Shown here in pieces: positions 1-64,000 of a stretch of 64,000 nucleotides of DNA. The position numbers and the translations under genes were made by a program. Numbering within the stretch: the stretch's first letter is position 1; each line of letters begins with the position of its first letter. The stretch comes from Candidatus Multivoradales bacterium. GTDB taxonomy: Bacteria; Acidobacteriota; Thermoanaerobaculia; Multivoradales; JAHEKO01. A model generated the notes under the pieces. That model was not told where the DNA came from. It ran no database searches and saw only the letters and a list, made by a program, of their open reading frames with translations. The stretch lies in assembly GCA_965223855.1 (NCBI GenBank), contig CBDCXM010000009.1, forward strand, positions 256,001 through 320,000, read 5' to 3'.

Positions 1-758
1 CGCGCGAAGTAGAGCGGGGGCTCGGGCTGGCCCTCGAGGATCGACGCGACGAACGACTCCCGGCCCCTTCGCGCCGCGTCGATGGCCGCATTGGACCTGG
101 TCTCGTAGCCGACGGTCGACATCGGAACCGCACCGAGCGCCTTGCCACAGGCACTCCCTGCGCCATGCGCGGGCCACACCTGCAGGAACTCGGGCAGCTC
201 GAGGAAGAGCGACAGGGAGTCGAAGAGCCGCTCGGCCGACGGCTCCATCGCGCCCGCGACGCCGGCGGCCGATTCGAGCAGGTCGGGCCGTCCGAGGTCG
301 CCCACGAACACGAAATCACCGGTCGCGATGCCGATCGGCTCGCTCATTCCCGATCCGTGATCGGTGACGGTGAAACTCAGATGCTCAGGGGTGTGCCCCG
401 GTGTATGGACCGCCTGGATCTCGATGTTCCCGACACGGAACACGTCACCGTGATGCAGAAGGGTGACGTCGTAGTCGCTCCCCTTCGCCCACTCGTACTT
501 CCAGTCGGCGTCTCCCTCGTCGGAGAGATAGAGGTGCGCGCCGGTCTGCTCTGCGAGCTCGCGGGCTCCGGAGAGGAAATCTGCATGGATGTGAGTCTCC
601 GTCACCGCCGTGAGCGTGAGGCCTTCGGCGCGGACGATCTCGAGGTAACGGTCGCTGTCTCGCTCGGGATCGATCAGCAGCGCCTCCCCGGTCCGCTGGC
701 AGCCGACGAGGTAGGCGTATTGCGCGAGCTTCGGGTCGTAGATCTGTCGAAAAAGCAT
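1..758 (-). CDS. MBL-fold metallo-hydrolase, persulfide dioxygenase/rhodanese-fusion type (runs off the left edge)
   Basis: Not in the ORF track; read by hand from ATG at 758 with GGAG RBS: MLFRQIYDPKLAQYAYLVGCQRTGEALLIDPERD...ETHIHADFLSG...HTPGHTPEH...TGDFVFVGDLGRPDLLE...WPAHGAGSACGK. These motifs are typical of the family. Confidence 0.9.
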   Translation of the reverse strand, partial: MLFRQIYDPKLAQYAYLVGCQRTGEALLIDPERDSDRYLEIVRAEGLTLTAVTETHIHADFLSGARELAEQTGAHLYLSDEGDADWKYEWAKGSDYDVTLLHHGDVFRVGNIEIQAVHTPGHTPEHLSFTVTDHGSGMSEPIGIATGDFVFVGDLGRPDLLESAAGVAGAMEPSAERLFDSLSLFLELPEFLQVWPAHGAGSACGKALGAVPMSTVGYETRSNAAIDAARRGRESFVASILEGQPEPPLYFA

Positions 759-839
759 GTGGAGTCTCCGTGGGTCTTGTTGGGATCGTTCAGAAGCAGG
801 TCGTTGTCGGGAGTTGGAAGGGGTCGTCGGGTCGTGAGA

Positions 840-1280
840 TCAATGAGGCAGCGACGGGCGAAGCAGAGCGTAGACCCAGGTTCCAGCCAGCGCGCTGACG
901 AGCAGGACCCCCGCGCCCGCCACACCGTTGCCGAGCAGCGCGAAGATCGGGCCGGGGCAGGCGCCCGCCAGGCCCCATCCGAGGCCGAAGAGGCTGCCGC
1001 CGACGGCGTAACGGATGCCACGGCCCAGGACCTTGGGCGGCACCTCGATCGGATCGCCCGCGAGATCGGTGCCGACTCTCCTCTTGACGAGGGCGACGCC
1101 GACGGAGGCCACAGCGACGGCCGAAACGATCACCCCGTACATGTGGAAACTGTGAAAGCGGAACATCTCCTGGATCCGGTACCAGGAGATGATCTGCGAC
1201 TGCGTCGCCGTGACTCCGAACAGCACTCCCAGCAACAGGTACGGCACGAGGTTCGTCACCGTCGGTAGCTGCCGGTTCAT
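840..1280 (-). CDS. YeeE/YedE-family (DUF6691-like) sulfur-compound transporter subunit
   Basis: MNRQLPT...ISWYRIQEMFRFHSFHMYG...GGSLFGLGWGLAGACPGP; start overlaps the upstream stop (ATGA). Confidence 0.85.
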   Translation of the reverse strand: MNRQLPTVTNLVPYLLLGVLFGVTATQSQIISWYRIQEMFRFHSFHMYGVIVSAVAVASVGVALVKRRVGTDLAGDPIEVPPKVLGRGIRYAVGGSLFGLGWGLAGACPGPIFALLGNGVAGAGVLLVSALAGTWVYALLRPSLPH

Positions 1281-1837
1281 CGCAGCACCCACGGCAGCAG
1301 GACATGGGTCGCCACGAGCCCGCCGGCGAAGAAGCCGAGCACTGCCAGCAGCGAGGCGGGTTGGCGATCGGCGAGTCCGGAGATCGCGTGGCCGGACGTG
1401 CAACCTCCGGCGTAGCGGGCGCCGAAGCCGACGAGGAACCCTCCGCCCACCAGCAGTACGAGACTCGGGCCTGTCCCGAGAGAGCCCGCTCCGAAGATTT
1501 CCGCCGGCACGAGACCCGTCGGGGCGCCCAGCCCCAGCTCGGTCAGCGCGCTCGTCGTGCGCGCATCCAACGCGACCTCCGCCGGCCCGAGCCAGGTCGC
1601 CGCGACCCAACCGCCGGCAACGATGCCGAGTGCGAATACGAGATTCCACCCTCCGCTGCCCCACCAGTCATAGCGCAGAAACGACGGCTTCCTCGGAATC
1701 ACGGCCGCGCACAGATGACGCAGGTTCGACGAGATCCCGAACTGGCGACCGCCGACGATGAGCAGCATCGGCACCAGAGCACCGATGATCGGTCCGGCCA
1801 CGTACCACGGCCAGGGTTCTTTGAGCGTTTCGATCAT
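1277..1837 (-). CDS. YeeE/YedE-family sulfur-compound transporter subunit
   Basis: MIETLKEPWPWYVAGP...FGISSNLRHLCAA...GFGARYAGGCTSGHAISG; GGAGG RBS, coupled to SulP. Confidence 0.88.
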   Translation of the reverse strand: MIETLKEPWPWYVAGPIIGALVPMLLIVGGRQFGISSNLRHLCAAVIPRKPSFLRYDWWGSGGWNLVFALGIVAGGWVAATWLGPAEVALDARTTSALTELGLGAPTGLVPAEIFGAGSLGTGPSLVLLVGGGFLVGFGARYAGGCTSGHAISGLADRQPASLLAVLGFFAGGLVATHVLLPWVLR

Positions 1838-3609
1838 GAAGTTCCTCCCTGAGCTCTGAGAGAGCCCGGTCGCTGCTTCGCAACCAGGGTATCGACCGCC
1901 TCCTGGGTGCTGAGAAAAATCCGTCCTGGTGTCATCGACTCGACGAAGGAAACCCGCTGAAGCCGGTCCATGACCGGACCCTTGACCTCCGCGAGATGAA
2001 ACGTGACTCCCGCACTGTCGAGCTCGACCCTCAAGGTCTCCAGAGTCTCGAGGGCGCTGCCGTCGATGAAGTTGACCGCACTGGCGATCAATACGAAGTC
2101 GCGCAGGCGCGGGCGCTCCGCAACTGCCCGTAGAACCTCGTCTTCGAGATTCCGCGCGTTGGCGAAGTAGAGGCTCTCGTCGACCCTCACCAGCAGCAGC
2201 TCGGGCCAGGTCTCCACCTGATGTCGAAGGACGTTGCGATAGTGCTCGCTGCCGGCGACGCGACCCACCACCGCCATGTGAGGCTGCGTCGTTCTCCAGA
2301 CGTGGAGCGCCACCGCCACCACCGCGCCGATCACGATCCCGGCTTCGACGCCGAGCACGAGCACGGCTGCGAACGTCGTCGTGAAAGCCGCGCCGTCCGC
2401 TCGGCTGTACTTCCAGGCGCGCACCGCCGCTCGCCAGTCGACGAGTTGGGCGACCGCAACGACGATGATCGCCGCCAGTGCGGCCTTCGGCAGATGGTGG
2501 AAGGCTGGAGTCATCCAAATCACCGCCACCGCGACGAGCGCAGCCGTGACCAGCGCCGCCAGGCCCGACCGGGCGCCGGCGGTGAAGTTCACCATCGAGC
2601 GGCTGAAGCCGCCGGTCACGGGATAGCCGCCGGTGAACGCAGCACCGAGGTTGGCCACGCCGAGCGCCAGCAGCTCCTGGTTCGCCCGCACCCGCTCGCG
2701 GCGCTTCGCGGCCAGCACCCTCGCAATGGCAAAGCTCTCGAGGAAGCCGATGAAGCAGATCGCGACCGCCGTCGGCAGCAGCACTCGAAGCGCCGCCGCG
2801 TCGAGCGGCGGTCGGCCGACGGCGGGAAGCCCCTGGGGGATGACGCCGACGACCGCCACGGAGGCTCTCTCATCGAGCGACATGGCAGCGGTCAGTGCCG
2901 CGGTCACGCCAACTGCGACGAAAGGTCCCGTCTTCGCCAGCGGTGCGGCCCAACTCTCGCTCGCGCCCGCACGCACCAGCAATGGGCCCAGCCGGCTGCG
3001 GAAGAAGAGGAGGATCGACAACGCCGTGAGCGTCAGCAGCACGGTGGTCGGGTTGACCTGTCCGAGACGCTCGACCACCGCTTGCACGGTCTCGAGGAAT
3101 CCCTCGGGCCGCCCGATCTCGAGGCCGAACAGGTGCCTCAGCTGGCTGCCGGCGATCACCAGTGCCGCAGCGGAGGTGAAACCGGCAAGAACGGCATGAC
3201 TGAGGAAGTTGACGAGGAAACCCATGCGGGCCAGACCCATCGCCGCCTGAAGCAAGCCGACCATCAGCGCGAGAGTCAGGGCGTATCCGACGAACGCCTC
3301 GGTCCCCGGTTCGGCGAGCTCCGACACGCCGGTCGCCACCAGCAGAGAGACGATCGCCACCGGCCCGACAGCGAGCGACGTGCTGGTGCCGAAGATCGCG
3401 TAGAGCGCAACCGGGACGATGCTGGCGTAGAGCCCCACCTGGGCCGGCAGCCCGGCCAGCAACGCATAGGCCATCGCCTGCGGCACCAGCATGATCGCCA
3501 CCACGAGCCCGGCAACCAGGTCGCTGGGCAGATCGCCACGGCGATAGGAGGGCAGCCACGAAGCGGCGGGCAGCCAGCGTGCGAGACCGGTGCTCGAAGG
3601 GGTCGCCAA
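1834..3609 (-). CDS. SulP-family sulfate/anion permease with STAS domain
   Basis: DLVAGLVVAIMLVPQAMAYALLAGLP, GGYPVTGGFSRS, C-terminal RVDESLYFAN STAS domain. Confidence 0.93.
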   Translation of the reverse strand: MATPSSTGLARWLPAASWLPSYRRGDLPSDLVAGLVVAIMLVPQAMAYALLAGLPAQVGLYASIVPVALYAIFGTSTSLAVGPVAIVSLLVATGVSELAEPGTEAFVGYALTLALMVGLLQAAMGLARMGFLVNFLSHAVLAGFTSAAALVIAGSQLRHLFGLEIGRPEGFLETVQAVVERLGQVNPTTVLLTLTALSILLFFRSRLGPLLVRAGASESWAAPLAKTGPFVAVGVTAALTAAMSLDERASVAVVGVIPQGLPAVGRPPLDAAALRVLLPTAVAICFIGFLESFAIARVLAAKRRERVRANQELLALGVANLGAAFTGGYPVTGGFSRSMVNFTAGARSGLAALVTAALVAVAVIWMTPAFHHLPKAALAAIIVVAVAQLVDWRAAVRAWKYSRADGAAFTTTFAAVLVLGVEAGIVIGAVVAVALHVWRTTQPHMAVVGRVAGSEHYRNVLRHQVETWPELLLVRVDESLYFANARNLEDEVLRAVAERPRLRDFVLIASAVNFIDGSALETLETLRVELDSAGVTFHLAEVKGPVMDRLQRVSFVESMTPGRIFLSTQEAVDTLVAKQRPGSLRAQGGTS

Positions 3610-3865
3610 GCTCAGTCAACCCCCGAAGGGCAAAGACTCGGCTCAGCGGTGAAATGGCCTCCGGGCATCGGGACTCCAGGCAGAGTAGAGGCCGGGTGGC
3701 TGTTCGTCGCGATGCTCATCGTGTCGCCTGCTAACGGATGAGAGACACGGGCCGCCCTCGAGGTTCCCGCCGATACCCGGGAACCTCGGACGGCTTCCGT
3801 GTCTCTCACCTTCGAGACGCCATGACAGCAGCCGCTGTTCTCGCCAATCGAAGGAGACACGTCAC

Positions 3866-5068
3866 ATGAGCACTCACCATCACAGGATCGTCATCGTCGG
3901 CGGGGGCAACGCCGGCCTCTCGGTGGCCGCCCAACTGCTGCGCAAGGACCGCTCGCTCGACATCGCGATCCTCGATCCCGCCGAGCAGCACTACTACCAG
4001 CCGGCCTGGACTCTGGTCGGCGGGGGCGACTTCGACGTACGTGACACGGTCCGCCCCCAGAAGGACGTGATGCCGGAAGGGGTCACCTGGATTCGAGAGG
4101 CGGTGGAGACCTTCCAGCCGGAGGAGAAGACCGTGACCACCACCTCGGGCTCGTCGGTCGGCTACGACCTGCTGGTGGCCTGCCCCGGCATCCAGCTCAA
4201 CTGGGACGCGATTCCGGGACTCACCGACACCCTCGGACGCAACGGCGTCTGCAGCAACTACGGATTCGACCTCGCCCCCTACACTCATGAGTGCATCCGG
4301 AAGTTCGAAGGGGGCACCGCTCTCTTCACCCAGCCGGGAACTCCCATCAAGTGCGGTGGCGCGCCGCAGAAGATCATGTACCTCGCCGCCGACAACTTCC
4401 GGCGGCGTTCGCTCGGTGACGCCGCATCCATCGAGTTCTGCACCGCCGGCGGTGTCATCTTCGGCGTCGAGAAGTACGCCAGGCGCCTGCTCGAGGTCTG
4501 CGAACGCTACGGCATCGAGCTTCGCTTCCTTCACAACCTGGTCGCGATCGACGGCCCCGGCAAGACGGCCACCTTCGAAGTCACCGACACTGCGACCGGC
4601 GAGAAGACCGGGGTGACGAAGTCCTTCGACATGATCCACGTCTGCCCGCCACAGTCGGCTCCCGACTTCGTGCGCGAGAGCCCGCTCGCGGGCGAGGCAG
4701 GCTGGATCGATGTCGACAAAGCGACGTTGCAGCACAGCCGTTTCCCCGACGTCTTCGCGCTGGGCGACGCCACGAACACGCCGAACGCCAAGACCGGAGC
4801 CGCCATCCGCAAGCAGGCGCCGGTGCTGGTCGCCAACCTGCTGAGCCACCTGAGGTCGGAGCCGTTGACGGCGACCTACGGGGGCTACGGCTCCTGCCCT
4901 CTCGTCACCGGCTACGGCAGGCTCATCCTGGCCGAGTTCGACTACGCGAACGAGCCGGCCGAGACCTTCCCGTTCGATCAGAGCAAGGAGCGCTGGTCGA
5001 TGTACCAGCTCAAGAAGCGAGTGCTCCCGTGGCTCTACTGGAACAAGATTCTGAAGGGGACCGCCTGA
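3866..5068 (+). CDS. sqr: Sulfide:quinone oxidoreductase (type II-like FAD oxidoreductase)
   Basis: GGGNAG FAD motif, HYYQPAWTLVGGG, IKCGGAPQK and GYGSCPLVTG catalytic Cys motifs; GAAGGAG RBS. Confidence 0.88.
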   Translation: MSTHHHRIVIVGGGNAGLSVAAQLLRKDRSLDIAILDPAEQHYYQPAWTLVGGGDFDVRDTVRPQKDVMPEGVTWIREAVETFQPEEKTVTTTSGSSVGYDLLVACPGIQLNWDAIPGLTDTLGRNGVCSNYGFDLAPYTHECIRKFEGGTALFTQPGTPIKCGGAPQKIMYLAADNFRRRSLGDAASIEFCTAGGVIFGVEKYARRLLEVCERYGIELRFLHNLVAIDGPGKTATFEVTDTATGEKTGVTKSFDMIHVCPPQSAPDFVRESPLAGEAGWIDVDKATLQHSRFPDVFALGDATNTPNAKTGAAIRKQAPVLVANLLSHLRSEPLTATYGGYGSCPLVTGYGRLILAEFDYANEPAETFPFDQSKERWSMYQLKKRVLPWLYWNKILKGTA

Positions 5069-5077
5069 CCACGCCCG

Positions 5078-5779
5078 TCAGGGCACAGTCGCCGACCAGG
5101 CACCGGTGTCGCCGGACTCGAAGCCGTCGTCGAACACCTCGCACGGGGCGTTCGCGGTCCCCTGCGTCGGCGGCATGCTCTGGAAGTCGCGACCCAGGGT
5201 AAGGAGACCTCCCCCACCCTCGGCGCCACAGTAGGCGAGGCTCTCGCCCATCGCCGCCGGCTCCGTGAAGTCGTACTGCGGAGGAGGACCGACTGCAGTC
5301 TCAGTCCAGATCCCCTTGTCGGCGGCGACGTCGGAGCGGCCGACGTCGTCGGCGGTGTTGTATTGCAGGAAGTCGACCATCGCCGTGCTCGATCCGAAGG
5401 TGCTGACCGTGTAGAGACCCACATCGGCGGCCACGTCGTCGAGGTCGTTGAGATCGCCTGCTCCGGGAGCATCGATCTGCAGCACCACCCTCTCCCCCGG
5501 AGAGAGAACCGTGTCGCCGACCAGCACCGTGAGCTCCGAGATCTGCCCGTAGTCGAAGCGCGAGCACAGCCACCAGCCACCGACATCGACGTCGCCGGTG
5601 TCGCCCAGGTTGGCGATCTCGATCCAGTCCTCGTTCAGGCCACCGAGGTAGAAGACCTCGGTGATGAAGATGTCCTCGGGCGTACCACCCAGCGTCGCCG
5701 ACGACGACGGCGTCGCCGGCAGGAAGAGGATCAGCAAAGCGAGCGGAGCGACACGGCGGACAACGGGTCGGCATCTCAT
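5078..5779 (-). CDS. Secreted lamin-tail-domain-like protein with C-terminal FDDGFESGDTGAW motif
   Basis: Signal peptide MRCRPVVRRVAPLALLILFLP; IFITEVFY..EDWIEIANLG is LTD-like. Start chosen at ATG 5779. Confidence 0.7.
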   Translation of the reverse strand: MRCRPVVRRVAPLALLILFLPATPSSSATLGGTPEDIFITEVFYLGGLNEDWIEIANLGDTGDVDVGGWWLCSRFDYGQISELTVLVGDTVLSPGERVVLQIDAPGAGDLNDLDDVAADVGLYTVSTFGSSTAMVDFLQYNTADDVGRSDVAADKGIWTETAVGPPPQYDFTEPAAMGESLAYCGAEGGGGLLTLGRDFQSMPPTQGTANAPCEVFDDGFESGDTGAWSATVP

Positions 5780-5792
5780 GGCGCGAATCCTC

Positions 5793-6821
5793 TCACGCGC
5801 CGGGAAACACGCGATAGAGCCTCTCGCGCAGCTCCACCTCGACTCGCGAGCCGACGGGAAGGGTGTCGCCGGTGAGTACCCGCGCCCGGACCGTTTCGCC
5901 GCTCGACAGGACGACTCGATCGAGAGCGTCGTGGCCGAAGAACTCGCGCCCCTCGAGCACTCCCGCCACCGCGTGCCCCGAGCCCGCCAGGCGCAGACGC
6001 ACATCCTCCGGCCTGAGGAGCAGGCGGCCGGCTCCGTCGGGTGCGTCGCAGCGCCCCCTGCCGAGGGCGCTCTCGAACTCTCCACCCGCCACCATGCAGT
6101 CGAAGAGCTCGCCCGACCGCAGGAACTCGGCGACCGCCTCGCTCGCGGGGCGGGCGTAGATCGTCTCCGGGCTGGCGACCTGCAGCACTCTGCCCTCGAC
6201 CATCACCGCTACCGCGCCGGCGACGGCGAGCGCCTCCTCCCGGTCATGGGTGACGAGCACAGCGTTGGTGCCGGTGCGGCGCAGCACCTCCCTGACCTCG
6301 AGGCGCAGGTCCTCTCGCAGACCGGGGTCGAGACCGGCGAACGGCTCGTCGAAGAGCACAAGTCTCGGTTCGGGAGCCAGGGCCCGTGCCAGCGCCACCC
6401 TCTGCTGCTGGCCCCCGGAAAGCTGATCGGGGAACCGCTCCCGGGTATCCGCGAGCCTGACGAGGTCGAGAAGCTCCGCCGCCCGTGCCTCGCCGGCTCG
6501 CGATCCGCGCACACCGTAGCGGACGTTCTCCCACACCGTGAGATGCGGGAAGAGCGCCCCCTGCTGAAACACCATGCCGACGTCGCGCTTCTCAGGAGGG
6601 ACGAAGGCTCCCTCGCCCACCACGGTCCGGCCGGCGATCCGCACCGTGCCCCGGCGCGGCGTCTCGAAGCCGGCGATCGTTCGCAGCAAAGTCGTCTTGC
6701 CGCATCCGCTCTCTCCGACCAGGGCCAGCAGCCCGCTGTCGAAGACCATGTCGACGTCGCGGACAGCCACCGCTTCGCCGTAGGAGACCGTCAGCCCCTC
6801 GATCTCCAGAACGACGCTCAT
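5793..6821 (-). CDS. Fe3+ ABC transporter ATP-binding protein (FbpC/FutC-like)
   Basis: MSVVLEIEG..., GESGCGKT, LSGGQQQRVALARALA, TOBE-like C-terminus. Confidence 0.9.
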   Translation of the reverse strand: MSVVLEIEGLTVSYGEAVAVRDVDMVFDSGLLALVGESGCGKTTLLRTIAGFETPRRGTVRIAGRTVVGEGAFVPPEKRDVGMVFQQGALFPHLTVWENVRYGVRGSRAGEARAAELLDLVRLADTRERFPDQLSGGQQQRVALARALAPEPRLVLFDEPFAGLDPGLREDLRLEVREVLRRTGTNAVLVTHDREEALAVAGAVAVMVEGRVLQVASPETIYARPASEAVAEFLRSGELFDCMVAGGEFESALGRGRCDAPDGAGRLLLRPEDVRLRLAGSGHAVAGVLEGREFFGHDALDRVVLSSGETVRARVLTGDTLPVGSRVEVELRERLYRVFPGA

Positions 6822-8395
6822 CGCGACTCCCCGTCGACCCCGAGTACGGGGCGGATCATGAGGAAGTAGACCGGCACGATCGAAGCCAGAAGGAGGCACA
6901 GCGCAGGGAGCGCCGCCTGAGAGTAGATGCCCTCCGCGGTCGCGCTCCAGACCCTCGTCGCCAGCGTCTCGAAGCCGGTCGGGCGCAAGATCAAGGTTGC
7001 CGGGAGTTCCTTCATGGTCGTCAGGAAGACCAGGCCGGCTCCGGCGGCGAGTCCCGGCCCGATGAGAGGCAGCGTCACCGTGCGAAACACCCGCCGCCGG
7101 CCGGCGCCGAGACTGCGCGCCGCCTCCTCGAAGGCCGGAGCCACCGAGGCGAGAGCGCTGCGGGCGGCGCCGAGCGCCTGCGGCAGGAAACGGCAGACGT
7201 AGGCGGCGATCAGGAGGACGACCGTCTGGTAGAGCGGCTCGGCGTGCCGGGTGGCGAAGAAGACGAGGCTCAGCGAGATCACCATCCCCGGGAGGGCATA
7301 CCCCGACTGCGCGAGCCGTTCGACCGCTCTCGCCCGACGCCCCGGATAGCGAACCGACCAGACGGCGAGCGGCAGCGCCAGCGCTGTGGCCGCAAGAGCT
7401 GCCAGGCCGGCGACGCCGAGCGAGTTCGCGATCGACTCTCCGACCCGGCCGAGCGGATTGCCGGTCACCAGGGCGCGCACCGCCCAGTGGGCGACCACGC
7501 CGAGGGGAACGGCGAGCGTCACAAGATTGAGCAACGTCAGAGCTCCGAGGACCGGCCACTTCCAGCGCCCGAGCGCCACCCTGTGGGTCGCGCGGAACGG
7601 CCGGCTGCGGGTCGCCGGCAGGCGGCGCATCCAGCGCGCCTGGACTGCCATCACGAGCAGCGTCAGCGCCACCAGCACGAGTGCCAGCGAGGCGGCGGCC
7701 GTGCGATCGAAGAGGCCGCGGTAGGCGTTGTAGATCGACAGAGTGAAGGTGTTGAATCGGGCGATCGACACCGCCCCGAAGTCGGACAGCACGTAGAGCG
7801 CCACCAGCAACCCTCCGGCCGCGAGCGGCCCCCTGAGCTGAGGGAGGACGGCGCGCCGGAACGCTCCCCACGGGCCGCTGCCGAGAGACCGCGCGCTCTC
7901 CTCGACCGCCGGGTCGAGCTGGCGGAGCCCCGCCACCAGCAGCAGGAAGAGGTAGGGGTAGGTGAAGAGGGCGAGCGCCGCGAGGGCTCCCCCGTAGCCG
8001 TAGACCACCGCCGGTAGCCGTTCGACCCCGAGCAGGCTCTGCAGATGGCCGCGGGGACCGAAGAACACGACCAGGGCGAACGCTGCGACGTAGGACGGGA
8101 ACACCAGCGGCAGCGCGCCGGCGAGCGCCCACCAGCGCCGGCCGGGCAGATCGGTGCGCACCACGAGCCAGGCATAGGGCAGGGCGATCGCCATCGTCGT
8201 CACCACGACGCCGGCGATGAGCGCCAGCGTCCGCGCCGCCAGCTCGACGGTCCGCGGCGTGGCGACGACCGCCGTGAAACCCTGCCAGCCGCCGCCCAAG
8301 GCCCGGAGTACCAGGTAGACGAGCGGCAGCGCCATCGCCATGCCGATCAGGCTGGCGACGGCGATCAGCAGCGGAGGAGCCGACCGCCCTGCCAA
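6818..8395 (-). CDS. Fe3+ ABC transporter permease (FbpB/FutB-like)
   Basis: Duplicated permease halves with EESARSLG / EEAARSLG EAA motifs; MKELPATLILRP. Confidence 0.9.
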   Translation of the reverse strand: MAGRSAPPLLIAVASLIGMAMALPLVYLVLRALGGGWQGFTAVVATPRTVELAARTLALIAGVVVTTMAIALPYAWLVVRTDLPGRRWWALAGALPLVFPSYVAAFALVVFFGPRGHLQSLLGVERLPAVVYGYGGALAALALFTYPYLFLLLVAGLRQLDPAVEESARSLGSGPWGAFRRAVLPQLRGPLAAGGLLVALYVLSDFGAVSIARFNTFTLSIYNAYRGLFDRTAAASLALVLVALTLLVMAVQARWMRRLPATRSRPFRATHRVALGRWKWPVLGALTLLNLVTLAVPLGVVAHWAVRALVTGNPLGRVGESIANSLGVAGLAALAATALALPLAVWSVRYPGRRARAVERLAQSGYALPGMVISLSLVFFATRHAEPLYQTVVLLIAAYVCRFLPQALGAARSALASVAPAFEEAARSLGAGRRRVFRTVTLPLIGPGLAAGAGLVFLTTMKELPATLILRPTGFETLATRVWSATAEGIYSQAALPALCLLLASIVPVYFLMIRPVLGVDGESR

Positions 8396-8399
8396 ACCG

Positions 8400-9431
8400 T
8401 CACTCGACGAGGCCGCTGGCGGTCAGCACCGCAAGCGTCGGCTCGAGAAGACCGGCTGCGGTCGCGAAATCGACGTCCGGCGTCGGCACCGTGTCGATCG
8501 GCACGAGCCCGACGCTCGGCGCCACGCCCGCAGCGATCGGATACTCCATCGTCTCGTTGCCGAAGTAGGTCTGCGCCTCCTCCGAAACGAGGAAGCCGAG
8601 GAGCTGCTGTGCCTCGGCCCGGTCGCTCAGGACCGCTCCGCCGGCCAGGTTGACGTAGTTCGAGGCCGCCCCTTCCGGCATGTAGAAGATCCCCAGCGGC
8701 GCTTCGGGGTCCTCGGCCAGCGCACGGGCCACGTAGTAGTGGTTCACCAGTCCGAACTCGACCTCGCCGTCGGCCACCGCCTGCACGATGGCGCTGTTCT
8801 TCGGGTAGCGCTGCGCGTCGTTGGCCACCATCCCGGCCAGCAGCGCGTCGAGCGCCTCGGCTCCTTCGACGGCGTGGTAGACCGCCATGTGCGCCTGGAA
8901 CGAGCCGTTGGTGGGCGGCACGCCATAGCGCCCGGAGAAACGCTCGTCGACAATCTCCTCGAGGCGCTGCGGCAGCTCGTCGGTGGTCATCGATTCGGTG
9001 TTGTAGACCACCGCGCGCGCCCGTCCCGAGAGGCCGATCCAGCGATTCCCGGCATCGCGGAACGCCGCCGGCACCTGAGAAGCGATCTCTGCGCCGATCG
9101 GTTGCAGCAGTCCGGCCTGGGCCAGCGCTCCGAGCGCCGCCGCGTCCTGCGACAGGAAGACGTCGGCCGGTGTACGCTCACCCTCCTCGAGCAGCGTCGC
9201 GGTCATCTCCGAGGTCTCGCCGTAGCGCACCTCGACTTCGATGCCCGAGCTCGCGATGAAGCGCTCGAGCAACGGACCGATCAGCGATTCGTTGCGACCG
9301 GAGTAGACGACCAGCGGCTCCGCCTCGCCGGCGGCCGGCGGCTCCGGATCGGGGCTGCCGCCGCAGGCGGCGGTCAGCAGCAGGACGGCGGCGAGTGTCG
9401 CTCGACCCGTGTTCGAGAGTGAAACGTTCAT
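8400..9431 (-). CDS. Fe3+ ABC transporter substrate-binding lipoprotein (FbpA/FutA-like)
   Basis: Lipobox LTAAC, VVYSGR, PADVFLSQD, GLVNHYY iron-ligand tyrosines. Confidence 0.9.
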   Translation of the reverse strand: MNVSLSNTGRATLAAVLLLTAACGGSPDPEPPAAGEAEPLVVYSGRNESLIGPLLERFIASSGIEVEVRYGETSEMTATLLEEGERTPADVFLSQDAAALGALAQAGLLQPIGAEIASQVPAAFRDAGNRWIGLSGRARAVVYNTESMTTDELPQRLEEIVDERFSGRYGVPPTNGSFQAHMAVYHAVEGAEALDALLAGMVANDAQRYPKNSAIVQAVADGEVEFGLVNHYYVARALAEDPEAPLGIFYMPEGAASNYVNLAGGAVLSDRAEAQQLLGFLVSEEAQTYFGNETMEYPIAAGVAPSVGLVPIDTVPTPDVDFATAAGLLEPTLAVLTASGLVE

Positions 9432-11659
9432 CTGGCGTTGCCTCCGAAATCGACGGAAAGGCCGACGATCACGCTGCGAGGCAGGCCCGGCCGCAAGCCG
9501 GCCGGCCGCCGCGCCGCCACGTAGACCTCGTCGGTCGCGTTGAGGAGCTGGGTGAAGACCTCCCAGCGATCGAACAGTGTCTTCTCGAGTCGAAGATCGA
9601 CGAGGGTGCGAGCCTCCAGCCGCTCCCCTGGCGGGATCGCGCCGCTCCCGGCGCGGGTTCGCACGTCGGAGGTGTGATCGACATCGACGAAGAGGCCGAA
9701 GCCCGAGCGCTCGTAGCCGAAGCGCGCGTGGAGTCGATGCTCCGGCAGATAGGGCAGCTCGTCCCCGGCCTCCACCAGCGGCGCCCAGTCGGCAAAGTCG
9801 GACTCGAACGTCGAGTCGAACTCGCCGCGGGTGAAGGTGTAGGTGACGTCGAGCGGCATCACGGCCTGGGCCGAGCGCAACCGCGTGCCGAATCCGGCCT
9901 CGAGACCGAAGATCGTGGCGGCACCGCCGTTGAACTGATCTCCCGTGCCGCCGCCACCGCCCGAGGTGGTGTCGGTTCCCAGCAGATTCTCGTAGTCGCT
10001 GAAGAAGGCGGTCAGCTCCCCGCGGCTGCGGTCGCCCGCGGCCCGGTAGCCGAGCTCGAAGTTCACGCTCTCCTCGGCGTCCACCTCCTCGGTCGAACTC
10101 GGGCCGGGCGGCGAGAACCCGCGATGAACGCCGACGAACACCTGCCGCTCGTCGTCGATCGCGTAGCTGACGCCCATCCCGGGCAGCACCTCGGTGAGCG
10201 AGTTGGTGCGCGTCGCGAGCGCGAAGCCGGAGCGAGTCGGGTCCTCGCGGCCGTAGTCGAGCCGCTCGAGATCGATCGACTCGACCCGCACGCCGGGGGT
10301 CAGCGTCCAGGAGCCGATCCGGATGGTGTCCTGCACGAACGCCGCCATCGCTTCGGCGCCGGCGACCCGGTTCGCATGGCTTCCCGGCGCACCGGCGCTC
10401 GTGAAGATCCGCTCGCGCCCGAGCATCCGGTAGCTGTCCTCTTCCTGAAAGCGATCCTCCTCGTCCTCGTGAAGCCGGAGGCCGAACTCGAGCTCGTGCG
10501 CCGAGCGCCCACGTTCCAGGTCGACGCCGAAGACCGCCTGCACCCCGGTCGAGTAGTAGTCGCGCCGGTTGTTGCGCACGGCGAGGGCTTCTGCTCCGCT
10601 GTCCCGCTCGCCGCGAAGGACCGCGAGCTCGTCCGCATAGAGCCCGGGAGAGGCGAGCACAGCAGCCACGCCGACACCGTCCACCTTCTCGAGCTTGTGC
10701 CAGTTGCGGAAGAAGTCGTTGCGGTAGGCGGTCACGGTGAGGCGGTGTCGATCGCTCGGCCGCAGCTCGTAGCTGAGCTGGAACTGTTCGTGCTCGGCCC
10801 GGATCTCGTCGCCCGCCGACGAGGCGTAGCGGCGGTAGGGATCCGCCAGGAAGTCCCCGACCGTCAATCCGAGATAGGTCTCGTCGCCGTCCTGCTCGGT
10901 CCGCCCCACCTTGATCTCGAGCGCCTGGTACCGGCGAGCCTCGGGATCGGTGGTCACACGGAACTTCCCGAGATAGTCGGAGAGCTGGTAGCCGGTCGGC
11001 CCGCCGCCATCGAGCCGCTTGAAGCCGTCGTGGCGCTGATCGAGGGCCTCGACCAGCCAGCCGAAGCGCTCCCCTCCCTCACCGGCTCGCGCCCGCACGA
11101 GCTGATGGCCGTCGCTCCCGCCCGTCAGTTCAAGCCGTCCCTCGCGCGCCGCCGGAATCGAGGTCGACAGGTAGTTGATCGAGCCGCCGTTGGTGTAGGG
11201 CCCCTGGCGGATGGCGCTCGACCCCTTGAGGATCTCGAACCCCTCCATCCGGCCGGCGGTCGGCGAGTAGTAGGCCGACGGCGCGGCGTAGGGGGCCGGC
11301 GCGATGAGCACCCCGTCCTCGAGCATCGTGATCTTCGAGCTGCGCTCGACTCCGGTGCCGCGAATCCCGATGTTCGGCCGCAGGCCGAAGCCGTCCTCCT
11401 CCTGAACGCTGATACCCGGGACCTGCTGGAGGATCCGATGCACGTCCTGGTAGCCCTGCCGCTCCAGTGTCTCGGCGTCGATGACGTGGGCCGAACCGGG
11501 CAGCTCGTCGAGCTCGGTCACGGCGGCGACGATCGACAGCTCCTCGAACAGCCGGTATCCGCTGCCACCCTTGTCGGATGGTGCCTCGGTCTCGCTCGCG
11601 CCGGCGATCGCCGGCAGCAGGCAGGTGAGCGCCCACAGGCGCACGGTTCGAACGTTCAT
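9428..11659 (-). CDS. TonB-dependent receptor (FecA-like)
   Basis: QEEDGFGLRPNIGIRG plug, EDGVLIAPAPYAAPSAYY; start at ATG 11659 after GAAGGAG. Confidence 0.9.
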   Translation of the reverse strand: MNVRTVRLWALTCLLPAIAGASETEAPSDKGGSGYRLFEELSIVAAVTELDELPGSAHVIDAETLERQGYQDVHRILQQVPGISVQEEDGFGLRPNIGIRGTGVERSSKITMLEDGVLIAPAPYAAPSAYYSPTAGRMEGFEILKGSSAIRQGPYTNGGSINYLSTSIPAAREGRLELTGGSDGHQLVRARAGEGGERFGWLVEALDQRHDGFKRLDGGGPTGYQLSDYLGKFRVTTDPEARRYQALEIKVGRTEQDGDETYLGLTVGDFLADPYRRYASSAGDEIRAEHEQFQLSYELRPSDRHRLTVTAYRNDFFRNWHKLEKVDGVGVAAVLASPGLYADELAVLRGERDSGAEALAVRNNRRDYYSTGVQAVFGVDLERGRSAHELEFGLRLHEDEEDRFQEEDSYRMLGRERIFTSAGAPGSHANRVAGAEAMAAFVQDTIRIGSWTLTPGVRVESIDLERLDYGREDPTRSGFALATRTNSLTEVLPGMGVSYAIDDERQVFVGVHRGFSPPGPSSTEEVDAEESVNFELGYRAAGDRSRGELTAFFSDYENLLGTDTTSGGGGGTGDQFNGGAATIFGLEAGFGTRLRSAQAVMPLDVTYTFTRGEFDSTFESDFADWAPLVEAGDELPYLPEHRLHARFGYERSGFGLFVDVDHTSDVRTRAGSGAIPPGERLEARTLVDLRLEKTLFDRWEVFTQLLNATDEVYVAARRPAGLRPGLPRSVIVGLSVDFGGNAR

Positions 11660-11673
11660 CGAGGCGTTCTCCT

Positions 11674-12138
11674 TCAACTCGGCGCCGGCGGGGCCTCTCG
11701 AGCCTCCCGCGCCCGACGGCAGGTCAGGCACCGCCCGACGACCTGCACCGAAAGATCTTCAGGGTCGAATCCGTGCGCGGCGCAGAGTTCCCGCAGCGAG
11801 TCACGCACCTCGCGATGGAGGTACTCGACCAGCCGGCCGCACTCGCGGCACACCATGTGGTCGTGGTCCATCCCCTCGTGGAGATGCTCGTAGAGCACTC
11901 TGTGATTGCCGAGGCGCACCTTGCGCACCAGGCCGCAGTCCGCCAGCAGATCGAGATTGCGATAGACCGAAGCTCTCGAGACCCGCAGCCCGTTGCGACC
12001 GATCGCCTCGTGCAGACGATCGGCGTCGATGTGCTCGTGGTGGAGGAAGATCTCCTCGAACACCGCCCGACGGGTCGGCGTCATCCGCAACCCGTGGTCG
12101 CGGACGTAGCTCTCGAACTGTTGCCGTTCCTGTTGCAA
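11674..12138 (-). CDS. fur: Fur-family transcriptional repressor
   Basis: GLRMTPTRRAV, VSRASVYRNLDLL, HDHMVCRECG, CxxC; TTG start uncertain. Confidence 0.88.
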   Translation of the reverse strand: MQQERQQFESYVRDHGLRMTPTRRAVFEEIFLHHEHIDADRLHEAIGRNGLRVSRASVYRNLDLLADCGLVRKVRLGNHRVLYEHLHEGMDHDHMVCRECGRLVEYLHREVRDSLRELCAAHGFDPEDLSVQVVGRCLTCRRAREAREAPPAPS

Positions 12139-12155
12139 GTCGCTGGATTCTCTTA

Positions 12156-12193
12156 TTGAGACGGCGTCTCAAAACATGAGACTTCATTCTGAA
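12156..12193. promoter_or_regulatory. Putative Fur box: perfect 7-1-7 palindrome plus an adjacent degenerate copy
   Basis: TTGAGACG-G-CGTCTCAA at 12156-12172 and TGAGACTTCATTCTGA at 12177-12192, in an AT-rich patch just upstream of fur; resembles TGAnAATnATTnTCA. Confidence 0.7.
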
Positions 12194-12213
12194 GCGGCCC
12201 CGCCGCGAAGTCA

Positions 12214-12711
12214 ATGCCGTCGTCGACTCGAGCGGCCGGGAACCCGGAGCGCCGTGATACGTTCCCCTTCCCCGGGGGACGATTCGAACCATGGCTGCAC
12301 CCGGACAGGACCCGCAAGACGAACGGGCCACCAGCCCGCCCCCGCGACACCGGGGACTCCCTGCGCGAGACGGACGAGTCCGCGCGCCGGCTCCCGCCGC
12401 TCCCCTTCTTCGCCCGCATCGGCGTCCTGCTGGTCGGCTGGATCCTGCTGCTCATCGGGATCGCCGGGCTCGCGCTGCCGGGGATCCAGGGGTGCCTGAC
12501 GATCGCGCTGGGCGCGGCGCTACTGTCGCTTGCCAGCGAGATGATCTACCGCTGGCTCAAGAAGGGGCTGCGGCGTTGGCCGAAGGTGTGGGCACGCGTC
12601 GAGCGGATGCGCGCCTGGACCCACGCCAAGCTGACCGGCTCCCGGCCGGGCGTGCCGCCGGGCCCTGCAGCCGCGAACGCCGCTCCCGAGGACGCCGGCG
12701 AAGAGGAGTAG
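12214..12711 (+). CDS. PGPGW-like small membrane protein (start uncertain)
   Basis: VLLVGWILLLIGIAGLALPGIQGCLTIALGAALLS. The true start may be ATG 12291 with an indel in the C/G runs near 12335-12355. Confidence 0.6.
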   Translation: MPSSTRAAGNPERRDTFPFPGGRFEPWLHPDRTRKTNGPPARPRDTGDSLRETDESARRLPPLPFFARIGVLLVGWILLLIGIAGLALPGIQGCLTIALGAALLSLASEMIYRWLKKGLRRWPKVWARVERMRAWTHAKLTGSRPGVPPGPAAANAAPEDAGEEE

Positions 12712-12715
12712 GCCG

Positions 12716-13990
12716 CTACCGCTCGTCGCGCGGCACGAACGGCCGGGCGTTCTCGCCTGTGTAGATCTGCCGCGGCCGGTGGATGCGCGTCTTGGCGTCC
12801 TCGCGCATCTCCTTCCAGTGCGCGATCCAGCCGGGCAACCGCCCGAGAGCGAACATGACCGTGAACATCTCGGTCGGAATGCCCATGGCGCGGTAGATGA
12901 TGCCGCTGTAGAAGTCGACGTTCGGGTAGAGGTTGCGCTCGACGAAGTACTCGTCCTCGAGCGCTACCCGCTCGAGCTCGCGGGCGATGTCGAGCAGCGG
13001 ATCGTCGACCCCGAGCTCCTCGAGCACGTCGTCCGCCGCCTTCTTGAGCAGCTTCGCCCGCGGGTCGTAGTTCTTGTAGACCCGGTGGCCGAAGCCCATC
13101 AGGCGGAACGGGTCTTCCTTGTCCTTCGCCTTGGCGACGTACTTCTCGTAGTCGCTGCCGTCCTCGCGAATCCGCGAGAGCATCTCGATCACGGCCTGAT
13201 TGGCGCCGCCGTGGAGCGGCCCCCACAGCGCGTTGATCCCCGCGGAGATGGCGACGAAGAGATTCGCCTCGCTCGAGCCGACCATACGCACCGTCGAAGT
13301 CGAGCAGTTCTGCTCGTGGTCGGCATGGAGAATGAGAAGCATGTTGAGCGCCTCGTCGAGCACCGGCGGCACGTCGTACTCCTCCACCGGCAGGGCGAAC
13401 ATCATGTGCAGGAAGTTCTGGGTGTAGGAGAGGTCATTGCGCGGATAGACGATCGGATGGCCCATCGACTTCTTGTAGGAGAAGGCGGCGATCGTCTTCG
13501 CCTTCGCCAGCAAGCGCACGATGTTGAGATCGATGTCGTGATCGTCGGCGCTGTCGGGGTAGTAGGCCGAGAGCGACGCCACCATCGACGAGAGGATCGC
13601 CATCGGATGCGCCGTCGGCGAGTACCCCTCGAAGAACTTCTTCATGTCCTCGTGGATCAGGGTGTGACGGGTGAGACGGTCGCTGAACTCGGCGTACTGA
13701 GCCGCGTCGGGAAGCTCTCCGTAGATCAGCAGATAGCAGACCTCGACGAAGCGCGCCTTCTCCGCCAGCTCCTCGATCGAGTAGCCGCGGTAGCGCAGGA
13801 TCCCCTTCTCACCGTTGATGAAGGTGATCGCACTCTTGCACGACCCCGTGTTGCCGTAGCCGGGGTCATAGGTGATCGCGCCGGTCGATTTGCGCAGCGC
13901 GCGCACATCGATCCCGACCTCTCCCTCGCTCCCCTCGAGGAGGGCGAGGTCGTAGTCGTTGCCGTCGTAGGTGAGTTTTGCCGAGCCCAT
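12716..13990 (-). CDS. gltA: Citrate synthase
   Basis: YDPGYGNTGSCKSAITFING, LHADHEQNCSTS, GPLHGGANQ, MGFGHRVYK, YPNVDFYSG. Confidence 0.97.
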   Translation of the reverse strand: MGSAKLTYDGNDYDLALLEGSEGEVGIDVRALRKSTGAITYDPGYGNTGSCKSAITFINGEKGILRYRGYSIEELAEKARFVEVCYLLIYGELPDAAQYAEFSDRLTRHTLIHEDMKKFFEGYSPTAHPMAILSSMVASLSAYYPDSADDHDIDLNIVRLLAKAKTIAAFSYKKSMGHPIVYPRNDLSYTQNFLHMMFALPVEEYDVPPVLDEALNMLLILHADHEQNCSTSTVRMVGSSEANLFVAISAGINALWGPLHGGANQAVIEMLSRIREDGSDYEKYVAKAKDKEDPFRLMGFGHRVYKNYDPRAKLLKKAADDVLEELGVDDPLLDIARELERVALEDEYFVERNLYPNVDFYSGIIYRAMGIPTEMFTVMFALGRLPGWIAHWKEMREDAKTRIHRPRQIYTGENARPFVPRDER

Positions 13991-14089
13991 GAAATCCACT
14001 CCCGCCGCCGCGCGGCGCGCCATTGCACTTGCCGCGAGCTTACCGTAACCGGAGTGGCGTCCCTGTGACGGCTAGGACGCCGTCGGGCA

Positions 14090-14794
14090 CTACACGCCGC
14101 GTGTTTCGGCACCCCACAGCAACTTGTGCAGCTGTGTCTGCACCCGCACCGTGAGCCGGTCTTCGAGCACCCGCTCGGCAAGTCGTTCCAGCGGCCATCC
14201 GTCGTGGACCACGGAGAAGAGCACCGGCACGTTCCGGTCGAGCCGGTACCGCTGGACCACCTCCTTCGCCCACTCATAGTCGGCGTCGTCGGCGATCACG
14301 AACTTCACCTCGTCGCCACTCTCGAGGAGCTCCAGGTTCTCCCACCGATTGTTGTCCGCTTCGCCGCTGGCCGGGCACTTGACGTCGACGATCCGCCCGA
14401 CCCGAGGATCGACGGCCCCGATGTCGAGCCCGCCTCCGGTCTCCAGCAGCACCTCGAAGCCGTCGTCGCACAACCGCTTCATCAGGGTATGCACCCCGGG
14501 CTGGAGCAGCGGCTCTCCGCCGGTCACCTCGACCAGCCGGCAGCCGAAAGCGCGCACCTCCTCGATGACATCGTCGATCGACGTCCACTCCCCCTCGTAG
14601 AAGCTGTACTCGCTGTCGCACCAGACACAGCGCATCTGACAGCCGGTCAGGCGGACGAGCACGCACGGCCGGCCGGCATGAGTCGACTCGCCCTGCAGGG
14701 AGTAGAAGATCTCGTTGATCTTGAGCCGCTCGGCGGCCGGCAACCTGCGGACCGACGATGCGTCCGCGTCCGCCACCGACGCGTCCCTCGTCAC
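14090..14794 (-). CDS. queE: 7-carboxy-7-deazaguanine synthase (radical SAM)
   Basis: EIFYSLQGES, RLTGCQMRCVWCDS, VTGGEPLLQ, QLHKLLW; GTG start overlapping the queD stop. Confidence 0.92.
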   Translation of the reverse strand: MTRDASVADADASSVRRLPAAERLKINEIFYSLQGESTHAGRPCVLVRLTGCQMRCVWCDSEYSFYEGEWTSIDDVIEEVRAFGCRLVEVTGGEPLLQPGVHTLMKRLCDDGFEVLLETGGGLDIGAVDPRVGRIVDVKCPASGEADNNRWENLELLESGDEVKFVIADDADYEWAKEVVQRYRLDRNVPVLFSVVHDGWPLERLAERVLEDRLTVRVQTQLHKLLWGAETRGV

Positions 14795-15165
14795 CCGCCC
14801 GCCTCGAACCAGGCGCAGGACGACTCGTTCTCCCACACCTCGACCCGTGTCACCCGCACCCGGTCGTCGTCGATTCGCCTCGCCGCCTCGCGGTAGAAGT
14901 ATTCGCTCAGCAGCTCCGCCGTCGTGTTGCGCTCGTCGAACGGCGGAATGTCGTTGACCACCGCGTGATCGAACGGGCCGGCGATCTCCTCCATCACCGC
15001 CTTGAGATCGGCGAAGTCGAGCACCATGCCGAGCGCGTCGAGCTCGCCGGCAGCCACCTCGACACGCACCCGGTAGTTGTGACCGTGGAGGTTCTCGCAG
15101 CCGCCGGTGTGGCCGCGAATGAAGTGCGCGGCCGAGAAGCGGAAGTCCTTGGCGATCCGGTACAT
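14791..15165 (-). CDS. queD: 6-carboxy-5,6,7,8-tetrahydropterin synthase
   Basis: FSAAHF, CENLHGHNYRV, DFADLK, TTAELL, VWENE. Confidence 0.93.
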   Translation of the reverse strand: MYRIAKDFRFSAAHFIRGHTGGCENLHGHNYRVRVEVAAGELDALGMVLDFADLKAVMEEIAGPFDHAVVNDIPPFDERNTTAELLSEYFYREAARRIDDDRVRVTRVEVWENESSCAWFEAGG

Positions 15166-15284
15166 GGGGCGCCCGGGATCGTCTCGCGCGCGGGGCATAG
15201 CGTCAAGGCCGGCCGGAAGGAGGGCTCCACGGATCGGGCCGCGCAGCCAAACTCCGACCGGAAAAGAGGACTTCCGGGTGAACG

Positions 15285-15311
15285 GGAAACATTCCTCGCC
15301 CGTACAACGTT
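15285..15311 (+). promoter_or_regulatory. Putative ECF-sigma promoter
   Basis: GGAAAC-N17-CGTT, matching the AAC...CGTT consensus of many ECF sigma factors; points at a terminated non-coding segment. Confidence 0.55.
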
Positions 15312-15316
15312 AGTAG

Positions 15317-15430
15317 AGAAACAGCGGGCCTCGGGAGTTGTGCCCGCGCCGGAGTTCGACTCCGCCAAAACCCTTCAACTCCCTCTCCTCCCCCCCGTGT
15401 CGGATCCCTCCCCGGCACGGGGCTTTTTCT
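15317..15430 (+). ncRNA. Candidate small regulatory RNA (~110 nt)
   Basis: Hairpins GCGGGC/GCCCGC and CGGAG/CTCCG, a C/U-rich linker CCCTTCAACTCCCTCTCCTCCC and its own intrinsic terminator; both flanking genes are on the opposite strand. Confidence 0.6.
15393..15430 (+). terminator. Rho-independent terminator
   Basis: CCCCGTGTCGG-ATCCCTCC-CCGGCACGGGG followed by CTTTTTCTT; U-tract on the + strand only. Confidence 0.75.
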
Positions 15431-15469
15431 TGCGCCGGTTCCTGCACCGGCGCTCCGGGAGGACGCCGG

Positions 15470-18233
<2,764 letters not shown>

Positions 18234-18304
18234 GGCAGCCTCCGGTGAGGGTGAAACATACCGCATGACCTTGCGGCCTGCAGCCAGCCACCTCTCGAAG
18301 GAAC

Positions 18305-19570
18305 CTAGCTCGGTGCGTCCGGAATCACCACCGGCTCGACCTCACTCTCGAGCGTCTCCTCCCGCACCACCGCCGCAAAGAAGAACGCCAGCACCATCAA
18401 CCCCGCACCGATCCAGAACGGGCTGCGGATGCCTAGGTGCTGGAAGACGAAGCCGGCCCACAGGGGGCCGCTCATGCGGGCGACGCCGCCAACCGACTGC
18501 TGCGCGCCGAGCACGGTTCCGGTCTCCTCCTCCGGTGCGCGCTTGGAGACGAGCGACGTACCGGTCGGGAAGAGGAAGGCGGTGCCGACCGGAACGAAAA
18601 GGGAAGCAACCGCGAGATGCCAGATCTCGGAAGCGAGTGGCAGCAGGACCATGCCGGCGGCGACGAACAGGGTGCCGATCCTGAGGAGGCGGATCTCGCC
18701 GAATCTCGCCACTGCCGGACCGAGGACGAGGCTTCGCATCAGCAGCGACACGCCGCCGACATAGACGTAGAACCAGCCAATCGTCGTCTTGTCCGCGCCG
18801 AAGCTACGGCCGAGATAGAGAGCGAGAATGCCGCTCATCGCCGTGAACGCCATCATGCCGACGGCGTAAATCCAGATCAGCGAGCTGATCGGCCCGGTCG
18901 GATGGCGGACGACGCCCCACAACACCGGCCAAGTGCCCCCGCGCGATTGCGGCTCCTTGTCGCTATCCTTCTCCCGCTCGGCGCGCTCACGCGGTTCCGG
19001 CAGGAAGCGCCACGCCGAGAGCAGATTGAGGACACAGATGCCAGCCGCGAGGTGACCGGGCCCGACAGTGCCGATCGAAGCGGCGAGCGACGCCAGCGCC
19101 GGGCCGATCATCACGCCGGCGCTCGCGGCCGCGGTCAGCCAGCCGAGAGCCTGAGCGCGACGCTCCGGCGGCACCGAGTCGCTCAGATACGCCTGGACCA
19201 CACCGTTGGTCCCCGCACCAACTCCCTGGACGACACGCGAGAAGAACAGCAGCCAGACCGTCGTCGCCCCTTCGAACAGCAGGTACGACACCGCAGAGAT
19301 CGCCAGCCCGGCGATGATCATTGGTCGTCGGCCGTAGCGGTCGGAGAGCTTTCCCCACACCGGTGACATCACTAGCTGTGCGACAGCGAAGACCGACACA
19401 AGAGCGCCCACCAGGACGCCGATCCTCTCTGGGTCCTCGACGAGCTCCCCCGCGTAGAACGGCAGCAGCGGCAGGACGATGAGGAACCCCATCATGTCGA
19501 CGAACACCGTCAACATGAGGACCCACAGGCGGCCCAGGTAGTCGCGCGATTCGAGCTTGGCGTCAGACAC
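18305..19570 (-). CDS. MFS transporter (DHA1/TetA-like)
   Basis: [30 protein letters not shown] motif A, multiple TM segments. Confidence 0.88.
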
Positions 19571-21212
19571 TGTCCTGCCGTCCCCAGAGGAGGAAGATCG
19601 TGGCGCTCAGCACCATCAGGAAGACGCCGTAGACCGCCGCCACACCGGTGTCCTGCAGGCGGAGGCTCGACAGGATCTCCACCGATACCGGACGGGTGTC
19701 ATACGTGTAGAGGACGATCGAGGTTACGAAGTCGCCGAGCGCGGTGATGAAGGCGAGCGCCGCTCCCGCCAGCAGCGCCGGCTTGAGCAGCGGCAGCGTC
19801 ACCCGTCGCCAGGTGTAGAGCTTCCCCGCCCCGAGCGAAGCCGCCGCCTCCTCGAGTCGCCGATCGAACTGGCGCATCCCCGCCAGCGCGCTCCGCCCGG
19901 TGACCGGCAGGCTGCGCACCAGATACGCCAGCGGCAGGATCCACAACGTGCCGACGAGGACGAAGCGGCCGACGATGAGCGCGCGAACGCTGAAGGTCAG
20001 CGCCAGCGCCACGGCGAAGACGGTGCCCGGGATCGCCCACGGCACCGCGAGGAGAAGCTCGAGCGCGCGGCCGGTGCGCCCGCGCAGCGTGAGCGCCAGG
20101 CGGGCGGCCACCGCTCCGACGACGAGCGCGGCACCAGTCGCGGCAACCGCCATCCACAGCGAGTTGAGGATCGGTCGCAACCGCTCACTCTCGGCCAGGA
20201 GAGTGCGGTAGTTGCTCGTGTCGAGCACCGGCGGCAGCCACTCGGTGGTCCAGGTCGCTGGCGGGACGAACGAGATCAGGAGCAGCGTCAGGTGCGGCAG
20301 CAGCAGGAAGAGCGCCAGGCTCCAGCCGGCAACACCGGCGGCGACGCGTGCCGCCCGGCGGCGGATCGCCGCGCGTGCCGGGGCGACACCGCGCACTCCA
20401 CCGCCCGCTACCTGACGCTCGGCGTCGAGCTTGCGCACCAGCCACAGGCCGAGGAAGGCGACGGCCGCCAGCATCACCGTCTCGACCCGCGCCATCTCGA
20501 GCTGGCCGTTGAGCTTCGAGGCGACGATCTGAGTCGGCAACACCCGGAAGCCGCCGCCGAAAAGATACGGCGCCGAGAACGAACCGAGGGCCGTCATGAA
20601 AGTCAGCAACCCCGCGCCGACGAGCGCCGGCACCAGCAGCGGCAGGGTGACCCGGGTGAGGGTTCGCCAGCGGCCGGCGCCGAGCGATGCCGCTGCTTCC
20701 AACACCGAGGCATCGAACCGCGCCAGCGCGGCGCGGGTGAAGAGATAGAAGAAGACGTACATCGAGTACGCATGGACCAGCAGGATCGCGCCGGGCCCGT
20801 TGAGGCGCCAAGGCGCCGCCTCGAGGCGGAGCACGGTCTGGACGCTCCTGGTGAGGAAGCCGGTCTCGCCGTAGAGGAAGAGGAACGCGATCACGCCGAC
20901 CAGCGGCGGCAGCGCCACCGGCAGCACGATCAGCGATCCGAGCAGGCGTCGTCCGGGGAACTGGTTGCGGCCGAAGAGCAGCCCGAGCGGCACGCCGATC
21001 GCCGCCGCCAGCGCCACCGAGGCCGCCGAGATCCACAGGCTCTGCCACAGCGCCTTCCACTCGTCGGGGCGCTGGGCGAACTCCTTCCACGCCGCCAGAT
21101 CGAAGCCCTGCGGCAGGCCGAACGCCTCCGCCACCGTGATCAGGAGCGGATAGCCGACCAGCCACGCGAGCGCGACGGCGACGGCGACTCCCGCCCAGCG
21201 GGCTCTCGTCAC
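19563..21212 (-). CDS. ABC transporter permease (Fe3+/thiamine/phosphonate-type)
   Basis: Two EAAASLGA motifs, duplicated permease halves. Confidence 0.88.
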   Translation of the reverse strand: MTRARWAGVAVAVALAWLVGYPLLITVAEAFGLPQGFDLAAWKEFAQRPDEWKALWQSLWISAASVALAAAIGVPLGLLFGRNQFPGRRLLGSLIVLPVALPPLVGVIAFLFLYGETGFLTRSVQTVLRLEAAPWRLNGPGAILLVHAYSMYVFFYLFTRAALARFDASVLEAAASLGAGRWRTLTRVTLPLLVPALVGAGLLTFMTALGSFSAPYLFGGGFRVLPTQIVASKLNGQLEMARVETVMLAAVAFLGLWLVRKLDAERQVAGGGVRGVAPARAAIRRRAARVAAGVAGWSLALFLLLPHLTLLLISFVPPATWTTEWLPPVLDTSNYRTLLAESERLRPILNSLWMAVAATGAALVVGAVAARLALTLRGRTGRALELLLAVPWAIPGTVFAVALALTFSVRALIVGRFVLVGTLWILPLAYLVRSLPVTGRSALAGMRQFDRRLEEAAASLGAGKLYTWRRVTLPLLKPALLAGAALAFITALGDFVTSIVLYTYDTRPVSVEILSSLRLQDTGVAAVYGVFLMVLSATIFLLWGRQDSV

Positions 21213-22282
21213 GGCGACGCCTCAGTGGATGTCTCAGCCGCCGGATAGGCGCGCGGTGTCGGGCGCCCCGGACGCGGTGCGACGGCGACCCGCTCACCCC
21301 GACCGGGAGCCTCGCCCTCGACCCTCACCGTCAGGGTCCCCTCCTCGACCGCCAGGCGGACGAAGGTGCCGTCTCCGGCGAAGCGCTCGGCGACCACCTC
21401 GCCCGTCAGAGCTCCTTCCACTGCCGTCGTCAGCTCGAGATCCTCCGGACGCAGCAGCAGCCGCGCCGGCCGGCCGGCCTCGAGCGGCGCGGCGAAGATC
21501 GCCGGCCACTCGAGGCCCGTCGCCAGTCTCACGCGCCCGCTCGTCTCGCCGTCCTCGCACGCTTCGGCTTCGAGCCAGCTCGAGTGGCCGACGAAATCGG
21601 CGACGAACGGCGACGCCGGCTGCTCGTAGAGCTCGCGGGAACTGCCGAGTTGCTGCAACCGTCCGCCGTCGAGCAGAGCGATCCGGTCGCCGACATCGAA
21701 CGCCTCCTGCTGCTCGTGAGTCACCCAGACGGCGGTCATGCGGACCCGCTGCAGCAGCTCCCGCAACTGCCGGCGGGTGCGCTCGCGCAGTGCCGGATCG
21801 AGGTTCGACAGCGGCTCGTCGAGGAGCAGCAGCCTCGGATTCGGCGCCAGCGCCCGGGCCAGCGCGACCCGCTGCTGCTGGCCGCCGGAGATCTCGTGGA
21901 TCTGGCGTGCGCCGAGACCGCCGAGCTCGACCAGATCGAGCAGCTCTCGCACTCGCGTCTCACTCGACCCGCCACGCGCTTCGAGCCCGAAGGCGACGTT
22001 CTCCGCCACCGTCAGGTGGGGGAAGAGCGCGTAATGCTGGAACACCATCCCGAAGTTGCGCCTGACGGCCGGGACCTGCGTCACCTCTTCGCCGCCGACG
22101 CGCACCGCCCCCTGCTCGGGAGTCTCGAAGCCCGCCAGCACCCTCAGGAGCGTCGTCTTGCCGCTCCCCGAGGGGCCCAGCAGCACCAGCGTCTCCCCCT
22201 CTCCGACCGCGGCGCTCACCTCCTCGAGCACCCGCACGTCGCCGAAGCTCTTGCCGATGCGCTCGAGCTCGAGGAAGCTCAT
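21209..22282 (-). CDS. ABC transporter ATP-binding protein
   Basis: MSFLELERIGK, GPSGSGKT, ISGGQQQRVALARALA. Confidence 0.9.
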   Translation of the reverse strand: MSFLELERIGKSFGDVRVLEEVSAAVGEGETLVLLGPSGSGKTTLLRVLAGFETPEQGAVRVGGEEVTQVPAVRRNFGMVFQHYALFPHLTVAENVAFGLEARGGSSETRVRELLDLVELGGLGARQIHEISGGQQQRVALARALAPNPRLLLLDEPLSNLDPALRERTRRQLRELLQRVRMTAVWVTHEQQEAFDVGDRIALLDGGRLQQLGSSRELYEQPASPFVADFVGHSSWLEAEACEDGETSGRVRLATGLEWPAIFAAPLEAGRPARLLLRPEDLELTTAVEGALTGEVVAERFAGDGTFVRLAVEEGTLTVRVEGEAPGRGERVAVAPRPGRPTPRAYPAAETSTEASP

Positions 22283-23301
22283 TCGCCGCCCTTGCCGCGC
22301 ACCTCGCGATCCCAGCGCGCCATCCAGTCGGTGCCGCGCTCGGCGATCAGCTCCCAGTCGACCTCGGCGGTGACGATCTCGTCGAGTGCCTCGCGCGCCC
22401 ACTCGGGCAGCGCGTCGCGCGGCAGGTCTTCCCGTGCCGGCAGTCGGAACGCCTGCTCGGCCGCCAGCAGCAACGCCTCTTCCGAGCCGACCCAGTCGAT
22501 GAAGGCGCGCGCCGCCTCCGGGTGCGGCGCTCCGGCCACCAGCCCGATCGCGTCGTTGATCACCGGCGAGCCGCTCGCCGGAAAGTGGTAGCCGAAGGGG
22601 GCGCCCCGCTGCTGCTGGAAGAGCATGTCGGTCAGCTCCCAGATCGACACCCACCCCTCCTGGCGGACGATCTTCTCGAACAGGAGCGCCGGGTTGACCG
22701 CGTACTCGCGGGTCTGGGCGTCGAGCGCGAGCAGCCACTCGAAGCCGGCCGCCTCGTCTCCGGTGTCGCGCACCGAGTCGGCCAGCACCTTGCCGAAGGC
22801 GGTGCGCATCGTGCCGCTGGCGAGCGGGTCGCGGATGACGATGCGGTCGGCCCAGCGGGGGTCGAGCAGATCGTCCCAGTCGCGCGGCGCCTCTTCCTCG
22901 GCCACCGCCTCGGAGTTGTAGATCAGGAGCGGAACCGCCCGGTAGAGCCCGAAGTAGCGCCCCCCCGCATCGGCGCTCGCCGCCGGCACCGAGTCCGCCC
23001 ACACCGGCCGATGCGGTTCGAGCAGGCCGTCGGCGGCGCCGCGGGCGAAGATCGTGTCCGGGCCCCCGAACCAGACGTCGGCCTGCGGGTTCGCCTTCTC
23101 CGAGCGCACGCGGTCGTAGACCTCCTGAGACCCCATATCGAGCCAGCGCACGTCGACCGTCGGGTTGGCCGCCTCGTAGCTCGTCTCGAGCAACTGCAGG
23201 AGGTCGCGGCCGTGGGGCGAGTAGAGAACGACGACCTCCCGGCCGTCCCCGCAGGAGGGCAGCAGGAGGGCGAGTGAAAGGAGCCAGCATCGACGCATCA
23301 T
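22279..23301 (-). CDS. ABC transporter substrate-binding lipoprotein
   Basis: Lipobox LLPSC, SEKANPQADVWFGG, PRDWDDLLDP, DPLASGT. Confidence 0.88.
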   Translation of the reverse strand: MMRRCWLLSLALLLPSCGDGREVVVLYSPHGRDLLQLLETSYEAANPTVDVRWLDMGSQEVYDRVRSEKANPQADVWFGGPDTIFARGAADGLLEPHRPVWADSVPAASADAGGRYFGLYRAVPLLIYNSEAVAEEEAPRDWDDLLDPRWADRIVIRDPLASGTMRTAFGKVLADSVRDTGDEAAGFEWLLALDAQTREYAVNPALLFEKIVRQEGWVSIWELTDMLFQQQRGAPFGYHFPASGSPVINDAIGLVAGAPHPEAARAFIDWVGSEEALLLAAEQAFRLPAREDLPRDALPEWAREALDEIVTAEVDWELIAERGTDWMARWDREVRGKGGE

Positions 23302-25934
23302 GGGGAATCCTCGCCGCGATCGCCGTAGGCGATCAGGTTGACCAGCAGGCGGATCGCGCCCGGGACGCCGGCCGGGATCTCGCGAAAGAAGGAGAGGCCG
23401 GTGTAGACGTAGCTGCCGGCACCGAGGTCGGCAACCAGCAGCGCGCCGAGCTTCTCCTCTTCACCGGGATCCGCCAGCGCCAGCAGCGGCGTGAACTCCT
23501 CGCCCCAGCTGCCGCCGAAGTAGAGGCCACGCTCCTGCACCCAGCGATCCCAGTCGGCCGGGCCGATCGGGTTGGGGTATCGGAAGACCGGGTGCCCCGG
23601 ATCGAGCTGTCGAACCGGGGAAGTCTCGTCGGTCACCCGGTCGTGGGGCCGCGAGATCTCGAACGGATAGGGGGCGAAGCCGGAGCGGGAGAACTGGTAC
23701 TGCTGGTAGAGCACCAGCAGGTGACCGCCCTCCCGGGCGTAGTCGAGGAGCTTGCCGTTCACGGCCCCGAGAGCCGCGTCGGTCTCGTAGGCTCGGCTGC
23801 CGACGACGACCGTGTCGAAGCGCGCGAGATCGACGCTCGCCGCCTCGGCGGCGCTCATCGTCTCGATCTCGAGGCCGAGGCGCTCGAGCGCTGTCGGAAC
23901 GACATCCGAGACACCGACGATCCAGCCGACCCTCGTCGCCGGCAGCTCGAGATCGAGCACCTCGACGGCGAACGCCGCCTCCAGCGGTCGAGGGCGCGAC
24001 CTGACATGGTCGTAGTCCGTCACCTCGATCGACGTTTCGTAGCGCTCGCCGGCGACGACCGCCACGACGGGAAGATCGTAGCGCCCGGGCTCCGCCTCCT
24101 CCGGGAACTCGATCGCCAGATCCACGACTGCGCTGCCATAGGCATCGGCGATCGTGAACGGCTCTCGCGACGGAGCGGACCACCCTGAGGGCGCCGCGAT
24201 CTCGACGTAGCCCTCCGCCGACTCTGCGAGGTGGGAACGCACCGTGATCGACCCGACCGGAGGGGCCGCGGAGTCGCGTGGCAGGAGGGTCAGAGCCGGG
24301 TCGGCCGTCACCTCGATCGCCGGCACACGTCGCAGCGGCCGGCGCACCTCTCCGCGCGCCTGATCCGCGAACACGTGGACGACCTCCCTCAGGATCGACA
24401 GCTCCCGGCCCGCGACGGTCAGATCGAAACGCACGCCAAGGGGTGGATCTCCGAACGGCTCTCCCCAGGCACGCGGGGCCACTCCGCTCCAGTCGTAGAG
24501 GTCGCCGACGCGGGGTTGCTCGAGGAAGTACGGCAGTGTCGGCCCCTCCGAGGTGGGCCCCTCCGAAGAAGGCACTGCCGCGGTCCACTCTCCGAGCGAC
24601 CTGGGGAGCACCGTCTCGAGCTGGTTCGAGAGCGCGTCGGAGGCCTCGCCGTCGCGAACGGCCGTCAGCGAGCGCAGCTCGATCGGCTGGCCGGAGGTGT
24701 TCCAGAGCGACGCCGTCACCTCGACCGACGTGCCGGGAGCCCACCGCTCGCGGTCGGCGCGCGCGTCGATCACGACTCCGGCAGCGGCCAGCACCGCACG
24801 ATCGACCCACTCGCCCTTCTCGGCGATCAGATCGGCAGCAGCCTCCGCCCCGGCTGCCGCCGCGCCGTCGCGCGCCCGGTCGAGATGACGCCCGATCTCG
24901 ACCAGGTCCGGTGCCAGCTCCGGGAGCGCCGACGGCGACAGCCGCAGGCTCGCGTCTTCGGCCAGCACCTGCGCCCGGGCCAGAAGATCGGCCACCTCGT
25001 CCCGGCCCGGCCCGGCCGGGATCTGCTCAGCGATCGCCGCCAGATCGGTGTCGATGCCGGCGAACGGCGAGGCGCTCGCGGCTCCGTTGCCACCCGCCAC
25101 CCAGACCAGCCGGCTGCCGCCGTCCCCGAGCGACTCGAGCCTCCCCATGTCCTGCGAGCGATGGCGACTGCGGCTTGCCGCCGCGACCTGGCGCCAGGAG
25201 CGCCCGCTCACCGGATCGAGCGTCGTCAGCGGCACGTCGATCGTCGGCTCCTCTTCTCCGCGCCACCAGGCGCGTCGGTAGAGCGCCTCCGCCGACCACG
25301 GCGGCAGGCCGGCGTCGGCGTCGAAGTCCGGATCGGCGGCCAGCCGGAAAACCTCGTGGGCGACGACGCCCGCCGCCTGGTGCTGCCCGTGGGTCGCGCT
25401 CTCGCCGTCGCGGAAGATCGACACGATCACCTGCGGCCGGAACCTGCGGACGACCCGCACGGCATCTTTCAGCAGCACCTCGCGCGGCCACCGTTCGAGC
25501 GCCTCCGCGAGCGTCTTCGTGTAGCCGAAATCGTAGGCACGGGTGAAGAACTGCCGGTTGCCCTCGAGCCGGCGGGCGGCGAGCAGCTCCTCCGAGCGCA
25601 CCAGGCCGAGTCCGACTCCCAGCTCCGGGCCGATCAGATTCTGGCCCCCTTCGCCGCGCGACAGCGACAGGTACGCCCCCTCGCCTCCGCGCGACGCGAT
25701 CCACGAAAGGAGCGAGGTGTCCTCGTCGTCGGGATGCGCCCCGATCACCAGCAGCCGGCTGTGAGTCGCGAGTCGCAGCAGCGCCCGATCGACCAGCTCG
25801 AGGCCTCCTCCGCTGGCCGGCTGCAGCGGGTCGAGCGGGTCCGCGCGACCGGCAAGCGCACCGGAGAGCGAGAGCAGAAGGAGCGCAGCAATGGCGCCGC
25901 CCGGGCGACGAAGGAAGCGCAGGACGGCGGGCAT
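23298..25934 (-). CDS. Secreted PIG-L-family deacetylase with NEW3-like and C-terminal glutamine-amidotransferase-like domains
   Basis: GAHPDDED, SRGEGGQNLIG, HGQHQAAG, RSRHRSQDMG, WVQERGLYF, GVPGAIRLLVNL. Confidence 0.85.
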   Translation of the reverse strand: MPAVLRFLRRPGGAIAALLLLSLSGALAGRADPLDPLQPASGGGLELVDRALLRLATHSRLLVIGAHPDDEDTSLLSWIASRGGEGAYLSLSRGEGGQNLIGPELGVGLGLVRSEELLAARRLEGNRQFFTRAYDFGYTKTLAEALERWPREVLLKDAVRVVRRFRPQVIVSIFRDGESATHGQHQAAGVVAHEVFRLAADPDFDADAGLPPWSAEALYRRAWWRGEEEPTIDVPLTTLDPVSGRSWRQVAAASRSRHRSQDMGRLESLGDGGSRLVWVAGGNGAASASPFAGIDTDLAAIAEQIPAGPGRDEVADLLARAQVLAEDASLRLSPSALPELAPDLVEIGRHLDRARDGAAAAGAEAAADLIAEKGEWVDRAVLAAAGVVIDARADRERWAPGTSVEVTASLWNTSGQPIELRSLTAVRDGEASDALSNQLETVLPRSLGEWTAAVPSSEGPTSEGPTLPYFLEQPRVGDLYDWSGVAPRAWGEPFGDPPLGVRFDLTVAGRELSILREVVHVFADQARGEVRRPLRRVPAIEVTADPALTLLPRDSAAPPVGSITVRSHLAESAEGYVEIAAPSGWSAPSREPFTIADAYGSAVVDLAIEFPEEAEPGRYDLPVVAVVAGERYETSIEVTDYDHVRSRPRPLEAAFAVEVLDLELPATRVGWIVGVSDVVPTALERLGLEIETMSAAEAASVDLARFDTVVVGSRAYETDAALGAVNGKLLDYAREGGHLLVLYQQYQFSRSGFAPYPFEISRPHDRVTDETSPVRQLDPGHPVFRYPNPIGPADWDRWVQERGLYFGGSWGEEFTPLLALADPGEEEKLGALLVADLGAGSYVYTGLSFFREIPAGVPGAIRLLVNLIAYGDRGEDSP

Positions 25935-26013
25935 CGGGAGATTCTATCCATCGCCTTCGGGCGCTCTGCGAGCGCCACGAACTCGGCGTCCCGCTGGGCT
26001 ATGCTGGGCTCCG

Positions 26014-28449
26014 ATGAGCGAGCGCGACCGCATCCTCGACGCCTACCGCCGCTGGGGCTATCTGGCGGCCGACCTCGACTGGCTCGGTCGCCTCGAGCCG
26101 GCCGAGCATCCGGAGCTCGTGACCGAGGGCGAAGGGGTCGAAGAGGCACGCGCCGCCTACTGCGGCACGCTGGCGGTCGAGTTCCAGCACATGCCCGACC
26201 CGGCGCGGCGCGCCTGGATCCAGGAGCGGATGGAGGGCGAGCCGCCGGAGGTCGATCGTCGCTCCGTCACCGAGCAGCTGATGCGGGCGGCACTCTTCGA
26301 GCAACTCCTCCAGACCGGCTACCTCGGCAACAAGCGCTTTTCGATCGAGGGGATCGAGACCCTCGTCCCGGTGCTGACGACGATGCTCGACTCGCTCGCC
26401 GGGCACGACGCCGAGCAGGCGGTGCTGGCGATGAGCCACCGCGGGCGCCTCAACGTCATGGCGCATGTGGTCGGCAACGATCTGGCGGAGCTGCTGACCG
26501 GCTTCGAGGACGTCGACCCGAGGAGCATCATGGGAGCCGGCGACGTCAAGTACCACCGCGGCGCCACCGGCATGCACGAAGCGCCCGACGGCCGCTCGAT
26601 CCGCATGCACCTGGTGTCGAACCCGAGCCACCTCGAGGCGGTCAACCCGGTGATGATGGGCCGCACCCGTGCCAAGCAAGACCGTCTCGGCGGCGAGGAC
26701 GCCTGGAAGAAGGTGGTGCCGATCCTCATGCACGGCGATGCCGCGTTCGCCGGCCAGGGAATCACCGCCGAGACGCTCAACCTCGCCGAGATCGACGGCT
26801 TCGGAGTCGGCGGCACGATTCACGTGATCGTCAACAACCTGATCGGCTTCACCGCCGAGCCGCCGGCGCTGCACTCGTCGCGCTTCGCCTCGGACGTCGC
26901 CAGAAGGCTGCCGATCCCGATCTTTCACGTCAACGCCGAAGACCCGGAGGCGGCGGTGCGGGGCGCCCGATGGGCCGCCGACTACCGCTCCGAGTTCGCG
27001 AGCGACGTCGTGCTCGACCTGATCGGCTACCGGCGCCACGGCCACAGCGAGATCGACGACCCGACCCTCACGCAGCCGACCCTCTACTCACGGATCCGCG
27101 AGCGCAAGCCGATCTGGGAGACCTATGTCGAAACGCTCGAGGTCGGGCGCGACAAGGTCGAGGAACTCGCCGAGGAGGTGCGCGAGACCCTGCGCGCCGC
27201 CAAGGACCGCGCGGCGACACACACCGAGATCCCTGCCTTGCGGGAGCTTCCCGGTTACTGGGATGACTTCGTCGGCGGCGACCACCGGCCCGACCTCGAA
27301 GTCGACACCGGGATCGAGGCCGGGGAGATCAGCGGGCTCGGGGACGTGCTGACCCGGATCCCCGACTCGGTGAGCGTCCACCCGAAGGCGCAGAAACTAC
27401 TCGAGCAGCGCGTCGAGATGGCCCGCGGCGAGCGGCCGATCGATTTCGGCATGGCCGAGTTCCTGGCCTACGGCTCGCTCGTCCAGGGAGGGGTCCCGGT
27501 GCGAATCTCGGGGCAGGACAGCCGTCGTGGCACGTTCAGCCACCGTCACTCGGCGCTCCTCGATACCGAGAGCGGCGAGAGCTTCGTGCCGCTCCACTAC
27601 GTCGCCGACGGCCAGGCACGGTTCGAGATCTACGACTCGGCGCTGTCGGAGGCGGCGGTTCTCGGCTACGAGTACGGCTACAGCCGCGACTACCCGGAGG
27701 CGCTGGTGGCGTGGGAGGCGCAGTTCGGCGACTTCGCCAACGGCGCGCAGGTGATCTTCGATCAGTTCGTCACCGCCGGCGAGGACAAGTGGGGACTGCT
27801 CTCAGGCGTCGTCGTCCTCCTGCCTCACGGCTTCGAAGGCCAGGGGCCGGAGCACTCGAGCGCCCGCATCGAGCGCTTCCTCCAGCTCGCCGCCGAGGAC
27901 GCGATCCAGGTGGCCCAGCCAACGACCGCCGCGCAGCATTTCCATCTGCTGCGCCGCCAGGCGCTGCGTAAGTGGCGCAAGCCGCTGATCGTCTTCACTC
28001 CCAAGAGTCTGCTGCGCCATCCCGCCGCGGCGTCGAGCGTCGCCGACTTCGAGGCCCCGCGGTTCCAGAACGTGCTGCCGGACACCGAAGTCGAGAACGC
28101 GAAGAGAGTGCTCCTGTGCTCAGGCAAGATCGCGCACGAGCTCCGGACCGAGAGGCAGAAGCGCGAAGAAGGCTCGATCGCGGTCGTCGCCGTCGAGCAG
28201 CTCTACCCGTTCCCGCGCGCAGAACTGGCTGCCGAACTCGACCGCCACCCCGACGCGAGTCTCGTCTGGGTGCAGGAGGAGCCGGCCAACATGGGCCCGC
28301 TCTTCTTCGTCGCTCCCCGGATCGAGACGATCACCCGCGGGCGGCACCTGCGGACGGTCAAGCGCTCGGCCTCGGCGAGCCCCGCAACCGGCTCTGCCAA
28401 GGCTCACGCCATCGAGCAGAGCACTCTGATCGAGCTGGCGTTCAACTGA
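26014..28449 (+). CDS. sucA: 2-oxoglutarate dehydrogenase E1 component
   Basis: KRFSIEG, MSHRGRLN, GDVKYH, NPSHLE, HGDAAFAGQG, GQDSRRGTFSHRH, WEAQFGDF, GQGPEHSS. Confidence 0.95.
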   Translation: MSERDRILDAYRRWGYLAADLDWLGRLEPAEHPELVTEGEGVEEARAAYCGTLAVEFQHMPDPARRAWIQERMEGEPPEVDRRSVTEQLMRAALFEQLLQTGYLGNKRFSIEGIETLVPVLTTMLDSLAGHDAEQAVLAMSHRGRLNVMAHVVGNDLAELLTGFEDVDPRSIMGAGDVKYHRGATGMHEAPDGRSIRMHLVSNPSHLEAVNPVMMGRTRAKQDRLGGEDAWKKVVPILMHGDAAFAGQGITAETLNLAEIDGFGVGGTIHVIVNNLIGFTAEPPALHSSRFASDVARRLPIPIFHVNAEDPEAAVRGARWAADYRSEFASDVVLDLIGYRRHGHSEIDDPTLTQPTLYSRIRERKPIWETYVETLEVGRDKVEELAEEVRETLRAAKDRAATHTEIPALRELPGYWDDFVGGDHRPDLEVDTGIEAGEISGLGDVLTRIPDSVSVHPKAQKLLEQRVEMARGERPIDFGMAEFLAYGSLVQGGVPVRISGQDSRRGTFSHRHSALLDTESGESFVPLHYVADGQARFEIYDSALSEAAVLGYEYGYSRDYPEALVAWEAQFGDFANGAQVIFDQFVTAGEDKWGLLSGVVVLLPHGFEGQGPEHSSARIERFLQLAAEDAIQVAQPTTAAQHFHLLRRQALRKWRKPLIVFTPKSLLRHPAAASSVADFEAPRFQNVLPDTEVENAKRVLLCSGKIAHELRTERQKREEGSIAVVAVEQLYPFPRAELAAELDRHPDASLVWVQEEPANMGPLFFVAPRIETITRGRHLRTVKRSASASPATGSAKAHAIEQSTLIELAFN

Positions 28450-28744
28450 ACGCGGCCCGGCTCGACGGGCGGACGGCGAAGACGTCGCGACCGGTCTCCG
28501 CCGACGACTCGACTCTCTCGACCCACACCCCCATCTCGAGCCCCCTGGCCAGCGAGCGGACCTCGGAGGCGACGTCGCCGGAGAGCCCACCGTCGACGAT
28601 CAGGTAGAGCAGGCTGCTGCCCGCCCGCTCGCAGCGCACCCCGGAAGGGCGCTGCTCGACCGACCGGCGCCGGCTCGCGAAGGCGTGGAGAGCGGCCTCG
28701 AGTCGGTCGGAGCCTCGCTGCAGTTCCTGTGAGGGAATCGCCAT
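28442..28744 (-). CDS. Hypothetical protein
   Basis: 100-aa ORF filling the gap after sucA; no recognised motif. Confidence 0.35.
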   Translation of the reverse strand: MAIPSQELQRGSDRLEAALHAFASRRRSVEQRPSGVRCERAGSSLLYLIVDGGLSGDVASEVRSLARGLEMGVWVERVESSAETGRDVFAVRPSSRAAFS

Positions 28745-28813
28745 CTCACCATGTTGGACTGCGTCACAGCGAAGAAGTCACATGCGCCCCGGAGTGAGGT
28801 CGCCCGGGGGCGG

Positions 28814-28982
28814 GGTTGGGGGGCTCCGGCGGCCTTCGGCCGGCTGGCCAGCAAGCTGGCCAGAGCGCCCGTGCTTCTGCTCGCCGGGCTTACCGCCCGG
28901 CGAAGGAGGGTTCGAATCCCTGCTTCGCTCGGTGAACTGTCGGGGGTAGGCGAAGGACTCAGCCGCAGCGAATCAACGTTCT
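28814..28982 (-). repeat. Single ~170-bp tRNA-Gln-linked structured module
   Basis: 16-bp inverted copy of the tRNA T-arm at 28908-28923; 10/11 copy of the tRNA 3' end (GGTTGGGGGGC vs GGTTGGGAGGC) 170 bp downstream; three GC hairpins. Confidence 0.6.
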
Positions 28983-29056
28983 TGGTTGGGAGGCAGGGAT
29001 TCGAACCCCGATTCCACGGGTCAGAGCCGTGTGTCCTACCATTGAACGACCTCCCA
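28983..29056 (-). tRNA. tRNA-Gln(CTG)
   Basis: TGGGAGGTCGTTCAATGGTAGGAC ACACGG CT-CTG-AC CCGTG GAATC GGGGTTCGAATCCCTG CCTCCCA ACCA. Confidence 0.95.
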
Positions 29057-29136
29057 ACGGACCACGGAGGGTACCAAGGCGGTCGGGGAGGGTCAATTGT
29101 CAGGGGGCTCGGCTCGCGGGCTATGCTCCCCGCATC

Positions 29137-29920
29137 TTGCCGAGCTTCCGAACCCCCGCACTGCGAGCCTCGATCGTCTGGCACGCCGTGTCTCTCGCTG
29201 CCCTAGCAGTCAGACCCGCCTGGTGGCGCGGGTGGCTCGGCCTGCTGGCACTCAACTATGTCGCCGTCGCCGTCGCCTCGCTCGTGCCGCGCGGACGCTG
29301 GCTCGGTCCTCATCTGAGCAGAGTGGTCGGCAACGCCTCTTCCGTCCACCTGACCTTCGACGACGGTCCAGATCCCGGAGGTGACGCCGGCCGTCCTCGA
29401 TCTCCTCGAAGAAGGAAGCGCGCGCGCGACGTTCTTCTGCATCGGCGAGCGGGTGCGTCGCCATCCGGAGATCGCGCTGGAGATCGTCCGTCGCGGACAT
29501 CGAATCGAGAACCACACCGAGCGGCACAGCCCGCTCTTCGCCCTTCTTCTGCCGCCCGCCCTGGGCGCCGAGATCGACGCCGCGCAGCGCTCGATCGAAT
29601 CCGTCGTCGATCGACGCCCGGTCTACCTGCGCGCACCGGCGGGGTTTCGCGGACCGTGGCTCGCCGGCGCGCTCGAGGAGCGCAGACTCACGCTGGTCAG
29701 CTGGACCCGCAGGGCGTTCGACACGACCCGCCGCGACTCGCAGGCCGTCCTCGGCTCCCTGAGCCGCGACCTTGCCGGCGGCGACATCCTGGTGCTTCAC
29801 GACACCGTCGCCGCCGTCGATGAGGAGGGCACGCCGATGGCGCTCGCGGTGCTTCCCGCGCTCCTCGACGAGATCGAGCGCCGCGGCCTCGTCGCCGCTC
29901 CTCTCCCGGAGCCGTCGTGA
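29137..29920 (+). CDS. Polysaccharide deacetylase (CE4) with N-terminal TM segments, +1 frameshift near 29376
   Basis: VHLTFDDGPDP in one frame, then (E)VTPAVLDLL...ATFFCIG...IENHT...LRAPAG...ILVLHD in the next; start uncertain. Confidence 0.8.
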
Positions 29921-30690
29921 TCGCCCGCCTCCTGTGGCGCCTGTTCAACCCGCTCCAGGTCGTCACCCTGGTGCTCTGGTCGGCCTTGTGCATCGTCATC
30001 GCCATGATGCTTGCGATCGTCACCCGCGGCTCACGACTTTCGATGGCGATGGCCGACCGGATCTGGGCGCCGGTCGCCTGCCGCTTCTTCCTCGCGCGCG
30101 TCGAGCTGCGGGGCGCCGAGCACCTGCCGACCGCAGGCCCGAGGGTGTTCGTCTCCAATCACCGATCGAACTTCGACGTCGTGGCACTCTTCGCCGCGCT
30201 CCGGCAGCCGCTTCGTTTCCTCGCCAAGGAGGAGCTGCGCAAGGTCCCGTTCCTCGGCTGGTACATCGGTGCGATGGGGATGATCTTCGTCGATCGTTCC
30301 AGTCGCGCCAGCGCCCGCGAGAGCCTGCGACGCGGAGCCGAGCTGCTCGGAGAGGGTCATGCGCTCCTCTCGTTCCCGGAGGCGACCCGCAATCAGGGCG
30401 AAGAGCTGCTGCCGTTCAAGCGCGGCATCTTCGGCCTCGCGGCGAGTGCCAACGCGACTCTGGTGCCGGTTGCGATCGACGGCTCGTCGCGCATCTGGCC
30501 TCCAGGCGGCCTGGCATTGCGCCCGGGCACCGTGACGGTCACCCTCGGCGAGCCGATCGTCGACCCGGACGCCTCGAGCGAGGAGCTATCGAATCGCGCT
30601 CGCGAGGCGATCGGGCGGCTACTCCCCGGTTCCGAGCCAGATGAGGAAGCCGGTCAGGAAGCCGCGGGCGCCGGGTTGTCGCGAAGGTAG
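29917..30690 (+). CDS. 1-acyl-sn-glycerol-3-phosphate acyltransferase family
   Basis: SNHRSNFD, FLAKEEL, FVDR, FPEATR motifs. Confidence 0.9.
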   Translation: MIARLLWRLFNPLQVVTLVLWSALCIVIAMMLAIVTRGSRLSMAMADRIWAPVACRFFLARVELRGAEHLPTAGPRVFVSNHRSNFDVVALFAALRQPLRFLAKEELRKVPFLGWYIGAMGMIFVDRSSRASARESLRRGAELLGEGHALLSFPEATRNQGEELLPFKRGIFGLAASANATLVPVAIDGSSRIWPPGGLALRPGTVTVTLGEPIVDPDASSEELSNRAREAIGRLLPGSEPDEEAGQEAAGAGLSRR

Positions 30691-32099
30691 CGGACGAACT
30701 CCTCCATCCGCCGCGCCGTCGCCTCGCGGCCGACGAGCTCGACGACGTCGAAGAGCGGCGGCCCCGCCTTCCCTCCGGTGAGCGCCATGCGCACTGGATG
30801 GATCAACACCCCCGCCTTGACCTCGACCTCGTCCGCGAGCTCGCGCAACGCCGTCTCGAGGCTTTCGACGTCGAACTCGGGAAGCGCCGTGTATCGCTGT
30901 GCCAGCGTCTCGAGGTAGCCGGGCAGCTCCTCCTGAGCACGGAACTTCGCCGTCAGCTCCTCGTCGTAGCCGAGGGACTCCTCGAAATAGGGCACAGCGA
31001 GCTCGGCCAGCTCGGCCAGCGTCTTGGCGCGGGTGCGCAGCAGATCGGCAACGGCGGCCAGCCTCTCCGGATCGGAGTCGGCGAGCCCGGCGGATTCGAG
31101 GAACGGCCGGCCGTGCGACAGGATCTCGTCGAGCGGCAGTGACGACATGTACTGAGCGTTCATCCAGGCGAGCTTCTCGGGGTCGAATACCGCCGCCGAG
31201 TCGTTGAGCCGCTCGGTGGTGAATGCCTCGATCAGCACCTCGCGTGACATCACCTCACGCTCGTCCCCCGGGTTCCAGCCCAGGAGCGTCAGGTAGTTGT
31301 AGAGCGCCTGCGGCAGAATCCCCTGGCTGCGGAACTCCTCCACCGAGGCCGCTCCGGTGCGCTTCGACAGCCGCTTGCGGTCCTGACCGAGGATCATCGG
31401 CAGATGGCCGAAGGTCGGCACCGCCGCGCCGAGCGCGCGGAACAGGCCTATGTGCTTCGGTGTGTTCGACAGATGGTCCTCGCCCCGGATGACGTGCGTC
31501 ACCTCCATGTCGATGTCGTCGGTGACGACGGACATGTGGTAGGTCGGCGAGCCGTCCGAGCGCAGCAGGATGAAGTCGTCGAACACCTCGGGGGAAAACT
31601 CGACGTCACCGCGGACGAGATCGGTGAACTCGATCGGCTGCGAAGGCATCCGGAAGCGGACCACGAAGGGTGCCCCGGACGCCTCGCGAGCGGCGATCTC
31701 CTCGTCGCTCAGCGGGCTCCTTCCCTCGCGATAGCGGAACGTCTCGCCGTCCTTCTGCAGCCGCTGGCGCTCGACGTCGAGCTCCTCCGGAGTCTCGTAG
31801 GCCTTGTAGGCCCGGCCCTCGTCGAGCAGCTCCTGCGCCCGCTCGGTGTGCCGATCGACGCGGACGCTCTGGAGGTACGGCCCCTCGTGCCACTCCACCC
31901 CGACCCAACGCAGAGCGTCTTCGATCTGGCGAGTCATCGCCTCGTCGGAGCGCTGACGGTCGGTGTCCTCGATCCTGAGGATGTTGACACCACCGAGCTT
32001 GTGCGCCAGCAGGTCGTTGTAGATCGCGGTGCGGGCGCCGCCGACGTGCAGGAAGCCGGTGGGGGACGGGGCGAAGCGGACTCTCAGCGGGGTGCTCAT
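30654..32099 (-). CDS. gltX: Glutamate--tRNA ligase
   Basis: RFAPSPTGFLHVGGAR, RIEDTD, IRGEDHLSNT, RLSKR. Confidence 0.96.
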   Translation of the reverse strand: MSTPLRVRFAPSPTGFLHVGGARTAIYNDLLAHKLGGVNILRIEDTDRQRSDEAMTRQIEDALRWVGVEWHEGPYLQSVRVDRHTERAQELLDEGRAYKAYETPEELDVERQRLQKDGETFRYREGRSPLSDEEIAAREASGAPFVVRFRMPSQPIEFTDLVRGDVEFSPEVFDDFILLRSDGSPTYHMSVVTDDIDMEVTHVIRGEDHLSNTPKHIGLFRALGAAVPTFGHLPMILGQDRKRLSKRTGAASVEEFRSQGILPQALYNYLTLLGWNPGDEREVMSREVLIEAFTTERLNDSAAVFDPEKLAWMNAQYMSSLPLDEILSHGRPFLESAGLADSDPERLAAVADLLRTRAKTLAELAELAVPYFEESLGYDEELTAKFRAQEELPGYLETLAQRYTALPEFDVESLETALRELADEVEVKAGVLIHPVRMALTGGKAGPPLFDVVELVGREATARRMEEFVRYLRDNPAPAAS

Positions 32100-32245
32100 A
32101 CGGGACGGAAGTGTAGCGATCCGGACGCCTCCCTGCAGTCCGGTCCGATCGGGTGTAACACCCCGGCGTCGAACCGGGTAGAACTCGGCGAACCAGGACG
32201 AACCGCCGTCCACTCAGCCACCGCCCGATCCTCAGGAGCCTCCCC

Positions 32246-33631
32246 ATGCCGATCCTCGACCCGATCCGACTCCGGCCGACGACCCTCGTCGCCGTGAGCC
32301 TCATGCTCCTCTCCTCCCCCTCCGCCGCCCGGCAGGATCCGCTCGTCGAGCGCTTCGACGCGTGGGTCGAGCCGATGGTCGCGGCACGCGATCTCGCCGG
32401 AACCGCCCTCGTGGAACACGCCGGCCGCACCGTGCTCCACCGCTCCTGGGGCCTGGCGGACCTCGAGCGCGTGCGGCTCAACCGGCCCGAGACCCGCTTC
32501 GGAGTCGGCTCGATCACCAAGCAGTTCACGGCGGCGGCGGTGTTGCAACTGGTCGACGACGGGAAACTCCGCCTCGACGACACGATCGCCGATCTCCTCA
32601 CTCTGCCGCCCGCCGTCGACCGGGAGCTCGCACGATCGATCTCGCTCCGGCAGCTGCTCGGCCACAGTTCCGGGCTGGCGCGCGACGTGCCGGAGACGCT
32701 CGACGGCTCGGACCTCCAGGCTCTGGCGGCCCGGCTTCTGGCTCTGCCGCGAACCTTCGAGCCGGGCGAGAGGGTCGAGTACAGCAACAGCGGCTACGTC
32801 GTGCTGGCAGCGGTCGTCGAGGCGACCACCGGGCAGCCGTTCGAGCGCGTCGTCACCGAGCGAATCCTCGCACCGCTCGGCCTCGCTTCGACCGGCTTCC
32901 GCACCGGCAGCGAAACGATCCCGACGGCGACCGGCTACGACCCCGGGTTCGGCCCTGCGGGCCTCCTGCCTACTCCGGAGACCGACGTCCGCCGATCGCT
33001 CGGTGCGACCGGTCTCGCCTCCACCCCCGCCGACCTGGCCCGATGGATCCGCGCTCTGGCCGCCGGCGAAGTCCTCAGCCCCGAGTCGACCCGCCTGATG
33101 CTGGAGGACCAGGGAGCAGGTCGGGGCTTCGGCACCGGGATCTATCGCCGTGGCGGCCGCAAGGTGATCGGTCACGACGGCGTCGAGAACGGCTTCGTCG
33201 CCTTCGTAGAGTTGTTCCCCGACGACGACCTCATCGTCGCCTTCGCCGGCAACATCCGCACCTCGGCGTTCGAGTACCTCGAGGATGCCCTGCCGAGTCT
33301 CGCGGTCGACCTGCCGCTCCCCGAAGTGCGCCGCCCGTGGAGCGCAAGACCGGCGACCGACGCGAGCCTGATCGGGAGCTTCCGCGTCCACGACAGCCTG
33401 GTCATCGACATCGCGGCGAGCCCCGAAGGGTTGATGTTGCGAGGCTCCGGTGGCTACTTCACCCCCCTGCTCCAAGTCGAGCGCGATCGGTGGTTCTATC
33501 CCGCCCTCTACGCCGATATCGTTGTCCAGCGCGACGATCGCGGCTCGGCGATCGCACTCGCCTGGACCACCGTCCAGGGCGCTCGCTTCGAGATTCCACG
33601 TATCGACACCGACGACCCGGGAGAGTCCTGA
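32246..33631 (+). CDS. Secreted serine hydrolase (beta-lactamase/AmpC-like family)
   Basis: GSITK (SxxK), YSN, GHDG motifs; signal peptide. Confidence 0.88.
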   Translation: MPILDPIRLRPTTLVAVSLMLLSSPSAARQDPLVERFDAWVEPMVAARDLAGTALVEHAGRTVLHRSWGLADLERVRLNRPETRFGVGSITKQFTAAAVLQLVDDGKLRLDDTIADLLTLPPAVDRELARSISLRQLLGHSSGLARDVPETLDGSDLQALAARLLALPRTFEPGERVEYSNSGYVVLAAVVEATTGQPFERVVTERILAPLGLASTGFRTGSETIPTATGYDPGFGPAGLLPTPETDVRRSLGATGLASTPADLARWIRALAAGEVLSPESTRLMLEDQGAGRGFGTGIYRRGGRKVIGHDGVENGFVAFVELFPDDDLIVAFAGNIRTSAFEYLEDALPSLAVDLPLPEVRRPWSARPATDASLIGSFRVHDSLVIDIAASPEGLMLRGSGGYFTPLLQVERDRWFYPALYADIVVQRDDRGSAIALAWTTVQGARFEIPRIDTDDPGES

Positions 33632-33636
33632 GCGGG

Positions 33637-34212
33637 ATGAACTCCGACCCCACGGACGAGGAACTGATGCTCGCGGTGCGGCACGGACGGCTCGACCGGA
33701 TGGGCGAGCTCTTCGACCGCCACCACCGCCGGGTCTTCGGTCTCCTCCGCGGGCTCGGTCTCGACTTCGAACTGGCCGAGGACGCCACTCAGGAGGCGTT
33801 CGCGCGGGCGCTGCGCTACCGGCGCAGCTTCCGGCAGGGGCGCCGGTTCCTCCCCTGGTTCCTGACGATCGCCCGCAACGCTGCCCGCACCCGGGGCGTC
33901 TACGAGCGCGAGCCGACCGTCGGTGAGCCGGAGCAGGTGCAACGAATCGAGGACCCGACCGCACTCGAGGCGTTCGACCTCACCGGCGTCGAGGCTCGGG
34001 AGCTGAGGGAGGCGCTCAGCCGGATCCCGCTGCTGCAGCGCGAAGCGCTCCTGCTGACCTACTTCCACGAGCTCGAATCGCCCGAGGTCGCCGAACTGCT
34101 CGGGACGACAGCCGGAGCCGTCCGCGTGCGCGTCCATCGTGCGCTGCGGAGCCTCCGTGAACTGCTCGAGCCCACTGCGACCCCAACGCTCCACCAGGAG
34201 ATCGAATCATGA
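33637..34212 (+). CDS. ECF RNA polymerase sigma factor
   Basis: AEDATQEAF, FLPWFLTIARN, EVAELLGTTAGAVRVRVHRA. Confidence 0.9.
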   Translation: MNSDPTDEELMLAVRHGRLDRMGELFDRHHRRVFGLLRGLGLDFELAEDATQEAFARALRYRRSFRQGRRFLPWFLTIARNAARTRGVYEREPTVGEPEQVQRIEDPTALEAFDLTGVEARELREALSRIPLLQREALLLTYFHELESPEVAELLGTTAGAVRVRVHRALRSLRELLEPTATPTLHQEIES

Positions 34213-34697
34213 GCGATCCGTATCGCGTCCCGGAGAACGATCCGCTCGAGCTTCTCGGCGCCGAGGCGCCCTCGGCGCGCCTGCGAGAGCAGCTCGAGCG
34301 GAACCTTCGGCGCTCGCGTTCCCGTCGTCGATGGGCCGTCGCCGCCACCGTCGCCATCGTCGGCCTGGGTGCGGGCCTGCTGTGGATCGGCCGCGCGCCG
34401 GAGTCCTCCTCGCCGCTCGCAGCGGAGCTGCGCTCCGAAGCCGTCTTCACCCGGCTCGCCGCGGTCGCCCGGGCGCTCGACCAGCCGGACCTCGACCGGA
34501 GCTCCCTCGACGAGCTCGTGCGGCTCGCAGGAGAAGACCCCAGCCTCAACGTTCGGCTGCTGAGTCTCGACGTCCTGTCGCGGCACGCCCTCGACCCGGG
34601 AGATCTCCGTCGACTCCGGAAGACGGACCAGGCGCCGATCGTGGAGGCCCATCTGCAACGGCGCTTCGCGAGCGCACCGTCGCGGGGGGGCGCATGA
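34209..34697 (+). CDS. Putative membrane anti-sigma factor with HEAT-like C-terminus
   Basis: Coupled to the ECF gene, single TM segment, RLAAV...EDPSLNVRLLSLDVL. Confidence 0.65.
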   Translation: MSDPYRVPENDPLELLGAEAPSARLREQLERNLRRSRSRRRWAVAATVAIVGLGAGLLWIGRAPESSSPLAAELRSEAVFTRLAAVARALDQPDLDRSSLDELVRLAGEDPSLNVRLLSLDVLSRHALDPGDLRRLRKTDQAPIVEAHLQRRFASAPSRGGA

Positions 34698-35473
34698 TGC
34701 TTCGCCGGCCGCTTCAGCTCCGGAGGTTCCTCGCTCCTGCTCTCGTGGTCCTCGTCGTCGCAGGCGGCGCCGAAGCAGCCTCCTCGGAAGACCGCTACCT
34801 GGACCTCGCCCGGCCCGGCGAACCGTTCGAGATCGCGGTGCACGTCTACTGGGGCGACCTCCGACTTTCCGCCAGCGAAGACGAGTGGCTGGTCTTCGAC
34901 GCTCGCGACGACCATGGCGAAGCGGCCGAAATCGAAGTTACGCATCGCAACAACCGCGTCGAGATCCGCCAGCCGCCACCCGACGAGGGGACCTTCGCAA
35001 GCGCCAATCTGGACCTCCGTCTCCCCTCAGGGGGAACGATCCATCTCTTCATCGAGCGCGGCGGCAACGTCCGTTCCCGAGGCCTCCAAGCCTGGCTCGA
35101 GGTGACCAACCTCAACGGATCAGTGGACATCTTCGACCACCACGGCGTGGCCGCCGTCAACGCCAGCAACGGCACGATCCGGGCAGAGCTCGTCGAACCG
35201 GAGGAGGCGCCGATGATCTTCACCTCCCTCAACGGCAGCGTCCACCTCTGTCTTCCCGAGGACGCGGGCCGCAACGTCTTCCTCAGCACCCACGAGAACG
35301 AGATCCTCACGGAGTTCGCGATCCGTCGGGAGCCGCCCGCGCGCTCGATACCGGCAGGCTGGATTCTCGACCGCGAGACGCAGGCGGTCCGTGGTCGCAT
35401 CGGCGAGGGCGGGCCACTCCTGCGCGCGTCCACGGTGAACGGAGACGTCCTGCTTCACATCTGCGGGCGCTGA
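34694..35473 (+). CDS. DUF4097/adhesin-like beta-repeat exported protein
   Basis: Signal peptide; repeats VTNLNGSV, NASNGTI, TSLNGSV, ASTVNGDV. Confidence 0.8.
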   Translation: MMLRRPLQLRRFLAPALVVLVVAGGAEAASSEDRYLDLARPGEPFEIAVHVYWGDLRLSASEDEWLVFDARDDHGEAAEIEVTHRNNRVEIRQPPPDEGTFASANLDLRLPSGGTIHLFIERGGNVRSRGLQAWLEVTNLNGSVDIFDHHGVAAVNASNGTIRAELVEPEEAPMIFTSLNGSVHLCLPEDAGRNVFLSTHENEILTEFAIRREPPARSIPAGWILDRETQAVRGRIGEGGPLLRASTVNGDVLLHICGR

Positions 35474-37224
35474 TCGCGCACCGCACGCACCAGGTAAGGC
35501 CCAAGGGCAAGTGCGTCCAGGTCGGTCTTCAGGAAGGTCCGGCAGGCGTCCGCCGGGGTGTGGACGATGGGCTCGTCGGCATCGTTGAAGGAGGTGTTGA
35601 GGAGAATCGGCACGCCGGTCCGCCGGCCCGTCTCCAGGAGAAGCCGATGAAGCTGCGGATCGGATTCCGCGGTGACCGTCTGGATACGACAGGTGCCGTG
35701 GTGCACGATGCTCGGAATCCGCTGCCGAGCCGAGTCGCGCACCGGGACGACGAACTGCATGTAGGGCGAGGGCTCCGAGCAGTCGAAGAACTCGGCGGCG
35801 CGCTCTGCCGGCACCACCCCGCCGAAGGGGCGGAAGGGCTCGCGGTGCTTCACTCGCGCGTTGATGGTGTCCCGCATCTCGGGATCGCGCGGACTGGCGA
35901 GAATGCTGCGATGTCCGAGCGCTCGGGGTCCGAACTCGTCGCGCCCCTGGACCCAGGCGACGATGCTCTGCTGCGCCAGCAGGTCGGCCACCTCTGTCTC
36001 GATCGAGGCCGGCCGACGGGAGTCCAGCCGTCTTCCATGCCCCTCGATCGCGTTCCTCGCAGTCGCCTCGCTGAAGTCGGTTCCGAGAAACGGGCTGAAG
36101 TGCAGATCGCGCCGAGGCGCTCGCCCATCCCGATGGACCCACCACGCCGCGGCTCCGAAGGAAGCACCATGGTCGCCAGGCACCGGTGGCACGTGGACCG
36201 AGTCGAAGAGCCCTCTCGCCAGCAGCTTCCCGTTCGCCACCGAGTTCTGGAAGACACCCCCGGCCAGGCACAGGTTCCTCGCTTTGGTGAGCTGGCGAAG
36301 ACGCTCCGCCAGCCGCATCAGCACCCTTTCGGTGGCCGACTGGAGCGCTGCGGCGACGTCGAAATGAACCTGCTCGAGTTCTTCTGGGTGGCGGCGCGGT
36401 TTCAGGCCGAGCAGCCTCGCCAGCATGCGGTCGCAATAACCGGGACGGAAGACCATGGCCGTGCGATGAGTCCGATACCGACCGTCCGACCGATCACTCA
36501 CCAGACGATCGAACGCAGCCCTGAAGCGCATCGGGTCGCCGTACGCCGCCATGCCCATCACCTTGTATTCGTCCCAGGCGGCCCGCATCCCGAGGAAGTC
36601 GGTGACCATGCCGTACAGGATGCCGATCGAGTCGGGCGTGGGAATCCGACCCAGGCTGCGATAGCGCGTCCCCCGGAACTCTCCGAGGGTGGCGCTCTCA
36701 TCCTCACCCTGGCCGTCCACGGTGAGCACCGCCGCCTCGTCGAAGGGCGATGAGTAGTAGGCGGCAGCAGCGTGGGCGAGATGATGCCCGACACCTCGGG
36801 TGCGCCCACGCGGCACCGCGGAGCCGATCGCCTCGGCGAGCGCGATCCCCGCACGCCGTGGGCTCATCAGATCCCGCACCACCCTAACGCCGGCGCCCGC
36901 CAGGGCCGGCCAGTGCCAGACGGGGATACGCCACGGATGCCTGGCGAACATGCTGGCCAGCCGACCCGGAGTCGCATGCCAGGGATAGACGAAGCAATCG
37001 ACATCCTCGACTCGAAGCTGTGCGGAGTCGAGAGCGAGCCCCAGCGCCGACGTCGGAAGGGCGGACGTGTGCTTGGCACGCGTCGGGCGCTCTTCCTCCA
37101 AGGCGAACGTCAACCGACCGTCGACGAACAGCGCTACTGCCGAGTCATGGCCCACGAACCTCAGGCCGTACCGCCGCCGGTAGAACTCGCCGTTGGGAAT
37201 GCCCGAAAAGCCGACGACGATCAT
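35455..37224 (-). CDS. Carbamoyltransferase (NodU/CmcH family)
   Basis: HDSAVAL, EEER, HHLAHAA, DGQGE, EYKVMG, AGGV, EFGPRALGHRS, KHREPFRPF, LNTSFN. Confidence 0.92.
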   Translation of the reverse strand: MIVVGFSGIPNGEFYRRRYGLRFVGHDSAVALFVDGRLTFALEEERPTRAKHTSALPTSALGLALDSAQLRVEDVDCFVYPWHATPGRLASMFARHPWRIPVWHWPALAGAGVRVVRDLMSPRRAGIALAEAIGSAVPRGRTRGVGHHLAHAAAAYYSSPFDEAAVLTVDGQGEDESATLGEFRGTRYRSLGRIPTPDSIGILYGMVTDFLGMRAAWDEYKVMGMAAYGDPMRFRAAFDRLVSDRSDGRYRTHRTAMVFRPGYCDRMLARLLGLKPRRHPEELEQVHFDVAAALQSATERVLMRLAERLRQLTKARNLCLAGGVFQNSVANGKLLARGLFDSVHVPPVPGDHGASFGAAAWWVHRDGRAPRRDLHFSPFLGTDFSEATARNAIEGHGRRLDSRRPASIETEVADLLAQQSIVAWVQGRDEFGPRALGHRSILASPRDPEMRDTINARVKHREPFRPFGGVVPAERAAEFFDCSEPSPYMQFVVPVRDSARQRIPSIVHHGTCRIQTVTAESDPQLHRLLLETGRRTGVPILLNTSFNDADEPIVHTPADACRTFLKTDLDALALGPYLVRAVRDQRPQM

Positions 37225-37385
37225 CGGTGCATTGTAAGAGTCTGAAGCTCCGGGTCCGGAAAGGAATCGACCGCCTTCGGCCGAGAGGCTGGCAAGCTGG
37301 CCTAACCTGAACTCCTCACGCCAAGCGCAATCCGGCGGATCTCAGCTCCGGCGGGTATCCTCGCCGCCTTTCGAGGAGGAACCCG

Positions 37386-37770
37386 ATGCGAATGAAGACG
37401 CACTCGCCGACCGAAGGTGTGTACGCCGCCACCGACGACTACTGCCACGCTCTCGAAGTCAGCGGAGCCGCTCGAACCCTGTTCGTCGCCGGCACCATGG
37501 GCCTCGAACCGGACGGAACACCGGGAGCCGGTATCGACGAGCAACTCGACTTGGTGTGGGACAACCTCCGCGCGATTCTCGCCAGCGCCGGCATGACGAC
37601 CGACAACATCGTCCGTCTCACGAGCTACCTGACCGACCCGGACTACGCGGAGGCGAACGCCGAAGCTCGACAGGCGGCCCTCGGGGGCCGCCGGATTCCG
37701 ACGACAGCCATCGTCGTGCAGACCCTCGATCCGGGCTGGTTGGTGGAGATCGAGATCATCGCGGCAGCCT

Positions 37771-37772
<2 letters not shown>
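37386..37772 (+). CDS. RidA/YjgF family protein
   Basis: YCHA, LFVAG, NLRAILASAG, WLVEIE; GAGGAGG RBS. Confidence 0.88.
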
Positions 37773-38373
<601 letters not shown>

Positions 38374-38498
38374 GCGGGGGTGACGCAAGGGGATGCATTG
38401 TAGGTGCGGCGCAGGGTGGAGTCAAAGAGACTCGGCTGCTACTCTCGCCGCGCACCTGAATCCTGTGATTGCGGCGCTGGACCCCGGAGGATGCGTTC

Positions 38499-40499
38499 AT
38501 GAGTGAGGCCGAGGCGGACCTCGATCTGTTGGCGATCAACACCATCCGCTTCCTCGCGGTGGACATGGTCGAGAAGGCGAACTCGGGGCATCCGGGGGCG
38601 CCGATGGGGCAGGCGCCGTTGGCGTATCTGTTGTGGACAAGGCACTTGCGCCACGACCCCGCCGACCCCGCCTGGCCCGACCGGGATCGCTTCGTGCTCT
38701 CCTGCGGCCACGCCTCGGCGTTGATCTACTCGTTGCTGCATCTGTCGGGTTACGACGTTTCGCTCGACGACCTGCGCGACTTCCGCCAGTGGGGTTCGAA
38801 GACTCCCGGGCACCCGGAGTACGGCCACACGCCGGGGGTGGAGACGACCACCGGGCCGCTCGGCCAGGGGCTCGGCAACGCGGTCGGCATGGCGATCGCC
38901 CGGCGCATGCTGGCGGCCGAGTTCGATCGGCCCGGATACGACCTGTTCCGCCACCGCATCGTCGTGCTGGCGAGCGACGGCGACCTGATGGAGGGGATCA
39001 CCTCCGAGGCGAGCTCACTCGCCGGTCACCTGAAGCTCGGTGAGCTGAAGGTGTTCTACGACGCCAACCAGATCTCGATCGACGGCTCGACCGATCTCAC
39101 CTACACCGAGGACGTCGGCAAGCGCTACGAGTCCTACGGCTGGAACGTTCTCCACGTCGACGACGTCAACGACCTCGCCCAGACCGACGCCGCCATCGAG
39201 GCGGCGTTCGCCGAGAGCGAGAGGCCGACGCTGGTCGTCGTCCGCACCAACATCGGCTACGGCAGTCCGGGCAAGCAGGACACGGCCGCCTCGCACGGTG
39301 CCCCTCTCGGGCCGGACGAGGTCGCTGCGACGCGCACCAATCTCGGCTGGCCGGAGGAGACGTTCCTCGTCCCCGACGAGGCGCGTCGGGCCTTCCGGGA
39401 ACGCGCCGAGCGCGGGGCACAGAGGCGCGCCGCCTGGGTCGAGTCGCTCGACGACTATCGCTCCGACCACCCCGAAGCGGCTGCCGAGCTGGCGCGGCGC
39501 CTCGACGGCCGCCTGCCCGAAGAGTGGCCCGGATCACTGCCGGACTTCGACCCCGCGGACGGCCCGCTCGCCACGCGCAAGGCCTCCGGCGCGGTGCTCA
39601 ACGCCATCGCCGGCTCGGTGCGCGAGCTCACCGGCGGCTCCGCCGACCTCACCGGCTCGAACAACACCTGGATCGACGGCCTCGAGGCGTTTTCCGCCAC
39701 CGCCCTCGACGGCCGCAACTTCTTCTTCGGCGTCCGCGAGCACGCCATGGGCTCGGCGATGAACGGCATGGCGCTCTCGGGGTTGCTGCGCCCCTACGGC
39801 GGCACCTTCCTGATCTTCTCCGACTACATGCGTCCGGCGATCCGCCTCGCCGCCCTGATGGGGCTGCCGGCGATCTACGTCTTCACCCACGACTCGATCT
39901 TCCTCGGCGAGGACGGGCCGACCCACCAGCCGGTCAGTCAACTGCTGTCGCTGCGCTCGATCCCCAACCTCACCGTCGTGCGCCCGGCCGACGCCAACGA
40001 GACCGCCGGCGCCTGGCGGGTGGCGGTCGAGAACCGGGAGGGGCCGACCGCCCTCGTCCTCACCCGGCAGAAGCTGCCGATCCTCGCCGCCACACGGGAG
40101 GCGGGCACCGACGCCGTCGGTCGCGGCGGCTACCTGCTGCGCGACGGCTCGGATCTCGTCCTGATCGCCACCGGCTCCGAGGTCCCTCTCGCCCTCGAGG
40201 CGGCCGACGCCCTGGCGGCCGACGGCATCGAAACCCGGGTCGTGAGCCTCCCGTCGTGGGAGCTCTTCGACCGCCAGAGCCGCGACTACCGCGACAGCGT
40301 GCTGCCGCCCGACCAGCCACGAAGACTGGCGATCGAGGCCGGCTCACCGCTCGGCTGGGAGCGCTACGTAGGCGACCGTGGGGCCGTCCTCGGCGTCGAG
40401 GGCTACGGAGCCTCGGCACCGCTGGCCGACCTCGCTCGCGAGTACGGCTTCACCGTCGAGAGGGTGGTCGCCGCAGCCCGACGGCTGCTGGAGAGCTGA
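38499..40499 (+). CDS. tkt: Transketolase
   Basis: [51 protein letters not shown]. Confidence 0.97.
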
Positions 40500-40506
40500 C
40501 CGCAGG

Positions 40507-41277
40507 ATGAAGAACAAACCGGAGATCGTCTCCAACTGGTTGCCGCGCTACACCGGCACGGCAGCGGAGGACTTCGGCAAGTACATCCTGCTGACCAACT
40601 TCAACAACTACGTAGAGAAGTTCGCCGACTGGCACGGCGTCGAGATCGAAGGTCGCGACCGGCCGATGCCCAACGCCACCGCCGAGGGGATCACGATGAT
40701 CAACTTCGGCATGGGGAGCGCCAACGCCGCGACCATTCTCGACCTGCTGACCGCGGTCAGCCCGCGCGCCTGCCTCTTCCTCGGCAAGTGCGGCGGCCTG
40801 AAGAAGAAGAACTCGCTCGGCGACCTGATCCTGCCGATCGCCGCCGTGCGCGGCGAAGGAACGTCGAACGACTACCTTCCGGAGGAGGTGCCGGCGCTGC
40901 CCGCCTTCGCCCTTCAGAAGGCGATCTCGACCACGATCCGCGACCACGAGCGCGACTACTGGACCGGCACCGTCTACTCCACCAACCGCCGGGTGTGGGA
41001 GCACGACGACGACTTCAAGAAGTACCTGCGGCGGCTGCGCACGATGGCGATCGACATGGAGACGGCGACCGTCTTCACCGTAGCCTTCGCCAACAAGATT
41101 CCGGCCGGAGCGCTGCTGCTGGTCTCCGATCAGCCGATGGTGCCCGAGGGTGTGAAGACGGAGACGAGTGACCGCAAGGTCACCGAGGAATTCGTCGATC
41201 TCCACCTGAGGATCGGCATCGACTCGCTGCGTCAGCTCATCAACCAGGGGCACACGGTCAAGCACCTGCGGTTCTAG
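40507..41277 (+). CDS. amn: AMP nucleosidase (short form)
   Basis: NWLPRYTG, YILLTNF, GMGSANAAT, GKCGGL, RGEGTSNDY, AIDMETAT. Confidence 0.88.
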   Translation: MKNKPEIVSNWLPRYTGTAAEDFGKYILLTNFNNYVEKFADWHGVEIEGRDRPMPNATAEGITMINFGMGSANAATILDLLTAVSPRACLFLGKCGGLKKKNSLGDLILPIAAVRGEGTSNDYLPEEVPALPAFALQKAISTTIRDHERDYWTGTVYSTNRRVWEHDDDFKKYLRRLRTMAIDMETATVFTVAFANKIPAGALLLVSDQPMVPEGVKTETSDRKVTEEFVDLHLRIGIDSLRQLINQGHTVKHLRF

Positions 41278-41311
41278 CTCGAACGTCTCACCGGCTCCCG
41301 TCGCGGCAGGG

Positions 41312-42661
41312 TCAGTCGGCTTCCTGTCCCCCGAAACTCTTGAGCTTGTTGTAGAGCGTCCTTCGGCTGAGGCCCAGAAGCTCGGCCGCCTGCGTCTTGT
41401 TTCCGCCGGTGTGCTCCAGGGTCGAGAGAATCAGACGGCGTTCCAGATCCGCGACCTGAGTTCCCACCCGCACATGAAGCGCCGAGCCTGCCCGCGCCGT
41501 CTGACCGACGACCGCCTCCGGCAGCTGAGCACGATCGATCACGTCGTCGGCGAGGATGAACGCCCGCTCGATGGCGTTCTTGAGCTCGCGTACGTTGCCC
41601 GGCCAGTGATGCGCCTCGAGGCTCCGAATCGCATCCAGGGAGAGGCGCTTCGACTCTCCCTCCTCTCGATTGAGCCGATCGAGAAAGCCGGCTGCCAGCA
41701 GCTCGATGTCGCCGGCGCGATCCCGCAACGGCGGCATCGGGATCGCAAACACGTTGAGACGGTAGTAGAGGTCGCTTCGCAGTCGCCCTTCCTCGACCGC
41801 CTGCAGCGGATCCCGATTCGTGCCGGCGAGCAGTCGCACGTCGAAGCTGATCTCGCGATCTCCACCGACCCTGACCACACTGCTGGACTCGAGCACCCTC
41901 AGGAGCTTGACCTGCAGATCGACGGGCATCTCCGTGAGCTCGTCGAGGAAGAGCGTGCCTCCGTCCGCCTGCTCGAAAAGACCTCTATGCTTTCTGGCAG
42001 CTCCGGTGAAGCTTCCTTTCTCGTGGCCGAAGAGCTCGCTCTCCATCAGGTTGGGAGAGATGGCGCCGCAGTTCACCGGCACGAGCGGGCCGTGCCGCCG
42101 GCCGCTGAGCCGGTGCAGGGTCCGGGCCGCCAGCTCCTTCCCGGTACCGCTCTCGCCGATCAGGAGCACCGAGGTCGAGGTAGGTGCCACCCTCTCGATC
42201 AGGCGGTAGACCTCCTGCATGGCCGACGACGCCCCGATGAGCTCTCCGAACCGCCCGAGATCGCGCAGCTCCCCCCTCAGGCTCGTCAGCTCCTGCCGCA
42301 GCTCGACAGTCTTGCGCACACGCTCGAGCAACGCGTCGAGTCGCGCGACGTCGATCGGCTTGGTCAGGTAGTCGCTCGCCCCTCCGCGAAGAGCCGTGAC
42401 CGCGGATTCGAGAGTCGCGCGGCCCGTGACGACCACGAACTCGGCAGTGCCGCCCTTCTCGCTGTGTTCCCGCAAGAGGTCCGTCCCCTTGCCGTCAGGC
42501 AGCACGAGGTCGCAGAGAATGACGTCGAAATCGTCCGCGAGTGCTTCACGAGCGTCTTCGACAGTCGCGGCCGCCCGGGCTTCGAAGCCGGCTCGCCGCA
42601 CCAGTTCCACGAGCGCATCGAGGGAAGCCTTCTCGTCCTCGACGATCAGTGCGCGGCTCAA
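41312..42661 (-). CDS. Sigma54-dependent response regulator (NtrC/AtoC family)
   Basis: REC domain, GESGTGKE, ESELFGHEKGSFTGA, WPGNVRELKN, Fis-type HTH; TTG start overlaps the kinase stop. Confidence 0.93.
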   Translation of the reverse strand: MSRALIVEDEKASLDALVELVRRAGFEARAAATVEDAREALADDFDVILCDLVLPDGKGTDLLREHSEKGGTAEFVVVTGRATLESAVTALRGGASDYLTKPIDVARLDALLERVRKTVELRQELTSLRGELRDLGRFGELIGASSAMQEVYRLIERVAPTSTSVLLIGESGTGKELAARTLHRLSGRRHGPLVPVNCGAISPNLMESELFGHEKGSFTGAARKHRGLFEQADGGTLFLDELTEMPVDLQVKLLRVLESSSVVRVGGDREISFDVRLLAGTNRDPLQAVEEGRLRSDLYYRLNVFAIPMPPLRDRAGDIELLAAGFLDRLNREEGESKRLSLDAIRSLEAHHWPGNVRELKNAIERAFILADDVIDRAQLPEAVVGQTARAGSALHVRVGTQVADLERRLILSTLEHTGGNKTQAAELLGLSRRTLYNKLKSFGGQEAD

Positions 42662-43725
42662 GCCTCGTCTCCGTCGACCAGCGGCATCCTCAATTCGAAG
42701 ACCGTCCCCTCGGGCGAGGTCTCCTGCACGTCGAGCGTCCCGCCCTCCGCTTCGACCGCTGTCCGGGCCACATAGAGACCGAGGCCGCTGCCGCTCGACT
42801 TGGTCGTGAAGTGGAGATCGAAGACGCGCTCCTGGACCGGCGACGGAATGCCCGGGCCACGGTCGCCGACACGGAGGGTCGCCCACTCGCCGTCGCGCCC
42901 AGTCGAAAGGGTCAGCTCGTCCCCGTCGCCGGAGACCTCCACTCCGTTCACAGCGACGTTCAGCAGAGCTCGCAGGAGCCGGTCTTTGCGCGCCGAGACG
43001 AGCAGCTCCTCCTCAGCGAGGCTGATCTCGAGCTCCACGCCTTGCTGGCGCAGCTGGCCGTGGAGCAAGCCGGCGAGTTCCCCCACCAGCTCCCGCAGAT
43101 CGAACTGCGCCGCTTCGGAGGTCGGTTGGACGGTCTGAGCGAGGACCGCGTCGAGGGCCTGGGAGAGCCGCCGCGTCTCTTCCTCGAGTACCTCGAGGCG
43201 CTCGGCCATCTGCGGGCTCGGCCGATCCTCCCCGTCCTCGCCGCCACTCTTGAGCAGCTCGAGGTGCAGGACGATGCTGTTGAGAGGCGACCTCAGGTCG
43301 TGGGCCAGGCCAAGGTAGAGCCGGTCCAGGTTGCGCTGTTGAGCAGCCAGCGCGAGGTCGGTCTCGAGTGCCCGCTGCAGGGAGCGGTTGCGGACGATGA
43401 GCAGGAAGCCCTCACACTCGTCCTCCGAGAGGAGATAGATCTGCACGGTCAGTTGCACCGAATCCTCGCCGTGGCACCAGGGGAGATCGACGATCTCGCC
43501 GTCGATCCGATCGGTCCACGAACGCGAGACGCTCTCCTCCAGCAACTCCAGCAGTTCGTTCCATCGCTCTTCGTCCTCCGGTCCCAATCCGAGGATCTGC
43601 TTAGCCCGTCGACTGGCGAAGTCGAGCTCCTTCGCACCGCTGAGCAGGAGCACACCGACATCCATCAGATCGGCGATGCGCCGGATCCTCTGATCGAGCG
43701 CGTACGGGCGCGACTCCATCTTCAT
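42658..43725 (-). CDS. Cytoplasmic sensor histidine kinase
   Basis: LAHDLRSPLNSI H-box, N-box NVAVNG, DRGPGI, FTTKSSGSGLGL; no TM segment. Confidence 0.9.
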   Translation of the reverse strand: MKMESRPYALDQRIRRIADLMDVGVLLLSGAKELDFASRRAKQILGLGPEDEERWNELLELLEESVSRSWTDRIDGEIVDLPWCHGEDSVQLTVQIYLLSEDECEGFLLIVRNRSLQRALETDLALAAQQRNLDRLYLGLAHDLRSPLNSIVLHLELLKSGGEDGEDRPSPQMAERLEVLEEETRRLSQALDAVLAQTVQPTSEAAQFDLRELVGELAGLLHGQLRQQGVELEISLAEEELLVSARKDRLLRALLNVAVNGVEVSGDGDELTLSTGRDGEWATLRVGDRGPGIPSPVQERVFDLHFTTKSSGSGLGLYVARTAVEAEGGTLDVQETSPEGTVFELRMPLVDGDEA

Positions 43726-43801
43726 ACGTTTCTGAAGCTCCAGGGGAAAGACCGAGGAATCCTACCGGAATGCCTGGCCTGACAATCTCGACAGGTTGGG
43801 G

Positions 43802-44206
43802 CTAATCGACCTCGGCGACCGCGCGCGCACTCGCCGGCGGCCGCTCTTCGACGCCGGCGATCAACTCCAGCAGCGAATCCACGTCGATGGGCTTGGCAAA
43901 GTACTCGGCGAACCCCGCCTCGTCCGCCCTCTCGAGGTCTCTGCGCCGACGTCCCACTCCGACGGCGAGGAAGGACGTCGTTCGACCACAACGATCACGA
44001 AGGCGCTGCCGGAGCGCCCCGGGCGAGCGGGGGCCCCTCAGCCCGAGATCGACGATCACGACCGCGTAGGAACGCTCTCCGACCAGAGTCAGCGCAGCTT
44101 CCTGGTCGGGGGCGCACTCGACTTCGCAGCCGGCCCGACGGAGAAGTTCGGTCAGCGCGTCGCGAGCCGGAGAAGGGTGATCGGCCAACAGCAGTCGGGG
44201 AGCCAA
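43802..44206 (-). CDS. Single-domain response regulator (atypical receiver)
   Basis: TTG start after GGAGG; RLLLADH...VIVDLGL...[12 protein letters not shown]. Confidence 0.7.
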
Positions 44207-44286
44207 GTGGAGTGCCTCCAGGGTTGGAAGTTCGTCGGTGGTGTTTCGACCCGACTCTTCCCTTTGCAAGAACGCTTCCCACAGGC

Positions 44287-44302
44287 TGGCGCGTTCCTTG
44301 CG
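44287..44302 (+). promoter_or_regulatory. Sigma54 (-24/-12) promoter for the DUF1328 gene
   Basis: TGGCGCGTTCCTTGCG: GG-N10-GC with TTGC. Confidence 0.7.
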
Positions 44303-44335
44303 ACAACGCGTTTCCCAACCCAAATCCGACGTGAA

Positions 44336-44374
44336 TCCGCGGTGTCGGGGAAAGATTCCGCGGTGTCGGGGAAA
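44336..44374 (+). repeat. Short tandem duplication (21-bp period) in the DUF1328 5' leader
   Basis: TCCGCGGTGTCGGGGAAAG twice, the second copy running into the GGAG RBS. Confidence 0.8.
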
Positions 44375-44384
44375 GGAGTCCTCA

Positions 44385-44549
44385 ATGCTTCGATGGTCCC
44401 TGATCTTTCTGGTCGTCGCGCTGATCGCCGGTTTCCTCGGCTTCGGCGGCGTCGCGGGGGCAGCGGCGGGCATCGCGAAGATCCTCTTCTTCGTGTTCCT
44501 CGTGGTCTTCGCCGCCAGCCTGCTGATGCACCTGCTACGCGGCGTCTGA
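44385..44549 (+). CDS. DUF1328 (YtjA/UPF0391) small membrane protein
   Basis: [40 protein letters not shown]. Confidence 0.93.
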
Positions 44550-44560
44550 GGTGAGCCGGG

Positions 44561-44597
44561 CGTGCACTTCTTGCGAACACCGCGCAGGAAGTACACG
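44561..44597. promoter_or_regulatory. Inverted repeat, candidate enhancer (UAS) for the sigma54 activator
   Basis: CGTGCACTTCTTGCG...CGCAGGAAGTACACG (13/15 inverted), about 75-110 bp upstream of the -24 box; no U-tract. Confidence 0.45.
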
Positions 44598-44672
44598 CCC
44601 GGCGACCCGATCCGAAGCCGACCCGGGCGCCTCGCAGGAGTTCTCAGGCCCGTGCGGCCGGCCGGAGCACGT

Positions 44673-44688
44673 TGGCACGACTTCTGCT
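44673..44688 (+). promoter_or_regulatory. Sigma54 (-24/-12) promoter for the BON-csbD genes
   Basis: TGGCACGACTTCTGCT: near-consensus TGGCAC-N5-(T/C)TGC. Confidence 0.72.
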
Positions 44689-44770
44689 CTTCAACAGTCC
44701 AGATATCGATTCCGTCGGTTCCGCCGGCGGATGTCCCTTGCCATTGAAACGAAGAGAAGGAGACCCCGAG

Positions 44771-45319
44771 ATGAACCGTTTCGACAGACCGAGACTCGGT
44801 CTGCTGGCCCTCGGCGCCGTCGTGCTGCTGGGCGCGGCCTGCGCCTCGACCCAGACTGCCGGTGAGCAGCTGGACGACAGCGCCATCACCACGAAGATCA
44901 CCACGAAGCTCGCCGCGGACCCGGAGATCAACCCGTTCAACATCGACGTCGACACCATGGACGGTGTCGTGACGCTCCGTGGCGAGGTGGAGAAGGAACT
45001 CGCCCGCACCGAGGCGGAAAGCCATGCTCGCGCCACCAAGGGAGTACGCAGCGTTCACAACGAGATTCGCGTCGTCCCTGAGAAGTACGAGGACGACGAA
45101 GAGGGCTCCGACGCCTGGATCACGACCAAGGTCAAGGCCAAGCTGATCGCCGACCCGCAGCTCAATCCCTTCAACATCGACGTCGATACGCAGGATGGCG
45201 TCGTGACGCTCTCGGGCCGCGTCAAGGACAACGCCGCGCGAGCCGAGGCCGAGAAGCTCGCGCGCGACACCGAGGGCGTGATCCGTGTCGCCAATCAGCT
45301 CCAGACTGAGAACGGCTGA
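44771..45319 (+). CDS. Double-BON-domain (OsmY-like) lipoprotein
   Basis: Lipobox LGAAC; DDSAITTKI...IDVDT..GVVTL.G twice. Confidence 0.9.
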   Translation: MNRFDRPRLGLLALGAVVLLGAACASTQTAGEQLDDSAITTKITTKLAADPEINPFNIDVDTMDGVVTLRGEVEKELARTEAESHARATKGVRSVHNEIRVVPEKYEDDEEGSDAWITTKVKAKLIADPQLNPFNIDVDTQDGVVTLSGRVKDNAARAEAEKLARDTEGVIRVANQLQTENG

Positions 45320-45338
45320 GGGACCGGAGCACAACGAC

Positions 45339-45914
45339 ATGAGTATCGACAAGCCTGTACTGAACAAGCCGTGGCTCCAGGGAAAGTGGAACGAGCTCAA
45401 GGGCAAGGCCCGCGAGATGTGGGGCGAACTCACCGACGACGACCTCGACAAGGTCGAAGGTCAGAAGGACCAGCTCGTCGGCTTGCTTCAGCAGCACTAC
45501 GGACGCCAGCGTGCCGAAGCGGAGGCCGAGGTCGAGGCGTGGGAGCAGCAGCTGGGCCTGCGCGAGCAAGGCTCGCTGACCGGCAAGATCGCGAACAAGG
45601 TGGCCGAGCTCGACAAGAAGCAGGTCGCCGCTGGCGTGGGTGCCGCGGCCGCAGTAGCTCTCGGAGTCGCCGCGATTCGCAAGCTGAGGCCGGCCCGCGG
45701 CGAGGGTGATGCGATGAACGTCTACCACCTCGAGCCGCAAGAGGAGGGTTGGAAACTGACCCTCGAAGGAGCCCTCGGCGCGGAGGCGCACTTCGACACC
45801 AAGGAAGAAGGTTTGGCCGCCGCTCGCGAACTCGCGGGTGAGCAGGCTCCATCCCAATTGGTCGTTCATCGCAGCGACGGCTCCGAACAGAGCCGGCATC
45901 GCTACGACGATTGA
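45339..45914 (+). CDS. CsbD-family protein fused to a TM helix and a DUF2188-like domain
   Basis: QGKWNELKGKAREMWGELTDDDL (CsbD); VYHLEP..GW...HFDTKEE.LAAARE...LVVHRSDG (DUF2188-like). Confidence 0.82.
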   Translation: MSIDKPVLNKPWLQGKWNELKGKAREMWGELTDDDLDKVEGQKDQLVGLLQQHYGRQRAEAEAEVEAWEQQLGLREQGSLTGKIANKVAELDKKQVAAGVGAAAAVALGVAAIRKLRPARGEGDAMNVYHLEPQEEGWKLTLEGALGAEAHFDTKEEGLAAARELAGEQAPSQLVVHRSDGSEQSRHRYDD

Positions 45915-46037
45915 CCTCTCCTCACTCCCGGTCGCGGCATTGGGCGCTCGCCCATCCGGAGTGCCGCGGCCGGGAGGTCTTTTCCGCCCGATCCCCGGGC
46001 TCCATCGCACAAACACGACAGAATCGGAGTTGCAGAC

Positions 46038-47513
46038 ATGCGCTCACCGTCACGCCGAGTCCGTACGCCGGCAAGGCCGGTCACATCGTCCGAACAAGCA
46101 GGGCGTCCCGCGCGAGCTGCATCTGACGCTCGCCGGCCGTTTGCGAGGCGCCTGACCGGGCTCTCCCCGCAGGTCTTCGTCGCCGCCTGCCTGGCGCTCC
46201 TCTTCGTGCTCGCCGGCTGCGAGCGGGACGTCTCGTCGGAGACGACGCCACCGACGATCGTCTTCGTGGTGCTCGACAACGTCCGTGCGGACCGGCTCTC
46301 GCTGTGCGGCTACGAGCGGCCGACCTCACCGTTCCTCGAGCGCACTTGCGAGCGCTCGGCGGCGACCTGCGAGTGCCGGGCGCAGGCTCCGTCGAGTTGG
46401 ACGGTTCCATCCCACGCGAGCTTCTTCACCGGTGCCGACGTGGCAGTCCACGGCGCAGGCATGGGAGACCTGGGGACCCAGGAGAGCCGCCGGGGCCTCG
46501 AGACCTCGGCGCGGCCGCTCGACGACCGCCTGCCGACGGTCGCCGAGGTGCTGTCGCAGCGCGGCTACCAGACGGTCTCGGTCTCGGGCAACCCGCTGAT
46601 CTCCCCGGCGTCGGGGCTCACCCGCGGCTTCGGTGTCGCCCACCACGGCCGGAAGTTCGGTGACCTGTCGGGCCCCCGGCTCCTTCCGCTCCTCGAGAGG
46701 ACCCTCGCCGGGCTCGACCGCGAGCAGCCCCTCTTCCTGTTCGTCAACCTGATCGAGGCTCACAGGCCGTGGACGGCGATCCCCGAAGACCGCTTCGACT
46801 GGCTGCCCGCGCGCCCTTACCTGAGCTTCTCTCAGCGGCCGGGCGAGGCGAACCCCCAGCGCAGCAACTACATTCGCGGCACCATGCCGCCGAACCGCGA
46901 GCGGGCGATGCTCGAGCATCTGGGGGACGTCTACGACTACGGTGTCTGGCGCGCCGACGCCCACCTCGGAGGGGTGATGCGAAGGCTGCGCGAGGGTGGC
47001 TGGCTCGAGGACGGCTTCCTCCTCGTCGTCACTTCCGACCACGGTGAACACCTCGGCGACCACCGTCTCCTCGGCCACGCCGGGCCCTTCCTCTACGAGG
47101 AGATCACGCGCGTCCCGCTCGTCGTTCTCGCTCGCGACGGTCGCGGTCGCCGCAAGCTCGAGTCCCCGATCTCGGCGCTGGCCGTCCACGACCTGCTCCT
47201 GGGAGAGCCGATCCGTCGCCGGCCGGTCGTCTCGCAGGCGTTCGAGAGCGCCATGTGGCACGACTGGTACGGCATCGGCGACCGGCCGGCAGTGGCGCTG
47301 TGGCGCGGGCGGACGAAGTACCTGCGCCAGAGCGGCAAGGTGGCGGCCTTCGACCTCGCCCGCGACCCCGGGGAGACGAGGCCTGCCCTCCTCGCAGAGG
47401 GGCCGGAACGCGAGCTGCTCGACCGCATGATCGCCGCGCTCGAAGCGAGCGCCGCGGACCATCCCCTCGACCCCGAGATGACCGAGCTGCTGCGGTCGCT
47501 CGGCTACCTGTAG
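46038..47513 (+). CDS. Sulfatase-like hydrolase/transferase lipoprotein (start uncertain)
   Basis: VLDNVRADRL, SWTVPSHASFFTG, TSDHGE, EMTELLRSLGYL; LAGC lipobox. Confidence 0.82.
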   Translation: MRSPSRRVRTPARPVTSSEQAGRPARAASDARRPFARRLTGLSPQVFVAACLALLFVLAGCERDVSSETTPPTIVFVVLDNVRADRLSLCGYERPTSPFLERTCERSAATCECRAQAPSSWTVPSHASFFTGADVAVHGAGMGDLGTQESRRGLETSARPLDDRLPTVAEVLSQRGYQTVSVSGNPLISPASGLTRGFGVAHHGRKFGDLSGPRLLPLLERTLAGLDREQPLFLFVNLIEAHRPWTAIPEDRFDWLPARPYLSFSQRPGEANPQRSNYIRGTMPPNRERAMLEHLGDVYDYGVWRADAHLGGVMRRLREGGWLEDGFLLVVTSDHGEHLGDHRLLGHAGPFLYEEITRVPLVVLARDGRGRRKLESPISALAVHDLLLGEPIRRRPVVSQAFESAMWHDWYGIGDRPAVALWRGRTKYLRQSGKVAAFDLARDPGETRPALLAEGPERELLDRMIAALEASAADHPLDPEMTELLRSLGYL

Positions 47514-47537
47514 CCGGAACGTCTCGCTCCGCCTCCC

Positions 47538-48713
47538 TCAGTACTGGGGCCCCGGGAAGAGCGACCGGTCGATCCCCGGAATGACCTCGAGCGCGTTCTC
47601 GAAGTAGAGCTTGCGCAGCACGTAGTCCGGCAGCGACAGCCCGTACATGCGCCAGAAGGCGTGGCGGCGGCGGTAGTAGGGGAAGTACTCGTCGGCGGTC
47701 TCGAGCACCCGGAAGTAGGTGTGGTACTCCTCCGGGTTCCAGCTGTCTTTGCCGAACATCACCCGGTCCTGGTAGTGGATGAGGAAGGCGCGGGCGAAGC
47801 GCGGCTGCCGGCCGAGCTCCGCCAGCACGGCGCCGATCTCGGTGTACATGTTGGGCAGCTCGTCCATCAGCGCGCCGAGACGGGCGAGGTCGTTGCCGAG
47901 CCAGCCGAGATGCGCGTTGATGAAGTTGGTCTCCGGGTGGCGGCGGAAGACGTCGTGCTGCTCCGCCATGATCTCCTCCCACGACGGGTACTCGGCCGGA
48001 TCGCGGTAGCGCCCGGGGCGCTCGTGCATCTCCTGCAACCGCTCGTTGTTGCCGTCCTTCGGATGCCAGAACGACGCCGGCTCACCGGTGTGGATGAGGA
48101 CCGGAATCTGCAGCTCACCGCACTTCGCCCACACCGGGCCGAGGCGCGGGTCGTTGACGGCGATCCGGTTGCCGTCGACGTCCTTCGAGTCGAGGCCGAG
48201 CCCCTTGTAGATCTTGAGTCCCACCGCACCGGCGGCGACATCGGCCTCGAGCTCGGCAACGGCGTTCTCGGTCCATCCCTCCTCGCCGAAGCGGGCGAGG
48301 CTCAGGTTGGTGAAGACGACGAAGCGGCCGGGCGCGTTCTCGCGCGCGTTCGCGATCGCCGAGGCGAGGTACTCCGGCGGCTGCAGATCGAACTGCGTCG
48401 AGCCGTCCGGCAGCTCGACTCGCCGGAACCCCCGGCCGCTCAGGTTGACCATCACCCCCATGTTGAGCTCGTCCATCGCTGTCACGACCTCGGAGAGATC
48501 CTGCCCCTCCCCCATCCGGAACTGATGGTTGTGGACGTCGATGAACGGGTAGCGGGCGCGGGAGATCTCCGTCTCCGGGACGACGAGGGTCGACGGCGGG
48601 TCGTACTCGTAGAACGGGATTGGCGGGACGTCCGACTCCGGGCGCTCCTGCTGGGCCACCGCCGCCCAGGCGCCGACGGCCACCAGAGCCGTCACCAGTC
48701 CCCTCACCAACAC
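47538..48713 (-). CDS. Secreted amidohydrolase-2 family protein
   Basis: FIDVHNH, GAVGLKI, PVLIHTGEP, INAHLG, RVMFGKD. Confidence 0.85.
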   Translation of the reverse strand: MLVRGLVTALVAVGAWAAVAQQERPESDVPPIPFYEYDPPSTLVVPETEISRARYPFIDVHNHQFRMGEGQDLSEVVTAMDELNMGVMVNLSGRGFRRVELPDGSTQFDLQPPEYLASAIANARENAPGRFVVFTNLSLARFGEEGWTENAVAELEADVAAGAVGLKIYKGLGLDSKDVDGNRIAVNDPRLGPVWAKCGELQIPVLIHTGEPASFWHPKDGNNERLQEMHERPGRYRDPAEYPSWEEIMAEQHDVFRRHPETNFINAHLGWLGNDLARLGALMDELPNMYTEIGAVLAELGRQPRFARAFLIHYQDRVMFGKDSWNPEEYHTYFRVLETADEYFPYYRRRHAFWRMYGLSLPDYVLRKLYFENALEVIPGIDRSLFPGPQY

Positions 48714-48721
48714 CGCACGCC

Positions 48722-49081
48722 TCAAGATTCCTCCTCCGGCAGCACGACCTTCGTCGGCAGCACGAACCCCTCGGCGCGCAACGTCACCTCGGCGCCGGCC
48801 TCGATCTCGAAGCCGTCGAGCTTCTTCCAGCCGAGCTCCTCGGTCGCCCCCGCCGCCAACGAGGCGAAGGCGTGGTTCCTGACGTCGCCGTTCGGGTTCT
48901 CGATCCGCACCTCGACGCCGGTCAGCGCCTCGCTGTGCCGGTTGGTGATGCGGAGGATCTTGCCGATGCCGACCAGCGACGGGCGGTATTGAATCTCCAC
49001 CGGCGGCGCCGACACCGAGGTCGAGCAGGCCGCCAGCGACAGGGCGACGAGGAGGGCGAGTCGGTTGCGAAGAGCGCTCAT
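48722..49081 (-). CDS. Hypothetical lipoprotein
   Basis: MSALRNRLALLVALSLAAC lipobox; beta-rich mature part. Confidence 0.65.
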   Translation of the reverse strand: MSALRNRLALLVALSLAACSTSVSAPPVEIQYRPSLVGIGKILRITNRHSEALTGVEVRIENPNGDVRNHAFASLAAGATEELGWKKLDGFEIEAGAEVTLRAEGFVLPTKVVLPEEES

Positions 49082-49176
49082 CCGCGGATCGTACCTCGCA
49101 CCGTAGAATGCATTCCGGCGCGTCCGCGCCGTGCCTGAACCGCTCTGCACCTCTCAGAAGGGGGACTTCCCGAACC

Positions 49177-49728
49177 ATGCGTCTCACCCGACTCTTCGTC
49201 GTCGCCGGCATCGCCGGCGTGCTGCTGACGACCGCCTGCTCCTCGACCCGCCCGGTCCGCGACCAGGCGAGCGACGCCGCCATCACCTCCAAGATCACCG
49301 CCAAGATCGCCGCCGACCCGGAGGTCAATCCGTTCAACATCGACGTCGATACGACCGACGGCGAAGTGGTGCTGCGCGGCAAGGTCGAGAAGCCCGCCGC
49401 CAAGGCCGAGGCGGAGAAGCACGCCCGCTCGACGAAGGGGGTCGTCAGCGTGCGCAACGCCATCGTCGTCGTCGGCCACGACGAATCGGACGACGGCTAC
49501 TTCTCGGACGCCGCCATCGCCACCAAGGTCAAGTCGAAGATCACCGCCGATCCCGAGCTCAACCCGTTCAACATCGACGTCGACGTCCAGGACCGGGTTG
49601 TTCTGCTGACCGGCGCGGTCCGCAGCCAGGCGGCCAAGGACGAAGCCGAGAAGCTGGCGCTCGCGACCAAGGGGGTCGAGCGGGTCGACAATCAGCTCGA
49701 AGTGAAGCCGAAGGACGGCGGGAGCTAG
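49177..49728 (+). CDS. Second double-BON-domain lipoprotein (paralog of 44771-45319)
   Basis: LTTAC lipobox; ADPE(V/L)NPFNIDVD twice. Confidence 0.9.
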   Translation: MRLTRLFVVAGIAGVLLTTACSSTRPVRDQASDAAITSKITAKIAADPEVNPFNIDVDTTDGEVVLRGKVEKPAAKAEAEKHARSTKGVVSVRNAIVVVGHDESDDGYFSDAAIATKVKSKITADPELNPFNIDVDVQDRVVLLTGAVRSQAAKDEAEKLALATKGVERVDNQLEVKPKDGGS

Positions 49729-49732
49729 AACC

Positions 49733-50461
49733 CTGCCCGGCGGGCGTTTCCTCGCCTGCGCTCTGGCGCTGGCCGTGGCCGGCTGCAGTACCTCCGGGTC
49801 CCCGACCGACCCCGGCGGCGGCAGCGGGGGCACCGGCCTCGCCGTCACCTTCGGCGACGGCGGCCTGTCGCCAGATCAGCAGGCCACGGTGCTGGCACTC
49901 CTGCGCGACGCCTTCAATCGTTCGGCGCCGCGCATCCCGATCGACGGTACGCGCGCCGAGGTGTCCACCGACCCGGCTCGGGTGATTCCGGGCTGGGGCG
50001 TCGGCGGCTTCGCCCGTGGCCCGAACGACGTCCTGATCGTCGTCGATCCGACCTTGCCCGAAGCCGACCTGGAAGCTCGCCTGCCGCCGATCGCGGCCCA
50101 CGAGTACCACCACGCCGCGCGCTTCCGCGGCCCAGGCTACGGCAACACACTGCTCCAGGCACTGGTCTCCGAAGGGCTCGCCGACCGCTTCTCCCAGGAG
50201 GTCTACGGCCCACCCCGTCCGCCCTGGGTGCGGGCGCTGCCGCCAGGCGACATCCCGATGTGGATGGCGACCGCCGCGATGGAGTTCGACTCGACGAGCT
50301 ACGACTTCGATGCCTGGTTCTTCGGCACCGGCGGCGAGATCCCGAGATGGACCGGGTACACCCTCGGCTGGGCCCTCGTCGGCGACTACCTGGCCGTCAA
50401 CCCGGGGAGCTCGGCGGCAGGGCTGGTGCACGCCGACGCCGAGCGGTTCCGGCCTGACTAG
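49733..50461 (+). CDS. DUF2268-like Zn-dependent protease lipoprotein (probable CTG start)
   Basis: AHEYHH, VSEGLAD, WTGYTLG; the signal peptide is complete only from CTG 49733. Confidence 0.75.
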   Translation: MPGGRFLACALALAVAGCSTSGSPTDPGGGSGGTGLAVTFGDGGLSPDQQATVLALLRDAFNRSAPRIPIDGTRAEVSTDPARVIPGWGVGGFARGPNDVLIVVDPTLPEADLEARLPPIAAHEYHHAARFRGPGYGNTLLQALVSEGLADRFSQEVYGPPRPPWVRALPPGDIPMWMATAAMEFDSTSYDFDAWFFGTGGEIPRWTGYTLGWALVGDYLAVNPGSSAAGLVHADAERFRPD

Positions 50462-52486
<2,025 letters not shown>

Positions 52487-52572
52487 CTCTCGCCAGTCCT
52501 CCCCCGACACTACGGCATCACCACCTCCGGGGTTCGGTCCCGCCGCAGCCGGCCGATACACTCAGCCGCCGC

Positions 52573-52662
52573 GGAGGGGTGGCTGAGTGGTCGAAAGCAC
52601 TGGTCTTGAAAACCAGCGACCGTGCAAGCGGTCCGCGGGTTCGAATCCCGCCCCCTCCGCCA
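52573..52662 (+). tRNA. tRNA-Ser(TGA)
   Basis: GGAGGGGTGGCTGAGTGGTCGAAAGCA CTGGT CT-TGA-AA ACCAG, long variable arm, GCGGGTTCGAATCCCGC CCCCTCC GCCA. Confidence 0.96.
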
Positions 52663-53237
52663 CCGAGGTTCGAGTCCGCATCTCGACGACGAGAGTTCTC
52701 ATCGAGCGGGATTCGAACCCGCCGTGAGCGAGCGGTGAGCGAGCGAACCGAGAACAACGGGCTCATCGGCCGGCGAAGCCGGACGACCGGCTTCCGAAGG
52801 AAGACGGGCCCCTCGAATCCCGCCCCCTCCGCCATTGAGGTTCGGACCGGCACTTCGACGACGATGGTTCTAGTCGAGCGGGATTCGAACCCGCCGTGAG
52901 CGAGCGGTGAGCGAGCGAACCGAGAACAATTGGGCTCCTTGGCCGGCGAAGCCGGACAACCGGCTCGCAACGCGAGACGGGCCCTCTAATCCCGCCCCCT
53001 CCGCCACTGAGGTTCGAGCCCGCATCTCGACGACGAGAGTTCTCGTCGAGCGGGATTCGAACCCGCCGTGAGCGAGCGGTGAGCGAGCGAACCGAGAACA
53101 ACGGGCTCATCGGCCGGCGAAGCCGGACGACCGGCTTCCGAAGGAAGACGGGCCCATCGAATCCCGCCCCCTCCGCCATTGAGGTTCGGACGCGCACTTC
53201 GACGACGACAGTTCTCGTCGAGCGGGATTCGAACCCG
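52663..53237 (+). repeat. Tandem array of three 172-bp tRNA-Ser(TGA)-linked modules plus a partial fourth
   Basis: Units 52663-52834, 52835-53006 and 53007-53178 each end AATCCCGCCCCCTCCGCCA and contain GCGGGATTCGAACCCGC; partial unit 53179-53237. Confidence 0.93.
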
Positions 53238-53242
53238 ATTCG

Positions 53243-54742
53243 TCACGAGCCCATTGGCGATGCCGATCCCCCGTCCTCGCAGAGTTTCTCCTGCGCTCGG
53301 ATCTCCACGAGATCCTCACGTGCTGCGAGATCCCAAGCCACGTCCCGACCCGCGAAGTAGTCGGAGGCTCTTGGTTGTACACAGAGGTGGATCGGAAGGA
53401 TCTTCGCTCGATCCGCCGGGTGCCCCAACTGCCAGTACAGCGTGGACACGACCAGCTCCAGCCGACCGCTCGGCAGCCTCAGCGAGATCGGATCGCCGTA
53501 GCTGTTCAACGGAGCACCGGGAGGCTCTCCCACGAAGACGGCGTCCGTGTGGTCGATGAGCTCGGCCACCAGCATGACGGCGGCGCTGAAGGTCTGGCGA
53601 CCGGTCAGCACGACGAGACGATTGTCGTTGGCGTACCTCGGCCTGGCCAGCAGCTCATTGACGAAGGCGGTCACCATCCGACCGTCGCCACCGAAGTTGT
53701 AACGCAGGTCGATGACGAACCGCTCCGGCTGCGCCCGATCGACCATGTCCCACATCCGGGCACGAAAGTCGTCCCAACCTATATCCCCGATGTCGGCGAA
53801 GAAGTTGAACTGGAACGTAAGGACTGTCTGAGCCTGATCCAGCCGTGCCCAGAAGGGCTTCCGGCTCGCGTAGAACGGCGCATCCTCTGCCGCCGGCGGG
53901 TCGCGGTAGGCCAGCGGAGGCTTGCCACCGTCAAACGGCGTCCTGTAGTTGTCGAAAGGCTCGAACGGCGGCCCGAAGAGCTCTCCCCAGTTTCTGTAGT
54001 TCGCCGAGTATTCGCTGTGGATCCTCGGCAGGCGACGGGTTTCGGTAGTGCCATCACCATGCTCGAAGGCGAGGGACACAGCGTCGGTCGACGGGTCCGT
54101 GACACCGAGGGCGGAGAGCAGCCCCACGTTTGAGAGGAGCGCAGCGGCGCCCTCTTTCACCTGAAGCGCGTTGTCGCCCGCCGTGGCCAGCGTGACCTTC
54201 GCGAGCACCTCCTCGACTGGTAGTTGCTCCACCCTTACCAGACGTCGACCGATGAGCTCGGCGTGTTGCTCTGCCGCGACCGTCACGTACACCCCGTCGT
54301 CAAACTCGTAGAAGCGCAATGGCAGCCAGACCGCAAAGCCGTCGATGCCGACCGGCTCGAGTCGAGTGTGGCCGTCACGAAGCCCCGCCACGGCCGACAT
54401 CAGGGTCGTAGTGATCTCGACATCCGAGCCACCCGCCAGGACGAGATCACGAGCTTCTTGCAGACCGTCACGCCAACGACCCTCGCCGGTCTGGAAGAAG
54501 GGATCCGGGTGATGCTCACGCAACAATCGATTCAGCGATTGGATATCCGCCATCCAGGCCTCCGCCGCGCTCGGCACGGCCTCGTCCACAGCCTGTGCTT
54601 GGCACGGCGAGGCAAGTGAAGGCGCCAGTACGAAAGGAATGGCGAAACGGAGCACCGGAAGACATCGGCCGCGAAGGATCCCGAGAGCCGTCTTCGCACC
54701 CAGACAAAGCAGTCCGGCGGTAGTCATCGTTGCAGATCGCAT
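53243..54742 (-). CDS. S41-like secreted peptidase
   Basis: LRDGHT, VIDLRYNFGGDG, GRQTFSAA, FVGEP; AGGAGG RBS; codon usage looks atypical for the window. Confidence 0.75.
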   Translation of the reverse strand: MRSATMTTAGLLCLGAKTALGILRGRCLPVLRFAIPFVLAPSLASPCQAQAVDEAVPSAAEAWMADIQSLNRLLREHHPDPFFQTGEGRWRDGLQEARDLVLAGGSDVEITTTLMSAVAGLRDGHTRLEPVGIDGFAVWLPLRFYEFDDGVYVTVAAEQHAELIGRRLVRVEQLPVEEVLAKVTLATAGDNALQVKEGAAALLSNVGLLSALGVTDPSTDAVSLAFEHGDGTTETRRLPRIHSEYSANYRNWGELFGPPFEPFDNYRTPFDGGKPPLAYRDPPAAEDAPFYASRKPFWARLDQAQTVLTFQFNFFADIGDIGWDDFRARMWDMVDRAQPERFVIDLRYNFGGDGRMVTAFVNELLARPRYANDNRLVVLTGRQTFSAAVMLVAELIDHTDAVFVGEPPGAPLNSYGDPISLRLPSGRLELVVSTLYWQLGHPADRAKILPIHLCVQPRASDYFAGRDVAWDLAAREDLVEIRAQEKLCEDGGSASPMGS

Positions 54743-55042
54743 GGAACGTTCCTCCTCCTAGGGACATGCCGGCGCCCCCGCCCGCGAAACGGTGGCGCGA
54801 AGACGAACCGGCACTGCTTGAAACAGAAGACAGCAAGGAAGAAGAGTTGCTAGCCCACGGTCAACGGGTTCCCCCGCAAGAGAGGTTCCCGTTGTTTGTT
54901 CATGCTTCGATCCGTTCTGCGATCACACCGATTGCTGCAGTGAGAGCCTAGGGTCCGCCGCTCCGAGGGCGTCCGAACGCTGGCCCTGAACCGTTTCTGA
55001 ATCGCCGATCCCGGGCGGCGCCGGAAGGCACGTCGGTACAGA

Positions 55043-57007
55043 ATGGTCGATATGAAACCTCGAACCCTGACCGGTTGGTTCCCGTCCAGCCCCGTTCTCG
55101 GGCTTCTCCCTGCCGCTCTCCTGGCAGCACTCCTCTCCACCGCGGCCACCGCCCAGATCCACCGCGTCTCTGACGCAGTGCGCCAGGCCGACCTCCACCG
55201 CGAGGCAGAGATCCTCCGCATGGTCAAGGTCCCCATGCGCGACGGCGTCCACCTCGCCACCGAGATCTACCTGCCGAAGAGCCGCACCGGCCCGGTGCCT
55301 GCGGTCTTCTGGCGCACCCCGTACAACTTCTCGGAGCTCGCCGGCTCGAATCCGGCGCGGCCGAACGCGCGGCTCAAGTACGCGCTCGATTCGATCCGCA
55401 ACGGGTACGCCTTCGTCGTGCAGAACGAGCGCGGCAAGTTCTTCTCGGAGGGCGAGTGGGAGATCCTCGGGCATCCACGCACCGACGGCTACGACGCGCT
55501 CACCTGGATCGCCGACCAGCCGTGGTCGAGCGGCAAGGTGGCGACGCTCGGGTGTTCGTCGACGGCGGAGTGGCAGATGGGGCTCGCCGCCATGGACCAT
55601 CCGGCTCATGCTGCCGCGGTGCCGATGGGGCAAGGCGCGGGCATCGGGCGCATGGGGCCGTACTTCGAGCAGGGCAACTTCTACCGCGGCGGGGCGATTC
55701 AGATGCCGATGGTGGTGTGGCTCTTCGGCGAGCAGGTGTCGCCGCGGCCGACCTTCCCGGCCGACGCCACGCGCGACGAGCTCGAGCGGATCGCGCGCTG
55801 GTTCGATCTCGCGGCGCGGCCGCCGAGCGTCGACTGGGGCGCCCGGCTGCACGACCTGCCGGTCGTCGGGATGATGGAGCGCAACGGCGGCGGCCCCGGG
55901 CTCTTCGCTGCCGCGACGCAGCGGCTGCCGGACGACCCTGCCTGGTACGAGAGGGGTCTCTACCACGACGACGAGGGCTTCTCGGTGCCGGCGCTGTGGG
56001 TCAACTCCTGGTACGACCTCGGGGTCTCACCGAATCTCGAGCTCTTCCGGCACGTGCGCGAGAACGCCGACGAGGACGTGCGCGACCACCAGTACATGAT
56101 CGTCGCCCCGTCTGCGCACTGCGCGATGTACCGGCTGACCGACCCGCTGATCGTCGGTGAGCGCAACATGGGGACGGTCGATTTCGGTTTCGACGACATC
56201 GTCTTCGACTTCCTCGACCGCTTCCTCAAGGAGCCGAGCGACGAGGAGGCCGGGCGCTACGACAGCGAGACCCCCCGGGTGCGCTACTTCGCCATGGGGG
56301 ACGCTCCCGAGAAGGGGTGGAAGACGGCGCCCGACTGGCCGCCGGCGACCCGGGCGAAGACCCTCTACCTCGGCAGCGGCGACGGCGCCAACAGCCTCTT
56401 CGGTGACGGGGTGTTGATCGCCGACCCGGCGGGGGACGGTTCGGACGTCGACCGCTTCACCTACGACCCGATGGTTCCGGTGCCGACCCGCGGTGGCAAC
56501 TTCTGCTGCCTCGGGGGCGAGCCGGAGGGCTCGTTCGATCAGCGGCCGGTCGAAGCGCGGCAGGACGTCCTCGTCTACACCTCGGAGCCGTTCACGGAGG
56601 CGACCGAGGTCTCCGGCTTCGTCGAAGTCGTGCTCTACGTCAGCTCCCATGCGCGAGACACCGACTTCACCGTCAAGCTGATCGACGTCGACCGGGAGGG
56701 CCGTGCCTTCAATCTCGACGACGCGATCCTGAGAGCGCGCTATCGGGAAGGGTTCGACCGCGAAGTCTGGATGGAGGACGGCGAGGTCTACGAGATCCGA
56801 CTCGGCCCGCTCTCGACCTCGAACATCTTCGACGAGGGACACCGCGTGCGGGTCGAGGTCTCGAGCAGCAACTTCCCGCGCTACGACCGCAACCTCAACA
56901 CCGGCGGCAACAACTGGGACGAGACCGAGGGGGTGACGGCGCACAACGCGGTGCACCACTCGACGCAGTACCCGTCGCGCATCGTGCTGCCAATCGTCGG
57001 CGACTGA
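55043..57007 (+). CDS. CocE/NonD family hydrolase
   Basis: VPMRDGVHLATEIYLP, RTPYN, GCSS nucleophile region, SSSNFPRYDRNLNTG. Confidence 0.92.
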   Translation: MVDMKPRTLTGWFPSSPVLGLLPAALLAALLSTAATAQIHRVSDAVRQADLHREAEILRMVKVPMRDGVHLATEIYLPKSRTGPVPAVFWRTPYNFSELAGSNPARPNARLKYALDSIRNGYAFVVQNERGKFFSEGEWEILGHPRTDGYDALTWIADQPWSSGKVATLGCSSTAEWQMGLAAMDHPAHAAAVPMGQGAGIGRMGPYFEQGNFYRGGAIQMPMVVWLFGEQVSPRPTFPADATRDELERIARWFDLAARPPSVDWGARLHDLPVVGMMERNGGGPGLFAAATQRLPDDPAWYERGLYHDDEGFSVPALWVNSWYDLGVSPNLELFRHVRENADEDVRDHQYMIVAPSAHCAMYRLTDPLIVGERNMGTVDFGFDDIVFDFLDRFLKEPSDEEAGRYDSETPRVRYFAMGDAPEKGWKTAPDWPPATRAKTLYLGSGDGANSLFGDGVLIADPAGDGSDVDRFTYDPMVPVPTRGGNFCCLGGEPEGSFDQRPVEARQDVLVYTSEPFTEATEVSGFVEVVLYVSSHARDTDFTVKLIDVDREGRAFNLDDAILRARYREGFDREVWMEDGEVYEIRLGPLSTSNIFDEGHRVRVEVSSSNFPRYDRNLNTGGNNWDETEGVTAHNAVHHSTQYPSRIVLPIVGD

Positions 57008-57085
57008 CGGCGGGAGCCTGCCGGTGAGCGGCATGGCGCGCCGGTCGGCTTGAACCGTTTGCGGGCCGGACACGAAGTAGGGCAC

Positions 57086-58087
57086 ATGACCCGGCTTCGC
57101 TCTCTCGCGCTCCTCGCCCTCCTTTCGCAGACATCCTCTCTGTCGGTGGAGGCCGCCGACCGGCAGGTTCCACCGACCCTCGAGGTCGCCAGAGAGGTCG
57201 CGATCGCACCGGGCACCTCGGAGAAGATCGTCGTCGCCGAGAAGGCCGGGCCGTTCCGCCGCAGCCTGCGGCTGCACGTTCCGAAGGGCTTCGACCCGAG
57301 TCGGACCTACCCGCTCGTCGTCGCGCTCCACGGAGGGGTGGCGACCGCGAGGATCTTCGAGACACAGAGCGCGCTCAGCGAAGCGGCCGATCGACACGGC
57401 TTCTTCGTCGCCTATCCGAACGGCATGGGCATCTTCTCGGCGCTACGGCACTGGAACGGCGGGTACTGCTGTGCGCGGGCAAGAAGAATCGGGCTCGACG
57501 ACCCGGGGTTCCTCGACCGGGTGCGCGACTGGGTGTCGCAGGCCTACCCGATCGATCCCGATCGGCACTACGTGATCGGCTACTCCAACGGCGGCATGCT
57601 CGCGTACTGGTACGCCGCCACGCGCGCCGACGAGCTTGCCGGGCTCGGTATCTGGGCTTCCTCGATCAGCCTCGGCGGCCTGGAGGGCCGATGGACGATG
57701 CCGTCGCCCGAGACGGCCGTGCCCGCGGTGATCGCTCATGGGCTCGAGGACCCGAGGCTGCCCTTCGACTCCGGGTACGAAGCGGGCGGCACGAAGCGCG
57801 AGAACTCACCCCTGCTCGGTGCCGTCGGCTCGGCCCGCTGGTGGGCCGAGGCCAACGGCTGCCAAGAGGAGCCGACCACCCCTACCGCGACCGACGACGC
57901 CTATGAGACGACCGCCTGGTGCGCCGAGTCGACGGAGCGTCGGGTCACCCTCCTCGCCTACCCGGAAGGGACGCACGACTGGCCCGGCCCGAATCGAGCC
58001 CGCAAGCTCGACCCGGGCCATCCACTCAAGAATGCCGACCTCGCCGAGACGATGTGGCGGCTGCTCGACGGCGACCGTTCGCCCTGA
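57086..58087 (+). CDS. Secreted PHB-depolymerase/LpqC-like esterase
   Basis: PLVVALHGG, VAYPNG, WNGGYCC, GYSNGG, HDWPG. Confidence 0.85.
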   Translation: MTRLRSLALLALLSQTSSLSVEAADRQVPPTLEVAREVAIAPGTSEKIVVAEKAGPFRRSLRLHVPKGFDPSRTYPLVVALHGGVATARIFETQSALSEAADRHGFFVAYPNGMGIFSALRHWNGGYCCARARRIGLDDPGFLDRVRDWVSQAYPIDPDRHYVIGYSNGGMLAYWYAATRADELAGLGIWASSISLGGLEGRWTMPSPETAVPAVIAHGLEDPRLPFDSGYEAGGTKRENSPLLGAVGSARWWAEANGCQEEPTTPTATDDAYETTAWCAESTERRVTLLAYPEGTHDWPGPNRARKLDPGHPLKNADLAETMWRLLDGDRSP

Positions 58088-58136
58088 TCCTCTCGCCGCC
58101 CTCCCGAGGGCCGGGCGGCCGCTAGAGTGGGTCGCC

Positions 58137-58952
58137 ATGCGGATCGAGATCGAACTCGAAGGCGCCCGCCACACGATCCACTGCCGCCAGTTCGGACAGA
58201 AGGGTCGCGACCAGCCGACGCTGTTCCATCTCCACGGTGGCTGGGGCTACTCGATCTACCCGTTCGATGTTCAGATCGAGGCTCTGGAAGCGAGTTGCCG
58301 GATCCTCATCCCCGACCGGATCGGCTACGGCCGATCAGGACGGCGCGAGGCGCCTTTGTCGCTCGACTTTCACCGGCAGGCCGCGCACGAGACGCTCGCC
58401 GTGATGGACGCTCTCGGCCTCGAGCGGGCGTGGTTGTGGGGCCATAGCGATGGAGCGTGCATTGCCGCCTGGATCGGCCTGTTGGCTCCCGAGCGATGTC
58501 GGGCGCTCGTTCTCGAGGCGCTGCACTACGAGCGGGCCAAGCCGCGTTCGGTCGACTTCTTCCGCGCCATGGAGGTCGCCCCCTGGTCTCTCGGGGCGAG
58601 GGTGGCCGAGGTGATGGCGGCAGAGCACGGCGACGACTCCTGGCAGGAGCTGATGCGACTCGGCGGGGAGGTGTGGCGGCGCATCCGCGAAACGCCGCAT
58701 TCGCACGAAGACCTCTTCGACGGCAGGCTTGGAGAGCTTCGGACGCCGACCCTCGTGCTTCACGGCGCCCGAGATCCTCGCACCGAGCCGGGCGAACTCG
58801 AAGCGGCGAAGGCCTGTCTACCGGGTGCCGAGCTGAAGGTGCTCGAGGAGGGGCGGCACTGCCCCCACGCCGAAGCCGAGGTACAGGGCGAAGCGACCGC
58901 GGCAGCGGTCGACTTTCTGACTCGGCATGGGCTTTCGGCGGGGGGAGCCTAG
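58137..58952 (+). CDS. Alpha/beta hydrolase
   Basis: LHGG, DRIGYGRS, GHSDG, HGARD, HCPH. Confidence 0.88.
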   Translation: MRIEIELEGARHTIHCRQFGQKGRDQPTLFHLHGGWGYSIYPFDVQIEALEASCRILIPDRIGYGRSGRREAPLSLDFHRQAAHETLAVMDALGLERAWLWGHSDGACIAAWIGLLAPERCRALVLEALHYERAKPRSVDFFRAMEVAPWSLGARVAEVMAAEHGDDSWQELMRLGGEVWRRIRETPHSHEDLFDGRLGELRTPTLVLHGARDPRTEPGELEAAKACLPGAELKVLEEGRHCPHAEAEVQGEATAAAVDFLTRHGLSAGGA

Positions 58953-59845
58953 CGGTCGGCAACCGGGTCGGCGGAAGGCTCCTTCAGCTGCACGTCGAGG
59001 TACTCCAACACCCGCTCCCGAGTCTCCTCGACCTCTGCGTTGCCCGGATAGTGCCCTGTCAGCACCGAGTGGTCGTCGCCGGCCAGCTGGTGGACCTCGA
59101 TCTGCCCCTCGAAGGTCGAAGCGAAGGCCGCCATCCGCTCCCTGGGGCTGATGGTGTCGCCCTCGAAATGAAGCGCCAGAAACGGCAGTCCGGCATCGCG
59201 TACGGCGTCGATCACTTCACCCGACACCCCGAGACTGGCGCGCCGCTTCGCCTTGCCGGGGCCGACCGGCAACGGCAGGCTGGGCTGACTGAGGACCGCC
59301 GCTCGCAACGGCACCCGGGGCAGCAACTCGAGCGGCACGGCGCCGGTGAGGCACATGCCGATCACACCGAGACCCTCGGCGCCCGTATCGACGAGAGCAC
59401 GGTGGGAGAGATCCGCCAGCCAGTCGACGATCGGAGAGCCGCCCTCGATGGCGAACGGGCTCCAGCGCCCCGAGAAGAGAACTCTCAGACTGTTGCCCAG
59501 CGAACCGCGGCGAGCCGGCTTGCCGAAGAGCAGCGGCAGGTAAACCTTGAAACCCCTGTCCACGAGGTCCTCCGCCAGGCAGACGGACTCCGGAGTCATC
59601 CCGGGGAGCTCGTGGAGCAGCAGCACCGGCGGGCCATCGTTGTCGGAGACGAAGACGGGTTTCGTCAGACCGAGCGCCTGATGCTCGACTCTCGAGAATC
59701 GGGATCTCAGAACATCGTCGGCGGCGCTCTCGCCACAAGCCGGAGCCGGCTCGTGCTGTGAGCCCGAGATGGCCACCACGACAAGGGCGGCGAGCATGGC
59801 GGCCGTCACCGCGAGTGTCGCCGCACGCTTCGATCGCTGTCTCAT
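58949..59845 (-). CDS. Dienelactone-hydrolase-family protein
   Basis: LLHELPGMTP, GVIGMCLTG, VLSQPSLP, HSVLT. Confidence 0.82.
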   Translation of the reverse strand: MRQRSKRAATLAVTAAMLAALVVVAISGSQHEPAPACGESAADDVLRSRFSRVEHQALGLTKPVFVSDNDGPPVLLLHELPGMTPESVCLAEDLVDRGFKVYLPLLFGKPARRGSLGNSLRVLFSGRWSPFAIEGGSPIVDWLADLSHRALVDTGAEGLGVIGMCLTGAVPLELLPRVPLRAAVLSQPSLPLPVGPGKAKRRASLGVSGEVIDAVRDAGLPFLALHFEGDTISPRERMAAFASTFEGQIEVHQLAGDDHSVLTGHYPGNAEVEETRERVLEYLDVQLKEPSADPVADR

Positions 59846-60038
59846 CCCTCGAATCCTCGGTCTGGCCGGTGCCCGGAGCCCTCCGCAGAGGCTGGCCGGC
59901 GGCACGTCGCAGGCTCCCCCACACTGTATCCGTCTCACAGACAACAAGCCCCAAATACAGATAGTGCGGAATCCCTCTGGTACCCTCGGTGAGTTCTCCC
60001 ACAGTTCAATGGCACCACTCCGAGACTGGAGGCCTTCG

Positions 60039-61907
60039 ATGTCGAAGTTCCGTGGCACGCCTCACCCTGCCCTGCGCCTCGTCGCAGCCGCGCTGTTCGT
60101 GGCCTTCGCCCTCACGGCCGGAGGCCCGTCAGCCGACACCACCGCTCCCTTTGCGGTCGATCTCACCAGCCCGGCGCCTCCCGACACCACCGGCCTGCCG
60201 ATGACGATTACGGCGAACAACCAGTACGCCTGGGACGCCTTCGCCTGGCAGTCGTTCGTCGCCATGAACTGGCCGGCGATCACGCCGACCGAGGACAACG
60301 GATGGCTACGGGGATGGCCGAGCCGGGCGGCCGGTGAGACGTTCGACAACGCGGGTGCTGCCGAGATGCTGGTGTGGGAGACCTTCAAGGAGAAGCGCGA
60401 AGTCTTCTACTACGGCGTCGACACGATGAGCGAGGCGGACCCGTCGCCGTGGAGCGCCGACTTCAACTACGGCTCGCAGCCCTCGGCGGACGATGGCGGC
60501 GATCATCCCAAGCGACTGACCGCCAACGCCAAGCAGACCCCTCCGGCCGATACGGTCGACACGCTCGACGAGACGGTCGAGGTCAAGGGCGAGGCGCTCG
60601 AGAGCTACTACGCGGACATCAAGTTCCGGAACCACACGCCGACGGTGGCGCGGGTCTTCCGCGGCACCCAGCCGGACCTCGGCGGCTACGGCGGCGGCAA
60701 CCCGAGCCCCGGCAACGCGGTGCGCTACGAGGTCAAGGTCAACTACGACTTCTTCGACTACGTCGTCGACAACGGTCTCTACTTCGACGCCACCCGCAGC
60801 GCCAAACTGCCGGCGCAACTGCCGTGGCGCACCAGCGCTTCCGGAACCTCGACCAGCCACCACGAATTCGGCTACGACATGAACACCTGGGCGACCGAGA
60901 AATACGTCGCCTCACCGCCCAAGGGGGCCAACCCGCCGCTCATCGGCTCGGTCCACATCAAGGCGGCGTGGGCGCCGATCGAGGAGAGCGAGAGCCAGTA
61001 CTTCGTTGCCCGGGAAGCGGAGTACTTCGTCAGCACCGACCCGAGCGATCCCTCCACAAAGACCTACGAAACGGGGCTCTACGGTCTGGTCGGGCTCCAC
61101 ATCATCCAGCGTATCAAGGTCGATCCCGACAAGCCGCTGGGGGGAGCCTTCATCTTCTCGACCTGGGAACACCGGGGCATCGACGACCCCACCGACCCGA
61201 CGCAACCGAGCTACCCGGGACCGACGACCCAGTACTCCTACACCAACTACTTCCTCAACCCGGTCACCTACCAGTTCAGCGAGCCGATCCCGAACGTCTT
61301 CGGCACGGGCGCCGAGGCGCCGTTCTACGTCAACCGCCTCTACCCGATCCTGCCGCACACGGTGAGGGCCAACGAGATGTTCTGGAGCCAGCTCTCGCCC
61401 GACTCGATCTGGCACAACTACCGGCTCGTCGGCACCCAGTTCATGCCCCACAACATCACCACCGACGGCCCGATCATGGGCAACGGCCAGGCGGGCAAGA
61501 ACCCGCCGCAGCCCAACACGACCACCAACCCCAACACCGGCGGCGAGCCGGGGGTCGGCGACCAGCCCTACTACCTGTCGAACCTGGTGATCGAGACCAA
61601 CCTCGGTCTGCAGCAGTTCCAGGGGCAGCCGCCGAGCTTCTTCCCGGCGGTCAACTTCAAGACCAAGGTCGACCCGAACACCTCGGTGTCGGATTTCGTC
61701 CGCACGGGGACGTCGTCGAAGTTCGGCAACATCTCCTACGGCGGCACCACCTACAGCACCGGGGGGTGCATGGGGTGCCACGGCGTGGCTCAGCTGCAGG
61801 GCTTTTCGTTCAGCTTCGTGCTGCTCGCCGGTCAGGCGGGCGCGGACCCGGATTCCGAGCTGGATTTCCTGGCGCCGTTGACGGCACCTACGACCAGCTC
61901 GAACTGA
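60039..61907 (+). CDS. Large secreted protein with a single C-terminal CxxCH heme c motif
   Basis: GGAGG RBS, signal peptide, AWQSFVAMNWP, VWETFK, LVGLHI, NYRLVGTQ, LSNLVIET, GCMGCH. Confidence 0.75.
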   Translation: MSKFRGTPHPALRLVAAALFVAFALTAGGPSADTTAPFAVDLTSPAPPDTTGLPMTITANNQYAWDAFAWQSFVAMNWPAITPTEDNGWLRGWPSRAAGETFDNAGAAEMLVWETFKEKREVFYYGVDTMSEADPSPWSADFNYGSQPSADDGGDHPKRLTANAKQTPPADTVDTLDETVEVKGEALESYYADIKFRNHTPTVARVFRGTQPDLGGYGGGNPSPGNAVRYEVKVNYDFFDYVVDNGLYFDATRSAKLPAQLPWRTSASGTSTSHHEFGYDMNTWATEKYVASPPKGANPPLIGSVHIKAAWAPIEESESQYFVAREAEYFVSTDPSDPSTKTYETGLYGLVGLHIIQRIKVDPDKPLGGAFIFSTWEHRGIDDPTDPTQPSYPGPTTQYSYTNYFLNPVTYQFSEPIPNVFGTGAEAPFYVNRLYPILPHTVRANEMFWSQLSPDSIWHNYRLVGTQFMPHNITTDGPIMGNGQAGKNPPQPNTTTNPNTGGEPGVGDQPYYLSNLVIETNLGLQQFQGQPPSFFPAVNFKTKVDPNTSVSDFVRTGTSSKFGNISYGGTTYSTGGCMGCHGVAQLQGFSFSFVLLAGQAGADPDSELDFLAPLTAPTTSSN

Positions 61908-62023
61908 CGCGAGTCAGCCGGATAGCCCCGGGTGCAAGATCCCGAAGGGCGATTCCGTCCTGGATCGTGGAGGGCGGCCGTGGCGCCGCCCGGGTCCAAC
62001 GAACCAGGAACGGGAGAGCAGCC

Positions 62024-62308
62024 ATGTCCTCAGGCTTGTACACAGTGATCGTCGATTTCGACGGGCAGACCCACGGGATGCAGGTCTTCGCCGGCACCCT
62101 CGAGAGCATCCTCGACACCTGGCTCGGGTGGGGTGCGCGCGGCGGAGTGCCCGAGCACTTCTCCGCCGTCCTGAACGCGGTGCACGAATCAGGGCAGATA
62201 CCCGAAGAGGTGGAGTCGCTGCAGCACGTCTGGTCGATGACGGAGACCGTCGGCGAGCAGCAGGCATTCGTTCACGTCGTCCGAACGGTCGAGGACGATC
62301 CGTTCTGA
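62024..62308 (+). CDS. Small hypothetical protein
   Basis: GGAG RBS; MSSGLYTVIVDFDGQTHGMQV...LQHVW...VHVVRT, with plausible composition. Confidence 0.6.
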   Translation: MSSGLYTVIVDFDGQTHGMQVFAGTLESILDTWLGWGARGGVPEHFSAVLNAVHESGQIPEEVESLQHVWSMTETVGEQQAFVHVVRTVEDDPF

Positions 62309-62368
62309 CCGCTCGCCTTCCCCAAAGCATGGCTCGAGTCCCCAGCGACCCACAGCACATGTACCCGT

Positions 62369-63658
62369 CTACGACGCCTCGTCGGCAGAGTTGAGATCCC
62401 ACAGCGCGCTCATCGGAAGAGCGTGAAGGCGCGACCCGAAGGGCAGACGCTCTTCTCCCCCGTAGAGCACGATGCCGTGATGGAATCTCCCGCCGGCGGT
62501 CTGGCGAAGCGCCTCGAGGCCGCGGAAGTCGCCCTCGGTCACGGTACGGCCGCTCTTGACTTCGATGCCCACGATCCGCCGATCCTCGCTCTCGAGGACC
62601 AGATCGACTTCCCGCCCTGAAGACGTTCGGAAATGGTAGAGGCCATAGCGCTCGTTCGCCCAACCGCTCTGCTTGAGAAGCTCGGCCAGAACGAAGTTCT
62701 CCTGCAGAACTCCCAGCGATCTGCGATCGTCCCTGAGCGTAGCCCGGGTCCAGCCGGCCAACCGGCACAGGAGCCCGGTGTCGACGAAATGGAGTTTCGG
62801 AGACTTGACGAGGCGCTTCGACGGCTTCTTCGCCCACGCAGGAACGAGGTGAACGAGGTAGGTGTGCTCGAAGAGCGCGATGTAACGTTTGAGGGTGGTC
62901 TGGGCGATCCCGGCATCACGCGAGATGGCCGCGTAGTTGACCAGCGACGCGGCGCGATGGCTCAGCAGCTCGAGGAGCAAGGGCAGGGTGCTGAGGCCCT
63001 CTACGTTGGCGAGTTCGCGAATGTCGCGAGCCAACAGGGTCTGCAGGTACGCGTCGAACCACGCCGCCCGCCGGGGCGATGATCGTCCTTCTGCCTCAGG
63101 GTAGCCCCCCTTCAGGGCTGAGCCCACGACATCGTAGTCACCCTTCGCCTGAAACGGAGGCAGGCGCCTCTGGAAGAGTCCGTCGAGGAAGCCCTCCCGA
63201 ACACCGCGAAGTTCACCCTGAGAGAAGGGCCGGAGGGTCAGCACCTCCATCCGGCCCACCAGCGACTCGGAGACCTTCGGCAAAGCCAGTACGTTGGCGG
63301 AACCGGTGAGGAGGAACCTTCCCGGGGACCGGTTCATGTCCACTGCCTGCTTGATCGCCGGGAAGAGGGCCGGAGCACGCTGGACCTCGTCGAGAACGAC
63401 GGGCCCCTGGCGCTCCGAGATGAACCCCCATGGATCTGCGGTCGCTGCAGCCAGCACGCTGGCGTCGTCCATGGTCAGGTAGCCGGCCTGCCGCTCGTCG
63501 CCGACGGACTTCGCCAGAGTCGTCTTGCCGACCTGGCGGGCGCCCACAAGGAGCACAACCGGCGTGTCGCGGAGGGCCTCGGCCAACCTTCTTCTGAGAT
63601 GGCGGCGAATCACCGCCGAAAGGGTACGCCCCATCACAGAGAAAATCAACCACGACAC
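62369..63658 (-). CDS. AAA+ ATPase with DUF4143 C-terminal domain
   Basis: GARQVGKTT, LDEVQ, LLTGS, SESLVGR, GGYPE, EVDLVLE, GIEVKS; the start may be ~63613. Confidence 0.9.
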   Translation of the reverse strand: MSWLIFSVMGRTLSAVIRRHLRRRLAEALRDTPVVLLVGARQVGKTTLAKSVGDERQAGYLTMDDASVLAAATADPWGFISERQGPVVLDEVQRAPALFPAIKQAVDMNRSPGRFLLTGSANVLALPKVSESLVGRMEVLTLRPFSQGELRGVREGFLDGLFQRRLPPFQAKGDYDVVGSALKGGYPEAEGRSSPRRAAWFDAYLQTLLARDIRELANVEGLSTLPLLLELLSHRAASLVNYAAISRDAGIAQTTLKRYIALFEHTYLVHLVPAWAKKPSKRLVKSPKLHFVDTGLLCRLAGWTRATLRDDRRSLGVLQENFVLAELLKQSGWANERYGLYHFRTSSGREVDLVLESEDRRIVGIEVKSGRTVTEGDFRGLEALRQTAGGRFHHGIVLYGGEERLPFGSRLHALPMSALWDLNSADEAS

Positions 63659-63734
63659 GGACGATAATCATCCACCACGTGGACGATTTGCAGCCCAGGA
63701 GTCCTCCTCGGCGACCGGCCGGATTCGCCCGCCG

Positions 63735-64000
63735 TCAGCGACGCGTGATCGTGATCTCGTCCGGAAACTCGATCGGCCCCAATGGGGTCTGGAGCGTCGG
63801 ACGGACCAGCAGGCGCAGCGAGGCGCCCTCGCCATCCTCCCCCGCCGCGTCGAGAGCGACATCGACCAGCTCCCGCAGGTCGTCCTCGAAGAACCGCAAC
63901 AGGTCGAGACGGATCGGTACCGGCAGGTCCGAGACCTGCCCCGGTTCGAGCGGCGTCGTCTCGGTCACCCGGCCGCTGACGGTCTCGCGATCGTCGATCA
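63735..64000 (-). CDS. Partial protein (C-terminus), LEA_2-like
   Basis: Open frame to the window edge: ..LEPGQVSDLPVPIRLDL...VRPTLQTPLGPIEFP. Confidence 0.5.
   Translation of the reverse strand, partial: IDDRETVSGRVTETTPLEPGQVSDLPVPIRLDLLRFFEDDLRELVDVALDAAGEDGEGASLRLLVRPTLQTPLGPIEFPDEITITRR

What the first reader, a model, noticed from the sequence alone, without database searches (positions are those of the whole stretch)
52663..53237. tRNA-Ser(TGA) array: exact 172-bp period, ABAB alternation and a compensatory hairpin swap
Seen: three units of exactly 172 bp, each ending ...AATCCCGCCCCCTCCGCCA with the CCA intact, plus a partial fourth. Units 1 and 3 are near-identical, and the starts of units 2 and 4 resemble each other, so there is a 344-bp higher-order repeat. 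Hairpin CTTCC-GAA-GGAAG in units 1/3 becomes CTCGC-AAC-GCGAG in unit 2: sequence changes, pairing is kept. Other elements are CCGGC-GAA-GCCGG, CTCGACGA...TCGTCGAG and the internal duplication GTGAGCGAGCG x2. GCGGGATTCGA can pair with the terminal TCGAATCCCGC to close a multibranch fold. Inference: structure is under selection, and each unit could be released as a CCA-ended RNA or act as a folded ssDNA recombination substrate.
Basis: partly seen in the sequence, partly recalled or inferred. Interest (0 to 1): 0.78.

Follow-up and report, generated by a model that had tools for sequence, protein, structure and literature searches.

The report
tRNA-linked repeat array after tRNA-Ser
The 172-base repeats behind this serine tRNA gene are an acidobacterial example of the "tRNA-linked repeats" known since 1978 from E. 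coli, structured trailer units that each end in a copy of the tRNA's own 3' end and whose function is still unknown.

Summary
tRNA-Ser(TGA) at 52573-52662 is followed by 3.5 copies of a 172-bp unit. Each full unit ends in the tRNA's last 19-22 nt with CCA. The array has an ABAB pattern and fully compensated stem changes.

It is a known kind of element. [quoted passage not shown] E. coli K-12 serX carries three full 181-bp units plus a partial fourth, and tyrV carries 178 bp x 3.1, which includes the rtT/rttR RNA.

In this genome all four tRNA-Ser genes carry such units, and tRNA-Gln(CTG) has a related unit with a degenerate end. Similar tRNA-Ser-linked units turn up in several phyla.

The Rfam RtT model aligns to all three units in register, but only at 15-19 bits against a cut-off of 45. 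Membership by sequence is therefore not shown.

The most likely mechanism is a co-transcribed trailer that is cut into CCA-ended structured RNAs. This is inferred from E. coli; no RNA data exist for this organism. I found no support for a single-stranded DNA recombination role.

Verdict: a new, divergent member of a known kind. Interest is modest.

The parts
52573..52662 (+). tRNA-Ser(TGA), 90 nt, CCA encoded
   Evidence: ARAGORN; Rfam tRNA 64.8 bits
52663..52834 (+). Repeat unit 1 (variant A), 172 bp
   Evidence: TRF period 172; unit comparison
52835..53006 (+). Repeat unit 2 (variant B), 172 bp. Differs from unit 1 by 20 mismatches and 4 gap columns.
53007..53178 (+). Repeat unit 3 (variant A). 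4 differences from unit 1.
53179..53237 (+). Partial unit 4 (B-like spacer). It stops inside the inverted T-arm copy, 5 nt before the stop codon of a convergent ORF (53243-54742, minus strand).
52813..52834 (+). Copy of the tRNA's last 22 nt (mid T-loop to CCA) at the end of unit 1. The same copy lies at 53157-53178 (unit 3). Unit 2 has a 19-nt copy at 52988-53006.
   Evidence: exact matches
52706..52722 (+). Inverted copy of the tRNA T-arm (GCGGGATTCGAACCCGC). Its first 11 nt form the 5' strand of the closing stem P1 with 52813-52823. Repeated at 52878-52894 and 53050-53066; 5' part only at 53222-53232.
   Evidence: P1 in the MFE folds; corresponds to the outer stem of the Rfam RtT consensus
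52724..52748 (+). Hairpin H1: 10 pairs with two tandem G.A/A.G pairs and loop GGTGA. Repeated at 52896-52920 and 53068-53092.
   Evidence: covarying equivalents in related units
52767..52785 (+). Hairpin HB (contains CCGGC-GAA-GCCGG). Repeated at 52940-52958, where the base pair C-G has become T-A, and at 53111-53129.
52787..52807 (+). Hairpin HC (contains CTTCC-GAA-GGAAG). At 52960-52980 in unit 2 it reads CTCGC-AAC-GCGAG, two compensated pairs. Repeated at 53131-53151.
52682..52706 (+). Spacer hairpin CTCGACGA...TC(A/G)TCGAG. Perfect only in unit 3 (53026-53050); T.G at the outer pair in partial unit 4 (53198-53222). Mismatched in unit 1 and in unit 2 (52854-52878).
   Evidence: read from the sequence
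37783..38373 (-). Second locus of the same kind in the window. tRNA-Ser(GCT) at 38282-38373 is followed by three units of a second subtype. Copies of the tRNA 3' end lie at 38123-38137 and 37952-37966, with a degenerate one at 37783-37798.
   Evidence: RtT model in register at 38120-38233, 17.8 bits
28814..29056 (-). Third locus in the window. tRNA-Gln(CTG) at 28983-29056 is followed by one unit of the same subtype as the target array. It has an inverted T-arm at 28905-28923 and a degenerate end copy at 28814-28823.
   Evidence: fold z -2.7

Best explanation
This is an array of tRNA-linked repeats (TLRs), the class first seen downstream of E. coli tyrT and later catalogued at ten E. coli loci.

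**Anatomy of each unit**
- a 40-45 nt spacer;
- an inverted copy of the tRNA's T-arm;
- three G+C-rich hairpins;
- a direct copy of the tRNA's 3' end, from mid T-loop to CCA.

**Proposed mechanism (inferred here, shown in part in E. coli)**
1. Transcription from the tRNA-Ser promoter runs on into the repeats.
2. Each copy of the tRNA 3' end, held in the closing stem P1 with a free C-rich ...GCCA tail, is handled by the tRNA 3'-end processing enzymes. Endonuclease cutting just downstream is followed by trimming.
3. The tRNA and unit-length, CCA-ended structured RNAs are released.

**Array dynamics**
- The array grows and shrinks by unequal recombination between units.
- The ABAB order suggests that the last event copied a two-unit, 344-bp block.

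What the released RNA does is unknown, as it is for E. coli TLRs. The mirroring of the host tRNA's T-arm and 3' strand suggests some form of tRNA 3'-end mimicry.
For: **Published hallmark is met.**
- Here 19-22 nt are identical in 3 of 3 full units and there are 3.5 units.
- There are five loci in this genome. 4 of 4 tRNA-Ser genes have a copy matching at least 16 of 18 nt downstream; among the other 46 ARAGORN calls only a tRNA-Val pair scores, and that copy is the neighbouring gene itself.
- tRNA-Gln(CTG) carries a unit found by nhmmer at E 1.3e-5.

**Direct E. coli counterparts.**
- serX (tRNA-Ser GGA) is followed by exact 18/18 copies at +181, +362 and +543 and a partial fourth unit of about 61 nt. 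That partial unit ends at the start of the P1 5' strand; here the partial unit ends inside the inverted T-arm, just after that strand.
- tyrV has 178 bp x 3.1.
- The annotated 171-nt rttR ends at the CCA of unit 1.

**Rfam RtT model.**
- It aligns full length (1-130) and in register, ending at the CCA, to all three units and to the first tRNA-Ser(GCT) unit.

**Structure.**
- Compensated changes; sense-strand z -2.2 to -3.0; covarying H1 and P1.
- Tandem G.A pairs in H1 echo a tandem GA motif reported for RtT from covariation (bioRxiv 10.1101/2020.02.04.933952, one passage).

**Wider occurrence.**
- A strict pattern scan of one genome per species gave 42 loci.
- 32 of them hold 39 units with an exact 19/19 copy of a tRNA-Ser 3' end.
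- Record titles name Gammaproteobacteria, Acidobacteriota, Coriobacteriia, Chloroflexota and others.
- ARAGORN confirmed the tRNA-Ser directly at the first end copy in 9 of the 11 loci checked; in L061 it lies one unit further upstream and in L080 it is cut by the contig start.
- 3 of the 8 loci scanned score 38-48 bits on RtT.

**Expression elsewhere.**
- RtT sRNA is reported as regulated in Thioalkalivibrio (PMC8092127, passage).
Against: - No RNA data exist for this organism, so transcription past the tRNA and release of units are untested.
- Sequence membership in Rfam RtT is not met. The units score 14.7-18.7 bits against a cut-off of 45. 0 of 45 genomes of the family are over the cut-off; the best is 24 bits. 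Common descent with E. coli TLRs, as opposed to convergence, is therefore not shown.
- By raw folding energy the antisense strand is slightly more stable in 29 of 47 units.
- Distal units decay. Examples are the third tRNA-Ser(GCT) unit here and point changes in the inverted T-arm of units 2 and 3 in a relative. This fits weak or no selection on every copy.
- One related unit has a P1 5' strand that matches another tRNA-Ser's T-stem and not its own (L097).
- Distribution is patchy. 8 of 300 genomes of the order match, all in one family; 0 of 255 match in the other eleven families. Only 3 of 11 evaluable tRNA-Ser(TGA) loci of relatives have a copy.
- No sigma-70-like promoter or intrinsic terminator was found by the simple scan.
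Confidence: 0.75

Rival explanations
1. Selfish or mobile DNA. The units are miniature integrative elements, or scars of such elements, that recombine at the T-loop of tRNA genes with similar 3' ends. Each insertion duplicates the tRNA 3' end. Any RNA made is a by-product.
For: - The left edge of the repeated tRNA segment always lies in the T-loop, as at attachment sites of T-loop-type integrases (that class is recalled, not tested).
- Distribution is patchy: 8 of 300 genomes, one family only; 3 of 11 orthologous loci.
- Units at different tRNA loci of one genome are as alike (74-87%) as units within an array (70-91%).
- Arrays of identical units exist (159 bp x 4.2, 100%).
- One unit has a donor-type P1 strand (L097).
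- The target tRNAs share a similar T-loop plus a pyrimidine-rich 3' strand.
- Real islands with 61-63-nt tRNA-Ser(TGA) repeats occur in the same genus.
Against: - No recombinase family matched among the 8 neighbouring ORFs scanned.
- A 160-180-bp double-stranded circle is physically unfavourable (general knowledge).
- The right edge of the repeated segment varies: 6-61 nt past the CCA.
- Stems covary and include sense-strand G.A and G.T pairs. A pure DNA site does not need this.
- E. coli repeats give stable RNAs, and their 5S-linked members are reported as conserved in place in many Enterobacteriales.
Confidence: 0.12
2. Folded single-stranded DNA recombination substrate. The inverted T-arm and the end copy anneal in single-stranded DNA to mimic the tRNA gene's T-arm duplex for a recombinase, as in Xer-dependent phage integration.
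For: - The inverted and direct copies are about 95 nt apart and form an 11-pair duplex identical in sequence to the tRNA gene's T-loop/T-stem region.
- GAA-type loops closed by C-G are stable in DNA hairpins (recalled).
Against: - There is no phage, plasmid, replication or recombinase gene at any of the loci inspected (sequences).
- The same pairing is explained by the RNA model.
- No single-stranded replicon is known for E. coli repeats.
Confidence: 0.03
3. Decayed gene copies. The units are remnants of tandem tRNA-Ser genes, or of an inverted tRNA copy, with no function of their own. The structure seen is inherited tRNA structure.
For: - The antisense of some second-subtype units looks tRNA-like to the programs. 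ARAGORN calls a 'tRNA-Val(aac)' at C9:791116-791205 antisense to a unit and a 'tRNA-Lys' in L029.
- Rfam gives weak antisense hits: Tymo_tRNA-like 22.4 bits, tRNA 18.7, tRNA-Sec 21.9.
Against: - No tRNA is called in the three target units.
- Unit bodies share nothing with the 5' two-thirds of the tRNA beyond the T-arm copy (read).
- The hairpins covary among units with no sequence conservation.
- The sense strand, not the antisense, exceeds shuffles.
Confidence: 0.05

Closest known systems
E. coli tRNA-linked repeats (TLRs), in particular the serX array and the tyrT/tyrV array that encodes rtT/rttR RNA (Rfam RF00391)
   Same: - They sit directly downstream of, and co-oriented with, a tRNA gene.
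- Units are 172-181 bp, in 3.1-3.5 tandem copies ending in a partial unit.
- Every unit ends in the last 18-22 nt of its own tRNA, with CCA.
- An inverted, partly diverged copy of the T-arm lies about 100 nt upstream and pairs with that end (the outer stem of the Rfam model).
- In between lie G+C-rich hairpins with GAA/GAAG/GCAG loops.
- There are several loci per genome.

   Different: - Sequence similarity is too low for the Rfam cut-off: 15-19 bits against 45.
- Here there is no intrinsic terminator in the spacer, whereas serX units have one.
- The inverted T-arm is intact here but altered in its loop in E. coli.
- The host is an acidobacterium.
- In this genome the repeats follow only tRNA-Ser and tRNA-Gln(CTG), and not the 5S gene.
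RrA/RrB/RrF, the 5S-linked TLR small RNAs of E. coli rrn operons
   Same: - Their 3' end repeats the last 18 bp of the upstream stable RNA.
- They are made by read-through and processing.
- The repeat is proposed as an RNase E processing signal.
(PMC8144298, passages)
   Different: - They are linked to 5S rRNA and lie between two terminators.
- They bind Hfq and CsrA through GGA motifs.
- No 5S-linked copy exists in this genome.
- The paper states that tRNA-linked members score below 0.01 as predicted CsrA binders.
Direct repeats of tRNA 3' segments left by integrative elements (attL/attR; cis-mobilizable elements)
   Same: Copies of a tRNA 3' segment lie downstream of an intact tRNA gene, and the left edge falls in a tRNA loop.
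   Different: - Those repeats flank kilobases of element DNA with an integrase.
- Such islands do occur at tRNA-Ser(TGA) in the same genus, with 61-63-nt repeats starting in the anticodon loop.
- Here the repeats are 172 bp apart, with no coding capacity and covarying hairpins.

Membership tests
tRNA-linked repeats (TLRs) as defined for E. coli (PMC8144298, citing Egan & Landy 1978 and Rudd 1999) | Located in a tRNA (or rRNA) operon, immediately downstream of the stable-RNA gene | tested here: met
   The array starts inside the tRNA's T-loop and runs on directly on the same strand. Operon membership, meaning co-transcription, is not tested.
tRNA-linked repeats (TLRs) as defined for E. coli (PMC8144298, citing Egan & Landy 1978 and Rudd 1999) | 18-19 bp at the repeat's 3' end identical to the 3' end of the upstream tRNA | tested here: met
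   22, 19 and 22 nt are identical in units 1-3.
tRNA-linked repeats (TLRs) as defined for E. coli (PMC8144298, citing Egan & Landy 1978 and Rudd 1999) | One to five repeats per locus, several loci per genome | tested here: met
   3.5 units here. Five loci in the genome: four tRNA-Ser and one tRNA-Gln.
tRNA-linked repeats (TLRs) as defined for E. coli (PMC8144298, citing Egan & Landy 1978 and Rudd 1999) | Transcribed with the stable RNA and processed to a discrete RNA | not testable with these tools
   No RNA run holds the stretch. In E. coli, rttR is annotated as ending at the unit's CCA.
Rfam RtT RNA (RF00391) | Score at or above the curated gathering cut-off (45 bits) | tested here: not met
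   14.7, 18.7 and 17.6 bits for the three units. 0 of 45 genomes of the family are over the cut-off. Gammaproteobacterial tRNA-Ser-linked units reach 38-48 bits.
Rfam RtT RNA (RF00391) | Outer stem between a purine-rich 5' segment and the T-loop/T-stem part of the tRNA-end copy, leaving a free ...CCA tail | tested here: met
   The model aligns 1-130 in register, ending at the CCA. The stem is present in the MFE folds.
Integrative-element attachment-site repeats at tRNA genes | Integrase or other recombination genes between or beside the repeats | tested here: not met
   Units are 172 bp. None of the 8 ORFs scanned between 50.4 and 61.9 kb matched a recombinase Pfam family; four had no Pfam match at all.
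Tandem tRNA genes or tRNA pseudogenes | Cloverleaf detectable in each unit | tested here: not met
   ARAGORN and Rfam find only the one tRNA in 52573-53237.

The most novel reading that the evidence does not exclude
tRNA-linked repeats may be an old, cross-phylum class of structured RNAs rather than an enterobacterial curiosity. They would be built to mirror the T-arm and 3' strand of whichever tRNA they follow. Here that means all four tRNA-Ser genes and tRNA-Gln(CTG); elsewhere tRNA-Tyr, Ser and Arg. Their C-rich CCA tail presented on a covarying scaffold would act as a mimic or decoy of the tRNA 3' end for some enzyme, toxin or sensor that reads tRNA ends. They would spread between tRNA genes with similar 3' ends.
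Probability: 0.2. Interest if true: 0.65.

Novelty: new member of a known kind. Interest (0 to 1): 0.35.

Why it matters
The paper read here states that TLRs have had no known function since 1978. These findings place the same architecture in an acidobacterium, with intact covarying hairpins, at every tRNA-Ser gene. They also find tRNA-Ser-linked units under record titles from several phyla. That gives comparative material that E. coli alone cannot give: which parts are constant (tRNA-end copy, inverted T-arm, closing stem, first hairpin) and which are free. My four literature searches found only gammaproteobacterial reports of these repeats (E. coli, Thioalkalivibrio, and by search listing Klebsiella, Erwinia, Salmonella). 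The library lacks most subscription journals, including Rudd 1999, and supplements were closed. For genome annotation, such arrays should be labelled as tRNA-linked repeats and not as integration scars or pseudogenes.

Tried and rejected
**Explanations tried first and rejected**
- Miniature attachment-site element or integration scar. This was my first reading after seeing units behind several tRNAs. I kept it only as a rival once the E. coli class was found.
- Antisense tRNA-like gene. Weak antisense hits exist, but antisense folds do not beat shuffles.

**Tests that gave nothing usable**
- Strand test by raw folding energy. The antisense was more stable in 29 of 47 units. This is confounded by the G-rich antisense tail, so it is not decisive.
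- Automatic hairpin picking was noisy for gammaproteobacterial units and mis-registered H1 of the three target units. Only the clear stems were read by eye. No formal covariation statistic was computed.
- The MAFFT alignments are not structure-aware. Only the outer stem was recovered well. No covariance model was built.
- Sequencing runs: no RNA holder is listed. The four DNA runs are short-read contigs that break inside the array. One 'goes back 172' joint and one 'skips 562' joint have short or ambiguous sides and were not used.
- Promoter and terminator scan: nothing informative.
- 5S-linked repeat in this genome: none found.
- E. coli serT, serW, serU, serV and the gln-met-leu tRNA operon: no repeat by my 15/18 test, apart from neighbouring paralogous tRNA genes. 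The arg tRNA cluster next to serV does have repeats.

**Tools and texts not available**
- Boesl & Kersten 1991 (PMC329039) is not held. It, Boesl & Kersten 1994, Egan & Landy 1978 and Rudd 1999 are cited only as quoted in the passages and reference lists.
- The supplements of PMC8144298, which list the E. coli loci, could not be seen.

Full report
**1. Observation**

- ARAGORN and Rfam place a 90-nt tRNA-Ser(TGA) at 52573-52662.
- Tandem Repeats Finder reports a single array at 52641-53237 with period 172, 3.5 copies and 87% matches. The array starts inside the tRNA's T-loop.
- The last 19 nt of the tRNA, CCA included, recur exactly at the end of all three full units. 22 nt recur in units 1 and 3.
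- Units 1 and 3 differ at 4 of 172 positions. Units 1 and 2 differ by 20 mismatches and 4 gap columns in 174.
- The 59-nt partial fourth unit is closest to unit 2: 5 differences, against 10 vs unit 1 and 7 vs unit 3. The ABAB order is therefore real.
- The exact 172-bp length of unit 2 rests on offsetting +1/-1 indels.
- In the own genome the unit matches by BLAST only at this locus.

**2. Structure**

Units 1 and 2 show no change at unit positions 40-94. That stretch holds the inverted T-arm, the first hairpin and the linker.

In the two downstream hairpins all 6 substituted stem positions form 3 complete pairs that stay Watson-Crick.
- In HC (the CTTCC-GAA-GGAAG hairpin): T-A>C-G and C-G>G-C.
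- In HB (the CCGGC-GAA-GCCGG hairpin): C-G>T-A at its base.
- My arithmetic puts the chance of this near 2e-5.

The 'GTGAGCGAGCG x2' duplication is better read as a 10-pair hairpin, here called H1, with two tandem G.A/A.G pairs.

- Sense z-scores against dinucleotide shuffles are -2.7, -2.2 and -3.0.
- The antisense strands give about -0.9.
- Raw energies alone slightly favour the antisense (29 of 47 units). I regard this as confounded by the G-rich antisense tail.

**3. The same thing elsewhere in this genome and its relatives**

An nhmmer profile of units found further copies in the own genome, which I then read.
- Three units follow tRNA-Ser(GCT), at window 38282-38373 on the minus strand.
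- One unit follows tRNA-Gln(CTG), at window 28983-29056 on the minus strand.
- Two to three units each follow tRNA-Ser(GGA) and tRNA-Ser(CGA), about 470 kb away.
- Of 50 ARAGORN calls, only the four tRNA-Ser genes have a downstream copy matching at least 15 of their last 18 nt, apart from a tRNA-Val whose 'copy' is the neighbouring tRNA-Val gene.
- Each unit ends in the 3' end of its own tRNA.
- There are at least two body subtypes, plus composites of both.
- Units at different loci are 74-87% alike, similar to units within an array (70-91%).

Among relatives:
- One genus has three 163-bp units behind tRNA-Ser(TGA), with a different body but the same layout.
- 3 of 11 evaluable tRNA-Ser(TGA) loci have an exact copy downstream.
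- A strict pattern matched 8 of 300 genomes of the order, all in the window's family. It matched 0 of 255 genomes in the other families, and a reversed-pattern control gave 0.

**4. Across bacteria**

A strict pattern was scanned over one genome per species: tRNA-Ser 3' end, a 40-70 nt gap, the inverted T-arm, a 65-95 nt gap, then AATCCC.
- It returned 42 loci.
- 32 of them hold 39 units whose end is an exact 19/19 copy of the local tRNA-Ser 3' end, although only 6 of those 19 letters were demanded. The other 10 loci have best copies of 9-17 of 19.
- Record titles name Gammaproteobacteria, Acidobacteriota/Thermoanaerobaculia, Coriobacteriia, Chloroflexota, an alphaproteobacterium and others.
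- ARAGORN confirmed a tRNA-Ser directly at the first end copy in 9 of 11 loci checked. In L061 it lies one unit further upstream. In L080 it is cut by the contig start.
- In many of these units the spacer after the tRNA holds a canonical intrinsic terminator (by eye).

**5. Identification**

Scanning eight of those loci against Rfam gave hits to RtT RNA (RF00391) in three.
- The hits score 48.2, 43.8, 42.5, 39.5 and 38.4 bits. The cut-off is 45.
- On the window the same model aligns full length and in register to all three units, ending at each CCA, but only at 14.7-18.7 bits.
- It also aligns to the first tRNA-Ser(GCT) unit at 17.8 bits.
- No genome of the family reaches the cut-off: 0 of 45, best 24 bits. 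Among 14 control genomes only E. coli does.

E. coli K-12 shows the prototype.
- tyrV is followed by 178 bp x 3.1.
- The annotated 171-nt rttR ends exactly at the first unit's CCA.

PMC8144298 (passages read) defines the class as tRNA-linked repeats.
- There are 22 at ten K-12 loci, one to five per locus.
- All have 18-19 bp at their 3' end identical to the 3' end of the upstream tRNA or rRNA gene.
- The early claim of a role in starvation recovery was withdrawn, and there is 'no known function'.
- The 5S-linked members are transcribed by terminator read-through, processed, and bind Hfq and CsrA.
- The repeated end is proposed as an RNase E signal.

My own check of K-12 found a direct counterpart of the window array.
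- serX (tRNA-Ser GGA) is followed by three 181-bp units plus a partial fourth.
- That partial unit ends at the start of the P1 5' strand. The window's partial unit ends a little later, inside the inverted T-arm.

**6. Mechanism**

Shown here:
- the anatomy;
- compensated stems;
- matching of each unit's end, and mostly of its P1 5' strand, to its own tRNA. At one P1 pair the 12 related units read A-U 6, U-A 4, C-G 1, with 1 broken.

Shown in E. coli by others:
- a stable RNA equal to one unit;
- read-through and processing of 5S-linked members.

Inferred for this window:
- co-transcription with tRNA-Ser;
- cutting after each tRNA-end copy;
- release of CCA-ended structured RNAs;
- unequal exchange as the source of copy number and of the ABAB order.

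Function is unknown.

Points against selection on every copy:
- decay of distal units;
- one mismatched P1;
- patchy distribution.

These points keep a selfish-DNA reading alive.

**7. Verdict**

The array is a real, well-structured tRNA-linked repeat array. It belongs to a known kind, but it is divergent in sequence and sits in a phylum where my searches found no description. The single-stranded DNA idea has no support.

Noticed in passing
window 51544-51629 (-): ARAGORN calls an 86-nt tRNA-Pro(tgg) inside a 699-aa ORF with SpoIIE and 7TMR-DISM domains. Rfam finds no tRNA there. It is probably a false call.
   Followed up: partly
L082 (G000:C9:789200-791500); window 37783-38281 (-): Units of the second subtype end in two mutually exclusive or pseudoknot-like helices (for example GTTCGCC..GGCGAAC overlapping CCGTTTGGC..GCCAAACGG). 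Both covary between copies. Composite units look like a first-subtype body inserted into a second-subtype unit.
   Followed up: partly
G000:C9:791116-791205 (+); L029 716-801 (-); L082 1765-1850 (+): The antisense strand of some units is called a tRNA by ARAGORN ('tRNA-Val aac', 'tRNA-Lys ctt'). Rfam gives weak antisense hits to tRNA-like families. Annotation pipelines may report spurious antisense tRNAs at such repeats.
   Followed up: partly
L034 (G003:C290), L037, L038 (G002): In the same genus, 61-63-nt copies of tRNA-Ser(TGA) running from the anticodon loop to the 3' end lie kilobases apart or at contig ends. A conserved inverted-repeat motif follows the CCA. These look like ordinary integrated islands at the same tRNA, distinct from the 172-bp repeats.
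   Followed up: partly
L028 (G003:C17), about locus 1000-1100, minus strand: An orphan 3' half of a unit ends in a tRNA-Ser-like 3' end with one mismatch. No tRNA gene lies within 1 kb. The island-type post-CCA motif follows directly.
   Followed up: no
L036 (G017), locus 190-620: A degenerate array of about 199 bp x 2.5 follows tRNA-Ser(TGA). The tRNA-end copies have drifted (under 15/18), and only the acceptor/T-stem part of the inverted copy is kept.
   Followed up: no
window 52564-52740 and loci L039, L041, L046, L056, L059, L069: The Rfam family sX4 (RF02223, a proteobacterial small RNA) matches tRNA-Ser plus the first part of the downstream unit at 35-47 bits (cut-off 70). That family's model seems to contain a tRNA-Ser and its trailer.
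   Followed up: no
L111 (E. coli K-12 2816800-2819400): The argV-argY-argZ-argQ cluster next to serV has exact copies of the tRNA-Arg 3' end about 133-135 nt after tRNA genes. These are tRNA-linked repeats interleaved with the genes.
   Followed up: partly
window 52663-52675 and the starts of units 2-4: Each spacer begins with GAGGTTCG(A/G), a T-loop-like GGTTCGA that could pair with the 3' half of the inverted T-arm (TCGAACC). In gammaproteobacterial and E. coli units a conserved GGTTCGAC lies after the inverted T-arm instead. Its role is unexplained.
   Followed up: no
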